Part shown: positions 1 through 64,000 of the stretch, one piece after another
How the letters are laid out: the number at the start of each line of letters is the position of its first letter
How positions within the stretch are numbered: the first letter of the stretch is position 1
Origin: an uncultured Actinomycetes bacterium
Lineage (GTDB): Bacteria > Actinomycetota > Actinomycetes > Nanopelagicales > Nanopelagicaceae
Length of the DNA: 64,000 nt
Direction: 5' to 3'
NCBI GenBank assembly: GCA_903834515.1
Contig: CAILJM010000039.1
Span: 10,600-74,599, forward strand
Translations under genes and position numbers: made by a program
Notes under the pieces: generated by a model
Seen by the model: the letters and a program-made list of their open reading frames with translations, nothing else
The model's database searches: none
Told to the model about the DNA's origin: nothing

Positions 1-73
<73 letters not shown>

Positions 74-120
74 TATCTTTCTCACACTTCTTGCATATAT
101 TGCTTAGAACTGGAAGGTAA

Positions 121-1470
121 ATGGCACTCTTTGGCACCGATGGTGTACGAGGGCTAGCCAATCGCGATCTCACCGCTGAACTAGCTTTAGAGCTGGCAAT
201 TTCTGCTGCGCATATTCTCGGAGAAGTTGGCGCCTTCGCTGCTCATCCCAATAAGCGACCTAAGGCAATCATTGGTCAAGACTCTCGCGCATCAGGCGAG
301 TTCCTTGAATCAGCAGTTATCGCTGGCCTTGCCAGTGCCGGAGTAGATGTCTATCGCGTTGGTGTCCTCCCAACTCCTGCGATCGCCTATCTCGTTGCAG
401 AGACTGGCGCAGATCTTGGCGTCATGATTAGCGCTTCGCATAATGCAATGCCAGATAATGGAATCAAATTTTTTGCCAAAGGCGGCGGCAAACTTGATGA
501 TGCGCTAGAGGCAAAGATAGAAGCGCGCATGAAGGAGAAATGGGATCGCCCTGTAGGCGCAGATGTTGGACGAGTGATTGTCGATGAGAGCGCAGCCGAA
601 CGCTACCTCTACCATCTACTCTCCTCTCTCTCGACAAATCTCACGGGGATCAAAGTAGTTGTGGATTGTGCAAATGGCGCCTCTTCTCACATAGCACCAA
701 AGGCATACGAGCGAGCTGGCGCAGAAGTTATTGCTATCTCCGCTTCGCCAAATGGCTTAAATATCAATGAGGGCTGCGGCTCGACCCACCTTAACAACAT
801 CAAGGAAAAAGTGAAGGAAGTCGGGGCTGACCTTGGTATCGCCCACGATGGTGATGCGGATCGATGTTTAGCCGTAGATGCCGATGGAAATGAGATTGAT
901 GGCGACTTCATCATGGCAATCCTCGCTGCCGATCTAAAAGCTCGTGGTGAGTTAAAGAATGAGACTGTTGTCGGCACAGTCATGAGTAACCTCGGATTTA
1001 TTAAAGCGATGTCAGAACATGGAATCACTGTTGAGACCACGGCAGTAGGTGATAGATATGTTCTTGAGAAAATGCTTGCCGATGATCATATTCTCGGGGG
1101 CGAACAATCTGGCCATATCATCATGCGCGCTCATGCTCAGACAGGTGATGGCGTATTGACTGCTCTGCACCTCATGCAAGCGATGAAGAATTCTGGAAAG
1201 AGTCTGGCAGAGCTGGCGCAGGTAATGGTCCGATTCCCACAGGTCCTCATTAACGTCCGAGATGTTAAGAAGGATGACCTTCCTGGCTCCAAAAAAATTC
1301 AAGATGAGATCAAAGCGAAGAGTGATGAATTTGACGGCAAGGGCCGAATATTGGTTCGGGCTTCGGGCACAGAAGCGCTCGTTCGAGTAATGGTTGAAGC
1401 AGAAACCACGCAGGATGCAGAGCAAATCGCCAATGAAATCGCCTCGCTAGTAAGATTAGAACTCTCGTAG
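121..1470 (+). CDS. glmM: phosphoglucosamine mutase
   Basis: 449 aa. N-terminus is LFGTDGVRG, the active-site loop SASHNAMPDNGIKFF is present, and so is the metal site DGDADR. Confidence 0.95.
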   Translation: MALFGTDGVRGLANRDLTAELALELAISAAHILGEVGAFAAHPNKRPKAIIGQDSRASGEFLESAVIAGLASAGVDVYRVGVLPTPAIAYLVAETGADLGVMISASHNAMPDNGIKFFAKGGGKLDDALEAKIEARMKEKWDRPVGADVGRVIVDESAAERYLYHLLSSLSTNLTGIKVVVDCANGASSHIAPKAYERAGAEVIAISASPNGLNINEGCGSTHLNNIKEKVKEVGADLGIAHDGDADRCLAVDADGNEIDGDFIMAILAADLKARGELKNETVVGTVMSNLGFIKAMSEHGITVETTAVGDRYVLEKMLADDHILGGEQSGHIIMRAHAQTGDGVLTALHLMQAMKNSGKSLAELAQVMVRFPQVLINVRDVKKDDLPGSKKIQDEIKAKSDEFDGKGRILVRASGTEALVRVMVEAETTQDAEQIANEIASLVRLELS

Positions 1471-1537
1471 GGCACCATCGCGGGCATTAACTAGAGTTAT
1501 CACTGGCAACAACTTGGGTAGTAAGGAGTCCGGCTAG

Positions 1538-3355
1538 ATGTGTGGCATCGTTGGATATACCGGTAAGTCCACAGCCCTCTCTCCAGTACTTGAAGGCCTT
1601 CGACGACTCGAGTACCGCGGTTACGACTCAGCAGGAATTGCACTCGCCGTCACAAAGGGCGAACCACTCTGGATTGAAAAGCGAGCAGGAAAACTCGGGA
1701 ATTTAGAGTCAACTCTTACGACCGTCCCAGATGCTCATAGCGGTATTGGACACACTCGCTGGGCAACACACGGCGGACCAACCGATCGCAATGCACATCC
1801 CCACCTAGATAACGAGGGAAAGTTAGCCCTCATCCATAACGGAATTATTGAGAACTACGTTGAATTGCGCGAAGAACTTGAAAAGCGCGGGCATATCTTT
1901 AAATCTGAAACTGATACCGAATCCGTAGTTCACCTCTTAAGTGATGCTCGCAAGAAGCACAACGGGGATCTCGCAGCAGCCATGCGTGAAGTCTGCGCAG
2001 AGCTTCGCGGCTCCTTCACCCTTCTTGCAATCCACTCTGATGAGCCTGGTCGTATCGTGGGAGCGAGGCGTAACTCACCACTCGTTGTTGGTGTTGGGGA
2101 TGGCGAAAACTTCTTAGCATCGGATGTCTCGGCATTTATTGCGCACACCAAACACGCTCTCGAACTCGGGCAGGATGAAGTCGTCGACATTACCGCTGAA
2201 AATATTGTTATTACCAATCTTGCCGGTGAGGTATTGCCTCAAAAGGCATATGAAATTTCTTGGGATGCCTCGGCTGCCGAACGAGGCGGTTTCGAACATT
2301 TCATGTTGAAAGAGATTTATGAGCAACCAAAGGCAGTAGCGGATACTTTGATTGGTCGAACAGCCGGACTTGATCCAGAGATCACTGCAGGAATAAACCT
2401 CGAAGGAATAAGCAAGGTCGTAATTATTGCCTGCGGTACCGCCTTCCATGCCGGCCTAGTTGGTAAGTATGCGATCGAAAAATGGGCGAATATCTCAGTT
2501 GATGTTGAGTTGGCATCTGAGTATCGCTACCGCGAACCAAGTGTTGACGGAAATACCCTGATCATCCCGATCTCTCAATCCGGTGAGACGATGGATACGT
2601 TGATGGCGATGCGTTATGCGCGTAGCAAGGGTGCTCGCGTCTTTGCGGTCTGTAATACTAATGGATCAACAATTCCCCGAGAATCTGATGCAGTTCTTTA
2701 TACGCATGCAGGGCCTGAGATTGCAGTTGCCTCCACCAAAGCTTTTCTTACTCAGTTGATCGCGATGTATTTGATCGCACTTCACCTAGGAAGTGTCCGC
2801 GGCTCACTTACTCAAGCCGAGCACGAAGAGATTGTTGGTCATCTTGCTGAGCTTCCAGGCAAGGTCGAGCAAGTCCTCGAGACAGTTGAACCGCTTCGAG
2901 CACTTACTCGTCAATTCAAGGACGCGTCCTCAATGCTCTTCCTTGGTCGTCACGTCGGTTTCCCTACAGCGCTCGAGGGTGCACTCAAACTCAAAGAGTT
3001 GGCATATATGCATGCAGAGGGTTTTGCGGGTGGCGAGCTCAAGCATGGCCCCATCGCATTGATCGACCAAGGCACGCCGGTCGTTGCCGTTATGCCAGCA
3101 TTTGGATCACTTCTGGCAGAGAAAATGGCGAGCAATGTTCAGGAAGTGAAGGCACGCGGTGCAATCATTATTGCAATTGGCGATGGTGACCTTTCGAGTG
3201 CGGATCACATGATTCGAATTCCAGCCACACATCCATTTTTGGAGCCAGTATTGTCGGTAGTTCCTCTTCAAGTCATTGCCTACGAAATGGCAATCGCGCG
3301 TGGAAATGATGTAGACCAGCCTCGTAATTTGGCTAAATCTGTCACGGTGGAATAA
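1538..3355 (+). CDS. glmS: glutamine--fructose-6-phosphate aminotransferase (isomerizing)
   Basis: 605 aa. It starts with MCGIVGY (Ntn Cys2), has two SIS domains, and ends in the typical KSVTVE. Confidence 0.95.
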   Translation: MCGIVGYTGKSTALSPVLEGLRRLEYRGYDSAGIALAVTKGEPLWIEKRAGKLGNLESTLTTVPDAHSGIGHTRWATHGGPTDRNAHPHLDNEGKLALIHNGIIENYVELREELEKRGHIFKSETDTESVVHLLSDARKKHNGDLAAAMREVCAELRGSFTLLAIHSDEPGRIVGARRNSPLVVGVGDGENFLASDVSAFIAHTKHALELGQDEVVDITAENIVITNLAGEVLPQKAYEISWDASAAERGGFEHFMLKEIYEQPKAVADTLIGRTAGLDPEITAGINLEGISKVVIIACGTAFHAGLVGKYAIEKWANISVDVELASEYRYREPSVDGNTLIIPISQSGETMDTLMAMRYARSKGARVFAVCNTNGSTIPRESDAVLYTHAGPEIAVASTKAFLTQLIAMYLIALHLGSVRGSLTQAEHEEIVGHLAELPGKVEQVLETVEPLRALTRQFKDASSMLFLGRHVGFPTALEGALKLKELAYMHAEGFAGGELKHGPIALIDQGTPVVAVMPAFGSLLAEKMASNVQEVKARGAIIIAIGDGDLSSADHMIRIPATHPFLEPVLSVVPLQVIAYEMAIARGNDVDQPRNLAKSVTVE

Positions 3356-4027
3356 ATGTTTGGCAACCTCCCGCAACTTCGAAGAGATGAGATGTTTCGG
3401 GCTTTTCGCTGGTCCGCAATTCTCTTTCTAGGATTTCTCGTTGTTACAGAGCAAGTTCTGACGCGAAGCTACCTTTACCGATTTGATCATTGGATCAAAA
3501 ATCTTCGCCATCACACCTTCAGGGGTTTATCGAGCCACGCACTTCTAGCTCTCGATGATCTAGGACTTCGCAGCCTAACTGCAACTGTATTGATCACCTT
3601 GGCGGTCTTCATCGGCTGGCGATTTAAATCGCTTCGTCCTCTCTATTTATCACTCTCTGCACTCTTGTTGCTCAATGGTGTTGTAGGTATTTCAAAGGTG
3701 ATTTTTGGCCGTTCGAAGCCTCGCCTCTCTCTCGATTTACTGCACGCAGGAGGCCTCTCCTACCCGAGCGGACATTCCGCTAACGCGCTCCTGACATGGG
3801 GGATGTGCTCGTACTTGATTTATCGATACACACATCGCGAGCCCTTTGAAGGAATCAAACTCAATTGGCTCGTCATAACGATAACCATTACCGTCTGCAT
3901 CGTCTCACTTATACGTGACACTCATTGGTTCTCTGATTTGTTGGGCGGCGTACTAATTGGTGGTTCATTGCTGGTATTTCTGATTGCGATTGATAGAGCT
4001 TGGCCATCCGAAAGGCAGCCCTCATGA
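3356..4027 (+). CDS. PAP2-family membrane phosphatase
   Basis: 223 aa and polytopic. The three PAP2 motifs are present: K-x6-RP (SKPRLSL region), PSGHS, and R-x-x-H-x-x-x-D (IRDTHWFSD). Confidence 0.7.
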   Translation: MFGNLPQLRRDEMFRAFRWSAILFLGFLVVTEQVLTRSYLYRFDHWIKNLRHHTFRGLSSHALLALDDLGLRSLTATVLITLAVFIGWRFKSLRPLYLSLSALLLLNGVVGISKVIFGRSKPRLSLDLLHAGGLSYPSGHSANALLTWGMCSYLIYRYTHREPFEGIKLNWLVITITITVCIVSLIRDTHWFSDLLGGVLIGGSLLVFLIAIDRAWPSERQPS

Positions 4028-4365
4028 TTTTCGGAATTGGTATCGATGTCGTCAATATCGCAAGATTCGAAGAGTCACTGCTGCGTACGCCTTCACTCAA
4101 GGGCCGTCTCTTCAAGGGTGCAGAACTAGAGCGCCCGATTCACTCACTTGCTGCGCGATTTGCGGCAAAAGAGGCGATCGCAAAGGCGATGGATTCCAAG
4201 GAGAATTTCCATTGGCAAGATGTCGAGATCATCAATCTTGCGACAGGAAAGCCAACCTTCCAACTAAGCGGCACCACCGCAGATTTTCTCGCGGGCAAGC
4301 AGGTTCATCTCACACTTTCGCATGATTCAGGAATCGCATCAGCAATGGTGGTGATCGAGGAATGA
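4024..4365 (+). CDS. acpS: holo-[acyl-carrier-protein] synthase
   Basis: MIFGIGIDVVNIARF is the canonical AcpS N-terminus. I moved the start from the 4000 ORF start to ATG 4024, which forms an ATGA overlap with the PAP2 stop. Confidence 0.85.
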   Translation: MIFGIGIDVVNIARFEESLLRTPSLKGRLFKGAELERPIHSLAARFAAKEAIAKAMDSKENFHWQDVEIINLATGKPTFQLSGTTADFLAGKQVHLTLSHDSGIASAMVVIEE

Positions 4366-5474
4366 GCGAGCACCGCGCCTACGTTGAGATAGACCTCACG
4401 GCAGTCGAAGAGAACATTCGCACTATTGCGAGTAATACCGATGCTCAGATATTGGCAGTGGTTAAAGCCGATGCATATGGACATGGACTTGTAGAAGTTG
4501 CTCGAACCGCCCTTGCCTCTGGTGCAACATGGTTAGGTACGGCGCTGCTTGAGGAAGCGCTCCAACTGAGAGCATTTGGCTTAAGCGGATCTATCTTGGC
4601 GTGGCTCACCCCACCGGGTGATGACTTTGATGAAGCGTTGAGAGAGAAGATTGATATCTCAATCTCTTCCCTGGCAATACTTGAGGAAATTCTCGCCGCG
4701 GGTGAGAGAACAGGGATCACACCGCGCGTACATATTGAAGTTGATACCGGAATGACACGTGGTGGATTTCTTGAGGAATGGGATCCATTCTTACTTCGCT
4801 TACAAGAAGTTAAAGATTCACTTCATATCGTCGGATTCTGGACCCACTTCGCGCGAGCGGATGAACCTGATTCAGATTTCACCGATCAGCAATTGATACT
4901 TTTTAATGTCTTGCTCAATTCACTGCAGAGCCAGGGCATCTATCCAGAGATCATCCACGCTGCTAATTCTGCGGGCGCTATCGCGCACCCAGGTTCGCAT
5001 AAGCAGATGATTCGTCTGGGAATCGCAATGTACGGTTTGAGCCCAGATGTTGGACATATGGGTGGATCAGAGAAGCTTGGCTTGCGGCCGGCCATGAGCA
5101 TCAAAGCAAAATTGGTAAATGTGAAGAGCGTGCCCGCTCTCTCTCGGGTTGGTTACGGCGGAATGGGCGTTACAGATATGGATACCAAACTCGGGATTGT
5201 CTGTATGGGTTATAGCGACGGGCTTCCCCGTCGTGCTGATGCAACAGCCGGCGTCTCCTACAAGGGTGAACTTGCTCGACTCATTGGGCGCGTCTCAATG
5301 GATCAATGTGTGGTCGATCTTGGGCCAGATTCCACCGCCCTTGCCGGCGAGTACGTCACCGTGATTGGCGAAGATGGATTTAGCGCCGATGATTGGGCTA
5401 GTGCGGCCGGCACTATTAATTATGAAATAACCACACGGATTGCCTCGCGATTGCCTAGGATCTACCATCGGTAA
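4362..5474 (+). CDS. alr: alanine racemase
   Basis: 370 aa. The PLP-lysine motif VVKADAYGHG is present, and there is an ATGA overlap with acpS. Confidence 0.92.
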   Translation: MSEHRAYVEIDLTAVEENIRTIASNTDAQILAVVKADAYGHGLVEVARTALASGATWLGTALLEEALQLRAFGLSGSILAWLTPPGDDFDEALREKIDISISSLAILEEILAAGERTGITPRVHIEVDTGMTRGGFLEEWDPFLLRLQEVKDSLHIVGFWTHFARADEPDSDFTDQQLILFNVLLNSLQSQGIYPEIIHAANSAGAIAHPGSHKQMIRLGIAMYGLSPDVGHMGGSEKLGLRPAMSIKAKLVNVKSVPALSRVGYGGMGVTDMDTKLGIVCMGYSDGLPRRADATAGVSYKGELARLIGRVSMDQCVVDLGPDSTALAGEYVTVIGEDGFSADDWASAAGTINYEITTRIASRLPRIYHR

Positions 5475-5512
5475 GTAGTCATCCATTCAGCGCTGAAAAG
5501 GAGTAAATCGAG

Positions 5513-6289
5513 TTGTCCTCTCATGCAACATCGCTTCTCTCGGTGGAATCGGTTTATGTTCATTTCGGTGGCCTTAAAGCACTTTCAAATATTCACTGTG
5601 AAATCAACGCTGGTGAGGTTGTTGGCCTAATCGGGCCAAACGGCGCTGGTAAAACGACCCTCTTTAATGTTCTTTCAGGCCTAGTTAAGCCAACTTCGGG
5701 TCAGCTCTCCCTTGAAGGGATGCAACGCCCCTGGCTTGAGCCACATGAATTAGTTGAGCAAGGGATTGCCAGAACGCTCCAAGGTGTGGGTTTATTTGGC
5801 GACCTCACTGTTTTGGAAAATGTCATGATTGGTGCCGAAATTCATGCAAGAGCTGGTCTTGCGCGTGCACTATTTGGTGCGAACAAACAGAGCGAGAATG
5901 AATTACGACGACGCGCGCAGATCGCCCTAGAAAATACTTATTGCGCCGATCTTGCAGATCGAAGAGCAGATTCCCTCCCATATCCCATCACTAAACGTGT
6001 AGCAATTGCGCGGGCTTTAGTGAGTAATCCGAAATTACTTCTTCTTGATGAGCCCGCAGGCGGGTTGGGAGTTCAAGATATTGAATGGATGAAGGGATTG
6101 ATACGAAATATCAGAGGCACTACCTCTGTTCTGATCGTTGAACACCATATGGATGTAGTGATGAGTGTCTGCGACCGCATCTATGTCCTTAACTTCGGCG
6201 AACTTATAGCCGAGGGAACTCCCGAGCAGGTACGTGAAAATCCAGCGGTTGTCGCGGCCTATCTTGGTAGTCATGCTGGTGCGCAATGA
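5513..6289 (+). CDS. livG: branched-chain/hydrophobic amino-acid ABC transporter, ATP-binding protein (LivG type)
   Basis: 258 aa with a TTG start. Walker A is GPNGAGKTT, the signature region precedes LLLLDEPAGG, and the LivG-type C-terminus (NPAVVAAYLG) is present. Confidence 0.85.
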   Translation: MSSHATSLLSVESVYVHFGGLKALSNIHCEINAGEVVGLIGPNGAGKTTLFNVLSGLVKPTSGQLSLEGMQRPWLEPHELVEQGIARTLQGVGLFGDLTVLENVMIGAEIHARAGLARALFGANKQSENELRRRAQIALENTYCADLADRRADSLPYPITKRVAIARALVSNPKLLLLDEPAGGLGVQDIEWMKGLIRNIRGTTSVLIVEHHMDVVMSVCDRIYVLNFGELIAEGTPEQVRENPAVVAAYLGSHAGAQ

Positions 6290-6996
6290 CGCTAGTTGTT
6301 CAAGGTTTAGAAGTGAAGCATGGAGCAATCTCTGCGATATCTGGCCTTAGTTTTACTATCCGCAAAGGTGAGCTCGTAACCATCATTGGAAGTAATGGCG
6401 CAGGGAAGACAACCCTTTTGCGTGCGCTCTCTGGTTTGCTACCCATAAGCCACGGCGAGATTTCCTGGAACGAAAAAACTTTGATTGGAAAACGCCCTGA
6501 GGAACTTGTGCGCCGAGGAATAGTTCATGTCTCTGAAGGCAAAGCTGTAATTCCTGAATTAACTGTGAGCGAGAACTTGCAACTGGGTGGGATCTGGCGA
6601 AAGGATCGATCCGATGTTGCTGCCGCCACTGCGGAGGTCATCGAGCTATTCCCGAGATTAGGCGAGCGACTTTCGCAAGGAGCAGACACGCTATCGGGTG
6701 GCGAACGTCAGATGCTTGCCATAGGCCGCGCGATGATTTCTCGTCCAGAGTTACTTCTCTTAGATGAGCCATCCCTTGGGCTTGCACCCCTGATTATCGA
6801 CCAAATATTTAGCGCAATAGATGCACTTCGACATCGCACAAATCTCACTGTTGTATTGGTTGAACAAAATGCGATCTCTGCACTTCGAATTGCGGACCGG
6901 GGAATTATTATTAATTTAGGAAGACACGTGACCACGGGGACGCCTTCGGAGCTACTCAATGACCCAGCCCTCCGCGCTGCATACTTGGGGTATTAA
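6286..6996 (+). CDS. livF: branched-chain/hydrophobic amino-acid ABC transporter, ATP-binding protein (LivF type)
   Basis: 236 aa. Walker A is GSNGAGKTT, the signature is LSGGERQ, the Walker B region is LLLLDEPS, and the C-terminus is AAYLG. There is a 4-nt overlap with the upstream gene. Confidence 0.85.
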   Translation: MTLVVQGLEVKHGAISAISGLSFTIRKGELVTIIGSNGAGKTTLLRALSGLLPISHGEISWNEKTLIGKRPEELVRRGIVHVSEGKAVIPELTVSENLQLGGIWRKDRSDVAAATAEVIELFPRLGERLSQGADTLSGGERQMLAIGRAMISRPELLLLDEPSLGLAPLIIDQIFSAIDALRHRTNLTVVLVEQNAISALRIADRGIIINLGRHVTTGTPSELLNDPALRAAYLGY

Positions 6997-7892
6997 TGAA
7001 TACATTCTTCAGCACGATACTTGTCGGGATAAGCAGCGGGGCGATCTATTCCCTGATGTCACTCGCGTTGGTTTTAGTGTGGCGCTCTACTCGAGTCGTA
7101 AATTTCGCAGCCGCTGGTCAAGCAATCCTCTCCACATATATTGGTTATGAAGCCATGAGCGCGCTGCACAACTATTGGCTCTCGCTCCCAGTTGCACTTA
7201 TCTCAGGAGCCTTGATCAGCGCCGTCATTGAATCCTTCATCATGCGCCCACTTGCAAAACGCACTCAAGGAACGGCGGTGGAGTCAATTGCCCCAGTGAT
7301 TGCGACTCTTGGCATTCTTGGATTAATTCGAAGTCTTGTCGGCCTCATGTGGGGAAATACTTTTTTGCAATACACCTCACCATTGAGCAGCAAGGGCTTC
7401 ACGGTGGGGCACACGACGATTCCATTTTCACCGCTCAATGCTGCGATAGTTGTGGGTGCCGCCATTGTTTTGCTCATCTTCGCTCTTATTTTTCGTTTTA
7501 CCCGCCTCGGTCTTTCACTCAGGGCTGCGAGCTTTCAACCGGAAATTGCACGACTATCAGGAATTAGAGTGGATCGAATTCGTACCGTCGGTTGGGCATT
7601 TGCAGGCGCCGCAGGAGCCGTCGCTGGCGCTCTTGTTACTCCAACGTCTTATCTATCTCCCAACTCCCTGGACTTGTTGTTAGTGAGTGGATTCGTTGCG
7701 GCTGTTATCGGAGGACTCGAGAGTTTGATTGGTGCCGTTGTAGGAGGTTTGGTTCTTGGCCTCGGTTTCGCATTCATTCTGCAGTACATCGGAAGTTCGG
7801 TGACTTTCAGTGCGGCTTTCATTATTTTAATCCTCGTCCTGATCGTGCGTCCTCAAGGAATATTTGGCGCGAGGAGTACCCGTGAAGCTTAA
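6996..7892 (+). CDS. livH: branched-chain amino-acid ABC transporter permease (LivH type)
   Basis: 298 aa, polytopic and hydrophobic, in the expected position in a Liv-type operon. Confidence 0.8.
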   Translation: MNTFFSTILVGISSGAIYSLMSLALVLVWRSTRVVNFAAAGQAILSTYIGYEAMSALHNYWLSLPVALISGALISAVIESFIMRPLAKRTQGTAVESIAPVIATLGILGLIRSLVGLMWGNTFLQYTSPLSSKGFTVGHTTIPFSPLNAAIVVGAAIVLLIFALIFRFTRLGLSLRAASFQPEIARLSGIRVDRIRTVGWAFAGAAGAVAGALVTPTSYLSPNSLDLLLVSGFVAAVIGGLESLIGAVVGGLVLGLGFAFILQYIGSSVTFSAAFIILILVLIVRPQGIFGARSTREA

Positions 7893-8877
7893 GCAAATCC
7901 TCGCTCCGTTGAGAAGCGCTTCGCCTCGAATGAGAATTTTGCTCTCGGTTGCGATCGGCGCACTATTGCTCTTTGCAAGTGGTCATGTTGATGAACTCCG
8001 TTCTTATCAAGGGGCGCAAGTAGCAATTTATGCGATTGCGATATCTTCGATCGTTTTACTTACTGGATTCTCTGGTCAGATCTCTCTAGGTCATGGCGCG
8101 CTGATGGCAATCGGAGGTTATGCCGCTGTATTGGCGCAGATCCATTGGCACCTTCCTTACCCATTGACATTCTTGGTAGGCGGCGCAGCCGGTGCTGGTG
8201 CTGGGTATTTATTAGGAATAGCTGCTGCGCGATTGCGCGGACCTTATTTGGCAGGAACCACACTCGCACTTGCTGTTGGACTACCTTCACTTGCGAATCA
8301 ATTCCATATCCTCGGGGGAGAGCAGGGATTGAGTTTCGATATTGGTACTGCGCCAACGTGGATCGGAAATGACTTTTCGCAGTACCGATGGTTCTTTTGG
8401 GTCGCCGTGGTACTCGCCCTCGCCGTTTATTGGCTTTTAAGGAATTTGTTATCAACTCGTTATGGAAGGCGGTGGAGAGCACTTCGCTCTAATCCGACCG
8501 CAGCGGCACTTGCAGGCATCAATGTCGCTCGGGCAAAAGTATTGGCATTTACGCTCAGTTCTTGCGTTGCAGGCCTTGCTGGCTCGTTATTCGCCATGCT
8601 TCTTGGTTTGGTTGCGCCACTGGCCTTTACCTTGACCCTTTCCTTTACCTTGGTAACAGGTGCGGTGCTTGCGGGAGTGAGCAACCTCGGGGGTAGCATT
8701 GTTGGCGCAGTGGTTTTGGTTTCAATCCCAGAGCTCTCGAACGCGATCTCATCGCACTTCGGAGGATCTGAGAAGGTAACTTCAAACCTTCCTGGTGTCA
8801 TCACGAGCGTGCTCCTGATTGCAACGGTTCTCTTAGCCCCCAATGGGCCAAAGTTCCCTACACGCAGACACCAATAA
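7864..8877 (+). CDS. livM: branched-chain amino-acid ABC transporter permease (LivM type)
   Basis: 337 aa and polytopic, with the GQISLGHGALMAIGGY motif typical of LivM. The start is uncertain: ATG 7864 overlaps livH by 29 nt, and GTG 7882 is an alternative. Confidence 0.8.
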   Translation: MARGVPVKLKQILAPLRSASPRMRILLSVAIGALLLFASGHVDELRSYQGAQVAIYAIAISSIVLLTGFSGQISLGHGALMAIGGYAAVLAQIHWHLPYPLTFLVGGAAGAGAGYLLGIAAARLRGPYLAGTTLALAVGLPSLANQFHILGGEQGLSFDIGTAPTWIGNDFSQYRWFFWVAVVLALAVYWLLRNLLSTRYGRRWRALRSNPTAAALAGINVARAKVLAFTLSSCVAGLAGSLFAMLLGLVAPLAFTLTLSFTLVTGAVLAGVSNLGGSIVGAVVLVSIPELSNAISSHFGGSEKVTSNLPGVITSVLLIATVLLAPNGPKFPTRRHQ

Positions 8878-8923
8878 AACTTAATATCGTCAATTCCTAC
8901 ATACCCTCAATGGAAGGAAATTC

Positions 8924-10237
8924 ATGCTCGTTCAGCGCCGAACAGAAGGCAGAAGACTCGGAGTATTTGCGACCGCAGCAGTGGCCGCAACAGCACTGAT
9001 TGCAAGTGCGCTCCCTGCTCATGCCGAGACTGGTGTAACCAGTTCAACAATCAAACTCGGAATCACCGTACCTATGACAGGTGCAGCAGCACCTGGCTAC
9101 AACAAGATTCCCGCAGCAATGACTGCATACTTTAATTACGTCAATGCAAATGGTGGAGTTAACGGCCGCAAGGTTCAGCTCATCGTCAAGGATGATGCAT
9201 ACTCACCAGCACAGACCCTCTCTGTCACCAATGACCTCATTCTGAAAGACAAAGTCTTCGCAGTCGTTGGCACGCTCGGAACTGCAAATAATGAAGCAAC
9301 AACACGCCTCATTAACAGTCACGGCGTACCCCGCCTCTTTGTAAATACTGGTTATAGCGGCTTTGCAGATATGAAGAAATATCCAACAACCTTCCCGCTC
9401 TTCCCGTCATATGCGACCGAAGCGAAGGTCATGGGTAAGTACATCGCCGACAACTACGCTGGCCACAAAGTGGCACTTATCTACCAAGATGATGACTTTG
9501 GCGCAGATGCACTCAAGGGCTTTGCGACCGCAGGTACAACATTTGCGGCGAAGATTCCATACTCTGCACTCTCACAAGCCGATCCTTCAGTCGTTGGAAA
9601 ATGGATCACATCTATCGTTGGCGCTGGCGCTGACACAGTTGTGATGTTTGGCGTTACCAGCGCAACTGGCGCACTCGCAGGTGGCTTATATAAAGCAGGA
9701 CTCATTGGCAAAGTGCAGATGATTCTTGGATCAGTCGGTAGCGATGGGACAACTCTCAAGGGACTCCTTGGACCGTTGGCTCCAGCTCTTGCTGGATCTG
9801 TTGCTGCTTCATTCCTACCTTCACCATCAGATGCAACAGATGAGTATGTAAACCTCTTCAAAGAGGTAAATACTAAATACAACGCTGGTGCTGCTTTCGA
9901 TAACAACGTTTTGGTTGGTATGAATACAGCTATGTTGACGGTCGAAGCGCTTCGCGCTGCTGGCCAGAGCCCTACTCGCGCTTCGTTGATTAAGGCAATT
10001 TCTGCTAAGGGTTCAACATGGGCATCGGCCGCATTCTCGCCAATTCTCTACAGCGCAAAGAGCCACGTCGGTTACACCGGATACTGGTTCGGAAAACTTG
10101 GGCTTGATGGAAACGCAGTTTCTGTTGACGGCCCAGGTAAGTACACGCTTTACACAACCGATTCTGGAAGTGCGCCTGTTGTTAAAACAGCAGCCGTTCG
10201 CCCAGCCATGCCAGCGAAGGGATTGCCAAACAACTAA
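8924..10237 (+). CDS. ABC transporter substrate-binding protein, Leu/Ile/Val-binding (type 1 PBP) family
   Basis: 437 aa with a signal peptide (ALPAHA/ET). The IKLG...P.TG...G motif is typical of LivK-family binding proteins, and the operon context fits. Confidence 0.8.
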   Translation: MLVQRRTEGRRLGVFATAAVAATALIASALPAHAETGVTSSTIKLGITVPMTGAAAPGYNKIPAAMTAYFNYVNANGGVNGRKVQLIVKDDAYSPAQTLSVTNDLILKDKVFAVVGTLGTANNEATTRLINSHGVPRLFVNTGYSGFADMKKYPTTFPLFPSYATEAKVMGKYIADNYAGHKVALIYQDDDFGADALKGFATAGTTFAAKIPYSALSQADPSVVGKWITSIVGAGADTVVMFGVTSATGALAGGLYKAGLIGKVQMILGSVGSDGTTLKGLLGPLAPALAGSVAASFLPSPSDATDEYVNLFKEVNTKYNAGAAFDNNVLVGMNTAMLTVEALRAAGQSPTRASLIKAISAKGSTWASAAFSPILYSAKSHVGYTGYWFGKLGLDGNAVSVDGPGKYTLYTTDSGSAPVVKTAAVRPAMPAKGLPNN

Positions 10238-11874
10238 TGAAAATCTCATCTATGCGCAAGAAGATTGCAACACTCGGAGCCACAGCTCTCGTTGCGATAA
10301 CTTTTACCACCGCTCCAACAGTGGTCCACGCCGCTCCACTCTGTGATGGCAAGGTCCCCGTTAACTCCTGTAGCGGAGCAACATCTGATGGTGCTCCATA
10401 TTCGATGATGGTTCCAGCGAACTTCAATGGCACTGTTTACCTCTACTCCCATGGGTACCGTTATAACGTCGATCTTCCTTCCGCTATTCCTTTGATTGGT
10501 GGATACAAGGTCACAAACACTCCACAACCAGGACCAAATGCAACTGTTATTGGCTACTTGTTGAGCAAGGGTTACGCCGTGATGGGCTCAGGCTTCGCAC
10601 GCCAGGGCTGGAATGGTGACTCAGGAGTTGCAACAGATGTCGAGTTGATCAACACCTTTAAGTCACAGTTCACAAAGACTGATCATGTCATTGCATGGGG
10701 TGAGTCACTTGGTGGATTTATTACTCAAGGTCTCGCGGAGAAGTTAGGTACACAGCTTTCAGCTGTAGCACCTCTTTGCATGGCATCTTCTACTGTTGAA
10801 GCTGAACTCACAATGGCTGGAGATTTCCTCTGGGGTCTCAAGACATTCTTCGATCCTTCTATCAAGGCTGGTAACTACTCAGCCGGAGCTGCTGGCTACG
10901 CCGAAGCGATGACAGACCTTGGAAAGGTCTTCACTGTGATGGGTAAGTTGCAAGCTGGCATCGGTAAAGAACTCGTTACTGGAAAGCCTTCGTGGCCTGA
11001 TACAACACCTGCATCAGTCGCCGCATCAGGACTTGGTGCAATTCCGTCTCGATCAGCACTCTTGTTGATCGGCCTCATGGCTGGATTGCCTACACAGAGC
11101 GCACACTTTGATTCAACTACTGGACCTGGACCAGCGAACTCATCTAGCTACACCGGATTCGCGCTTCTAGGAAGCCCAGCACTTGCCATCCTTGAAAATG
11201 GAACAAATGCTGCAGCGCTTGCAATCCTTGCAACCCTCGATGTTGAACAACAATCTGGCGGAGCGATCTTTGATAACTCAAAGACCGACTACGCAGCTCA
11301 GGTTGCTTCAGAGGCAAGCACATATAGCGCAGCACTTAGTGGCTCAACAGCAACTGCAGGAATGCTTGCTTACCTTTCAGCAGCACCTCGTGCAACGGCC
11401 ACTCCGGCAGCTGTCATAAAGATGCGTAGCTTGCTTCAGTGGACCGGAAAGATCAGCGTCCCAGAAGTAACGATGGTTGGCGTTGCTGATCCAATTACTC
11501 CAGCGGGTAACTCAACATACCTCGCAAACAAGTATGCGGATCAATATGCTGCTCAGATTAAGGCGAACTTGAAGAATCACCAACCACGTGGCGCTTCAAA
11601 CCTCATCTCAATCTATGGGCTAACTCCAACTCATTACTCAACATTTAGCGCCGAAGGTGCTCCTGTTGTCACAACACCTGCCGCAAATGGCACAAACCAC
11701 TGTAACTTCACCACAAAGCAGTACACCACAGTGGCGGACTTACTTGCTTATGCATCAATTCATGGCAAGAACCTCTCTGGCGGAAAGCTGACAACAGCAG
11801 TTCGCAAGATGGGCGGATCTACAGCTGATCCTAAGTTCCAGGCAGCGTTGCCTAAGTTCTACTCTCAGGATTAA
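10237..11874 (+). CDS. secreted alpha/beta-hydrolase-fold protein of unknown specificity
   Basis: 545 aa with a signal peptide (VVHA/AP). The nucleophile elbow GESLGG places Ser157 at nt 10705-10707. Later candidates are an Asp (VGVADPITP) and a His (GTNHCNF). Its start overlaps the stop of the binding protein (TAATG). Confidence 0.55.
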   Translation: MKISSMRKKIATLGATALVAITFTTAPTVVHAAPLCDGKVPVNSCSGATSDGAPYSMMVPANFNGTVYLYSHGYRYNVDLPSAIPLIGGYKVTNTPQPGPNATVIGYLLSKGYAVMGSGFARQGWNGDSGVATDVELINTFKSQFTKTDHVIAWGESLGGFITQGLAEKLGTQLSAVAPLCMASSTVEAELTMAGDFLWGLKTFFDPSIKAGNYSAGAAGYAEAMTDLGKVFTVMGKLQAGIGKELVTGKPSWPDTTPASVAASGLGAIPSRSALLLIGLMAGLPTQSAHFDSTTGPGPANSSSYTGFALLGSPALAILENGTNAAALAILATLDVEQQSGGAIFDNSKTDYAAQVASEASTYSAALSGSTATAGMLAYLSAAPRATATPAAVIKMRSLLQWTGKISVPEVTMVGVADPITPAGNSTYLANKYADQYAAQIKANLKNHQPRGASNLISIYGLTPTHYSTFSAEGAPVVTTPAANGTNHCNFTTKQYTTVADLLAYASIHGKNLSGGKLTTAVRKMGGSTADPKFQAALPKFYSQD

Positions 11875-11902
11875 TCCCGAGAAAAAGCAGTAGGTAAGCA
11901 GC

Positions 11903-11940
11903 AAGAAGGGCCTCGGGAGACCGGGGCCCTTCTTCATTTG
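11903..11940 (+). terminator. putative hairpin terminator after the Liv/hydrolase operon
   Basis: AAGAAGGGCC (11903-11912) pairs with GGCCCTTCTT (11925-11934). The downstream U-tract is weak. Confidence 0.45.
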
Positions 11941-11956
11941 CTTCATCAACTACCCT

Positions 11957-12403
11957 ATGAACATGGCCGTAGTGAGATCCCCGGAAGCGATGAAGGAACT
12001 TGGTCGCCATATTGGAGAGAGCCTTCATGCCGGCGATCTGCTACTTCTCAAGGGCGATCTGGGGGCTGGCAAAACCGCACTCACTCAAGGAATCGGTGCG
12101 GCGCTAGGGATCATTGGAATTACCTCACCCACCTTTGTCATTTCTCGTATCCATCATGGCAAAGAGAAACTTGTCCATGTTGATGCCTATCGCTTGGTTG
12201 GTGAACCACTCGCAATATTTGATGACTTAGATCTTGATTCTCATCTCTCTGACTCGATCATTGTGATTGAGTGGGGTGAAGGATTTGTTGATCGGTTAAC
12301 TGATTCTTATTTAGAAATCACGATTGATTTTGGTTCGGGTGATAACGATCGCGTTGTTACTTCAAAGGGTCATGGGGCGCGCTGGCGGGGATTTGAACTG
12401 TGA
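11957..12403 (+). CDS. tsaE: tRNA t6A37 biosynthesis ATPase TsaE
   Basis: 148 aa. The P-loop GDLGAGKT is present, and the gene sits in tsaE-tsaB-rimI-tsaD synteny. Confidence 0.88.
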   Translation: MNMAVVRSPEAMKELGRHIGESLHAGDLLLLKGDLGAGKTALTQGIGAALGIIGITSPTFVISRIHHGKEKLVHVDAYRLVGEPLAIFDDLDLDSHLSDSIIVIEWGEGFVDRLTDSYLEITIDFGSGDNDRVVTSKGHGARWRGFEL

Positions 12404-13386
12404 GTGTAATTCTTGCAATTGATACCTCTACTGATCGCACAAGTGTTGCCATCGTGCGTGATGGCAAACCTCTTGTTGAGTTGAATCACGATGACCCATT
12501 AGCACACGGGGAAATCTTGCCGAAGTTGGTGAAAGAAGCGCTTCTGGCAGAGAACAAGATCGACTGTGTAGCAATTGGAATGGGCCCTGGTCCATTCACC
12601 GGGCTTCGGGTAGGAATTGCCTTTGGCCAGAGTTTCGCGCTCGGTAGAGGAATCCCGTGGATAGGCGTCTCATCCCTTGATGCGATCGCAGTAAATGTTG
12701 GCGAAGAAGATTTCATTGTCGCTATCGATGCGAGGCGTAAAGAGCTCTTCTGGGCGAGATATTTTGAGGGAAAGCGGATCTCTGAACCCGCTGTCAATGT
12801 GCATCAAATTGTTGAAGAGCTTGGGGTTCACATTGTGCGCAGACCACCTACCGCTCTTGCAATAGCTGAGCTCGCAACTACTCAGAATCTTCGTGAACCC
12901 TCATATATTCGCCGCCCAGATGCCTATCCGCTTCCGACGGGGATTAACTTCCGGGCTGCAGCAATGATGGATGCGGTAGCGCTATATGGGCTAGAGAAAG
13001 AGATCTATTCATCTGAAGATCCTTGGTCCCTCGCACAGTTTAAAGAGGAACTTGCGGCGAAAGATCGTTATTACATCGTTGCCGAAAGTGAAGGCAAGGT
13101 TGTTGGCTATGCCGGTGTGATGCCCGCGGGGGATGTGACGGATATCCTCACAATGACAGTGGATTCACATTATCGCCGCAAAGGAATTGCTCGCGAATTC
13201 CTCAAGCGACTTATCGATTGGTCTCGCAATAAAAAGGTTGAGGCGATCATGCTAGAAGTTCGAGTAAATAATCTTGAGGCAATCCCACTGTATGAAGGAA
13301 ATGGATTTCGTACGATCTCTCAACGCCCTGATTACTACGGACCAGGCAAAGATGCACTTGTGATGCGAAAAGAGTTGCGATCATGA
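12400..13386 (+). CDS. TsaB (t6A protein) fused to ribosomal-protein-alanine N-acetyltransferase RimI
   Basis: 328 aa. The N-terminal half starts ILAIDTSTD and contains [11 protein letters not shown] (TsaB). The C-terminal half has the GNAT motifs YRRKGIA and EVRVNN..A..LY...GF (RimI). It is a single uninterrupted ORF. Confidence 0.85.
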
Positions 13387-14417
13387 GTGAACCTCTTGTA
13401 TTAGGCATTGAAACTTCGTGCGATGAGACCGCAGTTGGTATCGTCAAAGGTCGCAAACTTTTGGCAAATGTCATTTCATCGAGCGTTGAAGAACATGCGA
13501 GGTTCGGGGGAGTAGTACCCGAAATTGCGAGCCGGGCACATCTAGAGGCGATGCAACAAGTTATCTCTGCTGCGCTGATCGAAGCGAAGGTTTCACTTCA
13601 AGATATCGACGCATTTGGTGTTACGGCAGGACCGGGACTTATCGGGGCGCTTCTCGTTGGTACCTCTGCTGCTTCGGGTCTAGCGCTGGCGCTAGATAAG
13701 CCGCTCTTTGGAGTCAATCACCTCTCTTCTCATATCGCAGTTGATTCACTCGATGAAGATCGAATTCTCGAACCAGCTATCGGATTGCTCGTCAGCGGAG
13801 GACATAGTTCGATACTGAAAGTATCTAATCTCGCCACGAATGTGGAAGTACTTGGTGCGACGATCGATGATGCCGCAGGAGAAGCCTTCGATAAAATTGC
13901 CCGTCTGCTTGAGTTGGACTTTCCCGGGGGCCCTGCGATTGATCGCCTGGCACAATCTGGCAACCCAGATGCAATCACCTTCCCGCGCGGCCTGACTCAT
14001 GCACATGATCTTCAAGACCATCGCTACGACTTTTCATTCTCTGGACTGAAGACCGCAGTCTCTCGCTATCTGAAAGAGACTCCGGGCGCGGTCCGGGCCG
14101 ATGTAGCGGCCTCTTTTCAGGAAGCCGTTGTCGATGTCCTTCTGACCAAGGCGATCAGCGCCGCCCAGGCTGAGGGCTTTGAAAGTCTGATCATCGCTGG
14201 CGGCGTAGCTGCGAACAGCCGGCTTAGGACGCAGGCAGAGCAGAGGTGCCAAGAGGCGAAAATTCGGCTTCGAACCCCACCCAAGGCCCTTTGTACGGAT
14301 AATGGCGCCATGGTCGCTGCGCTCACAAGCCTCATGGTGCAAGCGGGTGAAACCCCGACTGGGGTTGGGTTTAGCGCAGATTCCAGTTCTGGATTGGAAA
14401 GGCTTCTCTGGCGATAG
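13383..14417 (+). CDS. tsaD: tRNA N6-adenosine threonylcarbamoyltransferase TsaD
   Basis: 344 aa. Motifs [16 protein letters not shown]-like (AHLEA) and VSGGHS are present. Confidence 0.93.
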
Positions 14418-14428
14418 TAGAGTCGGCT

Positions 14429-14455
14429 TTAGCACTCTCGGGTTCCGTCTGCTAA
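14429..14455 (+). promoter_or_regulatory. CIRCE (HrcA operator) upstream of groES-groEL1
   Basis: The site reads TTAGCACTC-N9-GTCTGCTAA, against the consensus TTAGCACTC-N9-GAGTGCTAA. The left arm is perfect and the right arm has 2 mismatches. It lies 72 nt upstream of groES. Confidence 0.75.
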
Positions 14456-14526
14456 TTCAGCAATGGGTGGCCGATGCCGGGGTGGATAGAAACTAACCGA
14501 ATCTTTACAACGAGAAGGAGCGCATT

Positions 14527-16466
<1,940 letters not shown>

Positions 16467-16505
16467 CACGCACTAATGCATTAAAGCTCGTTAAAGAGCG
16501 CAAAG

Positions 16506-16538
16506 AAAAAACCCCCGAGAACTTCTCGGGGGTTTTTT
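16506..16538. terminator. bidirectional intrinsic terminator between groEL1 (+) and whiB (-)
   Basis: The stem is CCCCCGAGA (16512-16520) paired with TCTCGGGGG (16524-16532), with a 3-nt loop. It is flanked by an A-run upstream and a T-run downstream. Confidence 0.85.
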
Positions 16539-16551
16539 ATTTGAAGATTTT

Positions 16552-16863
16552 TTATGAAGCGGTTGAGTACTCGGCAACAGCTGCAGGACGACGCTGGTCA
16601 ATAATTGCCAAGCGATCATCTTCTGATAAGCCACCCCAGATGCCATATGGCTCTTGCACTGCGAGGGCATGCTTTCGGCAAGCCTCAATGACTGGACATG
16701 TTGCACAGATTGCTTTGGCAGTGTTCTCACGATTGCGGCGACGGGGTCCACGCTCGCCATCAGGATGGAAGAACATTTCAGTGGGGAGATCACGGCAAGC
16801 ACCTTCGTACTGCCACTCCCATTCGGAAGCTACGGGTCTAGGAAGTCTGGCTATCTCGGTCAT
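16552..16863 (-). CDS. whiB3: WhiB-family Fe-S transcription factor, WhiB3/WhiD type
   Basis: 103 aa. It has the four Cys (C..C-x2-C-x5-C), MFFHPDGERG, and the GIWGG turn. The position next to groEL1 matches whiB3 in M. tuberculosis and whiD in Streptomyces. Confidence 0.85.
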   Translation of the reverse strand: MTEIARLPRPVASEWEWQYEGACRDLPTEMFFHPDGERGPRRRNRENTAKAICATCPVIEACRKHALAVQEPYGIWGGLSEDDRLAIIDQRRPAAVAEYSTAS

Positions 16864-16913
16864 AGGTGAAATGCTACAACCGTTTCATAGGTTGTTCAAG
16901 AGGCGAAGCGGGT

Positions 16914-19017
<2,104 letters not shown>

Positions 19018-20130
19018 ATGAATGAAATAGAGATCGGCCCTGGAAAGCGCGCTCGGCAGGCATACTCCTTTGACGATATTGCAATTGTTCCAAGTCGCCG
19101 CACCCGCGACCCGGAAGGCGTATCAATTGCTTGGCAAATTGATGCATACAAGTTCGCCCTTCCCATGCTTGCCGCCCCTATGGATTCAGTGGTCTCACCT
19201 GAAACTGCGATCGCGATCGGAAAATTAGGCGGAGTTGGCGTACTAAATCTTGAAGGACTCTGGACTCGACATGAGGATCCACGCATTGCGCTCGCTGAGA
19301 TTGCATCTCTACCGCAAGAGCAGGCGATTAGGCGCATGCAGGAGTTATATGCAGCTCCTATCCAAGTTGAACTCATGAAGGCCCGAATCGCAGAGATCAG
19401 AGCGTCCGGTGTAACTGTTGCGGCAGCGCTTTCTCCTCAACGTACCGCGGAATTTGCCAATGATGTAATCAAGGCAGGCGTGGATCTCTTTGTCATTCGC
19501 GGAACGACCGTATCGGCGGAACATGTTGCTACAGAGAGTGAACCACTCAATCTCAAGAAGTTCATTTACGAATTAGATGCACCCGTCATTGTTGGCGGCT
19601 GCGCTACCGGAACTGGTGCGCTTCACTTGATGCGTGCAGGTGCTGCTGGCGTACTTGTAGGTTTTGGCGGCGGATCGGCACACACGACGCGAACAGTTCT
19701 CGGAATTTCGGTACCCATGGCATCAGCTGTCGCTGAAGTTGCTAGTGCGCGCCGTGATTACCTTGATGAATCAGGTGGTCGATATGTGCATGTCATCGCT
19801 GATGGATCGGTTGGAAGCTCGGGAGATATCGCCAAGGCGATCGCGTGTGGCGCCGATGCAGTGATGATGGGTTCACCTCTTGCCAAAGCGATCGAAGCGC
19901 CTGGCAAAGGTTGGCACTGGGGGCTTGAAGCGGCCCACGATGAACTTCCACGCGGAGATAGAGTCAAAGTGGGAACCGTTGGTTCCCTTGAAGAGATCCT
20001 CGTCGGTCCGTCACACACAGCAGATGGCTCAATGAACCTCTTCGGAGCACTTCGCCGCGGAATGGCTACTTCGGGTTATTCAGATCTAAAAGAGTTCCAA
20101 CGAGTAGAAGTTGTTGTGCAGCGTGCCTGA
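19018..20130 (+). CDS. guaB3: GuaB3-family IMP dehydrogenase-related protein
   Basis: 370 aa with [15 protein letters not shown]. It is a TIM-barrel IMPDH paralog immediately after guaB, as with M. tuberculosis guaB2-guaB3. Confidence 0.85.
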
Positions 20131-21673
20131 ACAAGAGCTCGTACTTGTTGTTGATTTTGGTGCCCAATACGCGCAGCTCATTGCACGGCGCGTTCGCCAG
20201 GCCCAGGTGTATAGCGAGATTGTTCCGTCATCAATGTCAGTTGCGGATATGTTGGCGAAGAAACCAAAAGCGATCATCCTCTCCGGCGGCCCATCAAGTG
20301 TCTATGTTCCAGGTGCACCGAAAGTTGATCCGACGCTCTTCGACCATAATCTTCCGATCTTTGGAATTTGTTATGGATTCCAAGCGATGGCAGCTGCTCT
20401 TGGTGGAGTTGTAAGTCAGACCGGAAAATCAGAATTTGGCCGTACCTCACTCTCACACACCGGCGATTCAAAACTTCTTGCACATCTCGATTCAGAATTT
20501 CGAGTGTGGATGTCTCACGGAGATAGCGTCACTCAAGTTCCAGCTGGCTTCAATGCGACAGCATCGACCGAAGATACTCCGATAATTGCATTTGAAAGCT
20601 CCGATGCACTTCTCGCTGGAGTCCAGTTCCATCCCGAAGTTCTTCATTCAGAGAATGGTCAAGAGATTCTCCGTCGATGGCTCATCGATATCGTCGGCTG
20701 CAAGCCATCGTGGACCTCAGAAAATATCGTCGCCTCAGAAGTCGAAAAGATCAAAGCGCAGGTTGGCGATAAGCGAGTTATTTGTGGTCTTTCAGGTGGA
20801 GTTGATTCAGCCGTCGCTGCTGCGATCGTACAGAAGGCAATAGGAAGTCAGCTCACCTGCGTCTTTGTGGATCATGGTCTATTGCGAGAAGGCGAAGCAG
20901 AACAAGTTGAGAAAGATTTTGTTGCTGCGACCGGTGTTTCACTCATGGTTGTTGATGCAAAGAAGAAATTTCTTGATGCGCTTGCTGGCGTAACTGATCC
21001 TGAGACGAAGCGAAAGATTATCGGCAGAGAATTCATTCGCACCTTCGAAGAGGCAGCGAGAGAATTATCTGCGCATGAATCAGTTGATTTCTTAGTACAA
21101 GGAACGCTCTATCCAGATGTTGTGGAATCTGGCGGCGGTGAAGGTACTGCAAATATTAAATCGCACCACAATGTTGGGGGATTGCCGGATGATCTCCAGT
21201 TCGCACTAATCGAACCGCTTCGTACGCTCTTTAAAGATGAAGTGCGTGAAGCTGGGCTGGAGTTAGGGTTGCCAGAAGAGATTGTTTGGCGCCAGCCATT
21301 CCCAGGCCCAGGCTTGGCCATTCGCATTATCGGAGAAGTTACTGAGAATAGACTTACAATTCTTAGAAATGCCGATTTAATCGTCCGCGAGGAATTAAAG
21401 TTAGCGAAGTTGGATCGAGAGATCTGGCAGTGCCCAGTAGTACTCCTTGCAGATGTTCGAAGCGTTGGCGTACAGGGCGATGGAAGAACTTATGGTCACC
21501 CCATTGTTCTTCGGCCAGTTTCGAGTGAAGATGCAATGACTGCAGATTGGAGCCGACTCCCGTACGATGTATTGGAGAAGATTTCAACGCGCATCACAAA
21601 CGAGGTTCGCGAAATTAATCGAGTAACACTTGATCTAACGAGCAAACCACCTGGAACTATTGAATGGGAATAA
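20123..21673 (+). CDS. guaA: GMP synthase (glutamine-hydrolysing)
   Basis: The GATase region has [10 protein letters not shown] and GICYGFQ. The ATP-PPase P-loop is GLSGGVDS, and the C-terminus is PPGTIEWE. The start is either TTG 20111 (ORF track) or GTG 20123 (GTGCCTGA overlap with guaB3). Confidence 0.93.
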
Positions 21674-22380
21674 AAGTGAGAATGACACTAAGAACGAAGC
21701 GAACAGGTATTGCAGCTCTTGCTGCGCTGATTGCCATCTCACTCGTGCCAACTGCAGCGCTTGCAGGGGAGCGCACATCAGATAAGGGAGCCAAGTCCAA
21801 GGCCACTGCATTGCCTAATAGCGCCGTAAAATGTCGCGCAACAACCGCAGTCGGACACCAGCCACCACAGATAACTCCACCAGCTGTGAAGCCGCCGTAT
21901 AAGAACCGTACATTTACATTTACAACTAACTGTGGCGATATCGTTGTCGCTGCCGATGGTCAACGTGCACAGCTCACGGTTCTCGCGCTCACTGCACTTG
22001 CAAAGGGTGGTTACTTCGATCAGACACTCTGTCACCGTTTAACAACATCAGGACTTTATGTTTTGCAATGCGGAGATCCAACTGCAACTGGCTCTGGCGG
22101 ACCTCAATTCACATATCGCGATGAGAACCTGCCAACTGTGACCAGCAATGATTACCCCGCTGGAATCGTGGCCATGGCGAACTCAGGACCCAATACAAAT
22201 GGTTCCCAATTCTTCTTTGTCTATGCTGACACTACGCTCCCACCCTCATATACACGCTGGGGTGTGATCACCAAGGGTCTGGACATCTTGAAAGCTATTG
22301 CAGCTCAAGGGACAGTCAACGGAACCGGCGACGGTGCTCCTAAGCAGAGTATTGCAATCGAAAAGGTGAGCGTCCGCTAA
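21664..22380 (+). CDS. peptidyl-prolyl cis-trans isomerase, cyclophilin type, exported or membrane-anchored
   Basis: 238 aa with an N-terminal hydrophobic segment. The cyclophilin core is HRL...LQCGDP.GTG.GGP and [15 protein letters not shown]. The start is ambiguous (21664, 21676 or 21682). Confidence 0.88.
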
Positions 22381-22383
22381 ATA

Positions 22384-22436
22384 TTTAGTTGCAACAATTT
22401 ATTTAGTTGCAACAACTTACTTAGTTGCAACAACTT
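22384..22436. repeat. three tandem copies of an 18-bp unit containing the palindrome GTTGCAAC
   Basis: (T/C)TTAGTTGCAACAA occurs at 22384-22397, 22402-22415 and 22420-22433. The repeats fill the whole gap between two convergent genes, and the last copy encodes the C-terminus of the minus-strand gene. Confidence 0.9.
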
Positions 22437-23184
22437 TATACGTTTCAGCAAATCTTCCTTCTGGCAGACCTACCGCCTTGGCATTGATCGCTCCCCATTC
22501 ACGGATTCGATCAGCCATGGCATCCATGTCAGAGATCTGGCTGACATGCTCACGGAGAGCGAGAATTTTCTTCTCGATTGTCTCCGTTGTATCAATAAAG
22601 TGATCATTAAATTCATTGGTCATGACCCACGCTTCATTGACGTTCCATGGTGCTAGGCCTTCGTCATTGAGTAGATCCGGGAAGGCGAAGGGGTTTCCGC
22701 AATCAGGATAAACCGCTTGCATGGCGGCTTCGGCCGCTGCTAGATGATCCGGGTGGGAAGCAAATATTCGGTCGTAGTTTCGCTCGGGGCTCTGCACGAC
22801 AAGGCGCTGCGGGCGAACTTTGCGGATAATGCGCACAATATCTTTTCGAAGTTGGATAGTTGGCTCAAGAAGCCCATCGTGATAATTCAAGAAGTGAATA
22901 TCGCTTACGCCAAGTACTTTTCCCGCGTTGATCTGTTCTCGCTGACGCGTCTTGCGCATCTCATCCCGCGAAATGGTGAGGTCACTTCCACCTTGGTCGC
23001 CGTTGGTGCAGATGCAGTAGGAAACCGAGATGCCAGCCGCAGTCCACTGCGCAATTGTTGCGCCAGCGCCGAAGTCGAGATCATCTGGATGAGCTGTTAC
23101 AAAGAGAATTCGCTCGACATCTTTATCATCCATCGGTGGCATGTAACTTTGTCCTATCTCGGGGCTATGCTCGCCCAGTGTCAT
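22417..23184 (-). CDS. PIG-L/LmbE-family deacetylase
   Basis: 255 aa with the zinc motif VTAHPDDLDFG and a later HPDH. Assignment as MshB versus another family member cannot be made by eye. Confidence 0.75.
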   Translation of the reverse strand: MTLGEHSPEIGQSYMPPMDDKDVERILFVTAHPDDLDFGAGATIAQWTAAGISVSYCICTNGDQGGSDLTISRDEMRKTRQREQINAGKVLGVSDIHFLNYHDGLLEPTIQLRKDIVRIIRKVRPQRLVVQSPERNYDRIFASHPDHLAAAEAAMQAVYPDCGNPFAFPDLLNDEGLAPWNVNEAWVMTNEFNDHFIDTTETIEKKILALREHVSQISDMDAMADRIREWGAINAKAVGLPEGRFAETYKVVATK

Positions 23185-25400
23185 TGGTAGAAGGCCTCAA
23201 TCCTGCGCAAGAGGCGGCGGTAGTGCACGAGGGTACCCCGTTACTCGTTGTCGCTGGTGCAGGCTCAGGTAAGACGCGTGTTTTGACCCGCCGCATCGCC
23301 TACCTTATGGCTGCTCGAGGTGTTGCCCCATTTGAGATCCTCGCTATTACCTTTACCAACAAGGCCGCGGCAGAGATGAAAGAGCGCGTAGCCGATTTGG
23401 TGGGTGATCGTGCGCGGAGCATGTGGGTTTCAACTTTCCATAGCGCCTGCGTTCGCATACTCCGTCAAGAGGCGTCACGACTCGGTTATTCAAATTCCTT
23501 CACGATCTATGACTCCAGCGATAGCCTCCGACTTCTCTCAGTCATCATGAAAGATATGCACCTGGATTCAAAGCAGTACACGCCTCGGGCCGTGCATTCA
23601 GTAATCTCCGCTGCAAAGAATGAGCTTATGGGTCCAGCCGACTTTCAATTGCAAGCATCAGATGCCTTCACTCATATCGTTGCAGAGATATTCGCGGTCT
23701 ATCAGCGACGCCTGCACTCTGCGAATGCGATGGATTTTGATGATCTCATTGGCAAGACCGTCGAAGTACTCCAACGCTTTCCAGAGGCGAGAAATAGATA
23801 CCGCTCTCGGTTCAAGCATGTCTTAGTGGATGAATATCAAGATACCAACCATGCTCAATATATTTTGGTCCGCGAGCTGGTGGGTACCCCAACTGAGGGT
23901 TTGCCCATGGCTGAACTCTGCGTGGTTGGAGATGCAGATCAGTCGATCTACGCATTCCGTGGTGCAAATATTCGCAATATCTTGCAGTTCGAAGAGGATT
24001 ATCAGAACTCTTCAACGATTCTCCTCGAACAGAACTATCGTTCGACGCAAAACATCCTAGGCGCAGCAAATGCGGTGATCTCCAATAATCCAGGTCGCAA
24101 AGATAAGAACCTCTGGTCGCAAGAAGGTGCCGGCGCACCAATCATCGGTTACCTGGCTGAGTCAGATCATGATGAAGCTGGTTTCGTTGGCCGAGAGATC
24201 AATCGATTACGAGATGAGAATGAATCCCAGCCTGGGGAAACTGCGATTTTTTATCGTACAAATGCCCAATCTCGTATCTTTGAAGAGACCTTTATGCGTA
24301 TGGCGATTCCTTACAAAGTCGTCGGTGGCGTCCGCTTTTATGAGCGAAAAGAGGTCAAGGATTTCCTCGGCTATCTCAGGGTGTTAGTAAATACCGAAGA
24401 TGAAATTTCTCTCCGTCGAATCATTAATACCCCTAAAAGGGGAATTGGCGATCGCGCTCTTGAAATAATTGATGCTTATGCCAAATCTGCTGGCATATCT
24501 TTTTGGAGCGCGCTCTCGCAAGCAAGCGATGCACCTGGAGTTGCCGCGCGTGCTGCTGGTTCGATCAGAGATTTTGTCGCTCTCATCGAACAGATGCGCA
24601 CCTTGGTTGAAGCGAAGGTGCGGCCTTCTGTCATTGCCCAAGCGGTTCTTGAACAGAGTGGCTTACTTGCTGAGTTGCAAAATTCTGAAGATCCGCAAGA
24701 TGAAGGTCGTATCGAAAATCTAGAAGAGTTGGTATCTGTTGCTACCGAGTACGAAGAAGGCGAAGTTGAAGACGGCGAAGAGATCTCACTTCTAGGTTTC
24801 TTAGAGCAAGTCTCACTCGTTGCCGACTCAGATCAAATACCAGATGGTGAGAACCACGGCGGAGTAGTCACGATGATGACCCTTCACACCGCGAAGGGTT
24901 TGGAATTTCCCACGGTCTTTCTCACCGGAATGGAGGAGGGAATTTTCCCTCACTCTCGCACATTGGGTGACCCATCTGAGATCGAGGAGGAGCGGCGTCT
25001 TGCCTATGTTGGATTAACACGTGCTCGCAAACGCCTCTATCTCTCTAGATCAGAGTATCGATCCTCATGGGGTGCACCGACCTATAACCCACCATCACGT
25101 TTCTTGAGTGAAATTCCCGAGACACTCATAACCTGGAACGAGCTTCGAACCACTTCTTCAGCTCTCTCCACTCGATCCTCTGCGCCGCGATCATTTGGGC
25201 CGCCACCGAAGGCGACAGGAAAGCGGACATCAGAGACTATTGCTCTTGCCCCGGGGGATCGTGTGTCCCATGACACATTTGGTTTGGGGACGGTCGTGGA
25301 AGTAAGCGGGGATGGCGATCGGGCGCAAGCGACAATCAACTTTGGCAGCGCGGGCGAGAAGCGCCTCTTGCTCAGATATGCGCCGGTAGAGAAGCTCTAA
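23178..25400 (+). CDS. pcrA: ATP-dependent DNA helicase PcrA/UvrD
   Basis: It has LNPAQEAAV, the Walker A AGAGSGKT, VDEYQDTN, TLHTAKGLEFP and YVGLTRA, with a C-terminal Tudor-like GDRVSHDTFGLGTV. The ORF is open from 23055 but that part overlaps the divergent gene. The start was chosen at GTG 23178 with low certainty. Confidence 0.9.
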   Translation: MSLVEGLNPAQEAAVVHEGTPLLVVAGAGSGKTRVLTRRIAYLMAARGVAPFEILAITFTNKAAAEMKERVADLVGDRARSMWVSTFHSACVRILRQEASRLGYSNSFTIYDSSDSLRLLSVIMKDMHLDSKQYTPRAVHSVISAAKNELMGPADFQLQASDAFTHIVAEIFAVYQRRLHSANAMDFDDLIGKTVEVLQRFPEARNRYRSRFKHVLVDEYQDTNHAQYILVRELVGTPTEGLPMAELCVVGDADQSIYAFRGANIRNILQFEEDYQNSSTILLEQNYRSTQNILGAANAVISNNPGRKDKNLWSQEGAGAPIIGYLAESDHDEAGFVGREINRLRDENESQPGETAIFYRTNAQSRIFEETFMRMAIPYKVVGGVRFYERKEVKDFLGYLRVLVNTEDEISLRRIINTPKRGIGDRALEIIDAYAKSAGISFWSALSQASDAPGVAARAAGSIRDFVALIEQMRTLVEAKVRPSVIAQAVLEQSGLLAELQNSEDPQDEGRIENLEELVSVATEYEEGEVEDGEEISLLGFLEQVSLVADSDQIPDGENHGGVVTMMTLHTAKGLEFPTVFLTGMEEGIFPHSRTLGDPSEIEEERRLAYVGLTRARKRLYLSRSEYRSSWGAPTYNPPSRFLSEIPETLITWNELRTTSSALSTRSSAPRSFGPPPKATGKRTSETIALAPGDRVSHDTFGLGTVVEVSGDGDRAQATINFGSAGEKRLLLRYAPVEKL

Positions 25401-25470
25401 ATCCCTATTAGAATCGCACCCGTTAGCTGGTTTATCTAACCAAGTTTCTCTATGTAGATCGGGGTAGTGA

Positions 25471-26631
25471 GTGGATCTCTTCGAGTATCAAGCTCGAGAT
25501 CTCTTCGAAGCACATAACATTCCAGTACTCGGTGGCGCTGTTGCATCAACTGCAGCAGAAGCAGAGGCCGCGGCTGCATCTATGGGCGGAAAAGTTGTCG
25601 TCAAAGCACAGGTAAAGATTGGTGGTCGCGGAAAGGCTGGCGGCGTAAAGCTCGCAGAGAGCGCTGCAGATGCCCGCGTAAAAGCTGAAGCGATTCTCGG
25701 TATGGATATCAAAGGTCATACAGTCCATAAAGTGATGATCGCGCAAGCGGCGCCGATTGCTGAAGAGTATTACATGGCAATTTTGCTTGACCGCGCGAAC
25801 CGAAATTTCCTCGTTATGGCATCAGTTGCCGGCGGCATGGAGATTGAGGAAGTCGCGCATTCCCAACCAGAAAAATTAGCACGCGTTGGAATCGATCCGA
25901 ATGTTGGTATCTCGCAAGCGCAGGCTATTGAGATCGTAAAGGCGGGGCAGTTCCCCGCAGAGGTGATCGATCAAGTTGCAGATGTGCTCATTAAGTTATG
26001 GGCAGCATTTGTAGCCGAAGATGCAACCTTGATGGAGATCAATCCACTCGTCAAAACTGAAGATGGTCGCATCGTTGCATTAGATGGAAAAGTAACTCTC
26101 GATGACAACGCATCATTCCGACATGCAGCTCATGCTGATCTTGAGGATCATGCCTCTGCTAACCCACTTGAAGCGGCCGCGAAGGCAAAGAACCTTAACT
26201 ACGTGAAACTCGATGGCGAAGTTGGAATTATTGGGAATGGCGCGGGATTGGTCATGAGCACTCTCGATGTCGTTGCTTATGCGGGTGAGAAGTATGGCGT
26301 TAAGCCGGCAAACTTCCTCGATATCGGTGGTGGCGCTTCAGCAGAAGTCATGGCCAATGGCCTATCAATCATCTTGGGTGATCCAGATGTTCGAAGTGTT
26401 TTTGTAAATGTCTTTGGTGGCATTACCGCTTGCGACGCTGTCGCAAATGGAATCGTTCAAGCTCTTGAAATCCTTGGTGATAAAGCTACGAAACCAATCG
26501 TTGTTCGCCTTGATGGAAACAACGTCCTCGAGGGTCGTCGTATTTTGAATGAAGCAGCGCACCCATTGGTGCAGCAACTTGAGACCATGGATGGCGCAGC
26601 TGCTAAAGCTGCAGAATTGGCGGCTAAATAA
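25471..26631 (+). CDS. sucC: succinate--CoA ligase (ADP-forming) beta subunit
   Basis: 386 aa with a GTG start. It begins [11 protein letters not shown] and has the ATP-grasp [14 protein letters not shown]. Confidence 0.95.
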
Positions 26632-27512
26632 TGGCTATCTTCGTCGATGAAAATACCAAGGTAATCGTTCAGGGAATGACAGGTTCTGAAGGTACTAAGC
26701 ACACTGGCCGTATGATCAAGTCTGGCACCAATATCGTCGGCGGTGTTACGCCAGGCAAGGGTGGCCAAGTTGTCGAAATCGAAGGCAAGCAGTTACCTGT
26801 TTTCAACTCAGTTGCTGAGGCGGTAGCGGCAACTGGCGCAAATGCATCGGTCGTCTTCGTTCCGCCAAAATTTGCAAAGGCTGCTGTCATTGATGCGATT
26901 GATGCGCAACTCCCTCTCTGCGTCGTAATCACTGAGGGAATCCCCGTTCATGATTCTGCAGCGTTCTACGCATATGCAGCGACTAAGGGAACTACTCGTT
27001 TAATTGGTCCAAACTGCCCTGGTCTTATTAGCCCTGGAAAAGCGAACCTAGGAATCATTCCAGCTGATATCACTGGCCCAGGAAAGATTGGTCTCGTCTC
27101 GAAGTCAGGAACGCTTACCTATCAGATGATGTTTGAACTTCGTGATTTTGGTTTCTCAACCGCTGTTGGAATCGGCGGAGATCCAATTATCGGAACGACT
27201 CATATCGATGCACTTCGCGCATTCCAAGATGATCCCGAGACAGAAGCAATTGTGATGATCGGTGAAATCGGCGGTGATGCTGAAGAACGAGCTGCTGCAT
27301 TTATCAAGGAGTATGTCACTAAGCCGGTTGTCGGATACGTCGCTGGATTTACAGCTCCTGAAGGCAAAACCATGGGTCACGCTGGTGCGATCGTTTCTGG
27401 TTCGTCGGGAACTGCACAAGCGAAGAAAGAGGCGCTTGAAGCAGCAGGTGTCGCCGTCGGTAAGACTCCAAGTGAGACTGCCGCGCTGATGCGTAAACTA
27501 CTTGGCAAGTAA
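26631..27512 (+). CDS. sucD: succinate--CoA ligase alpha subunit
   Basis: 293 aa with VQGMTGSEG and the phosphohistidine loop GHAGAI. There is a 1-nt overlap with sucC. Confidence 0.95.
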
Positions 27513-27520
27513 AGATTTCG

Positions 27521-28612
27521 ATGCTCGGACGTATCCTCGCGGTCTCTCTTCAACAGGCCGCGCGGAGCGTCGCGCTCACACTCTTTCCAGCTAGCTTTAT
27601 CGCACTATTTGCTTGGGCTACTGCAGGTAGCCAAACCGGAAATACCACCGACCCAATTCGTGCATCTATCTGGATCTGGCTTGGCGCTCATCTCATTCCC
27701 TTTCATCTCAACATTTCTAGTCAACACCTTGCTGGCGGTCTCAGCACTCTGCCACTAGGCGCACTTATCTTTCCTATCTGGGCAATCCGCAAGAGTTTCC
27801 CCAAGGTGAAAGAAGTCTTGCCAAAAGTTGAGGGTGCACGTTTCTTCTTCGCGCTCTCATACTCGATCATCGCCACCTCTTTGGCACTTCTTTCCAGTAG
27901 TTCAGGGATCAAGCCGCTTTGGTATTTAGTGCCACTCTTCACCTTTCCGATCTCTTACCTCGCCACCTATGACTTTAAGGCTGCCGAGAATCGATATATG
28001 CGATTTAGCCTCCATGCACTTCTCTTCGCATGGGGAATCGCTGGGATCATTCTGGCGATTTCTCTGATTGCACATTGGAGTGTCCTGCGCGACCTTGGCA
28101 CTGTTATATCGCCCGGGATCGTCGGGGGAGTTCTCTTCGTTGCGATACAAATTCTATACATTCCTAATGCCGCCTTCATTGCCCTCTTCTATCTCACCGG
28201 GGTTGGATTTTCATTAGGTGCTGGCACGGCTTTGGGATCGACGCAATTCACGGTACATGGAATTCCGGCGATACCACTTCTCGCTTCGCTTCCTACAGGC
28301 AGACATCCACTTCTCACACAATCGACTCTTCTGTTAATTCTCTTCGCGATAATTGCATTGGCTCCGGTATGGCGCGAAAACGTGCGATTTAAGAGCCGCC
28401 AGTTCTTTGCGATTCGAACTTCGCTACTTACTCTTGCGATCATCTCGTTGATTGCATATTTATCATCAGGTGAGCTCTTAACTTCTGAAATGAATCTCGT
28501 AGGTCTGCGGTGGTGGAAGGTGAGCGGCTACATGTCGATCGGTTTTACTCTTGCGCTCGTTGTGATGGTCTACATACCCGCACTCTTTCAACGGATTCGA
28601 AACCATGAGTAA
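27521..28612 (+). CDS. polytopic membrane protein, PerM/DUF6350-like (assigned by position)
   Basis: 363 aa with about 10 TM segments. It lies between sucD and purN, exactly where M. tuberculosis perM (Rv0955) sits. Confidence 0.55.
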   Translation: MLGRILAVSLQQAARSVALTLFPASFIALFAWATAGSQTGNTTDPIRASIWIWLGAHLIPFHLNISSQHLAGGLSTLPLGALIFPIWAIRKSFPKVKEVLPKVEGARFFFALSYSIIATSLALLSSSSGIKPLWYLVPLFTFPISYLATYDFKAAENRYMRFSLHALLFAWGIAGIILAISLIAHWSVLRDLGTVISPGIVGGVLFVAIQILYIPNAAFIALFYLTGVGFSLGAGTALGSTQFTVHGIPAIPLLASLPTGRHPLLTQSTLLLILFAIIALAPVWRENVRFKSRQFFAIRTSLLTLAIISLIAYLSSGELLTSEMNLVGLRWWKVSGYMSIGFTLALVVMVYIPALFQRIRNHE

Positions 28613-29165
28613 AAAAATATTATTAATGGCATCCGGTTCCGGTTCGCTCGCCCAGGCCATCTTCGATCACCCACTTGCTCAAAAATGTGAAATTGTTGGA
28701 TTGATATCTGATCGAGATTCGACGGCTCTTGTGCGTGCAAAAGCGGCGGGCGTGCCTGATATCTATCTACCCATGCGAGAAGACCGGTCCGAATGGAATC
28801 GTGAGCTCTTTGCGCTTGTGAGAGATCTCAATCCGGATCTTGTGGTCAGCGTTGGATTTATGCGCATTCTGGAACCAAAGTTTGTCGAACATTTTTCTGT
28901 ACTGAATACTCACCCGGCTCTCCTCCCAGCCTTTCCAGGGGCCCATGCAGTGAGAGATGCAATCGCAGCACGAGTCTCCGAGACGGGGACAACAGTTCAC
29001 TGGGTCGATGCTGGCGTAGATACTGGCCCAATAATCGCTCAACGCGTAGTTCCTGTGTTGGATGGCGACGATGAGGAATCTCTCCACGAACGCATTAAGA
29101 TTGCCGAACGAAATCTCATTGTCGAGACTCTCACCCAATGGATTGATGGAGCCCTTTCAAAATGA
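28605..29165 (+). CDS. purN: phosphoribosylglycinamide formyltransferase
   Basis: 186 aa with [17 protein letters not shown] and HWVD..VDTGPII. Confidence 0.9.
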
Positions 29166-30703
29166 GTGAACGTAAGCAGATTCGACGGGCCTTGATAAGC
29201 GTCTATGAGAAGAGTGGTTTAGTCGAACTGGGCAAGGCCTTGGCCGATGCTGGCGTTGAGATTCTCTCGACCGGCTCTACAGCCAAGACGCTCTCTGCCG
29301 CTGGAATTGCGGTTATCGCAGTTGAGGATTACACCGGCTTCCCAGAGATGATGGGCGGTCGAGTAAAGACCTTGCACCCTCGCATTCATGGCGGCATTCT
29401 CGCCGATCAAGAAAATCCAGATCACATTGCGGCGATCACTTCTCATGAGATTGCACCATTTGATCTCATTGTTGTAAATCTCTACCCATTTAGTCAGACG
29501 ATCGCATCTACCGATGATTTTGCCGAATGCATTGAACAGATCGATATCGGTGGCCCAAGCATGCTTCGTGGGGCTGCAAAGAATCATGGCTCGGTAGCCG
29601 TGATCTCTGATCCTTCCCAATACGCGCGGGTGCACGAAGCGATCAAAGTTGGTGGTTTTACTCGCGAAGAGCGAACCGAGCTCGCAATGGAGACCTTTAG
29701 AACTACTGCAGAATATGACATGACGATCGCAACGTGGCTCGGCGAGAGAATTGATCGCTCCGATGACTGGCGAGCAAAAGTTTGGCAGCGAATCGCAGGA
29801 CTTCGTTATGGTGAGAATCCACATCAAGTAGCTTCTGTTTACGGTGAACCTGGAAGTAAAGGAATCGCGCAGGCAAAGCAACTTCACGGCAAAGAGATGT
29901 CTTTCAATAATTACACTGATGCGGATGCGGCACTTCGTTCAGCTTTTGACCACAGCGAGCCGTGTGTTGCGATCATCAAACACGCTAACCCTTGCGGAAT
30001 TGCCATCGCTTCCGATATCACCTTGGCCCATCAAAAGGCGCATGCCTGTGATCCAGTCTCTGCCTTTGGAGGCGTCGTCGCTGCAAACCGAGAGGTGAGC
30101 GCTGCGATGGCAAAGAATTTGAGTGAGATATTTACTGAGGTTGTTATCGCCCCTTCCTTTGAGGAAGCTGCAATCGAGATACTGAGCAAGAAGCCATCGA
30201 TTCGATTACTCACCATCGACGGATATTCGATTCCTCGTGAAGAACTTCGACCAATTTCAGGTGGCCTACTTATTCAAGGGTCCGACTTGGTTGATGCACA
30301 TGGAGATGATCCAACCAATTGGAAACAGGTAAGCGGTTCACCAGTTGATGCAGATCTTCTCGCGGATCTCACCTTTGCCTGGCGTGCTGCGCGCGCCGTA
30401 AAGAGCAATGCGATCTTGCTCGCTCACGACGGAGCTTCGGTCGGCGTGGGAATGGGACAGGTAAATCGAGTTGATTCTGCACGTTTGGCAGTAAGCCGCG
30501 CAGGGGAGCGCTCGAAAGGTTCAGTTGCATCAAGTGATGCATTCTTCCCATTTGCAGATGGGCTACAGATATTGATTGATGCTGGGGTGGTAGCGGTAGT
30601 TCAACCAGGTGGCAGTGTGCGGGATGAGGAAGTTATTGCTGCGGCACAATCAGCAGGAATTGCTATGTTCTTTACCGGTACTCGCCACTTCTCTCACGCT
30701 TAA
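29162..30703 (+). CDS. purH: bifunctional AICAR transformylase / IMP cyclohydrolase
   Basis: 513 aa with [19 protein letters not shown] and the C-terminus FTGTRHFSH. Confidence 0.95.
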
Positions 30704-30741
30704 TTTTTACCTGTGAAAGATACGAAAGATAGGATTGACTC

Positions 30742-31581
30742 ATGACCGCAATCACCTTGGATGGTAAGGCCACTGCTGCGACTATTAAGGCTGAACTCAA
30801 GGTGCAAGTCGATGCCATGAGAAAAAAGCCTGGCCTCGGAACAATTCTTGTCGGCGATGATCCAGGTTCGCACTCCTATGTCGGTGGAAAACATAAAGAT
30901 TGTGCTGAAGTTGGAATCCAATCTATTCGCATTGATCTGCCAGCGAGTGCAACCCAAGCAGATGTACTCGCTGCAATTGATGATCTGAATCGTGCTTCAG
31001 AATGCACCGGTTACATCGTGCAGTTGCCACTTCCTCGTGGAATCGCCGCAAATACCATTCTTGAAGCCATCGATCCAGCAAAAGATGCTGATGGTCTACA
31101 TCCACTCAACCTCGGAAAATTAGTAATCGGTGAGCCGGCTCCTCTGCCATGCACACCACGAGGAATCATCGAACTTTTGCATCGCCATAATGTTTCAACC
31201 AAGGGTGCAGAAGTTGTCATCATTGGTAGAGGCCTCACGGTAGGCCGACCACTTGGACTCATTTTGTCTCGTCGAGGTGATGATGCAACCGTCACAACGG
31301 TCCATACCTCAACCCGCGATATCGCCCTCCATACTCGCAGCGCCGATATCGTTGTCGCTGCTGTCGGAGTTCCGCATTCAATCACCTCCGAGATGATCAA
31401 ACCCGGGGCAGCGGTGCTTGACGTAGGAATCACCCGCACTGACTCTGGATTGCAAGGCGATGTACATCCAGATGTCCGTGAAGTTGCGAGTTATTTCTCA
31501 CCTAATCCCGGTGGTGTTGGACCAATGACCAGGGCAATGCTGCTGACGAATGTCGTCGAATCTGCGCTTCTGCGCGGTTGA
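30742..31581 (+). CDS. folD: bifunctional methylenetetrahydrofolate dehydrogenase / methenyl-THF cyclohydrolase
   Basis: 279 aa with [26 protein letters not shown] and GGVGPMT. Confidence 0.95.
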
Positions 31582-31585
31582 GCCT

Positions 31586-31849
31586 ATGGAAAACGAGCGC
31601 ACTCAAGGCAAGAGGAGTCAGATCTCTAAGCCCGAACAATTTTCTATCCTCTTGATCTTTATCGGCACTTCCTTGGCAATACTTGATCGAGTACGGGCAG
31701 GTTCCGTCATTTTGGCGCTAGGCACAGCCGGTTTTGCCTTTCTGAAGTACAAAAGGGTAGGTATGAAGCGTCGAATTGAGTTATTTCTACCACTCGCCAT
31801 AGCGTGCGCGCTCTTTGTGGTGGCCGTGACCCTGCCCCACGCGAGGTAG
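31586..31849 (+). CDS. small two-TM membrane protein (DUF3017-like, assigned by position after folD)
   Basis: There are two hydrophobic helices. I moved the start from the 31550 ORF start to ATG 31586, just after the folD stop. Confidence 0.45.
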   Translation: MENERTQGKRSQISKPEQFSILLIFIGTSLAILDRVRAGSVILALGTAGFAFLKYKRVGMKRRIELFLPLAIACALFVVAVTLPHAR

Positions 31850-31906
31850 CATTTCAGCAGGATTTCCCAGAACCAGATAGATACGAGAGAAGGCGGGCAG
31901 GTAGAA

Positions 31907-32863
31907 ATGGCGCTAAAAGGGAAAGTTACAGTTGTCGGAGCCGGTTTTTACGGTTCAACAACAGCACTTCGCTTAGCAGAGTACAACATCTTCGAAACTG
32001 TTGTACTGACCGATATTGTCGAAGGTAAGCCAGAAGGTTTGGCGCTCGATATGAACCAATCTCGCCCCATCGAAGGATTCGAAACCAAGATCATCGGCGC
32101 AACAACGACACCAGATGGCGCTGGATATGAAGCGACAGCTAACTCGGATGTAGTTGTTATCACTGCAGGTCTTCCTCGTAAGCCTGGGATGTCACGTATG
32201 GATCTCATTGGAGTGAATGCAGGAATCGTTCGTGGCGTTGCCGAAAATATTGCAAAGCATTCGCCAAGCGCGGTCATCATCGTCGTATCGAATCCACTTG
32301 ATGAAATGACAGCTCTTGCACAACTTGCAACTGGCTTCCCAAAGCATCAAGTAATGGGCCAAGCGGGAATGCTCGACACAGCGAGATTTACAAATTTTGT
32401 TGCAGAGAAGGTCGGCGTTCCGGTCGGCTCTGTTAAGACTCTCACACTTGGATCTCACGGAGAGACGATGGTGCCAGTCCCAAGTCGCTGCACAGTCGAT
32501 GGTAAGCCTTTGAGTGAAATCTTGAGTGAAGCAGATATTGCCGAACTCGTTGATCGCACTCGAAACGGCGGCGCCGAGGTTGTCGCTCTTCTCAAGACTG
32601 GGTCAGCGTATTACGCACCATCCGCTGCGGCAGCGCGAATGGCTAAGGCAGTGATCGAAGATTCTGGTGCCATCATGCCGGTCTGTGCATGGGTCGAGGG
32701 TCAGTACGGCATTGAAGGGGTGTATCTCGGTGTCGAAGCAGAGATCGGCAAGAATGGAATTCGCAAGGTTATTGAGAGCTCTCTCACTGCCAGCGAAGTA
32801 GAAGCACTCAAAGTTGCGGCCGAGGCAGTCCGCGCCAAGCAAGCAGATGTAAAGGACCTCTAA
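31907..32863 (+). CDS. mdh: malate dehydrogenase (LDH-like type)
   Basis: 318 aa with the NAD fold VVGAGFYG, the substrate Arg loop [10 protein letters not shown], and SNPLD. Confidence 0.9.
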
Positions 32864-32864
32864 A

Positions 32865-34079
32865 ATGGAAAAGATCAAAGTAGAAGGAACCGTTGTTGAG
32901 CTTGATGGCGACGAGATGACGCGCATTATCTGGCAGTTCATCAAGGATAAGTTGATCCTGCCTTATCTCGATGTAAATCTTGAATATTATGATCTCGGTA
33001 TCGAAAAGCGCGATGAGACCGATGATCAGATCACGATCGATGCTGCAAAAGCTATTCAGAAGCATGGCGTTGGTATTAAGTGCGCAACGATCACTCCTGA
33101 TGAAGCGCGTGTAGAAGAGTTCGGACTCAAGAAGATGTGGAAGTCGCCGAACGGCACTATCCGCAACATTTTGGGCGGCGTCATCTTCCGCGAACCAATC
33201 ATCATCTCAAATGTTCCACGCTTGGTCCCGCACTGGACCCAACCAATTGTTATTGGGCGTCACGCCTTTGGCGATCAGTACCGTGCAACAGATTTTAAAG
33301 TCCCAGGTGCTGGCAAGCTGACGATGACCTTCGTGCCAGAAGATGGCTCAGAACCTATCGAGCACACAGTCTTTGACTTCCCAGGTTCTGGCGTCGCAAT
33401 GGCTATGTATAACTTGGACGATTCGATTCGCGACTTTGCGCGTGCATCGCTTAACTATGGAATTAAGCGAAAGTATCCCGTCTACCTTTCAACCAAGAAC
33501 ACAATCTTGAAAGCCTACGATGGTCGCTTCAAAGATATCTTCCAAGAGATCTATGAGGCAGAGTTCAAGGCAGAGTTTGAGAAGTTGGGGATTTGGTACG
33601 AACACCGTCTCATTGACGACATGGTTGCGATGTCACTTCGCATGCCTGGTGGATATGTATGGGCCTGTAAGAACTATGACGGAGACGTCCAGTCTGACAC
33701 CGTTGCGCAGGGCTATGGATCACTCGGCTTGATGACATCGGTCCTCATGACTCCAGATGGAAAGGTTGTTGAATCTGAAGCTGCTCACGGAACTGTGACT
33801 CGTCACTTCCGCGATCACCAAAAGGGTAAGGAGACCTCAACGAATCCAATCGCATCAATCTTTGCGTGGACTCAAGGTCTTGCCCACCGTGCAAAGCTTG
33901 ATAAGAACTCTGATCTCGCTGCATTTACTAAAACTCTTGAAGAGGTCTGTATTAAGACCGTTGAGTCAGGAAAGATGACAAAGGATCTTGCACTCCTCAT
34001 CGCCCCTGATGCTCCATACCTCAACACACAAGCATTCCTTGATGCTATTGATGAGAATCTTCAGAAGGCACTTGCGTAA
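32865..34079 (+). CDS. icd: NADP-dependent isocitrate dehydrogenase, homodimeric eukaryote-like type
   Basis: 404 aa with [20 protein letters not shown] and NYDGDVQSD. Confidence 0.93.
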
Positions 34080-34112
34080 CAACTTCACCGTATTACAGAG
34101 CTCAATAAAAAA

Positions 34113-34139
34113 CCCCGCACCAACCGGTGCGGGGTTTTT
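34113..34139. terminator. bidirectional intrinsic terminator between icd (+) and msiK (-)
   Basis: CCCCGCACC (34113-34121) pairs with GGTGCGGGG (34126-34134). There is an A-run upstream and TTTTT downstream. Confidence 0.85.
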
Positions 34140-34153
34140 CTACTAACTACTTA

Positions 34154-35239
34154 TTACTTAGCGAGACGCTCGCCAGTTTCAGCATCGAAGAGGTGAATTG
34201 CTGAGACATTTGCTTCGACAGTGATTGTCTCGCCCGCCTTTGGTGGGTTCTTTGGATCCCAGCGAACGATGACCTGTGCGCCTTCATCAGTTGAATTAGC
34301 AAACTTCACGTTGCTATCTACTGGCTTTCCGTATACGAAGGCATCTGAGCCAAGCTCTTCAACTACTTCAACGAGAACATGGAAACCAGATGACGCTGGT
34401 GAGAAACCTTCTGGGCGAACACCAACGGTGACAGTTGATCCAGCTGAAGCTGGAACTGCAAACTTGAAGTCGCCGACATGTGCTTGACCACCTGAAACAG
34501 GGACATTGAGGAGGTTCATCGCAGGAGAGCCGATGAAGCCCGCAACGAATGCATTTGCTGGGTTGTCATAAAGGTTACGAGGTGTGTCGACCTGCTGGAG
34601 CAAGCCATCTTTGAGAACCGCTACACGGTCACCCATGGTCATTGCTTCAACCTGATCGTGAGTTACATAAACCGTTGTGATACCGAGGCGGCGCTGAAGA
34701 GCGGCGATCTGAGTACGTGTTGCAACACGAAGCTTTGCATCAAGGTTTGAAAGTGGTTCATCCATCAAGAAGACCTGAGGTTCACGAACAATTGCGCGAC
34801 CCATTGCTACGCGCTGACGTTGTCCACCAGAGAGAGCCTTTGGCTTGCGGTCTAGGTATGGCTCGAGATCGAGCAACTTTGCTGCTTCAAGAACTCGGCG
34901 GTCACGCTCTGCCTTATCAACGCCAGCAATCTTGAGCGCAAAGCCCATGTTCTCGGCGACTGACATATGTGGGTAGAGAGCGTAAGACTGGAAGACCATC
35001 GCGATATCGCGATCTTTTGGTGCAACGTTGGTGACATCACGATCGCCGATGCGAATGATTCCGCCATCGACTTCTTCAAGTCCGGCCAACATACGAAGTG
35101 ATGTTGACTTTCCGCAACCTGAAGGGCCAACGAGGACGAGGAACTCGCCATCATTAACTGTGAGGTTCAACTTATCTACAGCAGGCTTAGTTGTGCCTGG
35201 GTAGATGCGTGATGCATTTTCGAATACGACTGATGCCAT
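34154..35239 (-). CDS. msiK: sugar ABC transporter ATP-binding protein (MsiK/MalK/UgpC type)
   Basis: Motifs are GPSGCGKST, LSGGQRQRVA and FLMDEPLSNLD, with a C-terminal regulatory beta-domain. I moved the start from the 35320 ORF start to ATG 35239, which follows a GGAGAAGGAG Shine-Dalgarno. Confidence 0.88.
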   Translation of the reverse strand: MASVVFENASRIYPGTTKPAVDKLNLTVNDGEFLVLVGPSGCGKSTSLRMLAGLEEVDGGIIRIGDRDVTNVAPKDRDIAMVFQSYALYPHMSVAENMGFALKIAGVDKAERDRRVLEAAKLLDLEPYLDRKPKALSGGQRQRVAMGRAIVREPQVFLMDEPLSNLDAKLRVATRTQIAALQRRLGITTVYVTHDQVEAMTMGDRVAVLKDGLLQQVDTPRNLYDNPANAFVAGFIGSPAMNLLNVPVSGGQAHVGDFKFAVPASAGSTVTVGVRPEGFSPASSGFHVLVEVVEELGSDAFVYGKPVDSNVKFANSTDEGAQVIVRWDPKNPPKAGETITVEANVSAIHLFDAETGERLAK

Positions 35240-35449
35240 GAGCAATTGCTCCTTCTCCGGGCAGGTACGTGCCCGACGGTCCGTTGGATGAAGGTCGAGG
35301 GGTGCCCCTCGAGTAGCCAAACTCTAGGCGGGAAAGGGGAGAATCGTCCATAGATTCGCCGCAGATTCCACGTGGTTTTGGAGAGCTCGCGGAGCCCCAG
35401 GCGGGGGATGCCGAGTTGAGCGGCCCAGCCGGTTGGACTAGATTTGGCT

Positions 35450-37172
<1,723 letters not shown>

Positions 37173-37192
37173 GCAAAGTTCTACCGTTATCG

Positions 37193-37222
37193 AAAAGCCC
37201 CTGAGAAATCAGGGGCTTTTTC
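37193..37222 (+). terminator. intrinsic terminator after groEL2
   Basis: GCCCCTGA (37197-37204) pairs with TCAGGGGC (37209-37216), with a GAAA loop and then TTTTT. Confidence 0.85.
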
Positions 37223-37241
37223 CTTGCAGTAAGGTTCTCTC

Positions 37242-37919
37242 ATGACAACGAATGCAGATCTCTTTGGGGCAGCCGAGCAAGCGCGCGCCGCTGCCGTAGA
37301 GGATGCCAACAATGCGCTCTTTGTCGGAGATATTTATTCGATCGATACAGATGATCGAATCGCGACCTACCTCTTCGATGCTGCGCTCCCGGGTTATCAC
37401 GGTTGGCGATGGGCAGTTACCGTTGCAAAGGTAGATGATGAATCTCCTACAACCATTTGTGATGTGGTCTTGCTTCCAGGTACTGACTCTCTCATTGCCC
37501 CTGAGTGGATTCCATACAAGGATCGCATCCAGCCTGGCGATGTTGGAGTTGGCGACATCATCCCAACCTCTGCAGATGATCCTCGTCTGGTCCCTGGATT
37601 TGCATCGTTGCCTGATGATGAAGAACTTGACCCTGCACAACTCTTTGAATTTGGCTTAGGTCGCGCACGCGTACTCTCGATAGTCGGTCGTGATGCCGCG
37701 AGTAAGCGGTGGTACGAAGGTGATCGCGGTCCACATACGCCTATCGCTCAATATGCTCCCAAGCCATGCTCTGGCTGCGCCTTCTTCTTGCCAATCGCTG
37801 GCTCGCTCAGATCTGCCTTTGGCGTATGCGCAAATGCCCTCTCGCCCGAGGATGCACGCGTAGTTTCAGTCGATCACGGCTGTGGAGCGCACTCTGAGGC
37901 GCTCGTCGTCACCGAATAA
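37242..37919 (+). CDS. DUF3027-family protein
   Basis: 225 aa. It has the C-terminal Cys cluster CSGCAFFLP...GVCAN...DHGCGAHSE typical of the actinobacterial family usually found next to a csp gene. Confidence 0.65.
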   Translation: MTTNADLFGAAEQARAAAVEDANNALFVGDIYSIDTDDRIATYLFDAALPGYHGWRWAVTVAKVDDESPTTICDVVLLPGTDSLIAPEWIPYKDRIQPGDVGVGDIIPTSADDPRLVPGFASLPDDEELDPAQLFEFGLGRARVLSIVGRDAASKRWYEGDRGPHTPIAQYAPKPCSGCAFFLPIAGSLRSAFGVCANALSPEDARVVSVDHGCGAHSEALVVTE

Positions 37920-37968
37920 TCAGTTAAACTAACCCTCTTGCTGTAAAAAAGATTGAAAGGAGTAGCCC

Positions 37969-38352
37969 ATGCCTATTGGCCGCGTTAAATGGTTTAGCCT
38001 CGAAAAGGGTTTTGGATTTATCTCCAATGAAGAGGGGGAGGATGTCTACTTGGCATCTGATGCTCTTCCAGCCGGTATCTCCTCGGTGAAGCCAGGTACA
38101 AAGCTTGAGTTTGGCGTTGCCGAAGGTCGCAAAGGACCACAAGCGCTCTCAGTTCGAATTATTGATGAGCCAGCTTCGGTTGTAGCGAACACTCGTATCA
38201 AGGCTGATGATCTTGCAACAATTATCGAAGATACGATCAAGATGTTAGACAAGGTGGGCAACGGTCTTCGCCATGGCCGCTATCCAGCGGGACAAGATGC
38301 AGAACGTCTCTCCAAAGTTCTCAAAGGTATCGCTGCGCAGATTGAAGGCTAA
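37969..38352 (+). CDS. cold-shock domain protein with a C-terminal extension
   Basis: 127 aa. The N-terminal CSD is GRVKWFSLEKGFGFI (RNP1-like), followed by about 60 extra residues. Confidence 0.85.
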   Translation: MPIGRVKWFSLEKGFGFISNEEGEDVYLASDALPAGISSVKPGTKLEFGVAEGRKGPQALSVRIIDEPASVVANTRIKADDLATIIEDTIKMLDKVGNGLRHGRYPAGQDAERLSKVLKGIAAQIEG

Positions 38353-38370
38353 CGCCTTCTCGAAGCAAGA

Positions 38371-38553
38371 TTACTGAGATTTCTTCTCGCGGCGAAGGCG
38401 ACGGATCGAATATCTCAACCCAATAAAGCCTAAGAGCGCTCCACTAATGCAGATCCAGATCTGATTCGCTGGGGCGCTTCTTGCTATCTCAACCACGAGC
38501 GCCACAACCCACAGTGAGATCCCAGTTATCAGGACGGTGACGGTCTGCTTCAT
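38371..38553 (-). CDS. small two-TM membrane protein (DUF2530-like)
   Basis: 60 aa from the internal ATG, with two hydrophobic helices and a basic tail RRLRREKK. The longer ORF version (to 38658) would overlap the divergent MFS gene. Confidence 0.4.
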   Translation of the reverse strand: MKQTVTVLITGISLWVVALVVEIARSAPANQIWICISGALLGFIGLRYSIRRLRREKKSQ

Positions 38554-38605
38554 AGTTCTATCGTACCCACGAGTTGATTCATAAAGACTCTTATAGACTC
38601 GCGAT

Positions 38606-39874
38606 GTGGCGCTGAAAATAAAAGAGACTGGTTCCCTCAGATCTTTTCGCCATCGCAATTTTCGATTGCTCTTCTTCTCTAATCTGATTTCAAATATTGG
38701 GTCATGGGCTCAACGAATTGCCCAAGATTGGCTCGTTTTAGAACTTACACATAGCGGTCGAGATTTGGGTCTTGTCACGGGACTCCAATTTCTCCCATCA
38801 CTCATCTTCTCGATGTATGCCGGATCTCTGGCAGACCGTATGAGTAAGCGTAAGCTCCTGCTTATTACAAATATTGGAGGAGGGCTCACCTCACTGATTC
38901 TTGGACTCCTCGTTATTACTCATAACGTTCATATTTGGCAGGTGTTCATTCTCGCCTTCTTCCTCGGACTCTTTGGTGCCCTCGATGCCCCAGTTCGCCA
39001 ATCCTTCACCGCCGAGATGGTCGGCAAGAGCGACTTAGCGAATGCGGTGAGCCTTAACTCGGCCAACTTCAACGCTGGGCGATTGATTGGTCCTGGCGTC
39101 TCTGGTCTGCTGATTGCAGCCTTTCATACCGGTCCATCCTTTCTTCTCAATGCAGCCTCCTATATTTTCGTGATCGGCTCACTCCTTGCGATTCGAGAGT
39201 CGGATCTATTCATCGAAGACAGGCCAAAGAGCCTTGCGAAGGCGAGCGAAGCCCTTCGCTATGTACGGGCCAGGCCAGATATCTTGGCTGTGATGCTGAC
39301 CGTCTTCTTTGCAGGAACTTTTGGTCTTAATTTTCAGATCTATAACGCACTTATGGCGACTCAGATATTCCATAAGGGACCTGCGACATATGGATTCCTA
39401 GGCACGATTATCGCGATCGGCTCACTGAGCGCGGCCCTACTGTCGGCAAAACTTGATACACGTCGTGGCGTGAGATTTATTCTTCGCTTCGCCGGAATAT
39501 TCGGAACCGTGTTAGTGATTGCCTCAGCTGCTCCAAATTACATTCTTTATGCGATTGCACTACCAGTCGTTGGGATGATCGCACTCACAACAATGATTTC
39601 GGCAAATTCTTATGTACAGGGACATACCGACCCCGCTATTCGTGGACGAGTGATGGGAATCTATCTCATGGTCTTTATGGGGGGAACGCCATTTGGATCG
39701 CCATTGATTGGGTGGCTATGTACCCAAATTGGGGTTCGAGAGAGTATTGCGCTCTGTGGTGCGATCACAGGGATTGCACCACTCATTATCTTTTTATTTA
39801 TGAGAGACCGGTTAATTGCGCCAGCGAGCGTTAAAGTAGAAGATGTTCTAATGCCTATTTACGAGGACAAGTAA
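38606..39874 (+). CDS. MFS transporter
   Basis: 422 aa with a GTG start and about 12 TM segments. The N-terminus FRLLFFSNLISNIGSW is typical of the MFS_3/EntS-like group. Confidence 0.8.
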   Translation: MALKIKETGSLRSFRHRNFRLLFFSNLISNIGSWAQRIAQDWLVLELTHSGRDLGLVTGLQFLPSLIFSMYAGSLADRMSKRKLLLITNIGGGLTSLILGLLVITHNVHIWQVFILAFFLGLFGALDAPVRQSFTAEMVGKSDLANAVSLNSANFNAGRLIGPGVSGLLIAAFHTGPSFLLNAASYIFVIGSLLAIRESDLFIEDRPKSLAKASEALRYVRARPDILAVMLTVFFAGTFGLNFQIYNALMATQIFHKGPATYGFLGTIIAIGSLSAALLSAKLDTRRGVRFILRFAGIFGTVLVIASAAPNYILYAIALPVVGMIALTTMISANSYVQGHTDPAIRGRVMGIYLMVFMGGTPFGSPLIGWLCTQIGVRESIALCGAITGIAPLIIFLFMRDRLIAPASVKVEDVLMPIYEDK

Positions 39875-39927
39875 AAAAACTCCGACTAATACCCCAAGCG
39901 TCACCACTCGACGAACTTTGTAGCTCA

Positions 39928-41061
<1,134 letters not shown>

Positions 41062-41065
41062 TCAA

Positions 41066-41767
41066 TTATGGATAAAGACGCTGTATCGACCAACCGCCAT
41101 TGGTTGCGTTGTAGCGAGCCCGATCGTGTAACCGGGAATATCGCCCCTGCCAGAGTTCAATCGTAGTTGGTTGAACGAGGTAGCCGCCCCAATGAGGTGG
41201 GCGAGGAACGAGATTGCCTTCCGGATATTTTTCCGAGAATTCGGCATATCTCGCCTCAAGGTCATCGCGATGAGACAACTCTCGAGATTGTGAAGATGCC
41301 CAGGCCCCGATCTGGCTTCCCCATGGGCGGCTCGCAAAATATTCGTCGCTCTCGGCATCTGAAACTTTATAGGCGTGACCCTTCACAATCACTTGGCGTT
41401 CCATTGGGTACCAAGGAAAGAGCAGGGATACCTGCGAATGAGTTGCAATTTCCTGAGCCTTCTGTGATTCGTAATTGGTGAAGAAGGTGAAGCCAGCGTT
41501 CGTGACATCCTTAAGTAGGACTGTTCGCGACGAGATCTCCTCGTCACGCGATGTTGAGAGCACCATCGCATTGGCCTCAACGACCATGGGGTTGGCTGAC
41601 GCCTCAGCGAGCCATTGGCTGAACTGGGCGATGGGGTCAGGGTTCAGGTCTACCAACCCAACTTCGCCATACGATCGCCGCATTTGGCGAATGGCGCTAC
41701 GAATATCTTCAGGGGAGGAATCTCGGCCATTTATGCCATTAACGCTCATAGGTGTATCTAACTTCAC
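41066..41767 (-). CDS. pdxH: pyridoxamine 5'-phosphate oxidase
   Basis: Motifs are RTVLLK, FFTNY.S.K and IELWQGR..RLHDR, ending in RLYP. The start could be the internal ATG at 41752. Confidence 0.88.
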   Translation of the reverse strand: MKLDTPMSVNGINGRDSSPEDIRSAIRQMRRSYGEVGLVDLNPDPIAQFSQWLAEASANPMVVEANAMVLSTSRDEEISSRTVLLKDVTNAGFTFFTNYESQKAQEIATHSQVSLLFPWYPMERQVIVKGHAYKVSDAESDEYFASRPWGSQIGAWASSQSRELSHRDDLEARYAEFSEKYPEGNLVPRPPHWGGYLVQPTTIELWQGRYSRLHDRARYNATNGGWSIQRLYP

Positions 41768-41863
41768 TTTCCTGATGGGGGCTACCGGTGGGATTTCGCT
41801 TGCATCGGTGGGGGCAGAGTGCCAACCTAGTCTCAGGGAGTCCGATTACGGACCCGCAGAAAA

Positions 41864-42994
41864 ATGGAGAGAAGCCAGATGTCAGAGGATTTCAAGCCAG
41901 GACTAGAGGGCGTTATTGCTTTTGAATCTACGATCGCAGAGCCAGATAAAGAAGGTAGCGCGCTTCGCTACCGTGGCGTCGATATCGAGGATTTGGTTGG
42001 CCGCGTAAGTTTTGGAAATGTCTGGGGATTGCTCGTTGATGATGCATTCAACCCTGGACTACCTCCTGCAGAGCCATTCCCGCTCCCTGTTCACTCTGGT
42101 GATATCCGCGTAGATGTGCAATCTGCGATTGCGATGCTCGCACCTGCTTGGGGATTTAAGCCATTGCTTGATATCTCTGATGAGGAAGCTCGAAGCAATC
42201 TTGCTCGCGCCTCGGTCATGGTTCTCTCGTATGTGGCTCAATCTGCACGAGGACAGATTCTTCCTCCAGTTCCACAATCAGAAGTTGATAAGGCGCACAC
42301 CGTTGTTGAGCGCATGATGATTCGTTGGCGCGGAGAGCCAGATCCACTTCACGTTCGTGCAATCGATGCGTACTTCTCATCAGCGGCAGAACACGGCATG
42401 AACGCATCGACCTTTACTGCTCGCGTGATCGCTTCAACAGGAGCAGATGTTGCCGCTGCACTTTCAGGCGCAATCGGTGCGATGTCTGGCCCACTCCATG
42501 GTGGTGCACCATCTCGTGTTCTTGGCATGATCGAAGATGTTGAGAAGAGTGGTGATGCTCGTGCATATGTGAAGGGCATCATGGATCGTGGCGAACGCCT
42601 CATGGGATTTGGTCACCGTGTTTATCGCGCTGAAGACCCACGCGCTCGCACACTTCGCCGAACCGCTAAAGAACTCGGAGCTCCTCGTTATGAAGTTGCG
42701 GTTGCGCTGGAACAAGCTGCGCTCGCTGAATTGCATGAACGCCATCCAGAGCGCGTTCTAGAGACAAACGTTGAATTCTGGGCAGCAATTGTTCTTGATT
42801 TCGCACAAGTGCCTGGACCAATGTTCACATCGATGTTCACGGCTGCACGTACCGCTGGCTGGTCTGCACATATCCTCGAGCAGAAGAGAACTGGCCGACT
42901 AGTTCGTCCATCCGCCCGTTACATCGGGCACGGTCCTCGCAAGCCAGATTCTGTAACTGGCTGGGACGATACGGTAGAGCAGCTCCACTCTTAA
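41864..42994 (+). CDS. citA: citrate synthase family protein (type II / CitA-like)
   Basis: 376 aa with GPLHGGA and GFGHRVY. The alternative start is ATG 41879. Confidence 0.85.
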   Translation: MERSQMSEDFKPGLEGVIAFESTIAEPDKEGSALRYRGVDIEDLVGRVSFGNVWGLLVDDAFNPGLPPAEPFPLPVHSGDIRVDVQSAIAMLAPAWGFKPLLDISDEEARSNLARASVMVLSYVAQSARGQILPPVPQSEVDKAHTVVERMMIRWRGEPDPLHVRAIDAYFSSAAEHGMNASTFTARVIASTGADVAAALSGAIGAMSGPLHGGAPSRVLGMIEDVEKSGDARAYVKGIMDRGERLMGFGHRVYRAEDPRARTLRRTAKELGAPRYEVAVALEQAALAELHERHPERVLETNVEFWAAIVLDFAQVPGPMFTSMFTAARTAGWSAHILEQKRTGRLVRPSARYIGHGPRKPDSVTGWDDTVEQLHS

Positions 42995-43030
42995 ATCTCG
43001 TAAACCATTATTTGATGAGAGGATTGACGG

Positions 43031-44389
43031 ATGGCCCGCTCAATCCTCTGGTTTCGTCGAGATCTTCGAATCTCTGATCATCCTGCCCTCAACGCTGCAA
43101 TCGCTTCGGGGGATGAGATCGTGCCGGTCTTCATACTTGATCCCTCTCTGATTAAATCTGCCGGAAATAAGCGCTTGGCCTACATGGCTCAATCCCTGCG
43201 CGCACTCGATGCATCATTGGGGAAGAGACTTCACGTGATGGTGGGCGATCAAGTGGGAGTCCTCCAAGATTTGATGAAGCGTTATAACGCAAATGATGTT
43301 CACATCTCAGAGGAGTTCGAGCCATACGGCGTTGCACGAGATAACCGCGTTGAAGCGGCCGGTGTTACCTTGGTCAGGACCGGGAGCCCATATGCAGTGG
43401 CACCAGGGCGCGTTCGTAAACCAAGTGATGGAACTCCCTACAAGGTCTACACGCCTTTCTATAAAGGGTGGTTGGCTCATGGTTGGCCAGATCCAGCATT
43501 GACTCCGAAGGAGGTCCCAGCAGTTACCCCAAAGGATACAGATCGTTCTTTCCCAACGTGGTCGATGCCAGAGGGTGCGGTTGTAACGCCAGCGGGTGAA
43601 GAAGCGGCATTTGAACGGTGGGCATGGTTTAAAGAGAACGCCCTTGATCGTTATGACGAGGCGCGAAACATGGCCGGTATTGATGGCACGAGCAAGTTAA
43701 GTGCTCATTTGAAGTGGGGAGAGATCCACCCGCGCACGCTCTTGGCAGAGTTAGGCCAAAGTAAAGCCCACGACACATACCGAAAAGAGTTAGCGTGGCG
43801 TGAGTTTTACGCCGATGTACTTCATCACAACCCTCATACTGAAAGTGATTACTACGCGCCACAATTTGCAGCGATGAGATATGACGAACCTGGCCAAAAA
43901 TTTGCTGCGTGGTGTGAAGGAAAAACCGGATATCCATTTGTGGATGCTGCGATGAGGCAGTTGGTTAAAGAGGGGTGGATGCACAATCGCACCCGAATGG
44001 TTGTCGCTTCCTTCTTAGTAAAAGACCTGCATCTTGAGTGGCAACTTGGAGCAGAATTTTTCAAGGAACATCTCGTTGATTATGACGTTGCATCTAACTC
44101 ACATGGATGGCAATGGACTGCAGGCTCTGGCACAGATGCCTCGCCGTACTACCGCGTCTTCAATCCGATAGAGCAAGGTAAGAGATTTGATGAGAATGGC
44201 GACTACATCAGGAAGTACATTCCAGAATTGGCCCACCTGGCTGCGCCAGATATCCATGAACCCTGGAATGTTTTAGATGGCTATTTGCATGACTACCCAG
44301 TCCAGATTGTTGATCATGCGAAAGAGCGAATCGAATCACTTGGTCGTTTAGATGAGATCAAAGCGCGAAAGCCAGAGAAGCCCGAATAG
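43031..44389 (+). CDS. phr: deoxyribodipyrimidine photolyase (class I CPD)
   Basis: 452 aa starting LWFRRDLRISDHPAL. The FAD-binding region has WREF, GWMHNR.RM and WQW..G.G.DA.PYYR.FNP. Confidence 0.9.
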   Translation: MARSILWFRRDLRISDHPALNAAIASGDEIVPVFILDPSLIKSAGNKRLAYMAQSLRALDASLGKRLHVMVGDQVGVLQDLMKRYNANDVHISEEFEPYGVARDNRVEAAGVTLVRTGSPYAVAPGRVRKPSDGTPYKVYTPFYKGWLAHGWPDPALTPKEVPAVTPKDTDRSFPTWSMPEGAVVTPAGEEAAFERWAWFKENALDRYDEARNMAGIDGTSKLSAHLKWGEIHPRTLLAELGQSKAHDTYRKELAWREFYADVLHHNPHTESDYYAPQFAAMRYDEPGQKFAAWCEGKTGYPFVDAAMRQLVKEGWMHNRTRMVVASFLVKDLHLEWQLGAEFFKEHLVDYDVASNSHGWQWTAGSGTDASPYYRVFNPIEQGKRFDENGDYIRKYIPELAHLAAPDIHEPWNVLDGYLHDYPVQIVDHAKERIESLGRLDEIKARKPEKPE

Positions 44390-44394
44390 TTCTA

Positions 44395-45780
44395 CTACTT
44401 CGCTCGCATGATCCCAATCCCGCTTCGCTTCGCCTCATACATCGCTGAATCGGCTCGCTTGAGAAGATCACCCTTCCCATCGCTCACAACCCGCCCAATA
44501 CTGACGCCAACTTCCGCATTGCCTGTCGGAAGTGAGATCGGGTAGCTCAGCGAAGCCTGCAGGGCTTGGGCGACCTCTAGCCCGTATCGCTCTTCGCCAT
44601 AAATAATGACGCCAAATTCATCTCCACCAAGCCTTGCCAAGAGCGCACCATGTGAGAGTGCTCGTGAAAATCGGTGCGAGACGAGTTTCAATAGTTGATC
44701 TCCGATGTCGTGACCGAGAGAGTCATTAACCTTCTTAAATCCATCAAGGTCTAACAACAAGAGCGTTCCATCTCTTCGTCCGAGGATTTCGATTTCAACG
44801 AGGAAGCGTCTTCTATTCGCTAACCCAGTCAGTTCATCAATCCGAGCTAGTTCACGATCGCTATCTGCGAGCCGTGCCTCACGAAGTGCGATTGACATAC
44901 GAAGAAATGCCAGCATGATCGTGATCAGCGCTGGGATGAGTGCAAAAGTTGGAAAGTAGTGGGGGCGAACAGCCGCAACTCCCAAAATTGTCGCACTTGC
45001 GATAAGTGCAATCGTGGCAGCAATCGATGTGAGGCGATCCGATAATTCGAAATCCCCACCCTTGTGCCAAAGTGCTTCGGCCATCACGAGCAGTCCAAGG
45101 ACCCAACCATCATCGACAAGGGATGCAAATGGGTAACCGGTTGTTGCGGATTTCCAGAGAAAGTAGAGATCGGTTGCCGCAAAGATCGCAATACCAAGGA
45201 GCATCACCAAAGACCTCGCGGATTTAACCTGCAAAATGACCGCAACTATTGCAACGGCAAGAAGCACACAATCGCCAATGGGATAAAGAATCGAAAGAAA
45301 TACCGTGAAGGCACTACCCGAGAAATGAATCATTGCGGGAGCGAGCAAGAGTGAGGCGATAAGACTCGATACTCCTAACGCAATTATCACAACATCGAGG
45401 AGTTCAAGCGCCCTTACTTTTCTCTTTGCAGTGAGGGCTCGAATCACGCCAAAGAGTGTGAGGGGATAGAAGAGCGCATAGGCGATATCGGTCGCGCTAC
45501 TCCATATTTGATAAGAGAAGAAGGAGTTCCATGAGGAGATGCAGGATCCAATCGCCCAACACCCAAATGCTGCCCCCAATGAAGTAGTGGCCAGGCGATC
45601 ATTGAAGAGCGGGGCGTAGTGAGCCGAAAGTGCTGCAGCCGCGGCAACCAAGTTAAAGAGCAAGAGATCAGAGAGGATCGTCGGCTGAGAAAAGGCTAGG
45701 CGAATTCCCAGATGAAGAAGGAGCAAACCAGCCGCGACAAGCCTCAAGGTGAGATATCTTCGTGCCGTGCCGATCGCCAC
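44395..45780 (-). CDS. membrane-bound diguanylate cyclase (GGDEF domain)
   Basis: 461 aa with about 9 N-terminal TM helices. These are followed by DELTGLANRR, DLDGFKKVND and RLGGDEFGV. No RxxD I-site lies 5 residues upstream of GGDEF. Confidence 0.85.
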   Translation of the reverse strand: MAIGTARRYLTLRLVAAGLLLLHLGIRLAFSQPTILSDLLLFNLVAAAAALSAHYAPLFNDRLATTSLGAAFGCWAIGSCISSWNSFFSYQIWSSATDIAYALFYPLTLFGVIRALTAKRKVRALELLDVVIIALGVSSLIASLLLAPAMIHFSGSAFTVFLSILYPIGDCVLLAVAIVAVILQVKSARSLVMLLGIAIFAATDLYFLWKSATTGYPFASLVDDGWVLGLLVMAEALWHKGGDFELSDRLTSIAATIALIASATILGVAAVRPHYFPTFALIPALITIMLAFLRMSIALREARLADSDRELARIDELTGLANRRRFLVEIEILGRRDGTLLLLDLDGFKKVNDSLGHDIGDQLLKLVSHRFSRALSHGALLARLGGDEFGVIIYGEERYGLEVAQALQASLSYPISLPTGNAEVGVSIGRVVSDGKGDLLKRADSAMYEAKRSGIGIMRAK

Positions 45781-45822
45781 ATAGCGAGGGTAGCCCAGAT
45801 GAGAGAGAGAAAAATAGAGCTT

Positions 45823-46251
45823 ATGGATAACAAGATCAGCCGCCGTGCACTCATCTGCGGAGCAATCGCCTTAGCAGTAGGGGTAACACCTGAGATTGCT
45901 CAAGCCGCCGTCCCTGCTCAAGGAATCACAAAGCGAAAAGATGGAAAGCTCGACCTCAATCTCGCCAAGAATCCGGCTTTGAAAAAAGTTGGGGGAGCGG
46001 TGACGATTGATCTCACCGACGGGACATCAGTCGCAATTGTCCGAACTGCCGCAGGCGTCGCTGGCCTTACTGTAATTAATTTAAGTTGTACTCATAACGG
46101 CGTGACTGTTATGCAAAATGGCAATCAATGGCTCTGCCCCGCCCATGGTTCTCAATTCACATTGGCTGGAAAAGTAGTTCAGGGCCCCGCTCGAACGGCA
46201 CTTTTTAAGTATCCGTCGACCGCGACCCTGAAGACGCTGACTATTGGTTAG
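45823..46251 (+). CDS. Tat-exported Rieske [2Fe-2S] domain protein
   Basis: The twin-arginine signal is SRRALICGAIALAVG...AQA. The Rieske ligands are CTHNG...CPAHGSQF. I moved the start from the 45712 ORF start to ATG 45823. Confidence 0.8.
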   Translation: MDNKISRRALICGAIALAVGVTPEIAQAAVPAQGITKRKDGKLDLNLAKNPALKKVGGAVTIDLTDGTSVAIVRTAAGVAGLTVINLSCTHNGVTVMQNGNQWLCPAHGSQFTLAGKVVQGPARTALFKYPSTATLKTLTIG

Positions 46252-46270
46252 TAAGTTTAATTAATAAGTA

Positions 46271-47134
46271 TTACAAACCAATCTTGCATGCTGATTTACG
46301 GACTGAGAGTGCCTGATCAGCAGCTGACTTGATTGTCTGTGCCTGAGTTGGTTGGTTAGCAATCGCTTGGTTGTAGCGAGTTGTCATTGAATCAACCTGA
46401 GCCTGAGCACTTGTGAGCTTATTCTGGAAGTTATTAGGGACCTTCTGAAGGTTCGCAATATCTTTATTTCCGCTATTTACTGCAGTGTCATAGCTTGCAT
46501 AAGCGCGAATCCAGTTTCCAAAGTTCTGCACACTGACATCAGGATTGCTTAGCGCACTTATTGGGCTATTTTCCCAGCCTGCAATTTGGGTAGCGGTGTA
46601 CTTCGCAGCAAGAATGACCTTGGTCGCGTCGCGTTGCTTGCCCGCGTTATCACGCTTTGCAGTTACTTCTGCGATATGGGTAGTGATCGCAGAAATTGCC
46701 GCATCGATACCAGTCACCTTGATAGGGACTGATGGCTTCACGGTGTGGTCATAGCCAACGATGTACTGCTTTGTCTTGGTCGCTGCAATCTCTTGATTGA
46801 GGACATCGATTGAATGCTTTGAAGCATCAATTGAGGCTTTAATAGCAGTGAGAGTAGAAGTCTGTGATGTTGTAAATCCGTCGTACTCACCCTTAGCTGT
46901 TGCATAGGCAGTTCCTGCCGAGATGCAATCGGCGGTGACCCAGGTAAGCCCTGCAGGTGTTCCAGCTGGGTTAGTTCCACAGGTGTACTTGGTGCTTCCA
47001 ACTGTCTTCTTCGCCTTCGCTGGGGCGCACTTGGTGCCCTGCTTGACGACCGCTGCATGGGCTGGGGTGATCCCCGAAAGCGCGAGCGCGGCAACTGCAA
47101 GAACAGGAGCCAACTTTCTGAAGTGCTTTGCCAT
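46271..47134 (-). CDS. secreted protein of unknown function
   Basis: 287 aa with a signal peptide (ITPAHA/AV). A Cys-containing N-terminal module (GTKCAPAKAKKTVGSTKYTCG...LTWV) is followed by long Ala/Thr/Gln-rich segments predicted to be helical. Confidence 0.6.
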   Translation of the reverse strand: MAKHFRKLAPVLAVAALALSGITPAHAAVVKQGTKCAPAKAKKTVGSTKYTCGTNPAGTPAGLTWVTADCISAGTAYATAKGEYDGFTTSQTSTLTAIKASIDASKHSIDVLNQEIAATKTKQYIVGYDHTVKPSVPIKVTGIDAAISAITTHIAEVTAKRDNAGKQRDATKVILAAKYTATQIAGWENSPISALSNPDVSVQNFGNWIRAYASYDTAVNSGNKDIANLQKVPNNFQNKLTSAQAQVDSMTTRYNQAIANQPTQAQTIKSAADQALSVRKSACKIGL

Positions 47135-47338
47135 CTTGTACTCCTCGTGATTCTGAGTGGTGACCGATCAACCGTGGATGCCCCAACGGCTATACGGGCG
47201 ATTCTAAGGGGATGGGACGTTTGAGAGGGCCATCTCCACGCGTAAATAGACGGGAATTGGCTGAGAATCGAGCCCGAAGTAGTCGGTTAAGGTTGGATTC
47301 TCACCGCCACGACCTTTTTGTATGGTTGGTGAGGACAG

Positions 47339-47411
47339 GTCCCAGTAGCTCAGTGGATAGAGCGACCGCCTCCTAAGCGGTAGGCCACGGGTTCAACTCC
47401 CGTCTGGGACA
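47339..47411 (+). tRNA. tRNA-Arg (anticodon CCT)
   Basis: The acceptor stem is GTCCCAG/CTGGGAC with discriminator A. The D-loop is AGCTCAGTGGATAGAGC, the anticodon loop is CT-CCT-AA, and the T-arm is GGGTTCAACTCCC. No CCA is encoded. Confidence 0.9.
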
Positions 47412-47430
47412 CAAACGTCTGGAGCAGTTT

Positions 47431-49125
47431 TTACACGTTATTTGAGAGAAGTAGCCCACTGAAAATAATATAAATAAGGGCCCCCAAAACCACGACGCCG
47501 AGGATTCGATAGGCCTTAACCCCGTACTTCGTTACTCGCCAATCTTTGGCCCCGTCCTTTCCAAATAAAGTGAGTAATTTAAGAATCAAGCCAGGAATAC
47601 TCAGAATGACAAAACTCAATAAAACATAGGTTCGTGCCGATGGATAACGATTTTGTACGACTCTGGCTAAGAAATAACCAACGATTGTCATCGCCAACAT
47701 TTCAATGATTCCAGTCGGCATCCATTTTTGAACTGCGGCCGATTTAGGGAATCGATCTTCAAAAATACCCATGATGAGAGGTAGCGCGAAAAGCAGGACT
47801 CCGATCGCCAGCTCTGCGGAGATTCCTATAAATTTTCCTGCGATGGTTGCGAAAATCCCCACCTTGAAGGCAGTCGCTAAAATTTGTTGGAAGATCGAGC
47901 GTTCTCGGTATTGTGGCTGCAACTTTGCAAGGCGATTAGGGAAAAACTTGAGTGAGATATCTTCGCCAGCAAATCGGGGAATAATTAATCCGGCAGCCCA
48001 AAATCCCACGGTGCTTGCATGCACGGTGAGAGGGAGTTGAAGCCCTGATAATCCAGGAAGTCCTAAGACAATTTGCTCGACCACCCAACCGGTGAGGATG
48101 CTTGCAAGCGCATAATCGGTAATGCGCTCCCAAAGAGATGTGAAATCCCAAACTGCTCGACGCAATGGGCGAAATGCGCTCGCCAGTATTGCTGGGCTAA
48201 ATGCTAGGAGGGAAACCCCAGCAACGGTGAGGGCTTCATTCAAGCTTGTGATATTTCCCGCGAATAGAATCGCAAGTGCGAAGGAGAGGCCGGCAAGAAG
48301 GCCGGCAAGTGCATCTATGACTCCCAGTGCCATCATCGAGATAATAATTAATAGTGAGGGCGGGAGTGCTTCTTGATGGTTTGCTCTCGTTGCAACAAAA
48401 CCTAATGCGAGAGAGATTGGATAAAGGGCAATCGCAAACGGCCCGAAGAGAGAGCGAAGGTAATTTCCGTCAGAGACGATTCTTGTGATGAGGGGTGAAA
48501 ACCCGGAGATAACAACGGCCGAATGCGTAAAGAACCCATCGACACGTTGAGTTGCTGGCCTTTGCCAGGCATTAGCTTTATCGCCCCGCCCAAGTTGAGT
48601 ACCCGCTACCAACGCGGTCCCCTTCGAAAGCTGAGCCAGGTATCCCTGTTGTGATGAAGTTTGTGTTGCAGAATTTTCCTCGCTTGTACCGATCTTTGTC
48701 GAAAGAGCCCCTGCCCCAGTTGCCAGAGTGAGCGCTGCGAAGGCAATAATTGCAGTGTCGGTAGTTCGCTTAGGGTTTGAGAGCGGGTTGTATGGTGGGA
48801 GTTCTTCTCGAGTACTCGAAGCATCAAGTTTCTTTTGAGTAATGAGCGCAGTGAGATCTGGACAAATATTATCCCAATGGATTACTCCATATGTGTCTTT
48901 GCAGAAAAGAACGCTTTTGGTAAAAGTAGATTGATTCATTCCCGTAATCTGGACATCAATGCTCTTAAAACCCGGGGAAGTCGAATTTGGAATTTGTATA
49001 TTCAACTCCTTGGCATCTGCCTCGGTAATCGTCGAGTACAGAGTCGATGTTGGAACTTCTGCGGCCTGAGCGAGGGTTGAGAAATTAATTGCAATAAAGC
49101 TAAGGAGCAAGATTCTCTTCATCAT
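47431..49125 (-). CDS. large polytopic membrane protein of unknown function with an N-terminal exported domain
   Basis: 564 aa. It has a signal peptide (TLAQA/AE), a soluble domain of about 100 aa, an anchor helix, a Ser/Thr/Gln linker, and then about 10 TM helices. Its start forms an ATGA overlap with the stop of the upstream 668-aa gene. Confidence 0.65.
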   Translation of the reverse strand: MMKRILLLSFIAINFSTLAQAAEVPTSTLYSTITEADAKELNIQIPNSTSPGFKSIDVQITGMNQSTFTKSVLFCKDTYGVIHWDNICPDLTALITQKKLDASSTREELPPYNPLSNPKRTTDTAIIAFAALTLATGAGALSTKIGTSEENSATQTSSQQGYLAQLSKGTALVAGTQLGRGDKANAWQRPATQRVDGFFTHSAVVISGFSPLITRIVSDGNYLRSLFGPFAIALYPISLALGFVATRANHQEALPPSLLIIISMMALGVIDALAGLLAGLSFALAILFAGNITSLNEALTVAGVSLLAFSPAILASAFRPLRRAVWDFTSLWERITDYALASILTGWVVEQIVLGLPGLSGLQLPLTVHASTVGFWAAGLIIPRFAGEDISLKFFPNRLAKLQPQYRERSIFQQILATAFKVGIFATIAGKFIGISAELAIGVLLFALPLIMGIFEDRFPKSAAVQKWMPTGIIEMLAMTIVGYFLARVVQNRYPSARTYVLLSFVILSIPGLILKLLTLFGKDGAKDWRVTKYGVKAYRILGVVVLGALIYIIFSGLLLSNNV

Positions 49126-51128
49126 GGCGCAACCGATCTAAGAGATACTTGAATTCTCTGGCCAATGAATAAATTATGAAGTGAGATATGCAGAAGATTG
49201 CTTCCAGATGTCCCACCGTGATCGAAATTGACTGTTTCAAATACTGGAGCTGGTATCACGGTAGAAATTCCAGTGATTCCTGACATTTGATATGTTGGAA
49301 TTGGCTCTGCCGAAAGTAGTGGGCGCACGGCATTCATCTGTGACCTCGTTGGCCTAGGAGTGGGAGTAGGGGTTGGAGTGGGAGTTGGAGTGGGAGTGGG
49401 GGTTGGAGTGGGAGTTGGAGTGGGAGTTGCGATTGCAGTTGGTGCCACTTTGTTGTAAATGACAATCGGGATTTGGCTCTTCTTTCCGCAATCGGCGAGA
49501 AAGGCGACTGAGACGGCGTACTTCGTTCCAGGGGTTAGATTTACGAGAGATCCATCCCAGTCAGGGCTTGTGAAACCAAAAGGAAAGCCTGATGGATAAA
49601 GGATTTCTGGCCCATAGAAGCGGATTTTGCCAACACCAGTGAGGTCCCAAGAGAGCCGCGCTGTCGTGCTTCCCGCTTCGCCTGGGTGAAAGAAGAGTTC
49701 ATTAATAATGACAGGACATGGATCTGGCGGGACCGTCGGAGTTGGAGTCGGAGTCGGGTGTAACGGTTCCCTCATGAGAACAGGCGTTGGAGTTGATCTT
49801 GGGGTTGCGGTTGATGTTGGGGTTGATGTTGGGGTTGATGTTGGGGTTGGCGCCGTGATGGTGATTGTGAACGAACCAGAGGAAGTTTGTGGAGTTGACG
49901 AGAGTGAATCAGTCACACTGATTGTAAAAGTAGTGCTGGAAGTGAGAGCAGTAGGCGTTCCGTGGATAAGTCCATCTGTCGCATCTAACGTCAGCCCTGA
50001 TGGGAGCGTGCCCGTCAAGAGCGTAAAGGTGATCAGGCCAGAGCCTCCAGTGGCCGTTATTGGTCTGAAAGAGAGTCCGACATTCTGAATTGCGGAGGTA
50101 CTTGCGATTGCTGTCGTTGCGACGAGGAGTTCGTAGTAATTGAAGGAGTTCGAGAGTGTCGCGGTTTGCGAATCGGGATTCACCACCGATACTGAGTAAG
50201 TTCCAGCGGCTGCAGCCGAGTTGATACACGTGATAGTTGTTGAATTAAGCGTAGTAATCGAGCATGAGTGCGCGCCGACGGCTACCGTCGCACCAAGACG
50301 AAAATTTGATCCCGTTATCGTGATTGACATCGAGCCAGTTGTAAACCCACGAATCGGTGTGATGCTTGAAATTGTAGGAGTCGGCCAAGGAATGATCTGA
50401 TCGTGAATGATATGCGTCGACGCTCCAAAGGTTACTGCGCTTAGCCCATAGATCGAACCACGCACTATTGAGGAATCGCCTGTGGTTACAGCGGTGCCGC
50501 CAATGATGTTGCCAGGAAGATCCGTATTTGCGCCGAAGGTGAATGCAGCACCGGCTGTCCAATATATATGTGATGGCTGGGCGCCATTGATAAAAGTCAC
50601 CTTTGTCTGCGCCACTACATTCATTGCAACGGTACTTCGAAAAATAAAGATTGAGTCAAAATTGCCGCCGCCATCGAGGGTGATATTTCCAGCGATGCTC
50701 ATTGCCGTACCTGCTGCCGGACCATAGATTCCAGGAGTGAGCGTTCCTCCTGAGAGACTAGTTGCGGTCGGTGTCTCAACCAGTGAATTGATGAGCGCCA
50801 AAGTTTCTGCGACATGGGAGAGAGCGGTGGAGGCGGTGACCGTCGAACTTTCAATCGCTCCAAAGCCTGCATTGGTAAGCGCGAGAGTTTGATCGCCATC
50901 AAGTGCGGCGGGGGAGGATGCAGCCAATAACGGAGCGGTTCCAGTGATTGCAGGAGTGGCACCTAAGACAAAAGCCCCACCGACGATCAGGGAGTAATCC
51001 GCGGCGGTCTGGAGATTAACGTCTGCACTTGTTGCGGCAAAAGATGGGATTACAGGGATGCTTTGCACGAGAAAACACCCTGCAATCACCATCGTCAAGG
51101 CCCTTAATGCGACCCTTTTGATATTCAT
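49122..51128 (-). CDS. secreted multidomain protein: DUF3494 (ice-binding-like) + IPT/TIG + Ig-like + FN3-like, with Pro/Thr linkers
   Basis: 668 aa with a signal peptide. The DUF3494 signature is LTPGIY...ITLDGGGNFDSIFIFRS....INGAQPSHIYW..GAAFTFGAN..L.GNII. The IPT-like part is ITITGSNF..GATVAVG...C. The Ig-like part is GTLPSGLTLDATDGLIHGTP. The linkers are TPTS repeats and (TP)12. No LPXTG motif or TM tail is present. Confidence 0.75.
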   Translation of the reverse strand: MNIKRVALRALTMVIAGCFLVQSIPVIPSFAATSADVNLQTAADYSLIVGGAFVLGATPAITGTAPLLAASSPAALDGDQTLALTNAGFGAIESSTVTASTALSHVAETLALINSLVETPTATSLSGGTLTPGIYGPAAGTAMSIAGNITLDGGGNFDSIFIFRSTVAMNVVAQTKVTFINGAQPSHIYWTAGAAFTFGANTDLPGNIIGGTAVTTGDSSIVRGSIYGLSAVTFGASTHIIHDQIIPWPTPTISSITPIRGFTTGSMSITITGSNFRLGATVAVGAHSCSITTLNSTTITCINSAAAAGTYSVSVVNPDSQTATLSNSFNYYELLVATTAIASTSAIQNVGLSFRPITATGGSGLITFTLLTGTLPSGLTLDATDGLIHGTPTALTSSTTFTISVTDSLSSTPQTSSGSFTITITAPTPTSTPTSTPTSTATPRSTPTPVLMREPLHPTPTPTPTVPPDPCPVIINELFFHPGEAGSTTARLSWDLTGVGKIRFYGPEILYPSGFPFGFTSPDWDGSLVNLTPGTKYAVSVAFLADCGKKSQIPIVIYNKVAPTAIATPTPTPTPTPTPTPTPTPTPTPTPRPTRSQMNAVRPLLSAEPIPTYQMSGITGISTVIPAPVFETVNFDHGGTSGSNLLHISLHNLFIGQRIQVSLRSVAP
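49356..49427 (-). repeat. (ACN-CCN)12 coding microsatellite, a (Thr-Pro)12 linker
   Basis: The plus strand reads (AGT/GGT)(GGG/TGG/AGG) repeated 12 times. There is an internal duplication of about 30 bp (49371-49400 versus 49401-49430). Confidence 0.9.
49811..49846 (-). repeat. three tandem 12-bp units encoding a PTST linker
   Basis: GTTGATGTTGGG is repeated three times on the plus strand. This corresponds to TPTSTPTSTPTST in the 668-aa protein. Confidence 0.85.
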
Positions 51129-51145
51129 TTCACATTTTCGATTGA

Positions 51146-51337
51146 TTACTTATTTGCAGAATCTACTTTAATGACATCTGCATGCACCTTGTCAGCCGCA
51201 TCAGAAATTGATGCTGCAACATTTCCAACAATCTCTTTCGCTTTATCTTTTGTATCAGAGATGAGAACTTCTGCAGCATTTTTCAATTCTTCTTTTGCTG
51301 CATCTAGATGGTCATGAACTTTATTGTTCTGTTCCAT
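51146..51337 (-). CDS. small hydrophilic helical protein (LEA/ElaB/CsbD-like composition)
   Basis: 63 aa rich in Lys/Asp/Ala/Glu (KDKAKEIVGNVAASISDAADKV), with no TM segment and no Cys. It is preceded by an AT-rich 122-nt spacer and ends 17 nt upstream of the 668-aa gene. Confidence 0.45.
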   Translation of the reverse strand: MEQNNKVHDHLDAAKEELKNAAEVLISDTKDKAKEIVGNVAASISDAADKVHADVIKVDSANK

Positions 51338-51459
51338 ATTTTTTCCTAAGTAATTAATTGAAGTCGCCCTTCAATGAGCTACTTGCTCGAACGCGACAAC
51401 TAATTAATAAGACTATAGCACCCTTTGGATAATTGAAAAGTTTTCAATACTGAGACATT

Positions 51460-52050
51460 TCATGGTCGTAACGTTGCAACAACTACATATCGCTTGGGAG
51501 CAGAACCAATAAATGTAAATGGATAACATGTTGAAAGAGTAAGCGTCGCAATTTTTGTGGGAACAATTACGGTTCGATCGTTTTGATCGACGATTCGGAT
51601 TCGCTCGACCTTATAATTAAAAATTCCATCTTGAGTCGTAATGAGTATTGATGAACCAAGTTTTACTTTGCCTAAATTTGAAAAGACCGTATCTCTATGA
51701 CCAGATAAAACAGAGTTATCAATAACGCCAGGCAGCACACTCCCAACGTAATGACCAACTCCTTCTTTGAGTTCTTGAGTGTCAGTACCTTGAAAGATAT
51801 TCACGGTCTTCTTAATTGATGGGATATTGATCGTCCCAAGAAATGTTCCGATCGGCACCGATGCGCTCTCACGAATGGTGCTAACTTCATTTTGAAGCCA
51901 GATGGCCTGTGCCGATGGGAGCAAGTCCTTATCTTGTTCTTGCGCCGAACTGTAAATTTGAACTGCCGATACGCCAGCTACCGCAAGCCCCCCGACCACG
52001 AATGTGATCGAGAGGATTGCTGTGACGGTCAGTCTGACCCTTCTGGACAT
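51460..52050 (-). CDS. sortase (small single-TM type, class D/F-like)
   Basis: 196 aa with an N-terminal TM anchor. The catalytic His is in LSGHRD, the Cys is in TLSTCYP, and the Arg is in KRYVV. Confidence 0.85.
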   Translation of the reverse strand: MSRRVRLTVTAILSITFVVGGLAVAGVSAVQIYSSAQEQDKDLLPSAQAIWLQNEVSTIRESASVPIGTFLGTINIPSIKKTVNIFQGTDTQELKEGVGHYVGSVLPGVIDNSVLSGHRDTVFSNLGKVKLGSSILITTQDGIFNYKVERIRIVDQNDRTVIVPTKIATLTLSTCYPFTFIGSAPKRYVVVATLRP

Positions 52051-52070
52051 GGCTCTTGGTAAGTAACGAG

Positions 52071-53417
52071 CTACTTAACCAAAACCTTACGAGTTCCGAA
52101 GCCAAAGCCTCCTACGAGTACAAGTGCTCCACCCAACACGAGCATGAGATTCCATGGAGTTGAGGTCTTGGGCAACTTTCCACCAGTTGTAGTTGGTGTG
52201 TGTGTCGCCGTGACGGTTGGGCTGGCAACAGGAGTCGGAACTGCAACCCGCGCCGTGACTCCAATGTCGTAATTTGTTCGAGTGACGGTCACATTGTCAC
52301 CGATCCCAAGTGTGATAGTTCCTCCACTACTAATAGGACCACTCCAGACTCCTCTGTAACCACTTGTGGGAGTTTCAGTTAGAACATAGGTTCCGACCGG
52401 AAGTGTGTATGGACGCCCAATTGTGCCGACGCCAGTTAGTGGACTATCAGCTACCTCTAGTCCATTGTGTTTAACATGGATGACAAAGGATGATGCGGTT
52501 GCAGTCCCTTGATACTTGTTTACAACAACCTTCACAACATGAAGAGTCGCGTAATGGACTACAGATGTTGAAGTGGCGGAAGGGGCAGCAGTCGAACTTA
52601 CTGATGTTGCTGAGGAACTTGCTAACGGAGTTGCCGTTGCCGATGTTGTGGAAGCAGAAGTTGGTGTGGCACCCGAAGTGGATGTCACAACAGGAGCTGG
52701 AGTTGCGCAACTGTTATTCACAATTGTGGTCCCGCCAAGCGTCACAGCCCCCGTTACCGCAACCAATTGACCATTGACTGTTGATCCTGCACCAGTACTA
52801 ATGGATGCTTGAGCAATCACATGTCCAACCATCGTCGAGCTTGTGCCAAGAGTTGCAGAACTACCGATCTGCCAAAAGACATTACAGGCTTGTGCGCCGC
52901 GGACAAGTGTGACGGTGCTCGAAATTCCTGTCACAAGAGTTGAGTCTGCGCGAAAGACAAATACCGCGTTCGGATCGTTTGCTCCATCCAGGATCACGTT
53001 TCCTGTGATCTGAAAAGTCCCGTTGCTATATGCCCCAGGCAAGAACGTTCTATCAACACCAAGTTCAACACCTGTTGTGGCGCCACTGTGGTTATCTGCG
53101 AGTGCTGTTGCCGCAGATGTAAGTGCGCTGATTGAAGCACCGCCGAGAGTTACCGCACCTGAGGGCGATATAGAACCTGTCGGAGCGGTGGCACCACCAA
53201 CTCCAATCTCACTACCGGCCGTGCCAGTTATTCCACTTGGCGTAGCACTGGTCACAGCGGATTGAGCTAGGACGCCATACGAACTGGCAGTACCCAAAGT
53301 AAGAGGTGTAGTTGAAGCGTTTGCCGACCCAGGCAAGAGATTAATGAGTACGGCAGCAACTGTAAAAGTGAGAGCTAATTTCTTAATAAGTGGCGCAAAT
53401 TTTCTATTGCTGTCCAT
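52071..53417 (-). CDS. cell-wall-anchored DUF3494 (ice-binding-like) protein with a prealbumin/Cna-B-like domain and an LPKTS sorting signal
   Basis: 448 aa with a signal peptide. The DUF3494 signature is SYGVLA.SAVT......ITG, LPGAY, ILDGANDPNAVFVFRA, GAQACNVFWQIGSSATLG and VGHVIAQASI. A Ser/Thr/Ala linker and a beta-sandwich (HVVKVVVN...GTYVLTE) follow. The C-terminus is LPKTS (nt 52161-52175), a hydrophobic helix and RKVLVK. Confidence 0.8.
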   Translation of the reverse strand: MDSNRKFAPLIKKLALTFTVAAVLINLLPGSANASTTPLTLGTASSYGVLAQSAVTSATPSGITGTAGSEIGVGGATAPTGSISPSGAVTLGGASISALTSAATALADNHSGATTGVELGVDRTFLPGAYSNGTFQITGNVILDGANDPNAVFVFRADSTLVTGISSTVTLVRGAQACNVFWQIGSSATLGTSSTMVGHVIAQASISTGAGSTVNGQLVAVTGAVTLGGTTIVNNSCATPAPVVTSTSGATPTSASTTSATATPLASSSATSVSSTAAPSATSTSVVHYATLHVVKVVVNKYQGTATASSFVIHVKHNGLEVADSPLTGVGTIGRPYTLPVGTYVLTETPTSGYRGVWSGPISSGGTITLGIGDNVTVTRTNYDIGVTARVAVPTPVASPTVTATHTPTTTGGKLPKTSTPWNLMLVLGGALVLVGGFGFGTRKVLVK

Positions 53418-53499
53418 GTTATTTCGATTCTACGAATAATGCAGAGTAGGCCGATTGGCTTTACTCCATTAAATGTAAAACGAAAATTTATTCAGTGCG

Positions 53500-54339
53500 T
53501 CACTGAAATATCACGGTTCTCTCTCCGACGATAAAGATTCGGTCCTCTGCAAAAAATCTGACGGCTTGGGCTAGCACTCTTCGTTCTATATCTCGACCGA
53601 TTGAAATAAGGTCTTCGGCTGAAGCAGAGTGAGTCACATGAGCTACATCTTGAGTAATGATCGGCCCCTCATCCAAATGAGAAGTAACGAAGTGTGCTGT
53701 CGCTCCGATGATTTTCACGCCGCGGTCATGTGCCTGGTGATAAGGCTTAGCGCCTTTAAAACCTGGGAGGAATGAATGATGAATATTTATTATCTGGCCT
53801 TCGAGTTTGGCGCAGAAGCCCTCGGTAAGAATTTGCATGTACCTAGCGAGCACAACGAAATCAACTCGCTCTTTCTCCATCATGGTAAGAATTTCAGATT
53901 CGACCACAGATTTCCCGAGAGCGTCGATTGGGAGAAAGCGGAACGGTAGACCGTGTGACTCGACGAGTGGCTTTAATACCTCTCTATTAGAGACTACGGC
54001 CGCAATCTCAATTGGCATCTCGTTGAGTTCTTGCAGATAAAGAAGATCGCGCAAACAGTGGCTTTCAGTAGTCACCATGATGAGGGCGCGCTTTTTGACT
54101 TCGCTCTGGCGAAAGGTAAGGGTTGGGTTGAATTGGCTCAACCCATCCGTAATTGCAGTTTTCGCTTCAACCAAACTCGCGTCTGTTTGAATTCGAGTTC
54201 GCATAACGAAAATGCCAGTCGTCAGGTCTGTGAATTGCTGGTTCTCGATGATATTGCCCTTGCATGCCAAGACTGACGTTGTCATCGAATGCACAATGCC
54301 AGGTTGGTCCTGGCATTGCAGCGTCACTATGAGATCCAT
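53500..54339 (-). CDS. purU: formyltetrahydrofolate deformylase
   Basis: 279 aa with an N-terminal ACT domain (LQCQDQPGIV). The formyltransferase core is INIHHSFLP.F.GA.PY and ATAHFV...LDEGPII. Confidence 0.9.
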   Translation of the reverse strand: MDLIVTLQCQDQPGIVHSMTTSVLACKGNIIENQQFTDLTTGIFVMRTRIQTDASLVEAKTAITDGLSQFNPTLTFRQSEVKKRALIMVTTESHCLRDLLYLQELNEMPIEIAAVVSNREVLKPLVESHGLPFRFLPIDALGKSVVESEILTMMEKERVDFVVLARYMQILTEGFCAKLEGQIINIHHSFLPGFKGAKPYHQAHDRGVKIIGATAHFVTSHLDEGPIITQDVAHVTHSASAEDLISIGRDIERRVLAQAVRFFAEDRIFIVGERTVIFQ

Positions 54340-54365
54340 TATCAGAGCCTATGCCGAGCGAGTTG

Positions 54366-56465
54366 CTAGTGTGAAATTGAGAAGCGCTTCATCCACTTAG
54401 GTGCCCACCAATTTCGCTCGCCGAAGAGCCTCATTAGGGCTGGCACAAGCAATCCTCGAACAACAGAAGCATCGAGGAGAACGGCGAAGGCAACTCCAAA
54501 GCCGAGCGTCTTGATATTCGTTACGCCGCTTGTCACAAAGGCTGCGAAGGCAATCGCAAGTAATAGTGCGGCAGCTGTAATGATTCGCGCAGAACGTTGT
54601 AGTCCGGTAGCCACCGCATCCTCGTTACCCATGCCCGACTCGTGCTCTTCCTTGATGCGAGAGAGCAAGAAGACTTCGTAGTCCATCGAAAGTCCAAAGG
54701 TCACAACGGAAACGAGGATGACCATCGAGGTATCGATCGTATGAGTATTTGTAAACGATCCGACGAGCCAAGTGAGGTGCCCCTGGATGAAGATCCAGGT
54801 AAGCGCACCCATCATTGCAGCAAGCGAAATGATATTGAGGATAACGGCTTTGATAGGCAGAATAATCGAACCCGTGAATAAGAAGAGAAGTATCAATACA
54901 CCGATTGCAATCCAACCGAGCGCCCACGGAAGTGTCTTAGCAATTCCATTTTGAGTATCAGAATAGTCAGCGGCAACACCACCAACGAGAGTTCCTGCTG
55001 GTGCCGGGATCGCACGAATCGTTGTAATCATCGCTTGAGCCTCATTTGTTCGAGGGCTCATGGAATGAACCGCGGAGAAGCGGACGTCAGTCCCAACAAT
55101 TTGCTCTGGATTTACACGAATGATGCCTTTGACTGCGCCAATCTTTGCCTCATAAGCCTTGATTTCAGAAGCGAGCGAAGCTCCATTCGGAATCACAAAT
55201 TCGACAGGATTACCTTCTTGGCCAGGGAAGTCATTGGATGCCATCTCATTTGCAATCGCTAGCGGAGACGTTGCAGGCATTACGCGAGCATCCGCTTGCG
55301 AGAAGACAATGTTGCGGATTGGTGAAGCAATGACCGTGAGCGCGGTGAGCGAGAGAACCACTACAGCGACTGGTCGGCGCATAACAAAGCGGGCTGTCTG
55401 AGCCCAGCGGCCATCAGCCTTTGGCGTAATAGCGCTCTTGCGCACGACGAACTTATCGATTCGAGGCCCGATAAGCGCGAGGATGGCAGGGAAGGGAACT
55501 AGCGCAGCGATTATTGCGGTCGCGACTACTGCCATGCCTGCATATCCAAATGATTTGAGGAACATGAGCGGGAAGAATGTAAGTGAGGCGAGAGTGATGA
55601 GGACGGTGATCCCTGAGTAGAAGACAGTCTTACCCGCAGTCTTTACCGTATTAACAATGGCACTCTCAACATCAGCGCCATGATGAAGTTCTTCTCTAAA
55701 GCGGTTCACCATCAATAGCGCATAATCAATCCCGAGGCCAAGCCCCATTCCGGTGATCAAATTGAGGGCGAAGATGCTCACGCCGGTAAAGAGTGATACG
55801 AGATAGATAATCGCTAAAGAGCCAATTATTGCGCTCACGCCAACGATTAACGGAGTTGCGCTGGCAATAAGACCGCCAAAGACGAAGAGCAAGAGTATAA
55901 AAATTAAGGGAACCGAAATTCCTTCCGCAAGAGCCAAGTCTTTTGAAATTTTATCCGAGAGTGCTGAGTTAAAGGCAGCGATACCGTTTACGTAGAGATG
56001 CAGATTCTTGTAAGTACCGTTGTATTTGCTTTCGATCAATTTGCCAAGGGGTTTTGCGTTGAGGGGATCGACCTCACTGGAATAGATGAAGAGGTATGCA
56101 GCTTTGTTATCTTTGCTGGCAAGGGTCGGTGCTCCACCTGCACTCCAATAAGAGAGTGTCTTCAGTACTCCTTTTTCGGAGGCTATCGCTCTTTCAAGTT
56201 CTGTCGCCGATGCAACGACTGCAGGATCGGTGATAGAGGTATCGGTCTTTACTTCGAGGATTACTGCAGGATCTTTCACGTGAAATGTATTGATGAGGTA
56301 GGTACGAGCTTTTGCAGAATCACTTCCGGGATCGGAGTACCCGCCACCTGAAAGTCTCGGAACTGCGAGTCCTGCCAGTGCGCCTAGCGCTATGAGCGAA
56401 ACGATAAATAGTGCCAGTACAGCCTTGCGACGATTGACAAGCGTGTGGCCGAGTTTCTCAAACAT
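54366..56465 (-). CDS. MMPL/RND-superfamily membrane transporter
   Basis: About 699 aa with a 12-TM, two-loop architecture. Motifs are GLGIDYALL and GLSMDYEVFLLSRI. I moved the start from the 56492 ORF start to ATG 56465, which follows GGAGAAGAG. Confidence 0.85.
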   Translation of the reverse strand: MFEKLGHTLVNRRKAVLALFIVSLIALGALAGLAVPRLSGGGYSDPGSDSAKARTYLINTFHVKDPAVILEVKTDTSITDPAVVASATELERAIASEKGVLKTLSYWSAGGAPTLASKDNKAAYLFIYSSEVDPLNAKPLGKLIESKYNGTYKNLHLYVNGIAAFNSALSDKISKDLALAEGISVPLIFILLLFVFGGLIASATPLIVGVSAIIGSLAIIYLVSLFTGVSIFALNLITGMGLGLGIDYALLMVNRFREELHHGADVESAIVNTVKTAGKTVFYSGITVLITLASLTFFPLMFLKSFGYAGMAVVATAIIAALVPFPAILALIGPRIDKFVVRKSAITPKADGRWAQTARFVMRRPVAVVVLSLTALTVIASPIRNIVFSQADARVMPATSPLAIANEMASNDFPGQEGNPVEFVIPNGASLASEIKAYEAKIGAVKGIIRVNPEQIVGTDVRFSAVHSMSPRTNEAQAMITTIRAIPAPAGTLVGGVAADYSDTQNGIAKTLPWALGWIAIGVLILLFLFTGSIILPIKAVILNIISLAAMMGALTWIFIQGHLTWLVGSFTNTHTIDTSMVILVSVVTFGLSMDYEVFLLSRIKEEHESGMGNEDAVATGLQRSARIITAAALLLAIAFAAFVTSGVTNIKTLGFGVAFAVLLDASVVRGLLVPALMRLFGERNWWAPKWMKRFSISH

Positions 56466-56550
56466 CTCTTCTCCTTGAGGGTATCTGAACAATATTCAGA
56501 TTATGGCGGGCTAATTTGAACACTGTCAAGTTTGCAGGCATACTATTCAT

Positions 56551-57189
56551 ATGTCGTTAACCAAAGTCGCGCCTCGGTCACGGGCAAAAGCGAAAGAGGG
56601 TTATCACCATGGGGATTTGGAGACAGCGCTCCTCGTTCACGCTAAGAAGTTGATCTCGCAGAATGGTGTCGAAAACCTCTCGTTGCGACAGGTGGCAGCA
56701 AAAGTTGGCGTGAGTCCATCGGCTGCATATCACCACTTTCCAGATAAAGATGCTCTGCTTCGAGCGGCGGCTAAATCGGCATTTGAAGATATGGCTGAGT
56801 TCCAAGTTGCCTCTCAACAAAATTTTAAAGGCACATCTGCGTTAGCAGCTCGAAAGAGATTTAGAGCGCTTGGGATTTCCTATGTGGGATTTGCGCAGAC
56901 CAATCCACACTTATTCCGATTATCGTTCGGCCCTTATTGCGGCGGCGATGAGATGGCTCGCGGGGAATCTCGACCATGGCAACTTCTTGTCGCCTCCCTT
57001 GACCAACTTATGGCTGCGGGGGAGATTCACCCAAAGATTCGTCCACATGCAGAAGTTTTAGTCTGGTCGGCAATCCATGGCGCGGCCACTCTTATTCTCG
57101 ACGAACTGCTACCCGAGGCTGCGTTAGAGTCGATTCTTGATGCAATTGAAATTTCGCTCAAGAGTTCGGGGAAGGTGGGCAATAAATGA
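56551..57189 (+). CDS. TetR-family transcriptional regulator
   Basis: 212 aa with the HTH LSLRQVAAKVGVSPSAAYHHF. It is divergent from the MMPL gene. Confidence 0.88.
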   Translation: MSLTKVAPRSRAKAKEGYHHGDLETALLVHAKKLISQNGVENLSLRQVAAKVGVSPSAAYHHFPDKDALLRAAAKSAFEDMAEFQVASQQNFKGTSALAARKRFRALGISYVGFAQTNPHLFRLSFGPYCGGDEMARGESRPWQLLVASLDQLMAAGEIHPKIRPHAEVLVWSAIHGAATLILDELLPEAALESILDAIEISLKSSGKVGNK

Positions 57190-57305
57190 GCAAGATCATC
57201 CCAAATAAGACTTCTGATGATGAAGTGAAAGATCCCTCAGAGATCGCAGCTGAGAGCGCGCGCGATGCTGAGATTCGTGGCGATAAGCCGCCGCACCACG
57301 GTTAG
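57186..57305 (+). CDS. candidate 39-aa small protein, translationally coupled to the TetR gene
   Basis: The peptide is MSKIIPNKTSDDEVKDPSEIAAESARDAEIRGDKPPHHG. Its ATG overlaps the TetR TGA (ATGA). It is below the size cut-off of the ORF track. Confidence 0.3.
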   Translation: MSKIIPNKTSDDEVKDPSEIAAESARDAEIRGDKPPHHG

Positions 57306-57353
57306 TGGTTCAAAACTTACCTATCAATTTCCTATGAACTTTAAAAGTAGGCC

Positions 57354-57593
57354 TTAGTCGACGATCGGCTTCGTTGCAGATTGTGGCGGATTGCTTGGTG
57401 TCGCGGTTGGAGCACTGGCACGTGAATCCGTCTTATAGAAGCCGGAACCCTTAAAAACAACCCCAACATTGTTATAGACCTTCCGCACCTCTCCCTTGCA
57501 CTGAGGGCATATTGAGATAGCCTCATCGGAGAAGGATTGGACTACTTCGAACTCGTGTCCGCACGCCGTGCAGGCATATTCATAGGTAGGCAT
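57354..57593 (-). CDS. FmdB-family zinc-ribbon protein
   Basis: 79 aa. MPTYEYACTACGHEFEV...CPQCKG is the CxxC...CxxC FmdB signature. Confidence 0.88.
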   Translation of the reverse strand: MPTYEYACTACGHEFEVVQSFSDEAISICPQCKGEVRKVYNNVGVVFKGSGFYKTDSRASAPTATPSNPPQSATKPIVD

Positions 57594-57686
57594 GTCCCAG
57601 AGTCTAAAGTGGTGAGAGAATTACTTCTAATCGAGGGTCAATCCCTCGTAAAGTCGATGCAAAACTGGCAGAAAGAGGGAGTCACA

Positions 57687-58289
57687 GTGAAGACGGTAGG
57701 ACGCATCCTTCTTGGGCTCCTCGCAGGTGGGCTGATCCTGACCCCACTTTCGGCTTCGGCTAATACCCTCACCGATAGTTCGCCATCCGCTGGCGCCGTG
57801 CTGGCAAGCGCGCCGAATGCGGTCTCAGTTACCGGCACCTCAACGCTTACTGATCAAGGTACAACGCTCTCGGTCACCGATCCGACTGGATTACAAGTCG
57901 ATGATGGATCACTGACTATTAATGACACGACCGCTGTCATCGGATTAAAGCCACTTACTGCAGCCGGTGTGTACACGGTTTCTTACACGCTTGTTTCAGA
58001 TACAGATATTCCACTCTCAGGTTCGTACACATTTCTTTTCAATGCTCCTGCATCCATCTCTTCACCATCATCATCAGCGACTCAGAGCACGGCTGCGCCA
58101 TCGCCAAACAAGGTGACCCACACGGCAGATATCTTTGTCATTTTATTAATGGTCCTCGCCGTCTTTGTTGCCATTTTCCTCCTTTGGTATGCACGGATGA
58201 TCATTCGAGAGACCAAGGATTCAAAGCGTAGAAAGCGCGCGAAGAGAACTCCTCGTCCAGTTCGGACACCTGGCCCAGATAAGGATTGA
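57687..58289 (+). CDS. copC: CopC-domain copper-resistance protein with a C-terminal TM anchor
   Basis: It has a signal peptide and then L..S.P..GAVL...P..V......L in a CopC-like beta-sandwich. A Ser-rich linker, a TM helix and a basic tail follow. I chose the start at GTG 57687, which follows AGAGGGAG. The ORF track begins at 57537 but would then overlap fmdB. Confidence 0.7.
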   Translation: MKTVGRILLGLLAGGLILTPLSASANTLTDSSPSAGAVLASAPNAVSVTGTSTLTDQGTTLSVTDPTGLQVDDGSLTINDTTAVIGLKPLTAAGVYTVSYTLVSDTDIPLSGSYTFLFNAPASISSPSSSATQSTAAPSPNKVTHTADIFVILLMVLAVFVAIFLLWYARMIIRETKDSKRRKRAKRTPRPVRTPGPDKD

Positions 58290-58292
58290 TGC

Positions 58293-60182
58293 GTGAGATT
58301 TTTCGCCGAAGTTCATACCTTTTCGAGTAACACCTTAGTCACCACTCTTCTCACCATCACTAAGTCCTTCTACTTCATCTCTGCCCTGACTGCCTTCGGA
58401 TTGATATTTGCGATCGCTTTCTTCATTCGCGAAGAGCGCGGAGTTCTCACTTCAGAGGCGCTGCGCGTGAAGAAATTAGGACATCTTGCAACTTTTGTCA
58501 CACTCGTCACGGTTCTTGGCGGTGTTTTTACAGAGCTAGCAAATCTCTTGGGTGGCTCCCTCTTAGATGCCTTTGATTCGACAACGATTAAATCTTTTCT
58601 CTCGCAAACGACGATCGGTCGCGATTACTTATTTCAATTTATTACCGGGTTTGCCGTCATCGTCATTCTCCAACGAGCAAAGAAGATTGGCGCAATGTAT
58701 TGGGCGCTCGCGCTATCGCTCATTGGATTATTAGCCCCTGTTTTCCAAAGTCATGCGAGTGGTGCGACCAATCACGGCACTGCGATTGGATCATTGCTCT
58801 TTCACGTTCTCTTCATTTCAATCTGGGTGGGTGGGGTGATCGGGCTCATTGCGATCTCTCCCGAAGAGCGAACGGCTTCGATCGAACGGTTCAGCGCCGT
58901 GGCTCTTTGGTCGGCGATCATCGTCGCTGGGAGCGGAGTTGTGAACGCGTGGAGCAGGCTTGATTCTCTCTCTGCATGGGCGTCTCTCTACGGCTTGCTG
59001 GTGGGGTTGAAGGTTCTGCTCATGTTCATCCTTATCGGTTTTGGTGCACTACATCGCAAAAATATTAGTAGCCGAGGTGGCGATCGCAAGGCTTTTTCCT
59101 TGCTCATTAATGAAGTTGCGGTCATGGCTATTACCGTCGCGATAGGTGCTTGGCTTTCGACAACCCACCCACCAGTATCTGCCGCCGCAGAAAATTATGT
59201 GAACGATGCAGCGGTCAATGTCACAGGAATTACGATGCCGCTGCCACCGACACCTATGCGCGTACTTCAAGAGTATGTACCAGATGCAGCCTTCCTGGGA
59301 TTTCTTCTTCTTGCAACCGCGCTCTACATACGAGGCGTCGTTCTGCTCTCAAGGCGCGGCGATAAGTGGCCAGTTGGCCGAACAATTTCATTTGCTCTTG
59401 GCGTGGCCTTTGCAGATTTTGCAACGTCAGGCGGCGTAGGCGTCTATTCGCACTTTGCCTTTTCGTATCACATGATCTCGCACATGATTCTTGGCATGGT
59501 CGCACCGATTGGCTTTGTTCTGAGCGCTCCAATTACTTTAGCGCTACGAACTCTGCCCGCTGGTCGCACTGAAAAAGAGCGCGGGCTGCGCGGTCAGCTC
59601 GTAACGATTATTCACTCCCGTTACTCCGTCATCATGACAAACCCGGTAACCGCTCTGGCAATCTTTGATGGTTCACTCTTCGCCCTCTATCTGACCCCAC
59701 TTTTCGGGACTCTCATGAGAAGTCATAGCGGGCACCTCTTGATGGATATTCATTTCATCTTGGCTGGATACCTCTTCTTCTATGTAATTATTGGTGTTGA
59801 TGTAAATCCACGAAAGATTCCCCATATCGTTCGCATCATCGTGCTCTTTGCCGCCATGAGTATTCATGCCTTCTTCTCCATCACATTACTTTCAACATCG
59901 TCACTCGTTGATAACGGCTACTTCGCATCTCTTCACCGCCCTTGGAGCCTCAACCTTTTGACCGATCAGCACACCGGTGGCGCCATAGGTTGGGCGATGG
60001 GTGAAGTACCCATCTTGCTTGCCATTGTCGCAACTTTTTTGCAGTGGATTCGTGATGACTCAAAGGAAGCGAAACGAATTGATAGGGCAGCTGCGCGGGC
60101 AGATGCAATGGGTGAGGATGACGATCTTGCGAAGTACAACCGCTACTTACAAGAGCTAAACGCGCGCGAACCTCGCGATTAA
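58293..60182 (+). CDS. CopD-family membrane protein fused to a CtaG/caa3-assembly-like domain
   Basis: 629 aa and polytopic. The N-terminal half resembles CopD. The C-terminal half has the HMISHMILGMVAP and HAFFS motifs typical of cytochrome c oxidase assembly CtaG-like proteins. The copC-copD order supports the call. Confidence 0.7.
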   Translation: MRFFAEVHTFSSNTLVTTLLTITKSFYFISALTAFGLIFAIAFFIREERGVLTSEALRVKKLGHLATFVTLVTVLGGVFTELANLLGGSLLDAFDSTTIKSFLSQTTIGRDYLFQFITGFAVIVILQRAKKIGAMYWALALSLIGLLAPVFQSHASGATNHGTAIGSLLFHVLFISIWVGGVIGLIAISPEERTASIERFSAVALWSAIIVAGSGVVNAWSRLDSLSAWASLYGLLVGLKVLLMFILIGFGALHRKNISSRGGDRKAFSLLINEVAVMAITVAIGAWLSTTHPPVSAAAENYVNDAAVNVTGITMPLPPTPMRVLQEYVPDAAFLGFLLLATALYIRGVVLLSRRGDKWPVGRTISFALGVAFADFATSGGVGVYSHFAFSYHMISHMILGMVAPIGFVLSAPITLALRTLPAGRTEKERGLRGQLVTIIHSRYSVIMTNPVTALAIFDGSLFALYLTPLFGTLMRSHSGHLLMDIHFILAGYLFFYVIIGVDVNPRKIPHIVRIIVLFAAMSIHAFFSITLLSTSSLVDNGYFASLHRPWSLNLLTDQHTGGAIGWAMGEVPILLAIVATFLQWIRDDSKEAKRIDRAAARADAMGEDDDLAKYNRYLQELNAREPRD

Positions 60183-60722
60183 ATCCGGGGTAGCGGCAGC
60201 ATCGACTCTCTGGTCGTGTGGTTCGGCAGGGAGCGCCTCGCTAGTGAGTTCAGCATGATGAACGAGGGCTATCTTCCAACTATCGAGCCGTGCCAGAGCA
60301 CGGTCGTATGAGCCGCCCCCTTGGCCAAGTCGATTGCCAGAGCGGTCCACGCGTAGCGCAGGGACGATAACCACGTCGATCTGATCGAGTGGAGTAAAAG
60401 CGAAGCCGTGTGGCTCTTGAATCTTGCCGTGTGCAGCGAGGGAATTTTCGTTTCCATCCCAGAGCACCCACTCGAGATCATTATCGGGGAGTAGGCGAGG
60501 CAAGAGCAGGCGAACTCCTCGGCGCAGAATTTCGGAGTGTATGTCAGCTGTAGAAGGTTCATCCCCGTAGGAGTAATAACTCGCAATGACTTTTGCTTCC
60601 TGCAACTCCTTGCACTCAAGGATATGAAGCCAAGACTCTTCCATGAATCGATCTCGACGTTCAGTTCGATATTGGCGGCGCAGAAGTGATTTATCTGACG
60701 TGCTCTCATTCGCCTTGCGCAT
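60156..60722 (-). CDS. 5-formyltetrahydrofolate cyclo-ligase
   Basis: 188 aa with RLGQGGGSYDR (the G-x-GGG-YYDR motif) and LPRL. It overlaps the copD 3' end convergently by 27 nt. Confidence 0.85.
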   Translation of the reverse strand: MRKANESTSDKSLLRRQYRTERRDRFMEESWLHILECKELQEAKVIASYYSYGDEPSTADIHSEILRRGVRLLLPRLLPDNDLEWVLWDGNENSLAAHGKIQEPHGFAFTPLDQIDVVIVPALRVDRSGNRLGQGGGSYDRALARLDSWKIALVHHAELTSEALPAEPHDQRVDAAATPDLIARFARV

Positions 60723-60765
60723 GGCAATACCTTAGTAGAGAGCCTATGCAAAGTAGGGTTGAACC

Positions 60766-61680
60766 ATGGATCGCGACATCGCAGTTAAAGAGTTCTCTGC
60801 TGCATTACTGGAGATCGCGACCCCTTTGGCGGCTTTTGATATGCCGTTGCTCGATGCGCATGGCGCAACTCTGGCCGAAGATATTTTCGCAGGGCAGCGG
60901 TTGGTTCTGCGAGCCGGGTCACGGATACGTTCAACGCAGATTGGCTTAGCTGCATCGATTGGTTTAAATCGCTTACCAACCCGACCACATCCTCGCGTCG
61001 TTGTTATTTCCGCAGGGGATGATCTTGTCGAACCTGGCCAACGACTTCGCGACCAAGAAGATGAGTTTGAGACCAATTCATGGATGCTGACAACTGCAGT
61101 TAAAGAGGCTGGGGCGATGGGTTATCGGGTACACACCATCCCCGAGAACGCAGAGCAATTGAGACTCGTTATTGAAGATCAATTGGTTCGAGCAGATCTC
61201 ATTGTTATCAGCGGTGAAAGCCATGACGAATCCTTTGATTTAATCACCTCGACCTTGCAAGGCCTGGGGGAAGTTGAGAGTGTTATCCCACGCCTCACCG
61301 AGGCTGGACGGCACAATTTCGGCACAATCGGACCGGATAAGACTCCGGTAATTACTTTGCCCGGTGATCCCATCGCTGCATATATCTCGGCTGAACTTTT
61401 TGTCAGACCTATGATCAGAACAATGCTCGGCGCCACCAATATTCATCGAAGCGTGGTTCAGGCCCGCTTAACAAAATCTGTCGAATCTGCCGTCGGGTAT
61501 ACATCGCTTATCCGCGCATCAATTACCTCGGATAAGGAACTTTTTGTGACTCCTCTCGCCGATCAGGATCTGCTCTCAACGCTCTCGGACGCACAGGGTT
61601 TGATTGCGATTCCAGCCGATGATCTGGGCGCTCAAGTCGGCGACCTCGTCGAAGTCATGGTCTTGGAGCGAAATCAATAA
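60766..61680 (+). CDS. glp: MoeA/gephyrin-like protein (divisome Glp-like), shortened
   Basis: 304 aa. The MoCF-type core is VVVISAGDDLVEPG...ETNSWML...DLIVISGES, plus a MoeA C-terminal domain. It sits between 5-FCL and rimJ like M. tuberculosis moeA1 (Rv0994). About 100 aa of the N-terminal region are missing. Confidence 0.65.
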   Translation: MDRDIAVKEFSAALLEIATPLAAFDMPLLDAHGATLAEDIFAGQRLVLRAGSRIRSTQIGLAASIGLNRLPTRPHPRVVVISAGDDLVEPGQRLRDQEDEFETNSWMLTTAVKEAGAMGYRVHTIPENAEQLRLVIEDQLVRADLIVISGESHDESFDLITSTLQGLGEVESVIPRLTEAGRHNFGTIGPDKTPVITLPGDPIAAYISAELFVRPMIRTMLGATNIHRSVVQARLTKSVESAVGYTSLIRASITSDKELFVTPLADQDLLSTLSDAQGLIAIPADDLGAQVGDLVEVMVLERNQ

Positions 61681-62255
61681 TGTCGCCGGTTATTCGATCG
61701 ACGACAAAGGACTCCGAAATCACGCTCCGACCACTGAGGTTGCGGGATCGATCAGCGTGGGGTGAAGTTCGCAGGAATAACCAGGAGTGGTTATCGCGTT
61801 GGGAGGCCACCCGACCCGAAATTGATGGCGATGGGCCGCTTCCGTCTTATTGGCAGATGATTCGACAGTCCCGGCGAGAGTCGAAGGCGTTACGAACGCT
61901 CTCCTTTGGAATCTGGATCAAAGAGGATGGACGGCAACGCTTTGTTGGGCAGATAACCCTTGCCGGCATTGTCTTTGGCGCCTATCGCGGTGGATATATT
62001 GGATATTGGATCGATAAGCGAGTTGCCAATCGCGGCATCATTACCCAATCAGTCATAGCCCTCACCGAATATGGTTTTAAAAAACTCTCACTCCATCGCA
62101 TTGAGATCAATATGCGCCCCGAGAATCTGCCCTCGCAGCGGGTTGCCGAAAAGGCGGGCTATCACTTTGAGGGTTTACGTCCACGGTATATACATATCGA
62201 TGGGGACTGGCGCGACCACCTAGTTTTCGTAAGAGAAAACCCACTCATTCGGTAA
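61680..62255 (+). CDS. rimJ: GNAT N-acetyltransferase, RimJ-like
   Basis: 191 aa with LRPLRLRD, the GNAT core GYWID....NRGI and HRIEINMRPEN..S..VAEK.GY..EG. There is a 1-nt overlap with glp. Confidence 0.8.
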   Translation: MSPVIRSTTKDSEITLRPLRLRDRSAWGEVRRNNQEWLSRWEATRPEIDGDGPLPSYWQMIRQSRRESKALRTLSFGIWIKEDGRQRFVGQITLAGIVFGAYRGGYIGYWIDKRVANRGIITQSVIALTEYGFKKLSLHRIEINMRPENLPSQRVAEKAGYHFEGLRPRYIHIDGDWRDHLVFVRENPLIR

Positions 62256-62332
62256 AAGGCAAAATAGGACACATCGTTACAAGTGCCTTAAATCCGTCAT
62301 AAATGGTGCTCGGACAATTACGATTTCATTCC

Positions 62333-63079
62333 ATGGCGTCCAGCATTATCTACCTCATCATCTTGGTGATGTGGGGCGCGTATTTTCTCCCTCGTTGGAT
62401 TCATCGTCACGAAGAGTCTTCGCCCAAAGCTGGAGATCGCTACAAGAACGCAATCCGTGCAGTTTCAGAGGCAAATACTCACGCCTCCTTTGCACCTGAG
62501 TTCATGGACCCAGCCCATAAGCGGAAATTACTTTCACAGCGTCGTACGATTTTTTCAGGTTTAGCGTTTCTATTTATCGCAAGCGCGGTATCAGCTTCTG
62601 TTGGAATGATGGCGTGGTCTATCCTGGCTATCCCTGCATCTGGCTTTGCGATATTTATCGTCGCAGTTCGTAGACAGATTGTTACTGCAGAACTCAAAGC
62701 TCGTCGCCTTAATACCTTGCAGAAGATTATGACTGCAGAAATTAAACTTGATCCAAGTGTAAGAATTTCACTTCGCGAAAGCACAAGCGCCGCAGATCAT
62801 TGGATCCCTCTTGCTGATCGCGAAGATCCATCGGGCGTTGTTGTGATTCCTAAGGATCGCACTGGCTGGAGCCCAATCTCAGTCCCTAAGCCAACATATG
62901 CCACTGCACCGAAGGCGATCACGCCAAAGCGCGTTATTGATCTCACCGTTCCTGGTCAGTGGAGCGCAGAACAAGAGCTATTGAACCAACTCAAAGTTAC
63001 GCAGCGCGATGAGCTCTTCGATCAGACGCTACTTGAAGAAGCTGCATCTCCTCACGATCTCGGTTCAGAAGCTATTTAA
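62333..63079 (+). CDS. membrane protein, SepX/GlpR-like (assigned by position and topology)
   Basis: There is an N-terminal TM at the start (MASSIIYLIILVMWGAYFLPRW) and two more TM helices. The tail appears Pro- and charge-rich. It follows glp-rimJ as Rv0996 does in M. tuberculosis. The start was chosen at ATG 62333. Confidence 0.5.
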   Translation: MASSIIYLIILVMWGAYFLPRWIHRHEESSPKAGDRYKNAIRAVSEANTHASFAPEFMDPAHKRKLLSQRRTIFSGLAFLFIASAVSASVGMMAWSILAIPASGFAIFIVAVRRQIVTAELKARRLNTLQKIMTAEIKLDPSVRISLRESTSAADHWIPLADREDPSGVVVIPKDRTGWSPISVPKPTYATAPKAITPKRVIDLTVPGQWSAEQELLNQLKVTQRDELFDQTLLEEAASPHDLGSEAI

Positions 63080-63089
63080 TCGCTTTTCT

Positions 63090-64000
63090 TTAAATCCACG
63101 ATGGCAACCACATGTGGTTGTACCAGCTTGAGTACGAAATAACTCCACCGAAGTAGAGCGGTGAGAAGTAGATAAAACAGAGCACAATGATTGCTAAATA
63201 TCCGTAGACATAGCGCTCACGAACTCTACGTTTTCCTTCATCCTCTAAGAATTTCGCGATGACGTAGCAGATCATCAAAATCAAAAATGGCTCAAAAGCG
63301 ATCGCGTAGAACGAGAACATGGTGCGCTTTTGGAAGGTAAACCACGGGATATAGCCGGCAACAAAGCTCAATAAGAGCAGGCCGCTCTGCCATTCACGGC
63401 GGGCCAACCAATAACCAAAAGTAATGGCGATAGCTGCAGTTGCGCTCCACCACAAGAATGGCGTGCCAAGACCGAGAATCTCCTGCGAACAACTCTTTGC
63501 TCCACATGTTTTAGGCGTGGCATAAAAGAAAGAGGTAGGACGGCCCATAACCAACCAGCTCCACGGATTCGCAGAGTACGAATGCTTATCTACGAGATTC
63601 TTATGAAAGTTGAGAATCTCTGCGTGATAATGCCAAAAGTTGCGAAGGATATTGTGTGACCAATTGCGATCCCAGCCCGTCGAAGTGATAAACCATCCGA
63701 ACCATGAAGCGATATATGTAACAACGGGCACGATTCCATATTGGAATGCTCTCGTGATGAAATTATTTTTCAACGTAAATTTCAATGCGGATGGCTCTTC
63801 CATGGCGCGCGCTTGGCGATAATCGGAATAGAGCATGAAGAAGAAGTAGGCGACGAAGAAGTAGAGGCCGCTCCACTTAACTCCTGCGGCGAGACCAAGG
63901 GAGACCCCGGCCAGCCAATGGCGCGAATTCAAGAGGAAGTAGAAACCGAGCAGAATAAAGAACATGAGGAAGATATCGAGGAGCGCAGTCCTCGAGTGCA
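63090..64000 (-). CDS. pmt: dolichyl/polyprenyl-phosphate-mannose protein mannosyltransferase (PMT family), C-terminal part; the gene continues past the window end
   Basis: It is polytopic with a typical PMT C-terminus (HYHAEILNFH, FYATP, YNHMWLPSWI). The reading frame stays open to nt 64000. Confidence 0.75.
   Translation of the reverse strand, partial: HSRTALLDIFLMFFILLGFYFLLNSRHWLAGVSLGLAAGVKWSGLYFFVAYFFFMLYSDYRQARAMEEPSALKFTLKNNFITRAFQYGIVPVVTYIASWFGWFITSTGWDRNWSHNILRNFWHYHAEILNFHKNLVDKHSYSANPWSWLVMGRPTSFFYATPKTCGAKSCSQEILGLGTPFLWWSATAAIAITFGYWLARREWQSGLLLLSFVAGYIPWFTFQKRTMFSFYAIAFEPFLILMICYVIAKFLEDEGKRRVRERYVYGYLAIIVLCFIYFSPLYFGGVISYSSWYNHMWLPSWI

What the first reader, a model, noticed from the sequence alone, without database searches (positions are those of the whole stretch)
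47339..53417. Five-gene surface-protein cluster next to tRNA-Arg: two DUF3494 proteins, a dedicated sortase, a small helical protein and an unassigned polytopic membrane protein
A co-directional minus-strand cluster lies immediately downstream of tRNA-Arg(CCU), with no counterpart in the conserved actinobacterial synteny on either side. In transcription order it encodes five genes:
- a 448-aa DUF3494 (ice-binding-like beta-solenoid) protein with a cell-wall sorting signal;
- a 196-aa sortase;
- a 63-aa hydrophilic helical protein;
- a 668-aa DUF3494-IPT-Ig-FN3 protein;
- a 564-aa membrane protein with about 11 TM segments that I cannot place in any family.
Gaps are 20, 122, 17 and -4 nt. The region looks more AT-rich than the flanks by eye. 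I found no integrase or transposase, so this would be an old or degraded island. Two paralogous ice-binding-fold proteins are wired to their own sortase and to an unknown membrane partner. That suggests a dedicated surface module for ice, particle or cell adhesion in a planktonic actinobacterium. I know of no description of this combination as a system.
Basis: partly seen in the sequence, partly recalled or inferred. Interest (0 to 1): 0.78.

Follow-up and report, generated by a model that had tools for sequence, protein, structure and literature searches.

The report
Two surface-anchoring modules; one undescribed
This freshwater actinobacterial gene cluster displays ice-binding-like proteins on the cell in two ways: one by an ordinary sortase, the other probably by an undescribed membrane-anchor family whose connector domain is split between two neighbouring genes.

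Summary
The five ORFs, their gaps and the main domain calls are real. The cluster is not one five-part machine. It is two modules that are often, but not always, neighbours in acI/Nanopelagicaceae genomes.

Module 1 (A+B) is a class D-type sortase with a dedicated DUF3494 substrate ending in LPKTSTPW, a TM segment and a basic tail. This is a new member of a known kind.

Module 2 (C-D-E) is the interesting part.
- E has no Pfam, NCBIfam or PDB-fold relative, yet its family has 824 cluster representatives.
- About half of the members examined are single long surface proteins with the E domain as a C-terminal polytopic membrane domain.
- In acI the protein is split. A secreted cargo gene overlaps E by 1-4 nt in about 50 loci.
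- Cargo bodies vary (DUF3494 here, giant Ig/coiled-coil proteins elsewhere), but all end in one ~25-residue hairpin tag.
- The tag and E's N-terminal ectodomain tile the two halves of an Ig-like junction domain that is intact in the fused forms.

D therefore probably docks on E by strand complementation. This docking is inferred. An AF2 chimera did not show it. Ice binding was not tested.

The parts
52071..53417 (-). Gene A: 448-aa secreted, wall-anchored DUF3494 protein. Domain order is signal peptide, DUF3494, Thr/Ser/Pro-rich linker, SpaA-type stalk, sorting signal.
   Evidence: ORF. PF11999 at 2e-34. PDB ice-binding proteins 7bwx at 5e-22 and 6bg8.
52722..53270 (-). A: DUF3494 / Ice_binding beta-solenoid domain (aa 50-232).
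   Evidence: 119.5 bits against a cut-off of 28.7..
52281..52550 (-). A: SpaA_2 prealbumin-like stalk domain (aa 290-379).
   Evidence: 26.8 bits against a cut-off of 25. The same stalk occurs alone as the sortase substrate in L074.
52074..52175 (-). A: cell-wall sorting signal. LPKTSTPW (aa 415-422), then a hydrophobic segment, then an RKVLVK tail.
   Evidence: Sequence. NF058670 scores 16.5 bits and TIGR01167 15.5 bits, both below cut-off. The consensus GGxLPxT[SA][TS][PT]WGN is seen in 8 sortase-adjacent homologs.
51460..52050 (-). Gene B: class D-type sortase with an N-terminal TM segment and His118 / Cys175 (TLSTC) / Arg187.
   Evidence: NF058671 at 194.7 bits (cut-off 140) and NF033746 at 168.6 bits (cut-off 165). 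PDB 2ln7 at 1e-28. Triad positions.
51412..51439 (-). Promoter-like site (TTTTCA, 16-nt spacer, TG-TATAGT) in the 122-nt B-C gap. It is a possible start of a C-D-E transcript.
   Evidence: Weak: the number of sites is not above the shuffle expectation.
51146..51337 (-). Gene C: 63-aa hydrophilic amphipathic-helix protein without a signal peptide. It is conserved directly upstream of D in the DUF3494 subclade.
   Evidence: Homologs in L002, L071 and L073 at 47-54% identity. Similar proteins sit upstream of D in L040 and L009. Only sub-threshold Apolipoprotein and YtxH hits.
49122..51128 (-). Gene D: 668-aa secreted cargo. Domain order is signal peptide, DUF3494, TIG, He_PIG, PT linker, FN3-like region, PT linker, C-terminal tag. 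It has no sortase signal and no TM segment.
   Evidence: PT-repeat length polymorphism of 654/668/672 aa between samples.
50418..50993 (-). D: DUF3494 domain (aa 46-237).
   Evidence: 86 bits. (5uyt at 1e-15).
49854..50378 (-). D: TIG/IPT (aa 251-331) and He_PIG Ig-like (aa 338-425) domains.
49125..49202 (-). D: C-terminal tag of about 25 aa, SNLLHISLHNLFIGQRIQVSLRSVAP. Pattern is strand, NLxxGQ turn, strand. Proposed to be the first two strands of a split Ig-like junction domain.
   Evidence: Alignment of 48 cargo C-termini. Leave-one-out tag HMM gives E = 6e-4 and D is the only hit among 254 window ORFs. A subclade HMM that excludes the window gives 5.5e-9. Caveat: an HMM trained on the main clade alone does not detect it.
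47431..49125 (-). Gene E: 564-aa polytopic membrane protein of an unannotated family. Its start overlaps D's stop (ATGA).
   Evidence: No Pfam or NCBIfam family. 90 close and 824 distant cluster representatives. AF2 pTM 0.71 and 0.77. No PDB fold match.
48841..49125 (-). E: signal peptide (aa 1-21, AQA|AE) and N-terminal ectodomain (aa 22-95). The ectodomain has conserved Cys75/Cys88 and only 2-3 beta strands, so it looks like the second half of the junction domain.
   Evidence: AF2 strands. The Ig-junction HMM matches positions 59-100 in E N-termini, with E down to 7e-7; the window's own E scores 3.5e-3.
47434..48801 (-). E: membrane domain (aa 109-564), starting at the YNPLxxP motif. It has 11-12 TM segments and invariant R215, D219, D271, R319, R323, R334, D337, R384 and E388. 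This is the part found at the C-terminus of the fused single-chain relatives.
47339..47412 (+). tRNA-Arg(CCT), convergent with E and 18 nt from E's stop.
   Evidence: No direct repeat of it lies across the cluster.

Best explanation
The region carries two adjacent surface-display modules of an acI (Nanopelagicaceae, Ca. Planktophila-like) actinobacterium. Both present a DUF3494 beta-solenoid on a stalk.

Module 1 (A-B). A is exported. Its LPKTSTPW + TM + basic-tail signal is cut by the adjacent class D-type sortase B, and A is linked covalently to the peptidoglycan. This mechanism is known for the family and is inferred here.

Module 2 (C-D-E). D is exported by Sec and has no anchor of its own. 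E is made from the overlapping downstream gene and has its own signal peptide.
- E belongs to a large unannotated family. Its ~450-residue polytopic domain forms the C-terminal membrane part of long single-chain surface proteins in about half of the members examined.
- In many of those proteins an Ig-like junction domain connects the passenger to the membrane domain.
- In acI this protein is split inside that junction domain. The cargo keeps the first two strands as a ~25-residue C-terminal tag, and E keeps the remaining strands at its N-terminus.
- The most likely mechanism is that the tag re-forms the junction domain with E's ectodomain outside the membrane (strand complementation). E would then serve as the non-covalent membrane anchor of D.

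Shown: the pairing, the tag, the fused forms, and the way the two halves tile the domain. Inferred: physical docking. Unknown: the role of E's invariant charged residues, the role of C, and what the DUF3494 domains bind.
For: Module 1:
- Sortase subfamily scores exceed the curated cut-offs.
- The closest solved structure is 2ln7 at 1e-28.
- The His/Cys/Arg triad is present.
- In all six sortase loci examined, the gene directly upstream of the sortase ends in GGxLPxT[SA][TS][PT]WGN + TM + basic tail.

Module 2:
- About 50 of about 56 loci with upstream DNA have a gene ending 1-4 nt inside E.
- Cargo bodies are unrelated, yet the last ~25 residues are conserved and follow low-complexity spacers.
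- The tag HMM hits only genes upstream of E among about 2,800 ORF C-termini. Two loci carry two tagged genes before a single E.
- There are 110 fused and 111 split architectures among 258 family members. 39 of the fused forms have an intact junction domain, ending a median of 26 residues before the membrane domain.
- An HMM of the intact domain matches cargo tails at positions 14-42 and E N-termini at positions 59-100.
- 31 of 48 tail+E chimeras align as one domain. The true tail adds +3.4 bits on average, against -0.6 for shuffled tails and -0.5 for internal cargo segments.
- Fusions such as P0057 join DUF3494 directly to the E membrane domain.
- D and E were lost together in L071.
- E's ectodomain on its own folds to only 2-3 strands.
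Against: - AF2 on the window's D-tail + mature-E chimera left the tail disordered (pLDDT 32-40) with no strand pairing. The tail columns of that alignment were mis-aligned, so the test was weak, but it gave no support.
- The window's own tag is the most diverged variant. It scores E = 1.8 against the junction HMM and is not detected by a main-clade-only tag HMM. Its membership rests on leave-one-out and subclade HMMs plus its position.
- A 450-residue domain with nine invariant charged residues is far more than an anchor needs, so E probably does something more.
- E's topology is ambiguous.
- There is no experimental evidence of any kind.
Confidence: 0.55

Rival explanations
1. E is a sorting enzyme rather than a passive docking partner. 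It would recognise the C-terminal tag, remove it, and attach the cargo covalently to a lipid or wall component, as exosortase, rhombosortase or sortase do.
For: - The layout matches known sorting systems: a short tag at the extreme C-terminus behind a low-complexity spacer on diverse cargo, with a polytopic partner encoded next door.
- E has invariant Asp/Arg/Glu residues, a GxGD motif and an intramembrane Asp271.
- Two tagged cargo genes per E occur in some loci.
Against: - No invariant Cys, Ser or His.
- No sequence or fold similarity to any known sorting enzyme.
- The tag has no TM helix.
- The tag is homologous to part of a domain that stays intact and uncleaved-looking in 39 single-chain relatives. 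In those proteins an enzyme would have nothing to sort.
Confidence: 0.15
2. The split is only an evolutionary scar. A gene fission left a domain remnant on each product, D is released as a soluble secreted protein, and E works on its own.
For: AF2 did not dock the tail. The window's tag is diverged.
Against: - The tag is strongly conserved over about 50 loci while the cargo bodies are replaced. A useless remnant would decay.
- Stop/start overlap is maintained.
- D and E are lost together.
- A second tagged cargo gene occurs upstream of one E.
Confidence: 0.15
3. One reading: one integrated five-gene system in which both DUF3494 paralogs depend on the dedicated sortase and on E, and which serves ice or particle adhesion.
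For: The five gene types are co-located in four lineages. Both A and D resemble proven ice-binding proteins. The DUF3494-type cargo loci come from boreal or subarctic samples, judging by the record titles.
Against: - D lacks any sortase signal.
- A-B exists without D-E (L071, L074), and C-D-E exists without A-B (L040, L009).
- E mostly partners with cargo that has no DUF3494 match.
- Ice binding is untested, and many DUF3494 proteins have no known ice activity.
Confidence: 0.08
4. E is an unrelated transporter or housekeeping membrane protein that happens to lie next to surface-protein genes.
For: The top (non-significant) Foldseek rows are transporters.
Against: - All those matches have TM-scores of 0.2 or less and E-values of 0.06 or more.
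- Overlapping pairing with tagged cargo is seen in about 50 loci, and there are 110 fusions to adhesin-type passengers.
Confidence: 0.03

Closest known systems
Class D sortase with a dedicated substrate. I identify PDB 2ln7 from memory as Bacillus anthracis SrtC, which recognises LPNTA. The relevant NCBIfam models are NF058671 and NF058670, 'LPxTATN-specific'.
   Same: B exceeds both class D cut-offs and has the His-Cys-Arg triad. Its substrate gene is immediately upstream, as is usual for dedicated sortases.
   Different: The signal is LPxT[SA][TS][PT]WGN and scores below the LPxTATN model's cut-off (16.5 against 32 bits). The host is a planktonic actinobacterium. The substrates are DUF3494 and/or SpaA-stalk proteins.
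DUF3494 'ice adhesins'. One example is Shewanella frigidimarina SfIBP_1 (PDB 6bg8; Vance et al. 2018, as cited in PMC9957290). A functional analogue is the Marinomonas primoryensis 1.5-MDa ice adhesin (PMC5550230).
   Same: A DUF3494 head sits on Ig-like/TIG stalk domains, with a signal peptide and a cell-surface tether. 6bg8 is among the best PDB sequence matches for both A and D.
   Different: The tethers differ: a sortase for A and a split-domain polytopic anchor for D. No ice-binding activity or ice-binding face was examined here.
C-terminal sorting-tag systems: PEP-CTERM/exosortase, GlyGly-CTERM/rhombosortase and PGF-CTERM/archaeosortase (from my own knowledge of these families).
   Same: A short conserved tag sits at the extreme C-terminus, behind a low-complexity spacer, on otherwise unrelated secreted proteins. 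The cognate polytopic membrane protein is encoded alongside.
   Different: The tag is a beta-hairpin without a TM helix. E has no homology to those enzymes and no invariant Cys/Ser/His. The tag is half of a domain that is intact in the fused relatives.
Split-domain non-covalent tethers: the mucin SEA domain, the adhesion-GPCR GAIN domain, and donor-strand complementation in chaperone-usher pili (from my own knowledge; analogy only).
   Same: A large extracellular passenger would be held on a membrane-embedded part by beta-strands that complete a shared beta-sandwich.
   Different: Those examples arise by autoproteolysis of one chain or during pilus assembly. Here the split is at the gene level, with two signal peptides. 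There is no sequence relationship, and docking has not been demonstrated.
tRNA-flanked additive genomic islands of Planktophila (PMC12817590).
   Same: The cluster abuts a tRNA, has the most deviant tetranucleotide profile in the window, and varies in presence and arrangement between lineages.
   Different: There is no integrase and no tRNA-derived repeat. GC differs by only 2 points. The paper does not describe this gene set.

Membership tests
DUF3494 / Ice_binding (PF11999) | Profile match above Pfam's gathering score | tested here: met
   A scores 119.5 bits and D 86 bits, against a cut-off of 28.7.
DUF3494 / Ice_binding (PF11999) | Sequence similarity to structurally solved ice-binding proteins | tested here: met
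   A: 7bwx 5e-22, 6eio 8e-20, 5uyt 2e-19. D: 5uyt 1e-15, 6bg8 8e-11.
DUF3494 / Ice_binding (PF11999) | Flat, regular ice-binding face, and measurable ice affinity (thermal hysteresis or recrystallisation inhibition) | not tested
Class D sortase (NF033746 / NF058671) | Profile score above the curated cut-offs | tested here: met
   194.7 bits against 140, and 168.6 bits against 165. Best PDB match is 2ln7 at 1e-28.
Class D sortase (NF033746 / NF058671) | Catalytic His, Cys (TLxTC) and Arg | tested here: met
   H118 (GHRD), C175 (TLSTC) and R187 (KRY).
Class D sortase (NF033746 / NF058671) | Cognate substrate carries the LPxTATN-type signal (NF058670) | tested here: not met
   A scores 16.5 bits against a cut-off of 32. 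The signal is LPKTSTPW. One relative has LPATATPW. It is a related but distinct variant.
LPXTG-type cell-wall sorting signal | LPxT motif, then a hydrophobic segment, then a basic tail, at the C-terminus | tested here: met
   A ends in ...GGKLPKTSTPWNLMLVLGGALVLVGGFGFGTRKVLVK. TIGR01167 scores 15.5 bits against a cut-off of 15.9, just below. D has no such signal.
Exosortase / rhombosortase / archaeosortase tag systems | Tag made of a motif, a TM helix and a basic cluster | tested here: not met
   The tag is strand-turn-strand with no hydrophobic helix.
Exosortase / rhombosortase / archaeosortase tag systems | Partner homologous to a known sorting enzyme, with a catalytic Cys or Ser/His | tested here: not met
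   No Pfam or NCBIfam hit. No fold hit. No invariant Cys, Ser or His among 25 aligned sequences.
Exosortase / rhombosortase / archaeosortase tag systems | Tagged cargo genes and the partner gene co-occur | tested here: met
   About 50 loci show stop/start overlap. All tag hits lie upstream of an E gene.
Split-domain docking (works-like claim, not a family) | The domain is intact in single-chain relatives, and the two halves tile it without overlap | tested here: met
   39 fused proteins have the intact domain. Tails match HMM positions 14-42 and E N-termini match positions 59-100. Chimeras gain +3.4 bits against -0.6 for shuffled tails.
Split-domain docking (works-like claim, not a family) | The two halves physically associate | tested here: inconclusive
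   The AF2 chimera left the tail disordered at pLDDT 32-40, and the tail columns of the alignment were poorly aligned.
Integrase-mediated genomic island | tRNA flank, integrase, direct repeat of the tRNA end, and deviant composition | tested here: inconclusive
   A tRNA flank is present. The tetranucleotide distance is z = 2.5-2.7, but GC is only 0.02 lower. No integrase appears among the neighbours. No tRNA-derived repeat was found. tRNA adjacency is absent in the closest loci.

The most novel reading that the evidence does not exclude
The cargo-tag + E pair would be a previously unrecognised way for monoderm bacteria to hold surface proteins. A family of polytopic membrane anchors, with a fold that has no solved relative, would carry large adhesin-like passengers in one of two ways. 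Either the passenger is part of the same chain, or, in the most abundant freshwater bacteria, it is a separate exchangeable protein that plugs in through a genetically split Ig-like domain. The ~25-residue hairpin would then act as a portable address tag, and the invariant charged core of E would have a second, unknown activity such as signalling, release or export.
Probability: 0.4. Interest if true: 0.85.

Novelty: new variant of a known kind. Interest (0 to 1): 0.7.

Why it matters
acI/Nanopelagicales are the most abundant bacterioplankton in lakes, and how they hold their surface proteins is largely unknown. Their surface matters for grazing and phage pressure.

The analysis gives the 564-aa orphan protein a working role: membrane anchor for exchangeable, often giant, surface proteins. 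It also defines:
- a family of at least 824 cluster representatives with no Pfam or NCBIfam model;
- a short C-terminal tag that can be searched for, to list the displayed cargo of any such genome;
- a directly testable docking hypothesis.

If the docking is real, a natural two-part tag/anchor pair could also be useful for surface-display engineering.

The sortase half is ordinary. It does add a distinct signal variant (LPxTSTPWGN) and shows DUF3494 proteins as sortase substrates. No paper in the searched library mentions DUF3494 and sortase together.

Tried and rejected
- The search for related loci with the 25-sequence alignment failed because it had no conserved stretch. It worked with a narrower alignment. 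The search pattern used there limits the loci to the closer, mostly split, relatives.
- The exact-match look-up of E found nothing. Databases call E from its second Met (563 aa).
- The permitted substitute ran, but the tail columns were mis-aligned and the tail was left unstructured. I report that as inconclusive, not as support.
- Two Foldseek searches against the PDB found nothing meaningful.
- A word-indexed profile search for the fused forms returned only 12 hits and no organism names. The taxonomy of the fused forms rests on one neighbouring gene that clusters with an 'Actinomycetota bacterium' MAG protein.
- A main-clade-only tag HMM did not detect the window's tag.
- I considered E as a GxGD-type aspartyl protease, because of GRGD at 179-182 and Asp271. 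I did not adopt this: the GxGD motif lies in a hydrophilic, low-confidence loop and there is no fold support.
- I considered an integrase-type island and found no integrase and no att-like repeat.
- Promoter and terminator scans were not above the shuffle expectation.
- Rfam found only the tRNA.

Full report
**1. Observation.**
They are A 52071-53417 (448 aa), B 51460-52050 (196 aa), C 51146-51337 (63 aa), D 49122-51128 (668 aa) and E 47431-49125 (564 aa). The gaps are 20, 122, 17 and -4 nt. The D/E junction reads GCG CCA TGA TGA AGA, so D's stop overlaps E's start. tRNA-Arg(CCT) lies at 47339-47412 on the opposite strand, convergent with E.

Pfam confirms DUF3494/Ice_binding in A (119.5 bits) and D (86 bits), TIG and He_PIG in D, and a sortase domain in B. 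E matches nothing in Pfam or NCBIfam.

- The FN3 call in D is below threshold (16.9 bits against 25).
- Only A has a sorting signal.
- GC is only slightly lower than in the rest of the window (0.484 against 0.506). The drop is driven by B and C. The tetranucleotide distance is nevertheless the window maximum, z = 2.5-2.7.

The identical cluster with identical flanks (TetR, MMPL and purU on one side; a 287-aa protein, Rieske, GGDEF and photolyase on the other) recurs in at least four metagenome samples. D varies among 654, 668 and 672 aa. The L069/window comparison shows PT-repeat copy number as the only difference.

**2. Organism.**
E's relatives and the 62 genome loci are almost all Nanopelagicaceae / Ca. 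Planktophila (acI) MAGs.

**3. Module A-B: an ordinary dedicated sortase pair.**
B exceeds the curated cut-offs of two NCBIfam class D sortase models (194.7 against 140, and 168.6 against 165). Its closest solved structure is 2ln7 at 1e-28; my identification of that entry as the B. anthracis class D sortase is from memory. B has His118, Cys175 (TLSTC) and Arg187.

A ends in GGKLPKTSTPW, then a hydrophobic segment, then RKVLVK. In all six sortase loci I inspected, the gene directly upstream of the sortase ends in GGxLPxT[SA][TS][PT]WGN + TM + basic tail. These loci are the window, L002, L007, L071, L073 and L074. The substrates share a SpaA-type stalk, with or without a DUF3494 head. In L074 the substrate is the stalk alone.

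The signal scores below NCBIfam's LPxTATN model (16.5 against 32 bits), so it is a variant of that signal. I infer covalent wall anchoring from what is established for the sortase family.

**4. Module D-E: the conserved unit is cargo-tag plus E.**
In about 50 of about 56 loci with upstream DNA, a gene ends 1-4 nt inside the E gene. These upstream proteins range from 230 aa to more than 3,300 aa, and many are cut off by the 10-kb flank. They give DUF3494 matches only in the window's subclade (E more than 43% identical).

Their last ~25 residues are conserved. In the main clade the tag reads ...NSAKATVTGLKPGQKIKVTVNVKGK. In the subclade it reads ...LHISLHNLFIGQRIQVSLRSVAP (D) or ...LRIILNNLVPGQQILITLKSVKP (L002). 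In both, the tag follows PT- or Ala/Lys-rich spacers.

A tag HMM finds only genes lying upstream of an E gene among about 2,800 ORF C-termini. D is the only hit among 254 window ORFs. Two loci carry two tagged genes before one E. That first HMM included D, so I repeated the test without it:
- Leave-one-out gives D E = 6e-4, with the next-best window ORF at E = 40.
- A six-sequence subclade HMM without the window gives 5.5e-9 and also reaches the main-clade tags at 2e-4 to 2.5e-3.
- A main-clade-only HMM does not reach D.

D's membership therefore rests on a chain of homology plus its position.

**5. The wider E family and the split.**
An exhaustive profile search finds 824 representatives at 50% identity, 557 of them at E of 1e-30 or better. 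Of the 258 members in hand, 111 are E-like proteins with their own N-terminus. Another 110 are long single chains (median 974 aa, up to 5,995 aa) with the E domain at the C-terminus.

Their passengers are adhesin-type domains: BspA-LRR, FG-GAP, MBG, NIDO, DUF4082, BNR and fn3. No Pfam model covers the membrane domain. One fused gene stands alone among pur genes in an Actinomycetota MAG.

I predicted that, if the acI pair is a split version, the residues just before E's hairpin region in the fused proteins should resemble the tag. They do. The fused proteins contain one continuous ~100-residue Ig-like domain, for example LTVTGDGFLPDSVAIVTLHS-TPTTLGT...LPTSLDTGVHHVEVAYTG.

An HMM of that domain gives these results:
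- It matches E N-termini at positions 59-100, with E down to 7e-7. The window's E scores 3.5e-3.
- It matches the cargo tails, all in register, at positions 14-42. Individual tail matches are weak, from 3e-4 to above 1, and the window's tail scores 1.8.
- Tail + mature-E chimeras align as one domain in 31 of 48 cases.
- The true tail adds +3.4 bits on average. Shuffled tails lose 0.6 bits and internal cargo segments lose 0.5 bits.

E alone folds to only a 2-3-strand ectodomain with a conserved Cys pair. Other fusions (P0056, P0057, P0060) join DUF3494 directly to the membrane domain and omit the junction domain.

**6. Structure.**
AF2 models of E are usable: pTM 0.71, then 0.77 with the core above pLDDT 90. 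Foldseek finds no PDB relative for either model (best E = 0.06, TM-score at most 0.2).

The direct docking test was inconclusive. In the permitted run the D tail stayed disordered at pLDDT 32-40, and its alignment columns were mis-aligned.

E has a signal peptide and 11 clear hydrophobic segments. The positive-inside rule fits much better with a 12th crossing within residues 143-222. That would place the Arg-rich conserved motifs (FRPxRR...WERxTDY and RxxxED) in the cytoplasm. Nine invariant charged residues suggest a function beyond anchoring.

**7. Modularity of the five genes.**
All five gene types are co-located in the window lineage (A-B-C-D-E), in L002 (C-D-E-A-A'-B) and in L073 (E-D-C divergent from A-B). 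L007 has A-B-D-E with 4-nt overlaps, next to an MMPL gene as in the window.

L071 is syntenic with L002, but D is reduced to a 76-aa stub and E is gone (tblastn finds nothing). C, two A-type substrates and the sortase remain. L040 and L009 have C-D-E without a sortase. L074 has substrate-sortase only.

So D and E stand and fall together, A-B is independent of them, and C travels with D. C-like proteins are small amphipathic-helix proteins without a signal peptide and with only sub-threshold Apolipoprotein/YtxH similarity. Their role is unknown.

A promoter-like site in the B-C gap and a terminator-like hairpin after purU fit two transcripts, but neither class of site exceeds the shuffle expectation.

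**8. Island question.**
tRNA-flanked additive islands are documented in Planktophila (PMC12817590). Two other cargo-E loci also abut tRNAs. However, the closest relatives have no tRNA nearby. No integrase appears among the neighbours, and no tRNA-derived repeat bounds the cluster. The repeats that were found are PT-linker coding repeats in D. The composition signal may partly reflect Thr/Ser/Pro-rich coding. I regard the cluster as flexible-genome content, not as a demonstrated integrative island.

**9. Function of the displayed heads.**
A and D resemble experimentally characterised ice-binding proteins. These include 6bg8, which PMC9957290 cites as a proposed DUF3494 ice adhesin from Shewanella frigidimarina. 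The DUF3494-cargo loci come from boreal or subarctic samples according to their record titles, but sampling there is biased. I did not test for an ice-binding face or for activity, so ice adhesion is a plausible but open reading.

**10. Comparison and novelty.**
The library holds no paper that links DUF3494 with sortase, or Nanopelagicales with sortase or ice-binding.

Module A-B is a new member of a known kind. Module D-E resembles the C-terminal-tag sorting systems in layout, but it fails their defining features: the tag has no TM helix, there is no homologous enzyme, and there is no catalytic Cys/Ser/His. Mechanistically it resembles split-domain tethers (SEA, GAIN, donor-strand complementation), and that is an analogy only.

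Overall I rate it a new variant of a known kind, namely surface-protein anchoring by an address tag and a cognate membrane partner. I give about 40% to the reading that it is a categorically new anchoring system.

Noticed in passing
L032:6-5492 and L035:43-1599: A second cargo gene with the same C-terminal tag lies directly upstream of the cargo-E pair, giving two tagged genes per E. In L013 a tagged ORF (232-723) lies about 8 kb from E. This hints that one E can serve several cargo proteins.
   Followed up: partly
L071:3788-4018: A 76-aa ORF is the N-terminal stub of a D homolog. D and E have been deleted from a locus that is otherwise syntenic with L002.
   Followed up: yes
window 49336-49448 and 49786-49856: Tandem 6/12/18-nt repeats encode the PT linkers of D. 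The copy number differs between metagenome samples, giving D lengths of 654, 668 and 672 aa. This is a length-variable stalk.
   Followed up: partly
window 47431-49125 (E aa 179-182 and 271): A nearly invariant GxGD motif (GRGD) lies in a hydrophilic loop, and an invariant Asp271 lies in the middle of TM3 (GVIDALAG). These are reminiscent of aspartyl intramembrane proteases, but no fold or sequence evidence supports that.
   Followed up: no
L004:11729-13669 and L005:5528-7468: A conserved 646-aa secreted protein lies convergent with E. It has an HExxH-like motif (FAHEYGHLLG) and a Lys/Ala-rich C-terminus, so it may be a metalloprotease. It could act on the cargo.
   Followed up: no
L036:11688-11762 and L004:6137-6210: tRNA-Met lies immediately after E in L036, and tRNA-Arg(ACG) lies just before the cargo gene in L004. 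Cargo-E loci are repeatedly found near tRNAs in different genomic contexts.
   Followed up: partly
L011, L013 and L043 (record titles): Three freshwater MAGs that carry typical acI cargo-E loci are titled 'Bifidobacterium breve'. L061 is titled 'beta proteobacterium' and L044 'Rhodoluna sp.'. These are probably mislabelled or mis-binned records.
   Followed up: no
P0060: JGI names a DUF3494-E fusion 'type VI secretion system secreted protein VgrG'. This is almost certainly an annotation error caused by the beta-solenoid.
   Followed up: no
window 46271-47134: A 287-aa secreted protein with no Pfam family lies on the other side of the tRNA and is conserved in the same position in the lineage. 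It is Ala/Thr/Lys-rich and ends in a Cys-containing motif. Its function is unknown.
   Followed up: no
window 51146-51337 and E's cytoplasmic loops: C has no signal peptide and travels with D-E. If E's Arg-rich conserved loops are cytoplasmic, C could be a cytoplasmic partner of E. Alternatively it could be a LEA-like stress protein. This is pure conjecture.
   Followed up: no

What the first reader, a model, noticed from the sequence alone, without database searches (positions are those of the whole stretch)
47431..51128. An anchorless DUF3494-IPT-FN3 protein is translationally coupled to an uncharacterised 11-TM protein
The 668-aa protein has a signal peptide but no LPXTG motif, TM tail or lipobox. 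Its stop codon overlaps the start of the 564-aa polytopic gene (CC-ATGA-TGAAG on the minus strand), which implies roughly stoichiometric co-expression. The membrane protein carries its own exported N-terminal domain of about 100 aa. One reasonable hypothesis is that it acts as the membrane receptor, anchor or export partner for the large secreted protein. The last 75 or so residues of the 668-aa protein, after the (TP)12 linker, would then be the docking module.
Basis: inference. Interest (0 to 1): 0.6.

Follow-up and report, generated by a model that had tools for sequence, protein, structure and literature searches.

The report
Split-domain membrane anchor for surface proteins
A secreted surface protein and the multi-pass membrane protein encoded directly behind it each appear to carry one part of a single small Ig-like domain, so the two most likely snap together outside the cell to tether the surface protein; I found no description of this way of anchoring surface proteins, which occurs in the most abundant freshwater bacteria.

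Summary
A 668-aa secreted protein (Ice_binding/DUF3494, TIG, He_PIG) has no sortase signal and no C-terminal TM helix. Its TGA overlaps the ATG of a 564-aa polytopic protein with no Pfam, NCBIfam, PDB-sequence or Foldseek match.

The pairing is conserved. In 28 related loci (mostly Nanopelagicaceae genomes), very different upstream surface proteins all end in one ~40-aa tail (consensus ..A.V.V.GLKPGQKIKVTV..; here LHISLHNLFIGQRIQVSLRSVAP). In 27 of the 28 the stop overlaps the membrane gene's start.

In more distant Actinomycetota the same ~470-aa membrane domain is the C-terminal end of 700-7000-aa surface proteins. An intact 8-stranded Ig-like domain often sits just before the first TM helix. 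The membrane protein's exported N-domain matches strands 4-8 of that domain. The partner's tail matches strands 1-3, with weaker statistics.

Best reading (about 0.65): one Ig-like domain is split between two genes and reassembles outside the cell, docking the passenger on a membrane anchor. The docking itself is inferred, because co-folding could not be run.

The invariant intramembrane Asp and the cytoplasmic motifs suggest the TM domain does more than anchor. What it does is unknown.

This scan reached the same reading earlier on another freshwater actinobacterial genome (e1-4357640). I found no published description.

The parts
49122..51128 (-). 668-aa secreted passenger protein: signal peptide (aa 1-31), Ice_binding/DUF3494 (aa 46-237), TIG (aa 251-331), He_PIG (aa 338-425), unassigned beta domain (aa ~470-560), (TP)12 linker, C-terminal tail
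   Evidence: ORF. Pfam E-values 3.8e-24, 4.6e-13 and 7.6e-09. No LPXTG and no C-terminal hydrophobic segment.
49356..49427 (-). (Thr-Pro)12 linker (aa 568-591). Inferred to be the wall-spanning spacer, in the same position as the Pro/Thr-rich region before LPKTS in the neighbouring sortase substrate.
   Evidence: Coordinates computed. The same passenger / PT-linker / anchor-signal layout is seen in L001 paralogues P0091 and P0094.
49125..49250 (-). C-terminal tail module (aa 627-668, APVFETVNFDHGGTSGSNLLHISLHNLFIGQRIQVSLRSVAP). Candidate strands 1-3 of a split Ig-like domain, and therefore the docking element.
   Evidence: Aligns in register with the tails of 27 other partner proteins. In the own genome, a scan of ORF ends with a loose tail pattern returned 16 ORFs; the only ones with a tail-like end are the two partner genes. 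The tail profile aligns to columns 6-32 of the intact domain of fused relatives, P=0.0037.
49122..49125 (-). ATGA stop/start overlap between the two genes
   Evidence: Overlaps of 1-8 nt occur in 27 of 28 tail-bearing loci, with a 2-nt gap in the remaining one.
47431..49125 (-). 564-aa polytopic membrane protein. It belongs to an unannotated family: 820 clusters at 50% identity among 1.84 billion representatives.
   Evidence: No Pfam, NCBIfam, PDB-sequence or Foldseek match.
48781..49059 (-). Exported N-terminal domain (aa 23-115) behind a cleavable signal peptide (aa 1-22). Candidate strands 4-8 of the split Ig-like domain, with the conserved FCKD...CPDL Cys pair.
   Evidence: The N-domain profile aligns to columns 47-89 of the intact domain, P=1.9e-5. 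The best hit of the N-domain HMM falls in the C-terminal half of the membrane-proximal Ig domain in 36 of 42 fused proteins. AlphaFold gives only two strands here, with 10-residue-block mean pLDDT of 52-78.
47434..48792 (-). Membrane domain (aa 112-564): Y-x-P motif plus TM1, an ~80-aa cytoplasmic loop with GRGD, then the helix bundle. Invariant residues are D182, D271, R319/R323 (RPLRR), W332/R334/D337 (WERxTDY) and R384/E388 (RFxxED).
   Evidence: Alignment A1, hydropathy and positive-inside analysis, AlphaFold pTM 0.72.
48262..48354 (-). Helix-break-helix (aa 258-288) with invariant D271-x-x-A-G at the break. Probably a re-entrant hairpin entering from the outer face.
   Evidence: DSSP gives H258-270 and H272-288. 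The topology argument comes from the positive-inside rule. This is an inference.
51146..51337 (-). 63-aa Lys/Asp/Ala-rich small ORF upstream of the pair, with a promoter-like site at 51439-51412. The pair may be transcribed from here.
   Evidence: Consensus match only, not evidence of function.
51460..52050 (-). Class D sortase (196 aa)
   Evidence: NCBIfam NF058671, 194.7 bits (cut-off 140); Pfam Sortase 2.3e-30.
52071..53417 (-). 448-aa DUF3494 paralogue with an LPKTS + hydrophobic + RKVLVK sorting signal. This is the sortase-anchored counterpart of the 668-aa protein.
   Evidence: It is 31% identical to the 668-aa protein over the DUF3494 domain.
47339..47412 (+). tRNA-Arg(CCT) abutting the 3' end of the membrane gene. 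Likely the edge of a variable region, although the island boundaries were not mapped.
   Evidence: The gene family is patchy: 37 of 251 family genomes.

Best explanation
The two genes encode a two-part surface-display system built on a single Ig-like domain that is split between them.

Proposed mechanism:
1. The 668-aa passenger is exported by Sec. It ends, after a Thr-Pro spacer, in a ~40-aa three-strand tail that is unlikely to form a stable domain on its own.
2. The 564-aa protein is inserted in the membrane. Its small N-terminal domain faces outwards and corresponds to the remaining five strands of the same domain.
3. Outside the cell the tail completes the sandwich by fragment (beta-strand) complementation. 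The passenger is then held non-covalently on a multi-pass membrane anchor, with the Thr-Pro linker reaching through the wall.
4. The stop/start overlap keeps the two halves made together.

Shown here by computation:
- The pairing and the overlap are conserved.
- The tail is a portable module on unrelated passengers.
- Relatives have the passenger fused directly to the membrane domain.
- The N-domain is homologous to the C-terminal five strands of an intact domain in fused relatives.
- Neither the membrane domain nor the system matches any described family.

Inferred:
- The physical docking itself.
- That the tail supplies strands 1-3 (moderate statistics).
- That fission, not fusion, was the direction of evolution.
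- That the main role is anchoring.

The membrane domain carries an invariant Asp in an intramembrane hairpin and invariant charged motifs on the cytoplasmic face. It probably does more than hold the passenger, but what it does is unknown.
For: 1. Conserved coupling. All 28 tail-bearing loci have an upstream same-strand gene; its stop overlaps the membrane gene's start by 1-8 nt in 27, with a 2-nt gap in one.

2. Portable tail. The passengers are unrelated: DUF3494-TIG here; Ig repeats plus an Ala/Lys coiled coil in L003; seven FN3 plus He_PIG in G117; Flg_new-like repeats in L040; low-complexity sequence in L036. All end in ..A.V.V.GLKPGQKIKVTV.. or the variant found here.

3. Positional linkage. 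The motif's DNA pattern gives 17 hits in 251 genomes (control 0), and 16 lie directly upstream of a membrane-family gene. The remaining one is an intergenic chance match. In the own genome, a loose tail pattern at ORF ends returned 16 ORFs, and the only ones with a tail-like end are the two partner genes.

4. Fusions. P0056, P0057 and P0060 are DUF3494 / PT linker / membrane domain. P0089 is TIG-like x2 / membrane domain. The three fusion loci examined lack a coupled upstream gene. A profile search finds 820 clusters, many of them 700-7000-aa proteins that end in this domain and carry FN3, lectin, FG-GAP, Big_3_5, BNR, MBG or DUF4082 passengers.

5. Split domain. In fused relatives an Ig-like domain precedes TM1; AlphaFold gives 8 strands with 10-residue-block mean pLDDT of 73-88, and Foldseek finds only Ig-like sandwiches for it. 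N-domains of the split forms align to its columns 47-89 (hhalign P=1.9e-5) and tails to columns 6-32 (P=0.0037). Concatenated tail plus N-domain aligns as one stretch over HMM positions 4-90, and the scores add up (L026: 9.2 + 16.2 -> 24.8 bits). The N-domain HMM lands on the expected half in 36 of 42 fused proteins. The tail HMM lands on the expected strands in 6 of the 25 proteins with any hit, where I estimate about 0.6 by chance.

6. Tree. All 63 split forms lie on one side of the TM-domain tree. All intact-Ig fusions lie on the other side, once the single row labelled fusedIg on the split side (P0117) is corrected to a split form. Fusions without the Ig domain are nested among the split forms.

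7. Anchor swap. The L001 paralogues P0091 (tail) and P0094 (LPKTS) are 44% identical through passenger and linker and differ only in the anchor signal.

8. Charge match. Tail net charge and N-domain net charge are anticorrelated (Spearman -0.63, n=26, not corrected for phylogeny). The two pairs in this genome are +2/-3 and +8/-17.
Against: - No interface was predicted or measured. Two-chain co-folding is not available in these tools.
- The tail-to-strand homology is only moderately supported. Single tails score E about 1-10 against the intact-domain HMM, and the tail HMM finds the expected place in a minority of fused proteins.
- The window's own pair is the most diverged. N-domain and concatenate score E about 3-4 against the fused-form HMM, so the reading reaches it through its alignment with the other split forms.
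- One locus (L043, in a genome that is 80% complete) has an N-domain but no coupled partner.
- The tree is a FastTree with midpoint root, and the key branch has support of 84.
- The heavy conservation of cytoplasmic and intramembrane residues is not explained by passive anchoring.
- Lys-rich tails could alternatively bind anionic wall polymers.
Confidence: 0.65

Rival explanations
1. Docking occurs as described, but the membrane domain is primarily an active device and not an anchor. It would be a force or ligand sensor, or a transporter whose state depends on the docked passenger. That would make it a prokaryotic functional analogue of adhesion GPCRs, in which a non-covalently held ectodomain controls a polytopic domain.
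For: Invariant D271 sits at the break of an intramembrane helix-break-helix. Invariant RPLRR, WERxTDY, RFxxED and GRGD lie on the predicted cytoplasmic face, and they are conserved from split forms to distant fusions. Ten to twelve helices are far more than tethering needs. GAIN/MAIN domains show that non-covalent tethering by a cut beta-sandwich is used for force-dependent release or signalling (bioRxiv 10.64898/2026.05.12.724683).
Against: There is no cytoplasmic output domain and no conserved neighbouring signalling gene. There is no structural similarity to any receptor or transporter. Nothing here tests activity.
Confidence: 0.2
2. The membrane protein is a sorting enzyme, in the manner of exosortase, rhombosortase or sortase. 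It would recognise the tail as a C-terminal sorting signal, cleave it, and attach the passenger covalently to a lipid or wall polymer.
For: The tail behaves like a portable sorting signal on unrelated proteins and always sits next to its cognate polytopic gene. The membrane domain has many invariant residues.
Against: The tail has no TM helix, unlike all signals of that class. No invariant Cys, Ser or His is present (one search lists only P, D, A, G, R, W, L and E). The invariant charged residues are predicted to be cytoplasmic. In hundreds of relatives the passenger is one polypeptide with the membrane domain, which needs no sorting step. The N-domain's homology to half an Ig domain already accounts for the tail.
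Confidence: 0.07
3. The tail is a wall-binding or lipid-binding module that works on its own. Gene adjacency would then reflect co-regulation only, with the membrane protein having an unrelated role such as transport.
For: Most tails are strongly basic (+4 to +8), which would suit binding to anionic wall polymers. The membrane protein's function is unknown.
Against: The window's own subfamily has near-neutral tails (0 to +3). Passenger-to-membrane-domain fusions and the exact positional linkage argue for a physical link. The N-domain is a truncated Ig domain lacking exactly the strands the tail resembles.
Confidence: 0.06
4. Artefact: this is really one gene, broken in the assembly by a frameshift or read through by programmed frameshifting.
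For: Fused relatives exist.
Against: The break is at the same place in 28 loci from many genomes, including closed ones. Each downstream gene has its own start codon and its own conserved signal peptide (M.RK.LL...A|).
Confidence: 0.02

Closest known systems
GAIN domains of adhesion GPCRs and microbial MAIN domains (Brogan & Rudner, bioRxiv 10.64898/2026.05.12.724683)
   Same: A membrane- or wall-proximal beta-sandwich is divided into two chains that stay together non-covalently. It tethers diverse adhesion or enzyme passengers to the cell, and in aGPCRs the tethered part is a polytopic membrane domain. Fused relatives here have a near-invariant Ser (39 of 41) in the turn where the split forms are broken, and a near-invariant His (40 of 41).
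   Different: Here the division is written in the genome as two genes with two signal peptides. It is not made by autoproteolysis. The domain is a ~100-aa, 8-strand sandwich cut 3+5, whereas GAIN-B is a 13-strand fold cut before the last strand. The HX(S/T) motif is absent: the residue at -2 is M/L/V. MAIN domains were reported mainly in Bacillota with sortase or similar anchors, and the paper's main text contains no occurrence of 'Actinobacteria', 'Actinomycetota' or 'polytopic'. No sequence or fold match was found.
Donor-strand complementation in chaperone-usher pili and in the WxL/Elr system of Enterococcus (bioRxiv 10.64898/2026.10.17.759780)
   Same: An incomplete Ig-like fold is completed by strands from another polypeptide. 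In WxL systems an invariant C-terminal attachment module carries variable payloads, and a membrane-anchored protein supplies the complementing element.
   Different: Those systems donate one strand and polymerise subunits into fibres, with a sortase anchor at the base, and are confined to Bacillota. Here three strands are donated once, to a polytopic membrane protein, in Actinomycetota. No family match was found.
Sortase/LPXTG anchoring (class D sortase and the LPKTS substrate in the same cluster)
   Same: Same overall layout: passenger, then a Pro/Thr-rich spacer, then a short C-terminal anchoring signal. Paralogous DUF3494 passengers use either route in the same locus.
   Different: There is no LPXTG motif, no TM helix, no transpeptidase and no covalent link to peptidoglycan. 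The anchor is a membrane protein.
Engineered split Ig-like pairs (SpyTag/SpyCatcher from the CnaB2 domain); named from my own knowledge
   Same: A short C-terminal beta-strand tag completes an Ig-like domain carried by the partner.
   Different: SpyTag is man-made and locks with an isopeptide bond. Nothing here indicates a covalent bond. The comparison was not tested.

Membership tests
Sortase substrates (LPXTG-type cell-wall sorting signal) | LPXTG-like motif followed by a hydrophobic helix and a basic tail at the C-terminus | tested here: not met
   The 668-aa protein has only LALTN at aa 82, and no hydrophobic segment beyond aa 31. It has no NCBIfam sorting-signal hit. The 448-aa neighbour has weak, below-cutoff NCBIfam matches to sorting-signal models (TIGR01167 15.5 bits vs 15.9; NF058670 16.5 vs 32) and a visible LPKTS + hydrophobic + RKVLVK end.
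Bacterial lipoproteins | Lipobox [LVI][ASTVI][GAS]C at the end of the signal peptide, with a conserved Cys | tested here: inconclusive
   IAGC at aa 15-18 fits the pattern. However, the hydrophobic region continues to SFA|A at aa 31, and the Cys is Phe in the L001 orthologue.
Pfam PF11999 Ice_binding (DUF3494), PF01833 TIG, PF05345 He_PIG | Score above the Pfam gathering threshold | tested here: met
   86.0 bits (cut-off 28.7), 49.4 (cut-off 20.9) and 36.3 (cut-off 24). Ice binding itself was not tested.
   No Pfam hit at E<=0.01 for aa ~470-560.
Any characterised transporter or membrane-enzyme family (for the 564-aa protein) | Sequence or fold match to a curated family or a solved structure | tested here: not met
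   Pfam and NCBIfam: no hits. PDB profile search: no hits at E<=10. Foldseek vs PDB: best E 0.086 with TM<=0.18 for the window's model; for the relative's model only the Ig-like domain hits.
Exosortase / archaeosortase / rhombosortase sorting systems | C-terminal signal made of motif + TM helix + basic cluster, and a polytopic enzyme with invariant Cys/Arg/His or Ser/His | tested here: not met
   No TM helix in the tail. No invariant Cys, Ser or His among 33 aligned family members.
GAIN/MAIN autoproteolytic domains | GAIN-B-like 13-strand sandwich with an HX(S/T) motif before the last strand | tested here: not met
   The intact domain of fused relatives has 8 strands in ~100 aa. The conserved turn reads [MLV][HFY]SxP with no His at -2. 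The split lies after strand 3. Whether the fused forms self-cleave was not testable.
Fold complementation (donor-strand type) systems | One partner has an incomplete Ig-like fold | tested here: met
   The N-domain matches only columns 47-89 of the intact domain and falls in the expected half in 36 of 42 fused proteins. AlphaFold gives it 2 strands with 10-residue-block mean pLDDT of 52-78, against 8 strands at 73-88 for the intact domain.
Fold complementation (donor-strand type) systems | The other partner supplies the missing strands | tested here: inconclusive
   The tail profile aligns to columns 6-32 (P=0.0037). Scores add up on concatenation. There is positional enrichment (6 of 25). Single-sequence E-values are not significant.
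Fold complementation (donor-strand type) systems | A physical complex of the two chains | not testable with these tools
   Structure prediction takes one natural chain only. No multimer prediction and no experiment was possible.

The most novel reading that the evidence does not exclude
The ~470-aa polytopic domain is a new class of bacterial surface-coupled transducer or transporter. Its ectodomain would be held only by a split or self-cleaved Ig-like domain. Pulling off or loading the passenger (for example by attachment to ice, particles, prey or phage) would be sensed through the invariant intramembrane Asp and relayed by the cytoplasmic RPLRR / WERxTDY / RFxxED face. Fused relatives would self-cleave at the near-invariant Ser in the same turn, so that the two-gene form is a genetically fixed version of an autoproteolytic tether. 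This would be a prokaryotic counterpart of adhesion-GPCR logic on an unrelated fold.
Probability: 0.15. Interest if true: 0.9.

Novelty: new variant of a known kind. Interest (0 to 1): 0.72.

Why it matters
Monoderm bacteria are known to hold surface proteins by sortase, lipid anchors, single TM helices or wall-binding modules. This would add a further route: a portable ~40-aa tail that completes an Ig-like domain on a dedicated multi-pass membrane protein.

The family is unannotated although it has hundreds of sequence clusters. In other Actinomycetota it ends giant adhesin-like proteins of up to about 7000 residues.

It occurs in acI/Nanopelagicaceae, the dominant freshwater bacterioplankton, whose streamlined 1.3-1.5 Mb genomes can carry up to three copies. 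It sits in what looks like a variable, surface-related region, of the kind thought to matter for phage and grazer interactions.

A naturally split, apparently orthogonal tag/receptor pair could also serve as a protein-display tool. The conserved intramembrane and cytoplasmic residues point to an activity that nobody has looked for.

Tried and rejected
- Known-family assignment of the 564-aa protein failed everywhere: Pfam, NCBIfam, PDB sequence profile, and Foldseek with two independent models.
- Two-chain co-folding is not possible with structure prediction. Instead I folded a natural relative with the intact domain.
It worked with a narrower alignment, A2.
- Literature searches found no description of this pair or of the membrane domain: Nanopelagicales/sortase/cell surface, Planktophila/genomic island/DUF3494, and strand complementation/Actinobacteria.
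- A conserved third gene was sought and not found. The neighbours differ between loci, and two similar-sized unknown proteins near L003 and L005 are unrelated.
- A Shine-Dalgarno argument for obligatory coupling was dropped. No SD-like motif precedes the membrane gene, but none precedes the 668-aa gene either.
- The pattern hit in G324 without a membrane gene proved to be an intergenic chance match on the wrong strand.
- P0117, flagged by my script as an intact-Ig form inside the split clade, is an ordinary split form.
- GAIN/MAIN membership was considered and rejected. Strand number, cut position and catalytic motif all differ.

Full report
**1. The observation**

On the minus strand lie a 668-aa ORF (49122-51128) and a 564-aa ORF (47431-49125). 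The junction reads GCGCC-ATGA-TGAAG, so the stop and the start overlap by 4 nt.

The 668-aa protein:
- Pfam assigns Ice_binding/DUF3494 (aa 46-237), TIG (aa 251-331) and He_PIG (aa 338-425).
- A perfect (TP)12 run (aa 568-591) precedes the last 77 residues.
- It has a signal peptide, no LPXTG-like motif near its end, and no hydrophobic segment beyond residue 31.
- IAGC at aa 15-18 loosely resembles a lipobox. The Cys is Phe in the 47%-identical orthologue of locus L001, and the hydrophobic region runs on to SFA|A.

The 564-aa protein:
- It has no Pfam or NCBIfam hit.
- It consists of a cleavable signal peptide, an exported ~95-aa domain, a first TM helix, an ~80-aa loop, and a bundle of further helices.
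- With the N-domain outside, every Lys/Arg-rich loop falls inside the cell. This only works if the helix-break-helix at aa 258-288 is a hairpin that enters and leaves on the outer face (inference).

Surroundings:
- Upstream on the same strand are a 448-aa DUF3494 paralogue ending in LPKTS + hydrophobic + RKVLVK, a class D sortase (NF058671, 194.7 bits), and a 63-aa ORF with a promoter-like site.
- tRNA-Arg(CCT) abuts the 3' end of the membrane gene.

**2. The pairing is conserved and the partner carries a portable tail**

Homologues of the membrane protein (90 clusters; one is named Candidatus Planktophila) were followed into their contigs and into genomes of the same family.

- In 28 distinct loci an upstream same-strand gene ends 1-8 nt inside the membrane gene's start, or in one case 2 nt before it.
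- The upstream proteins are unrelated to one another:
  - DUF3494-TIG-He_PIG in the window;
  - a shorter DUF3494 protein in L001;
  - a 1210-aa protein with Ig-like repeats and a long Ala/Lys coiled coil in L003;
  - a 1481-aa protein with seven FN3 and four He_PIG matches in G117;
  - Flg_new-like repeats in L040;
  - low-complexity sequence in L036.
- All of them end in the same ~40-residue module: a short h-x-I-x-P strand, then ..A-x-V-x-V-x-G-L-K-P-G-Q-K-I-K-V-T-V.. and a few basic residues.
- The window's subfamily has the variant ..LHISLHNLFIGQRIQVSLRSVAP, which aligns in register with the others.
- In the window's own 1.48-Mb genome, a scan of ORF ends with a loose tail pattern returned 16 ORFs. 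The only ones with a tail-like end are the two partner genes, on contigs 39 and 16. A third membrane paralogue is cut by a contig end.
- A degenerate DNA pattern for KPGQ[KR][IV][KR][IV] gave 17 hits in 251 family genomes, against 0 for the reversed control. Sixteen lie directly upstream of a membrane-family gene on the same strand. The seventeenth is an intergenic hit on the wrong strand, between the RNase E and obg genes.
- The family is patchy: 37 of 251 family genomes, 11 of 18 genera. This fits accessory surface gene content.

**3. Natural fusions**

- Three close relatives (39-41% identical to the window's protein in alignment A1) have a DUF3494 domain, a Pro/Thr linker, and then the membrane domain directly, without the small N-domain. 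A fourth has two TIG-like domains instead.
- The three fusion loci I examined have no coupled upstream gene. One of them keeps a DUF3494-LPNTS sortase substrate next door.
- A profile search of 1.84 billion representatives found 820 clusters (557 at E<=1e-30). A large share are proteins of 700-6000 aa in which this ~470-aa domain is the C-terminal end.
- Their passengers include FN3, legume-lectin-like, FG-GAP, Big_3_5, BNR, MBG and DUF4082 domains. No Pfam model covers the membrane part.
- Named carriers:
  - Dactylosporangium aurantiacum (WP_156089605.1, annotated only as 'MBG domain-containing protein');
  - MAGs of Solirubrobacteraceae, Gaiellaceae, Acidimicrobiales, Microbacteriaceae and Glaciihabitans.
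- The family is rare overall. It was found in 4 of 400 other genomes sampled across the phylum, one of them with a 7096-aa open frame.

**4. A domain split between two genes**

In many fused relatives an Ig-like domain sits just before TM1. An example is ..[74 protein letters not shown]...

Structure of the intact domain:
- I folded such a relative from a Gaiellaceae MAG (L062) with an alignment. The first 104 residues form eight strands with 10-residue-block mean pLDDT of 73-88.
- Foldseek finds only Ig-like sandwiches for that part and nothing for the membrane part.

Profile comparisons:
- An HMM of 18 such domains was searched against tails and N-domains of the split forms, set in a background of 12,664 ORFs from the window's genome.
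  - N-domains match positions ~48-90 (E 1e-3 to 0.2).
  - Tails match positions ~4-32 (weak, E 1-10).
  - Tail and N-domain joined end to end align as one continuous stretch over positions 4-90, with additive scores (best E 1.2e-5).
- Profile-profile comparison gives the same complementary mapping: tails to columns 6-32 (P=0.0037), N-domains to columns 47-89 (P=1.9e-5).

Reciprocal test:
- The N-domain HMM, built only from split forms, places its best hit in the C-terminal half of the membrane-proximal domain in 36 of 42 fused proteins of 566-5995 aa.
- The tail HMM hits the N-terminal strands in 6 of the 25 proteins where it hits at all. I estimate about 0.6 by chance.

Interpretation:
- In the fold of the relative, the break falls in the turn between strand 3 and strand 4. 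The tail corresponds to strands 1-3 and the N-domain to strands 4-8.
- Consistent with a missing piece, AlphaFold gives the window's N-domain only two strands, with block mean pLDDT of 52-78.
- The N-domain half of this argument is strong. The tail half is moderate.

**5. Evolution**

- In a FastTree of 159 membrane domains, all 63 split forms lie on one side (78 rows, support 84).
- All intact-Ig fusions lie on the other side, once one mislabelled row (P0117, shown to be a split form) is corrected.
- Fusions without the Ig domain are nested in several places among the split forms.
- The simplest reading is one fission inside the Ig-like domain, followed by several re-fusions that bypass it. 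The root is a midpoint root, so the direction is an inference.
- In L001 two paralogous passengers are 44% identical through the DUF3494 domain, a second beta domain and the linker. They differ only at the end: one has the tail, the other LPKTS. The window has the same pair of options at 31% identity.
- Tail charge and N-domain charge are anticorrelated (Spearman -0.63, n=26, not corrected for relatedness).
- The two complete pairs in this genome are +2/-3 and +8/-17. This would keep them from cross-docking; that is an inference.

**6. What the membrane domain is**

- Across 33 diverse members the invariant residues are:
  - D182, in GRGD in the first cytoplasmic loop;
  - D271-x-x-A-G, at the break of the aa 258-288 hairpin;
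  - R319, P320 and R323 (RPLRR);
  - W332, R334 and D337 (WERxTDY);
  - R384 and E388 (RFxxED);
  - R540, and several Pro and Gly residues.
- They persist in the distant fusions.
- There is no invariant Cys, Ser or His. This argues against a sortase-, exosortase- or rhomboid-like enzyme.
- Two AlphaFold models (pTM 0.72 and 0.66; the membrane core reaches block mean pLDDT in the 90s) find no structural relative in the PDB.
- This degree of conservation is more than a passive anchor needs. I cannot say what the extra function is.

**7. Comparison with known systems**

- The logic resembles fold complementation in chaperone-usher pili and in the recently described WxL/Elr pilus of Enterococcus. 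There an invariant C-terminal module carries variable payloads.
- It also resembles GAIN domains of adhesion GPCRs and their microbial MAIN counterparts. In those, a cut beta-sandwich holds an ectodomain non-covalently.
- It is not a member of either:
  - there is no family or fold match;
  - three strands are supplied, not one;
  - the cut lies after strand 3 of an 8-strand domain;
  - there is no HX(S/T) motif;
  - the division is genetic.
- One detail may link them. In 41 fused-form domains the most conserved positions include a Ser (39 of 41) and a Pro two residues later, in exactly the turn where the split forms are broken, and a His (40 of 40+1) on strand 6 — that is, 40 of 41. The fused forms might therefore self-cleave there. 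That is a hypothesis only.

**8. Earlier notes of this scan**

After I had reached the split-domain reading, a word search showed that another agent had come to the same reading. That was for a 4029-aa protein and its membrane partner in another freshwater actinobacterium (e1-4357640). It gave me the lead to the MAIN-domain preprint. It is not independent evidence.

**9. Verdict**

- The mechanism (extracellular reassembly of a split Ig-like domain on a dedicated polytopic anchor) is well supported by comparative evidence, but it has not been tested physically.
- I found no published description.

Noticed in passing
window 51460-53417 (-): The sortase scores as NCBIfam 'class D sortase, LPxTATN-specific' (194.7 bits, cut-off 140). 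Its adjacent substrate, however, ends LPKTS-TPWN, and the L001 and L044 counterparts read LPKTSTP and LPNTSTP. This may be a distinct LP[KN]TSTP recognition motif in acI bacteria.
   Followed up: partly
own genome, contig 16 (61191-63047, -) and contig 12 (2-1174, +); loci L009, L008: This 1.48-Mb streamlined genome carries three paralogues of the membrane gene. The contig-16 copy (36% identical) is coupled by GTGA to an Ala/Lys coiled-coil protein ending ..SASIKITGIKKGSKIVIVIKKGVKK, and it has a Ser/Glu-rich insert in its cytoplasmic loop. The contig-12 copy (68% identical) is cut by the contig end.
   Followed up: partly
L042 (G473:C44) and proteins P0090, P0145, P0146, P0198, P0209, P0221, P0241: A separate subgroup of ~560-aa family members has a different small N-domain (..P.LTWERGRQQT.TLGG..). 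It seems to include its own first strands. In the one locus examined, the upstream gene with overlapping stop/start looks like a signal peptidase I (my reading of the sequence; no family search was run), not a tail-bearing passenger.
   Followed up: no
L047 (G117:C1), partner gene 4037-8482 (-): The 1481-aa partner carries a second, internal copy of the tail motif (..VTVNNIKPGQKIKVTVVEG..) about 68 residues before the terminal one. This suggests tandem duplication of the docking module.
   Followed up: no
fused relatives (alignment of 41 membrane-proximal Ig-like domains): A near-invariant Ser-x-Pro sits in the strand 3/4 turn (39 of 41 each), and there is a near-invariant His on strand 6 (40 of 41). 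The Ser lies exactly where the two-gene forms are broken. This raises the possibility that the fused forms self-cleave there.
   Followed up: partly
window 51146-51337 (-): A 63-aa Lys/Asp/Ala-rich ORF without a signal peptide lies between the sortase and the 668-aa gene. A promoter-like site (TTTTCA-16-TATAGT with an upstream TG) lies at 51439-51412. It may mark the start of the transcript for the pair.
   Followed up: no
L043 (G510:C50): A family member with a normal split-type N-domain has no tail-bearing gene upstream. The upstream ORF ends about 70 nt before the start and appears, from its sequence, to be an unrelated cytoplasmic protein (not searched against a family library). The genome is only 80% complete, so the partner may lie elsewhere or may have been lost.
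   Followed up: no
window 47339-47412 (+) and 46271-47134 (-): tRNA-Arg(CCT) separates the cluster from a 287-aa secreted, helix-rich protein of unknown family. Together with the patchy distribution of the membrane gene (37 of 251 genomes), this looks like the edge of a variable surface island.
   Followed up: no
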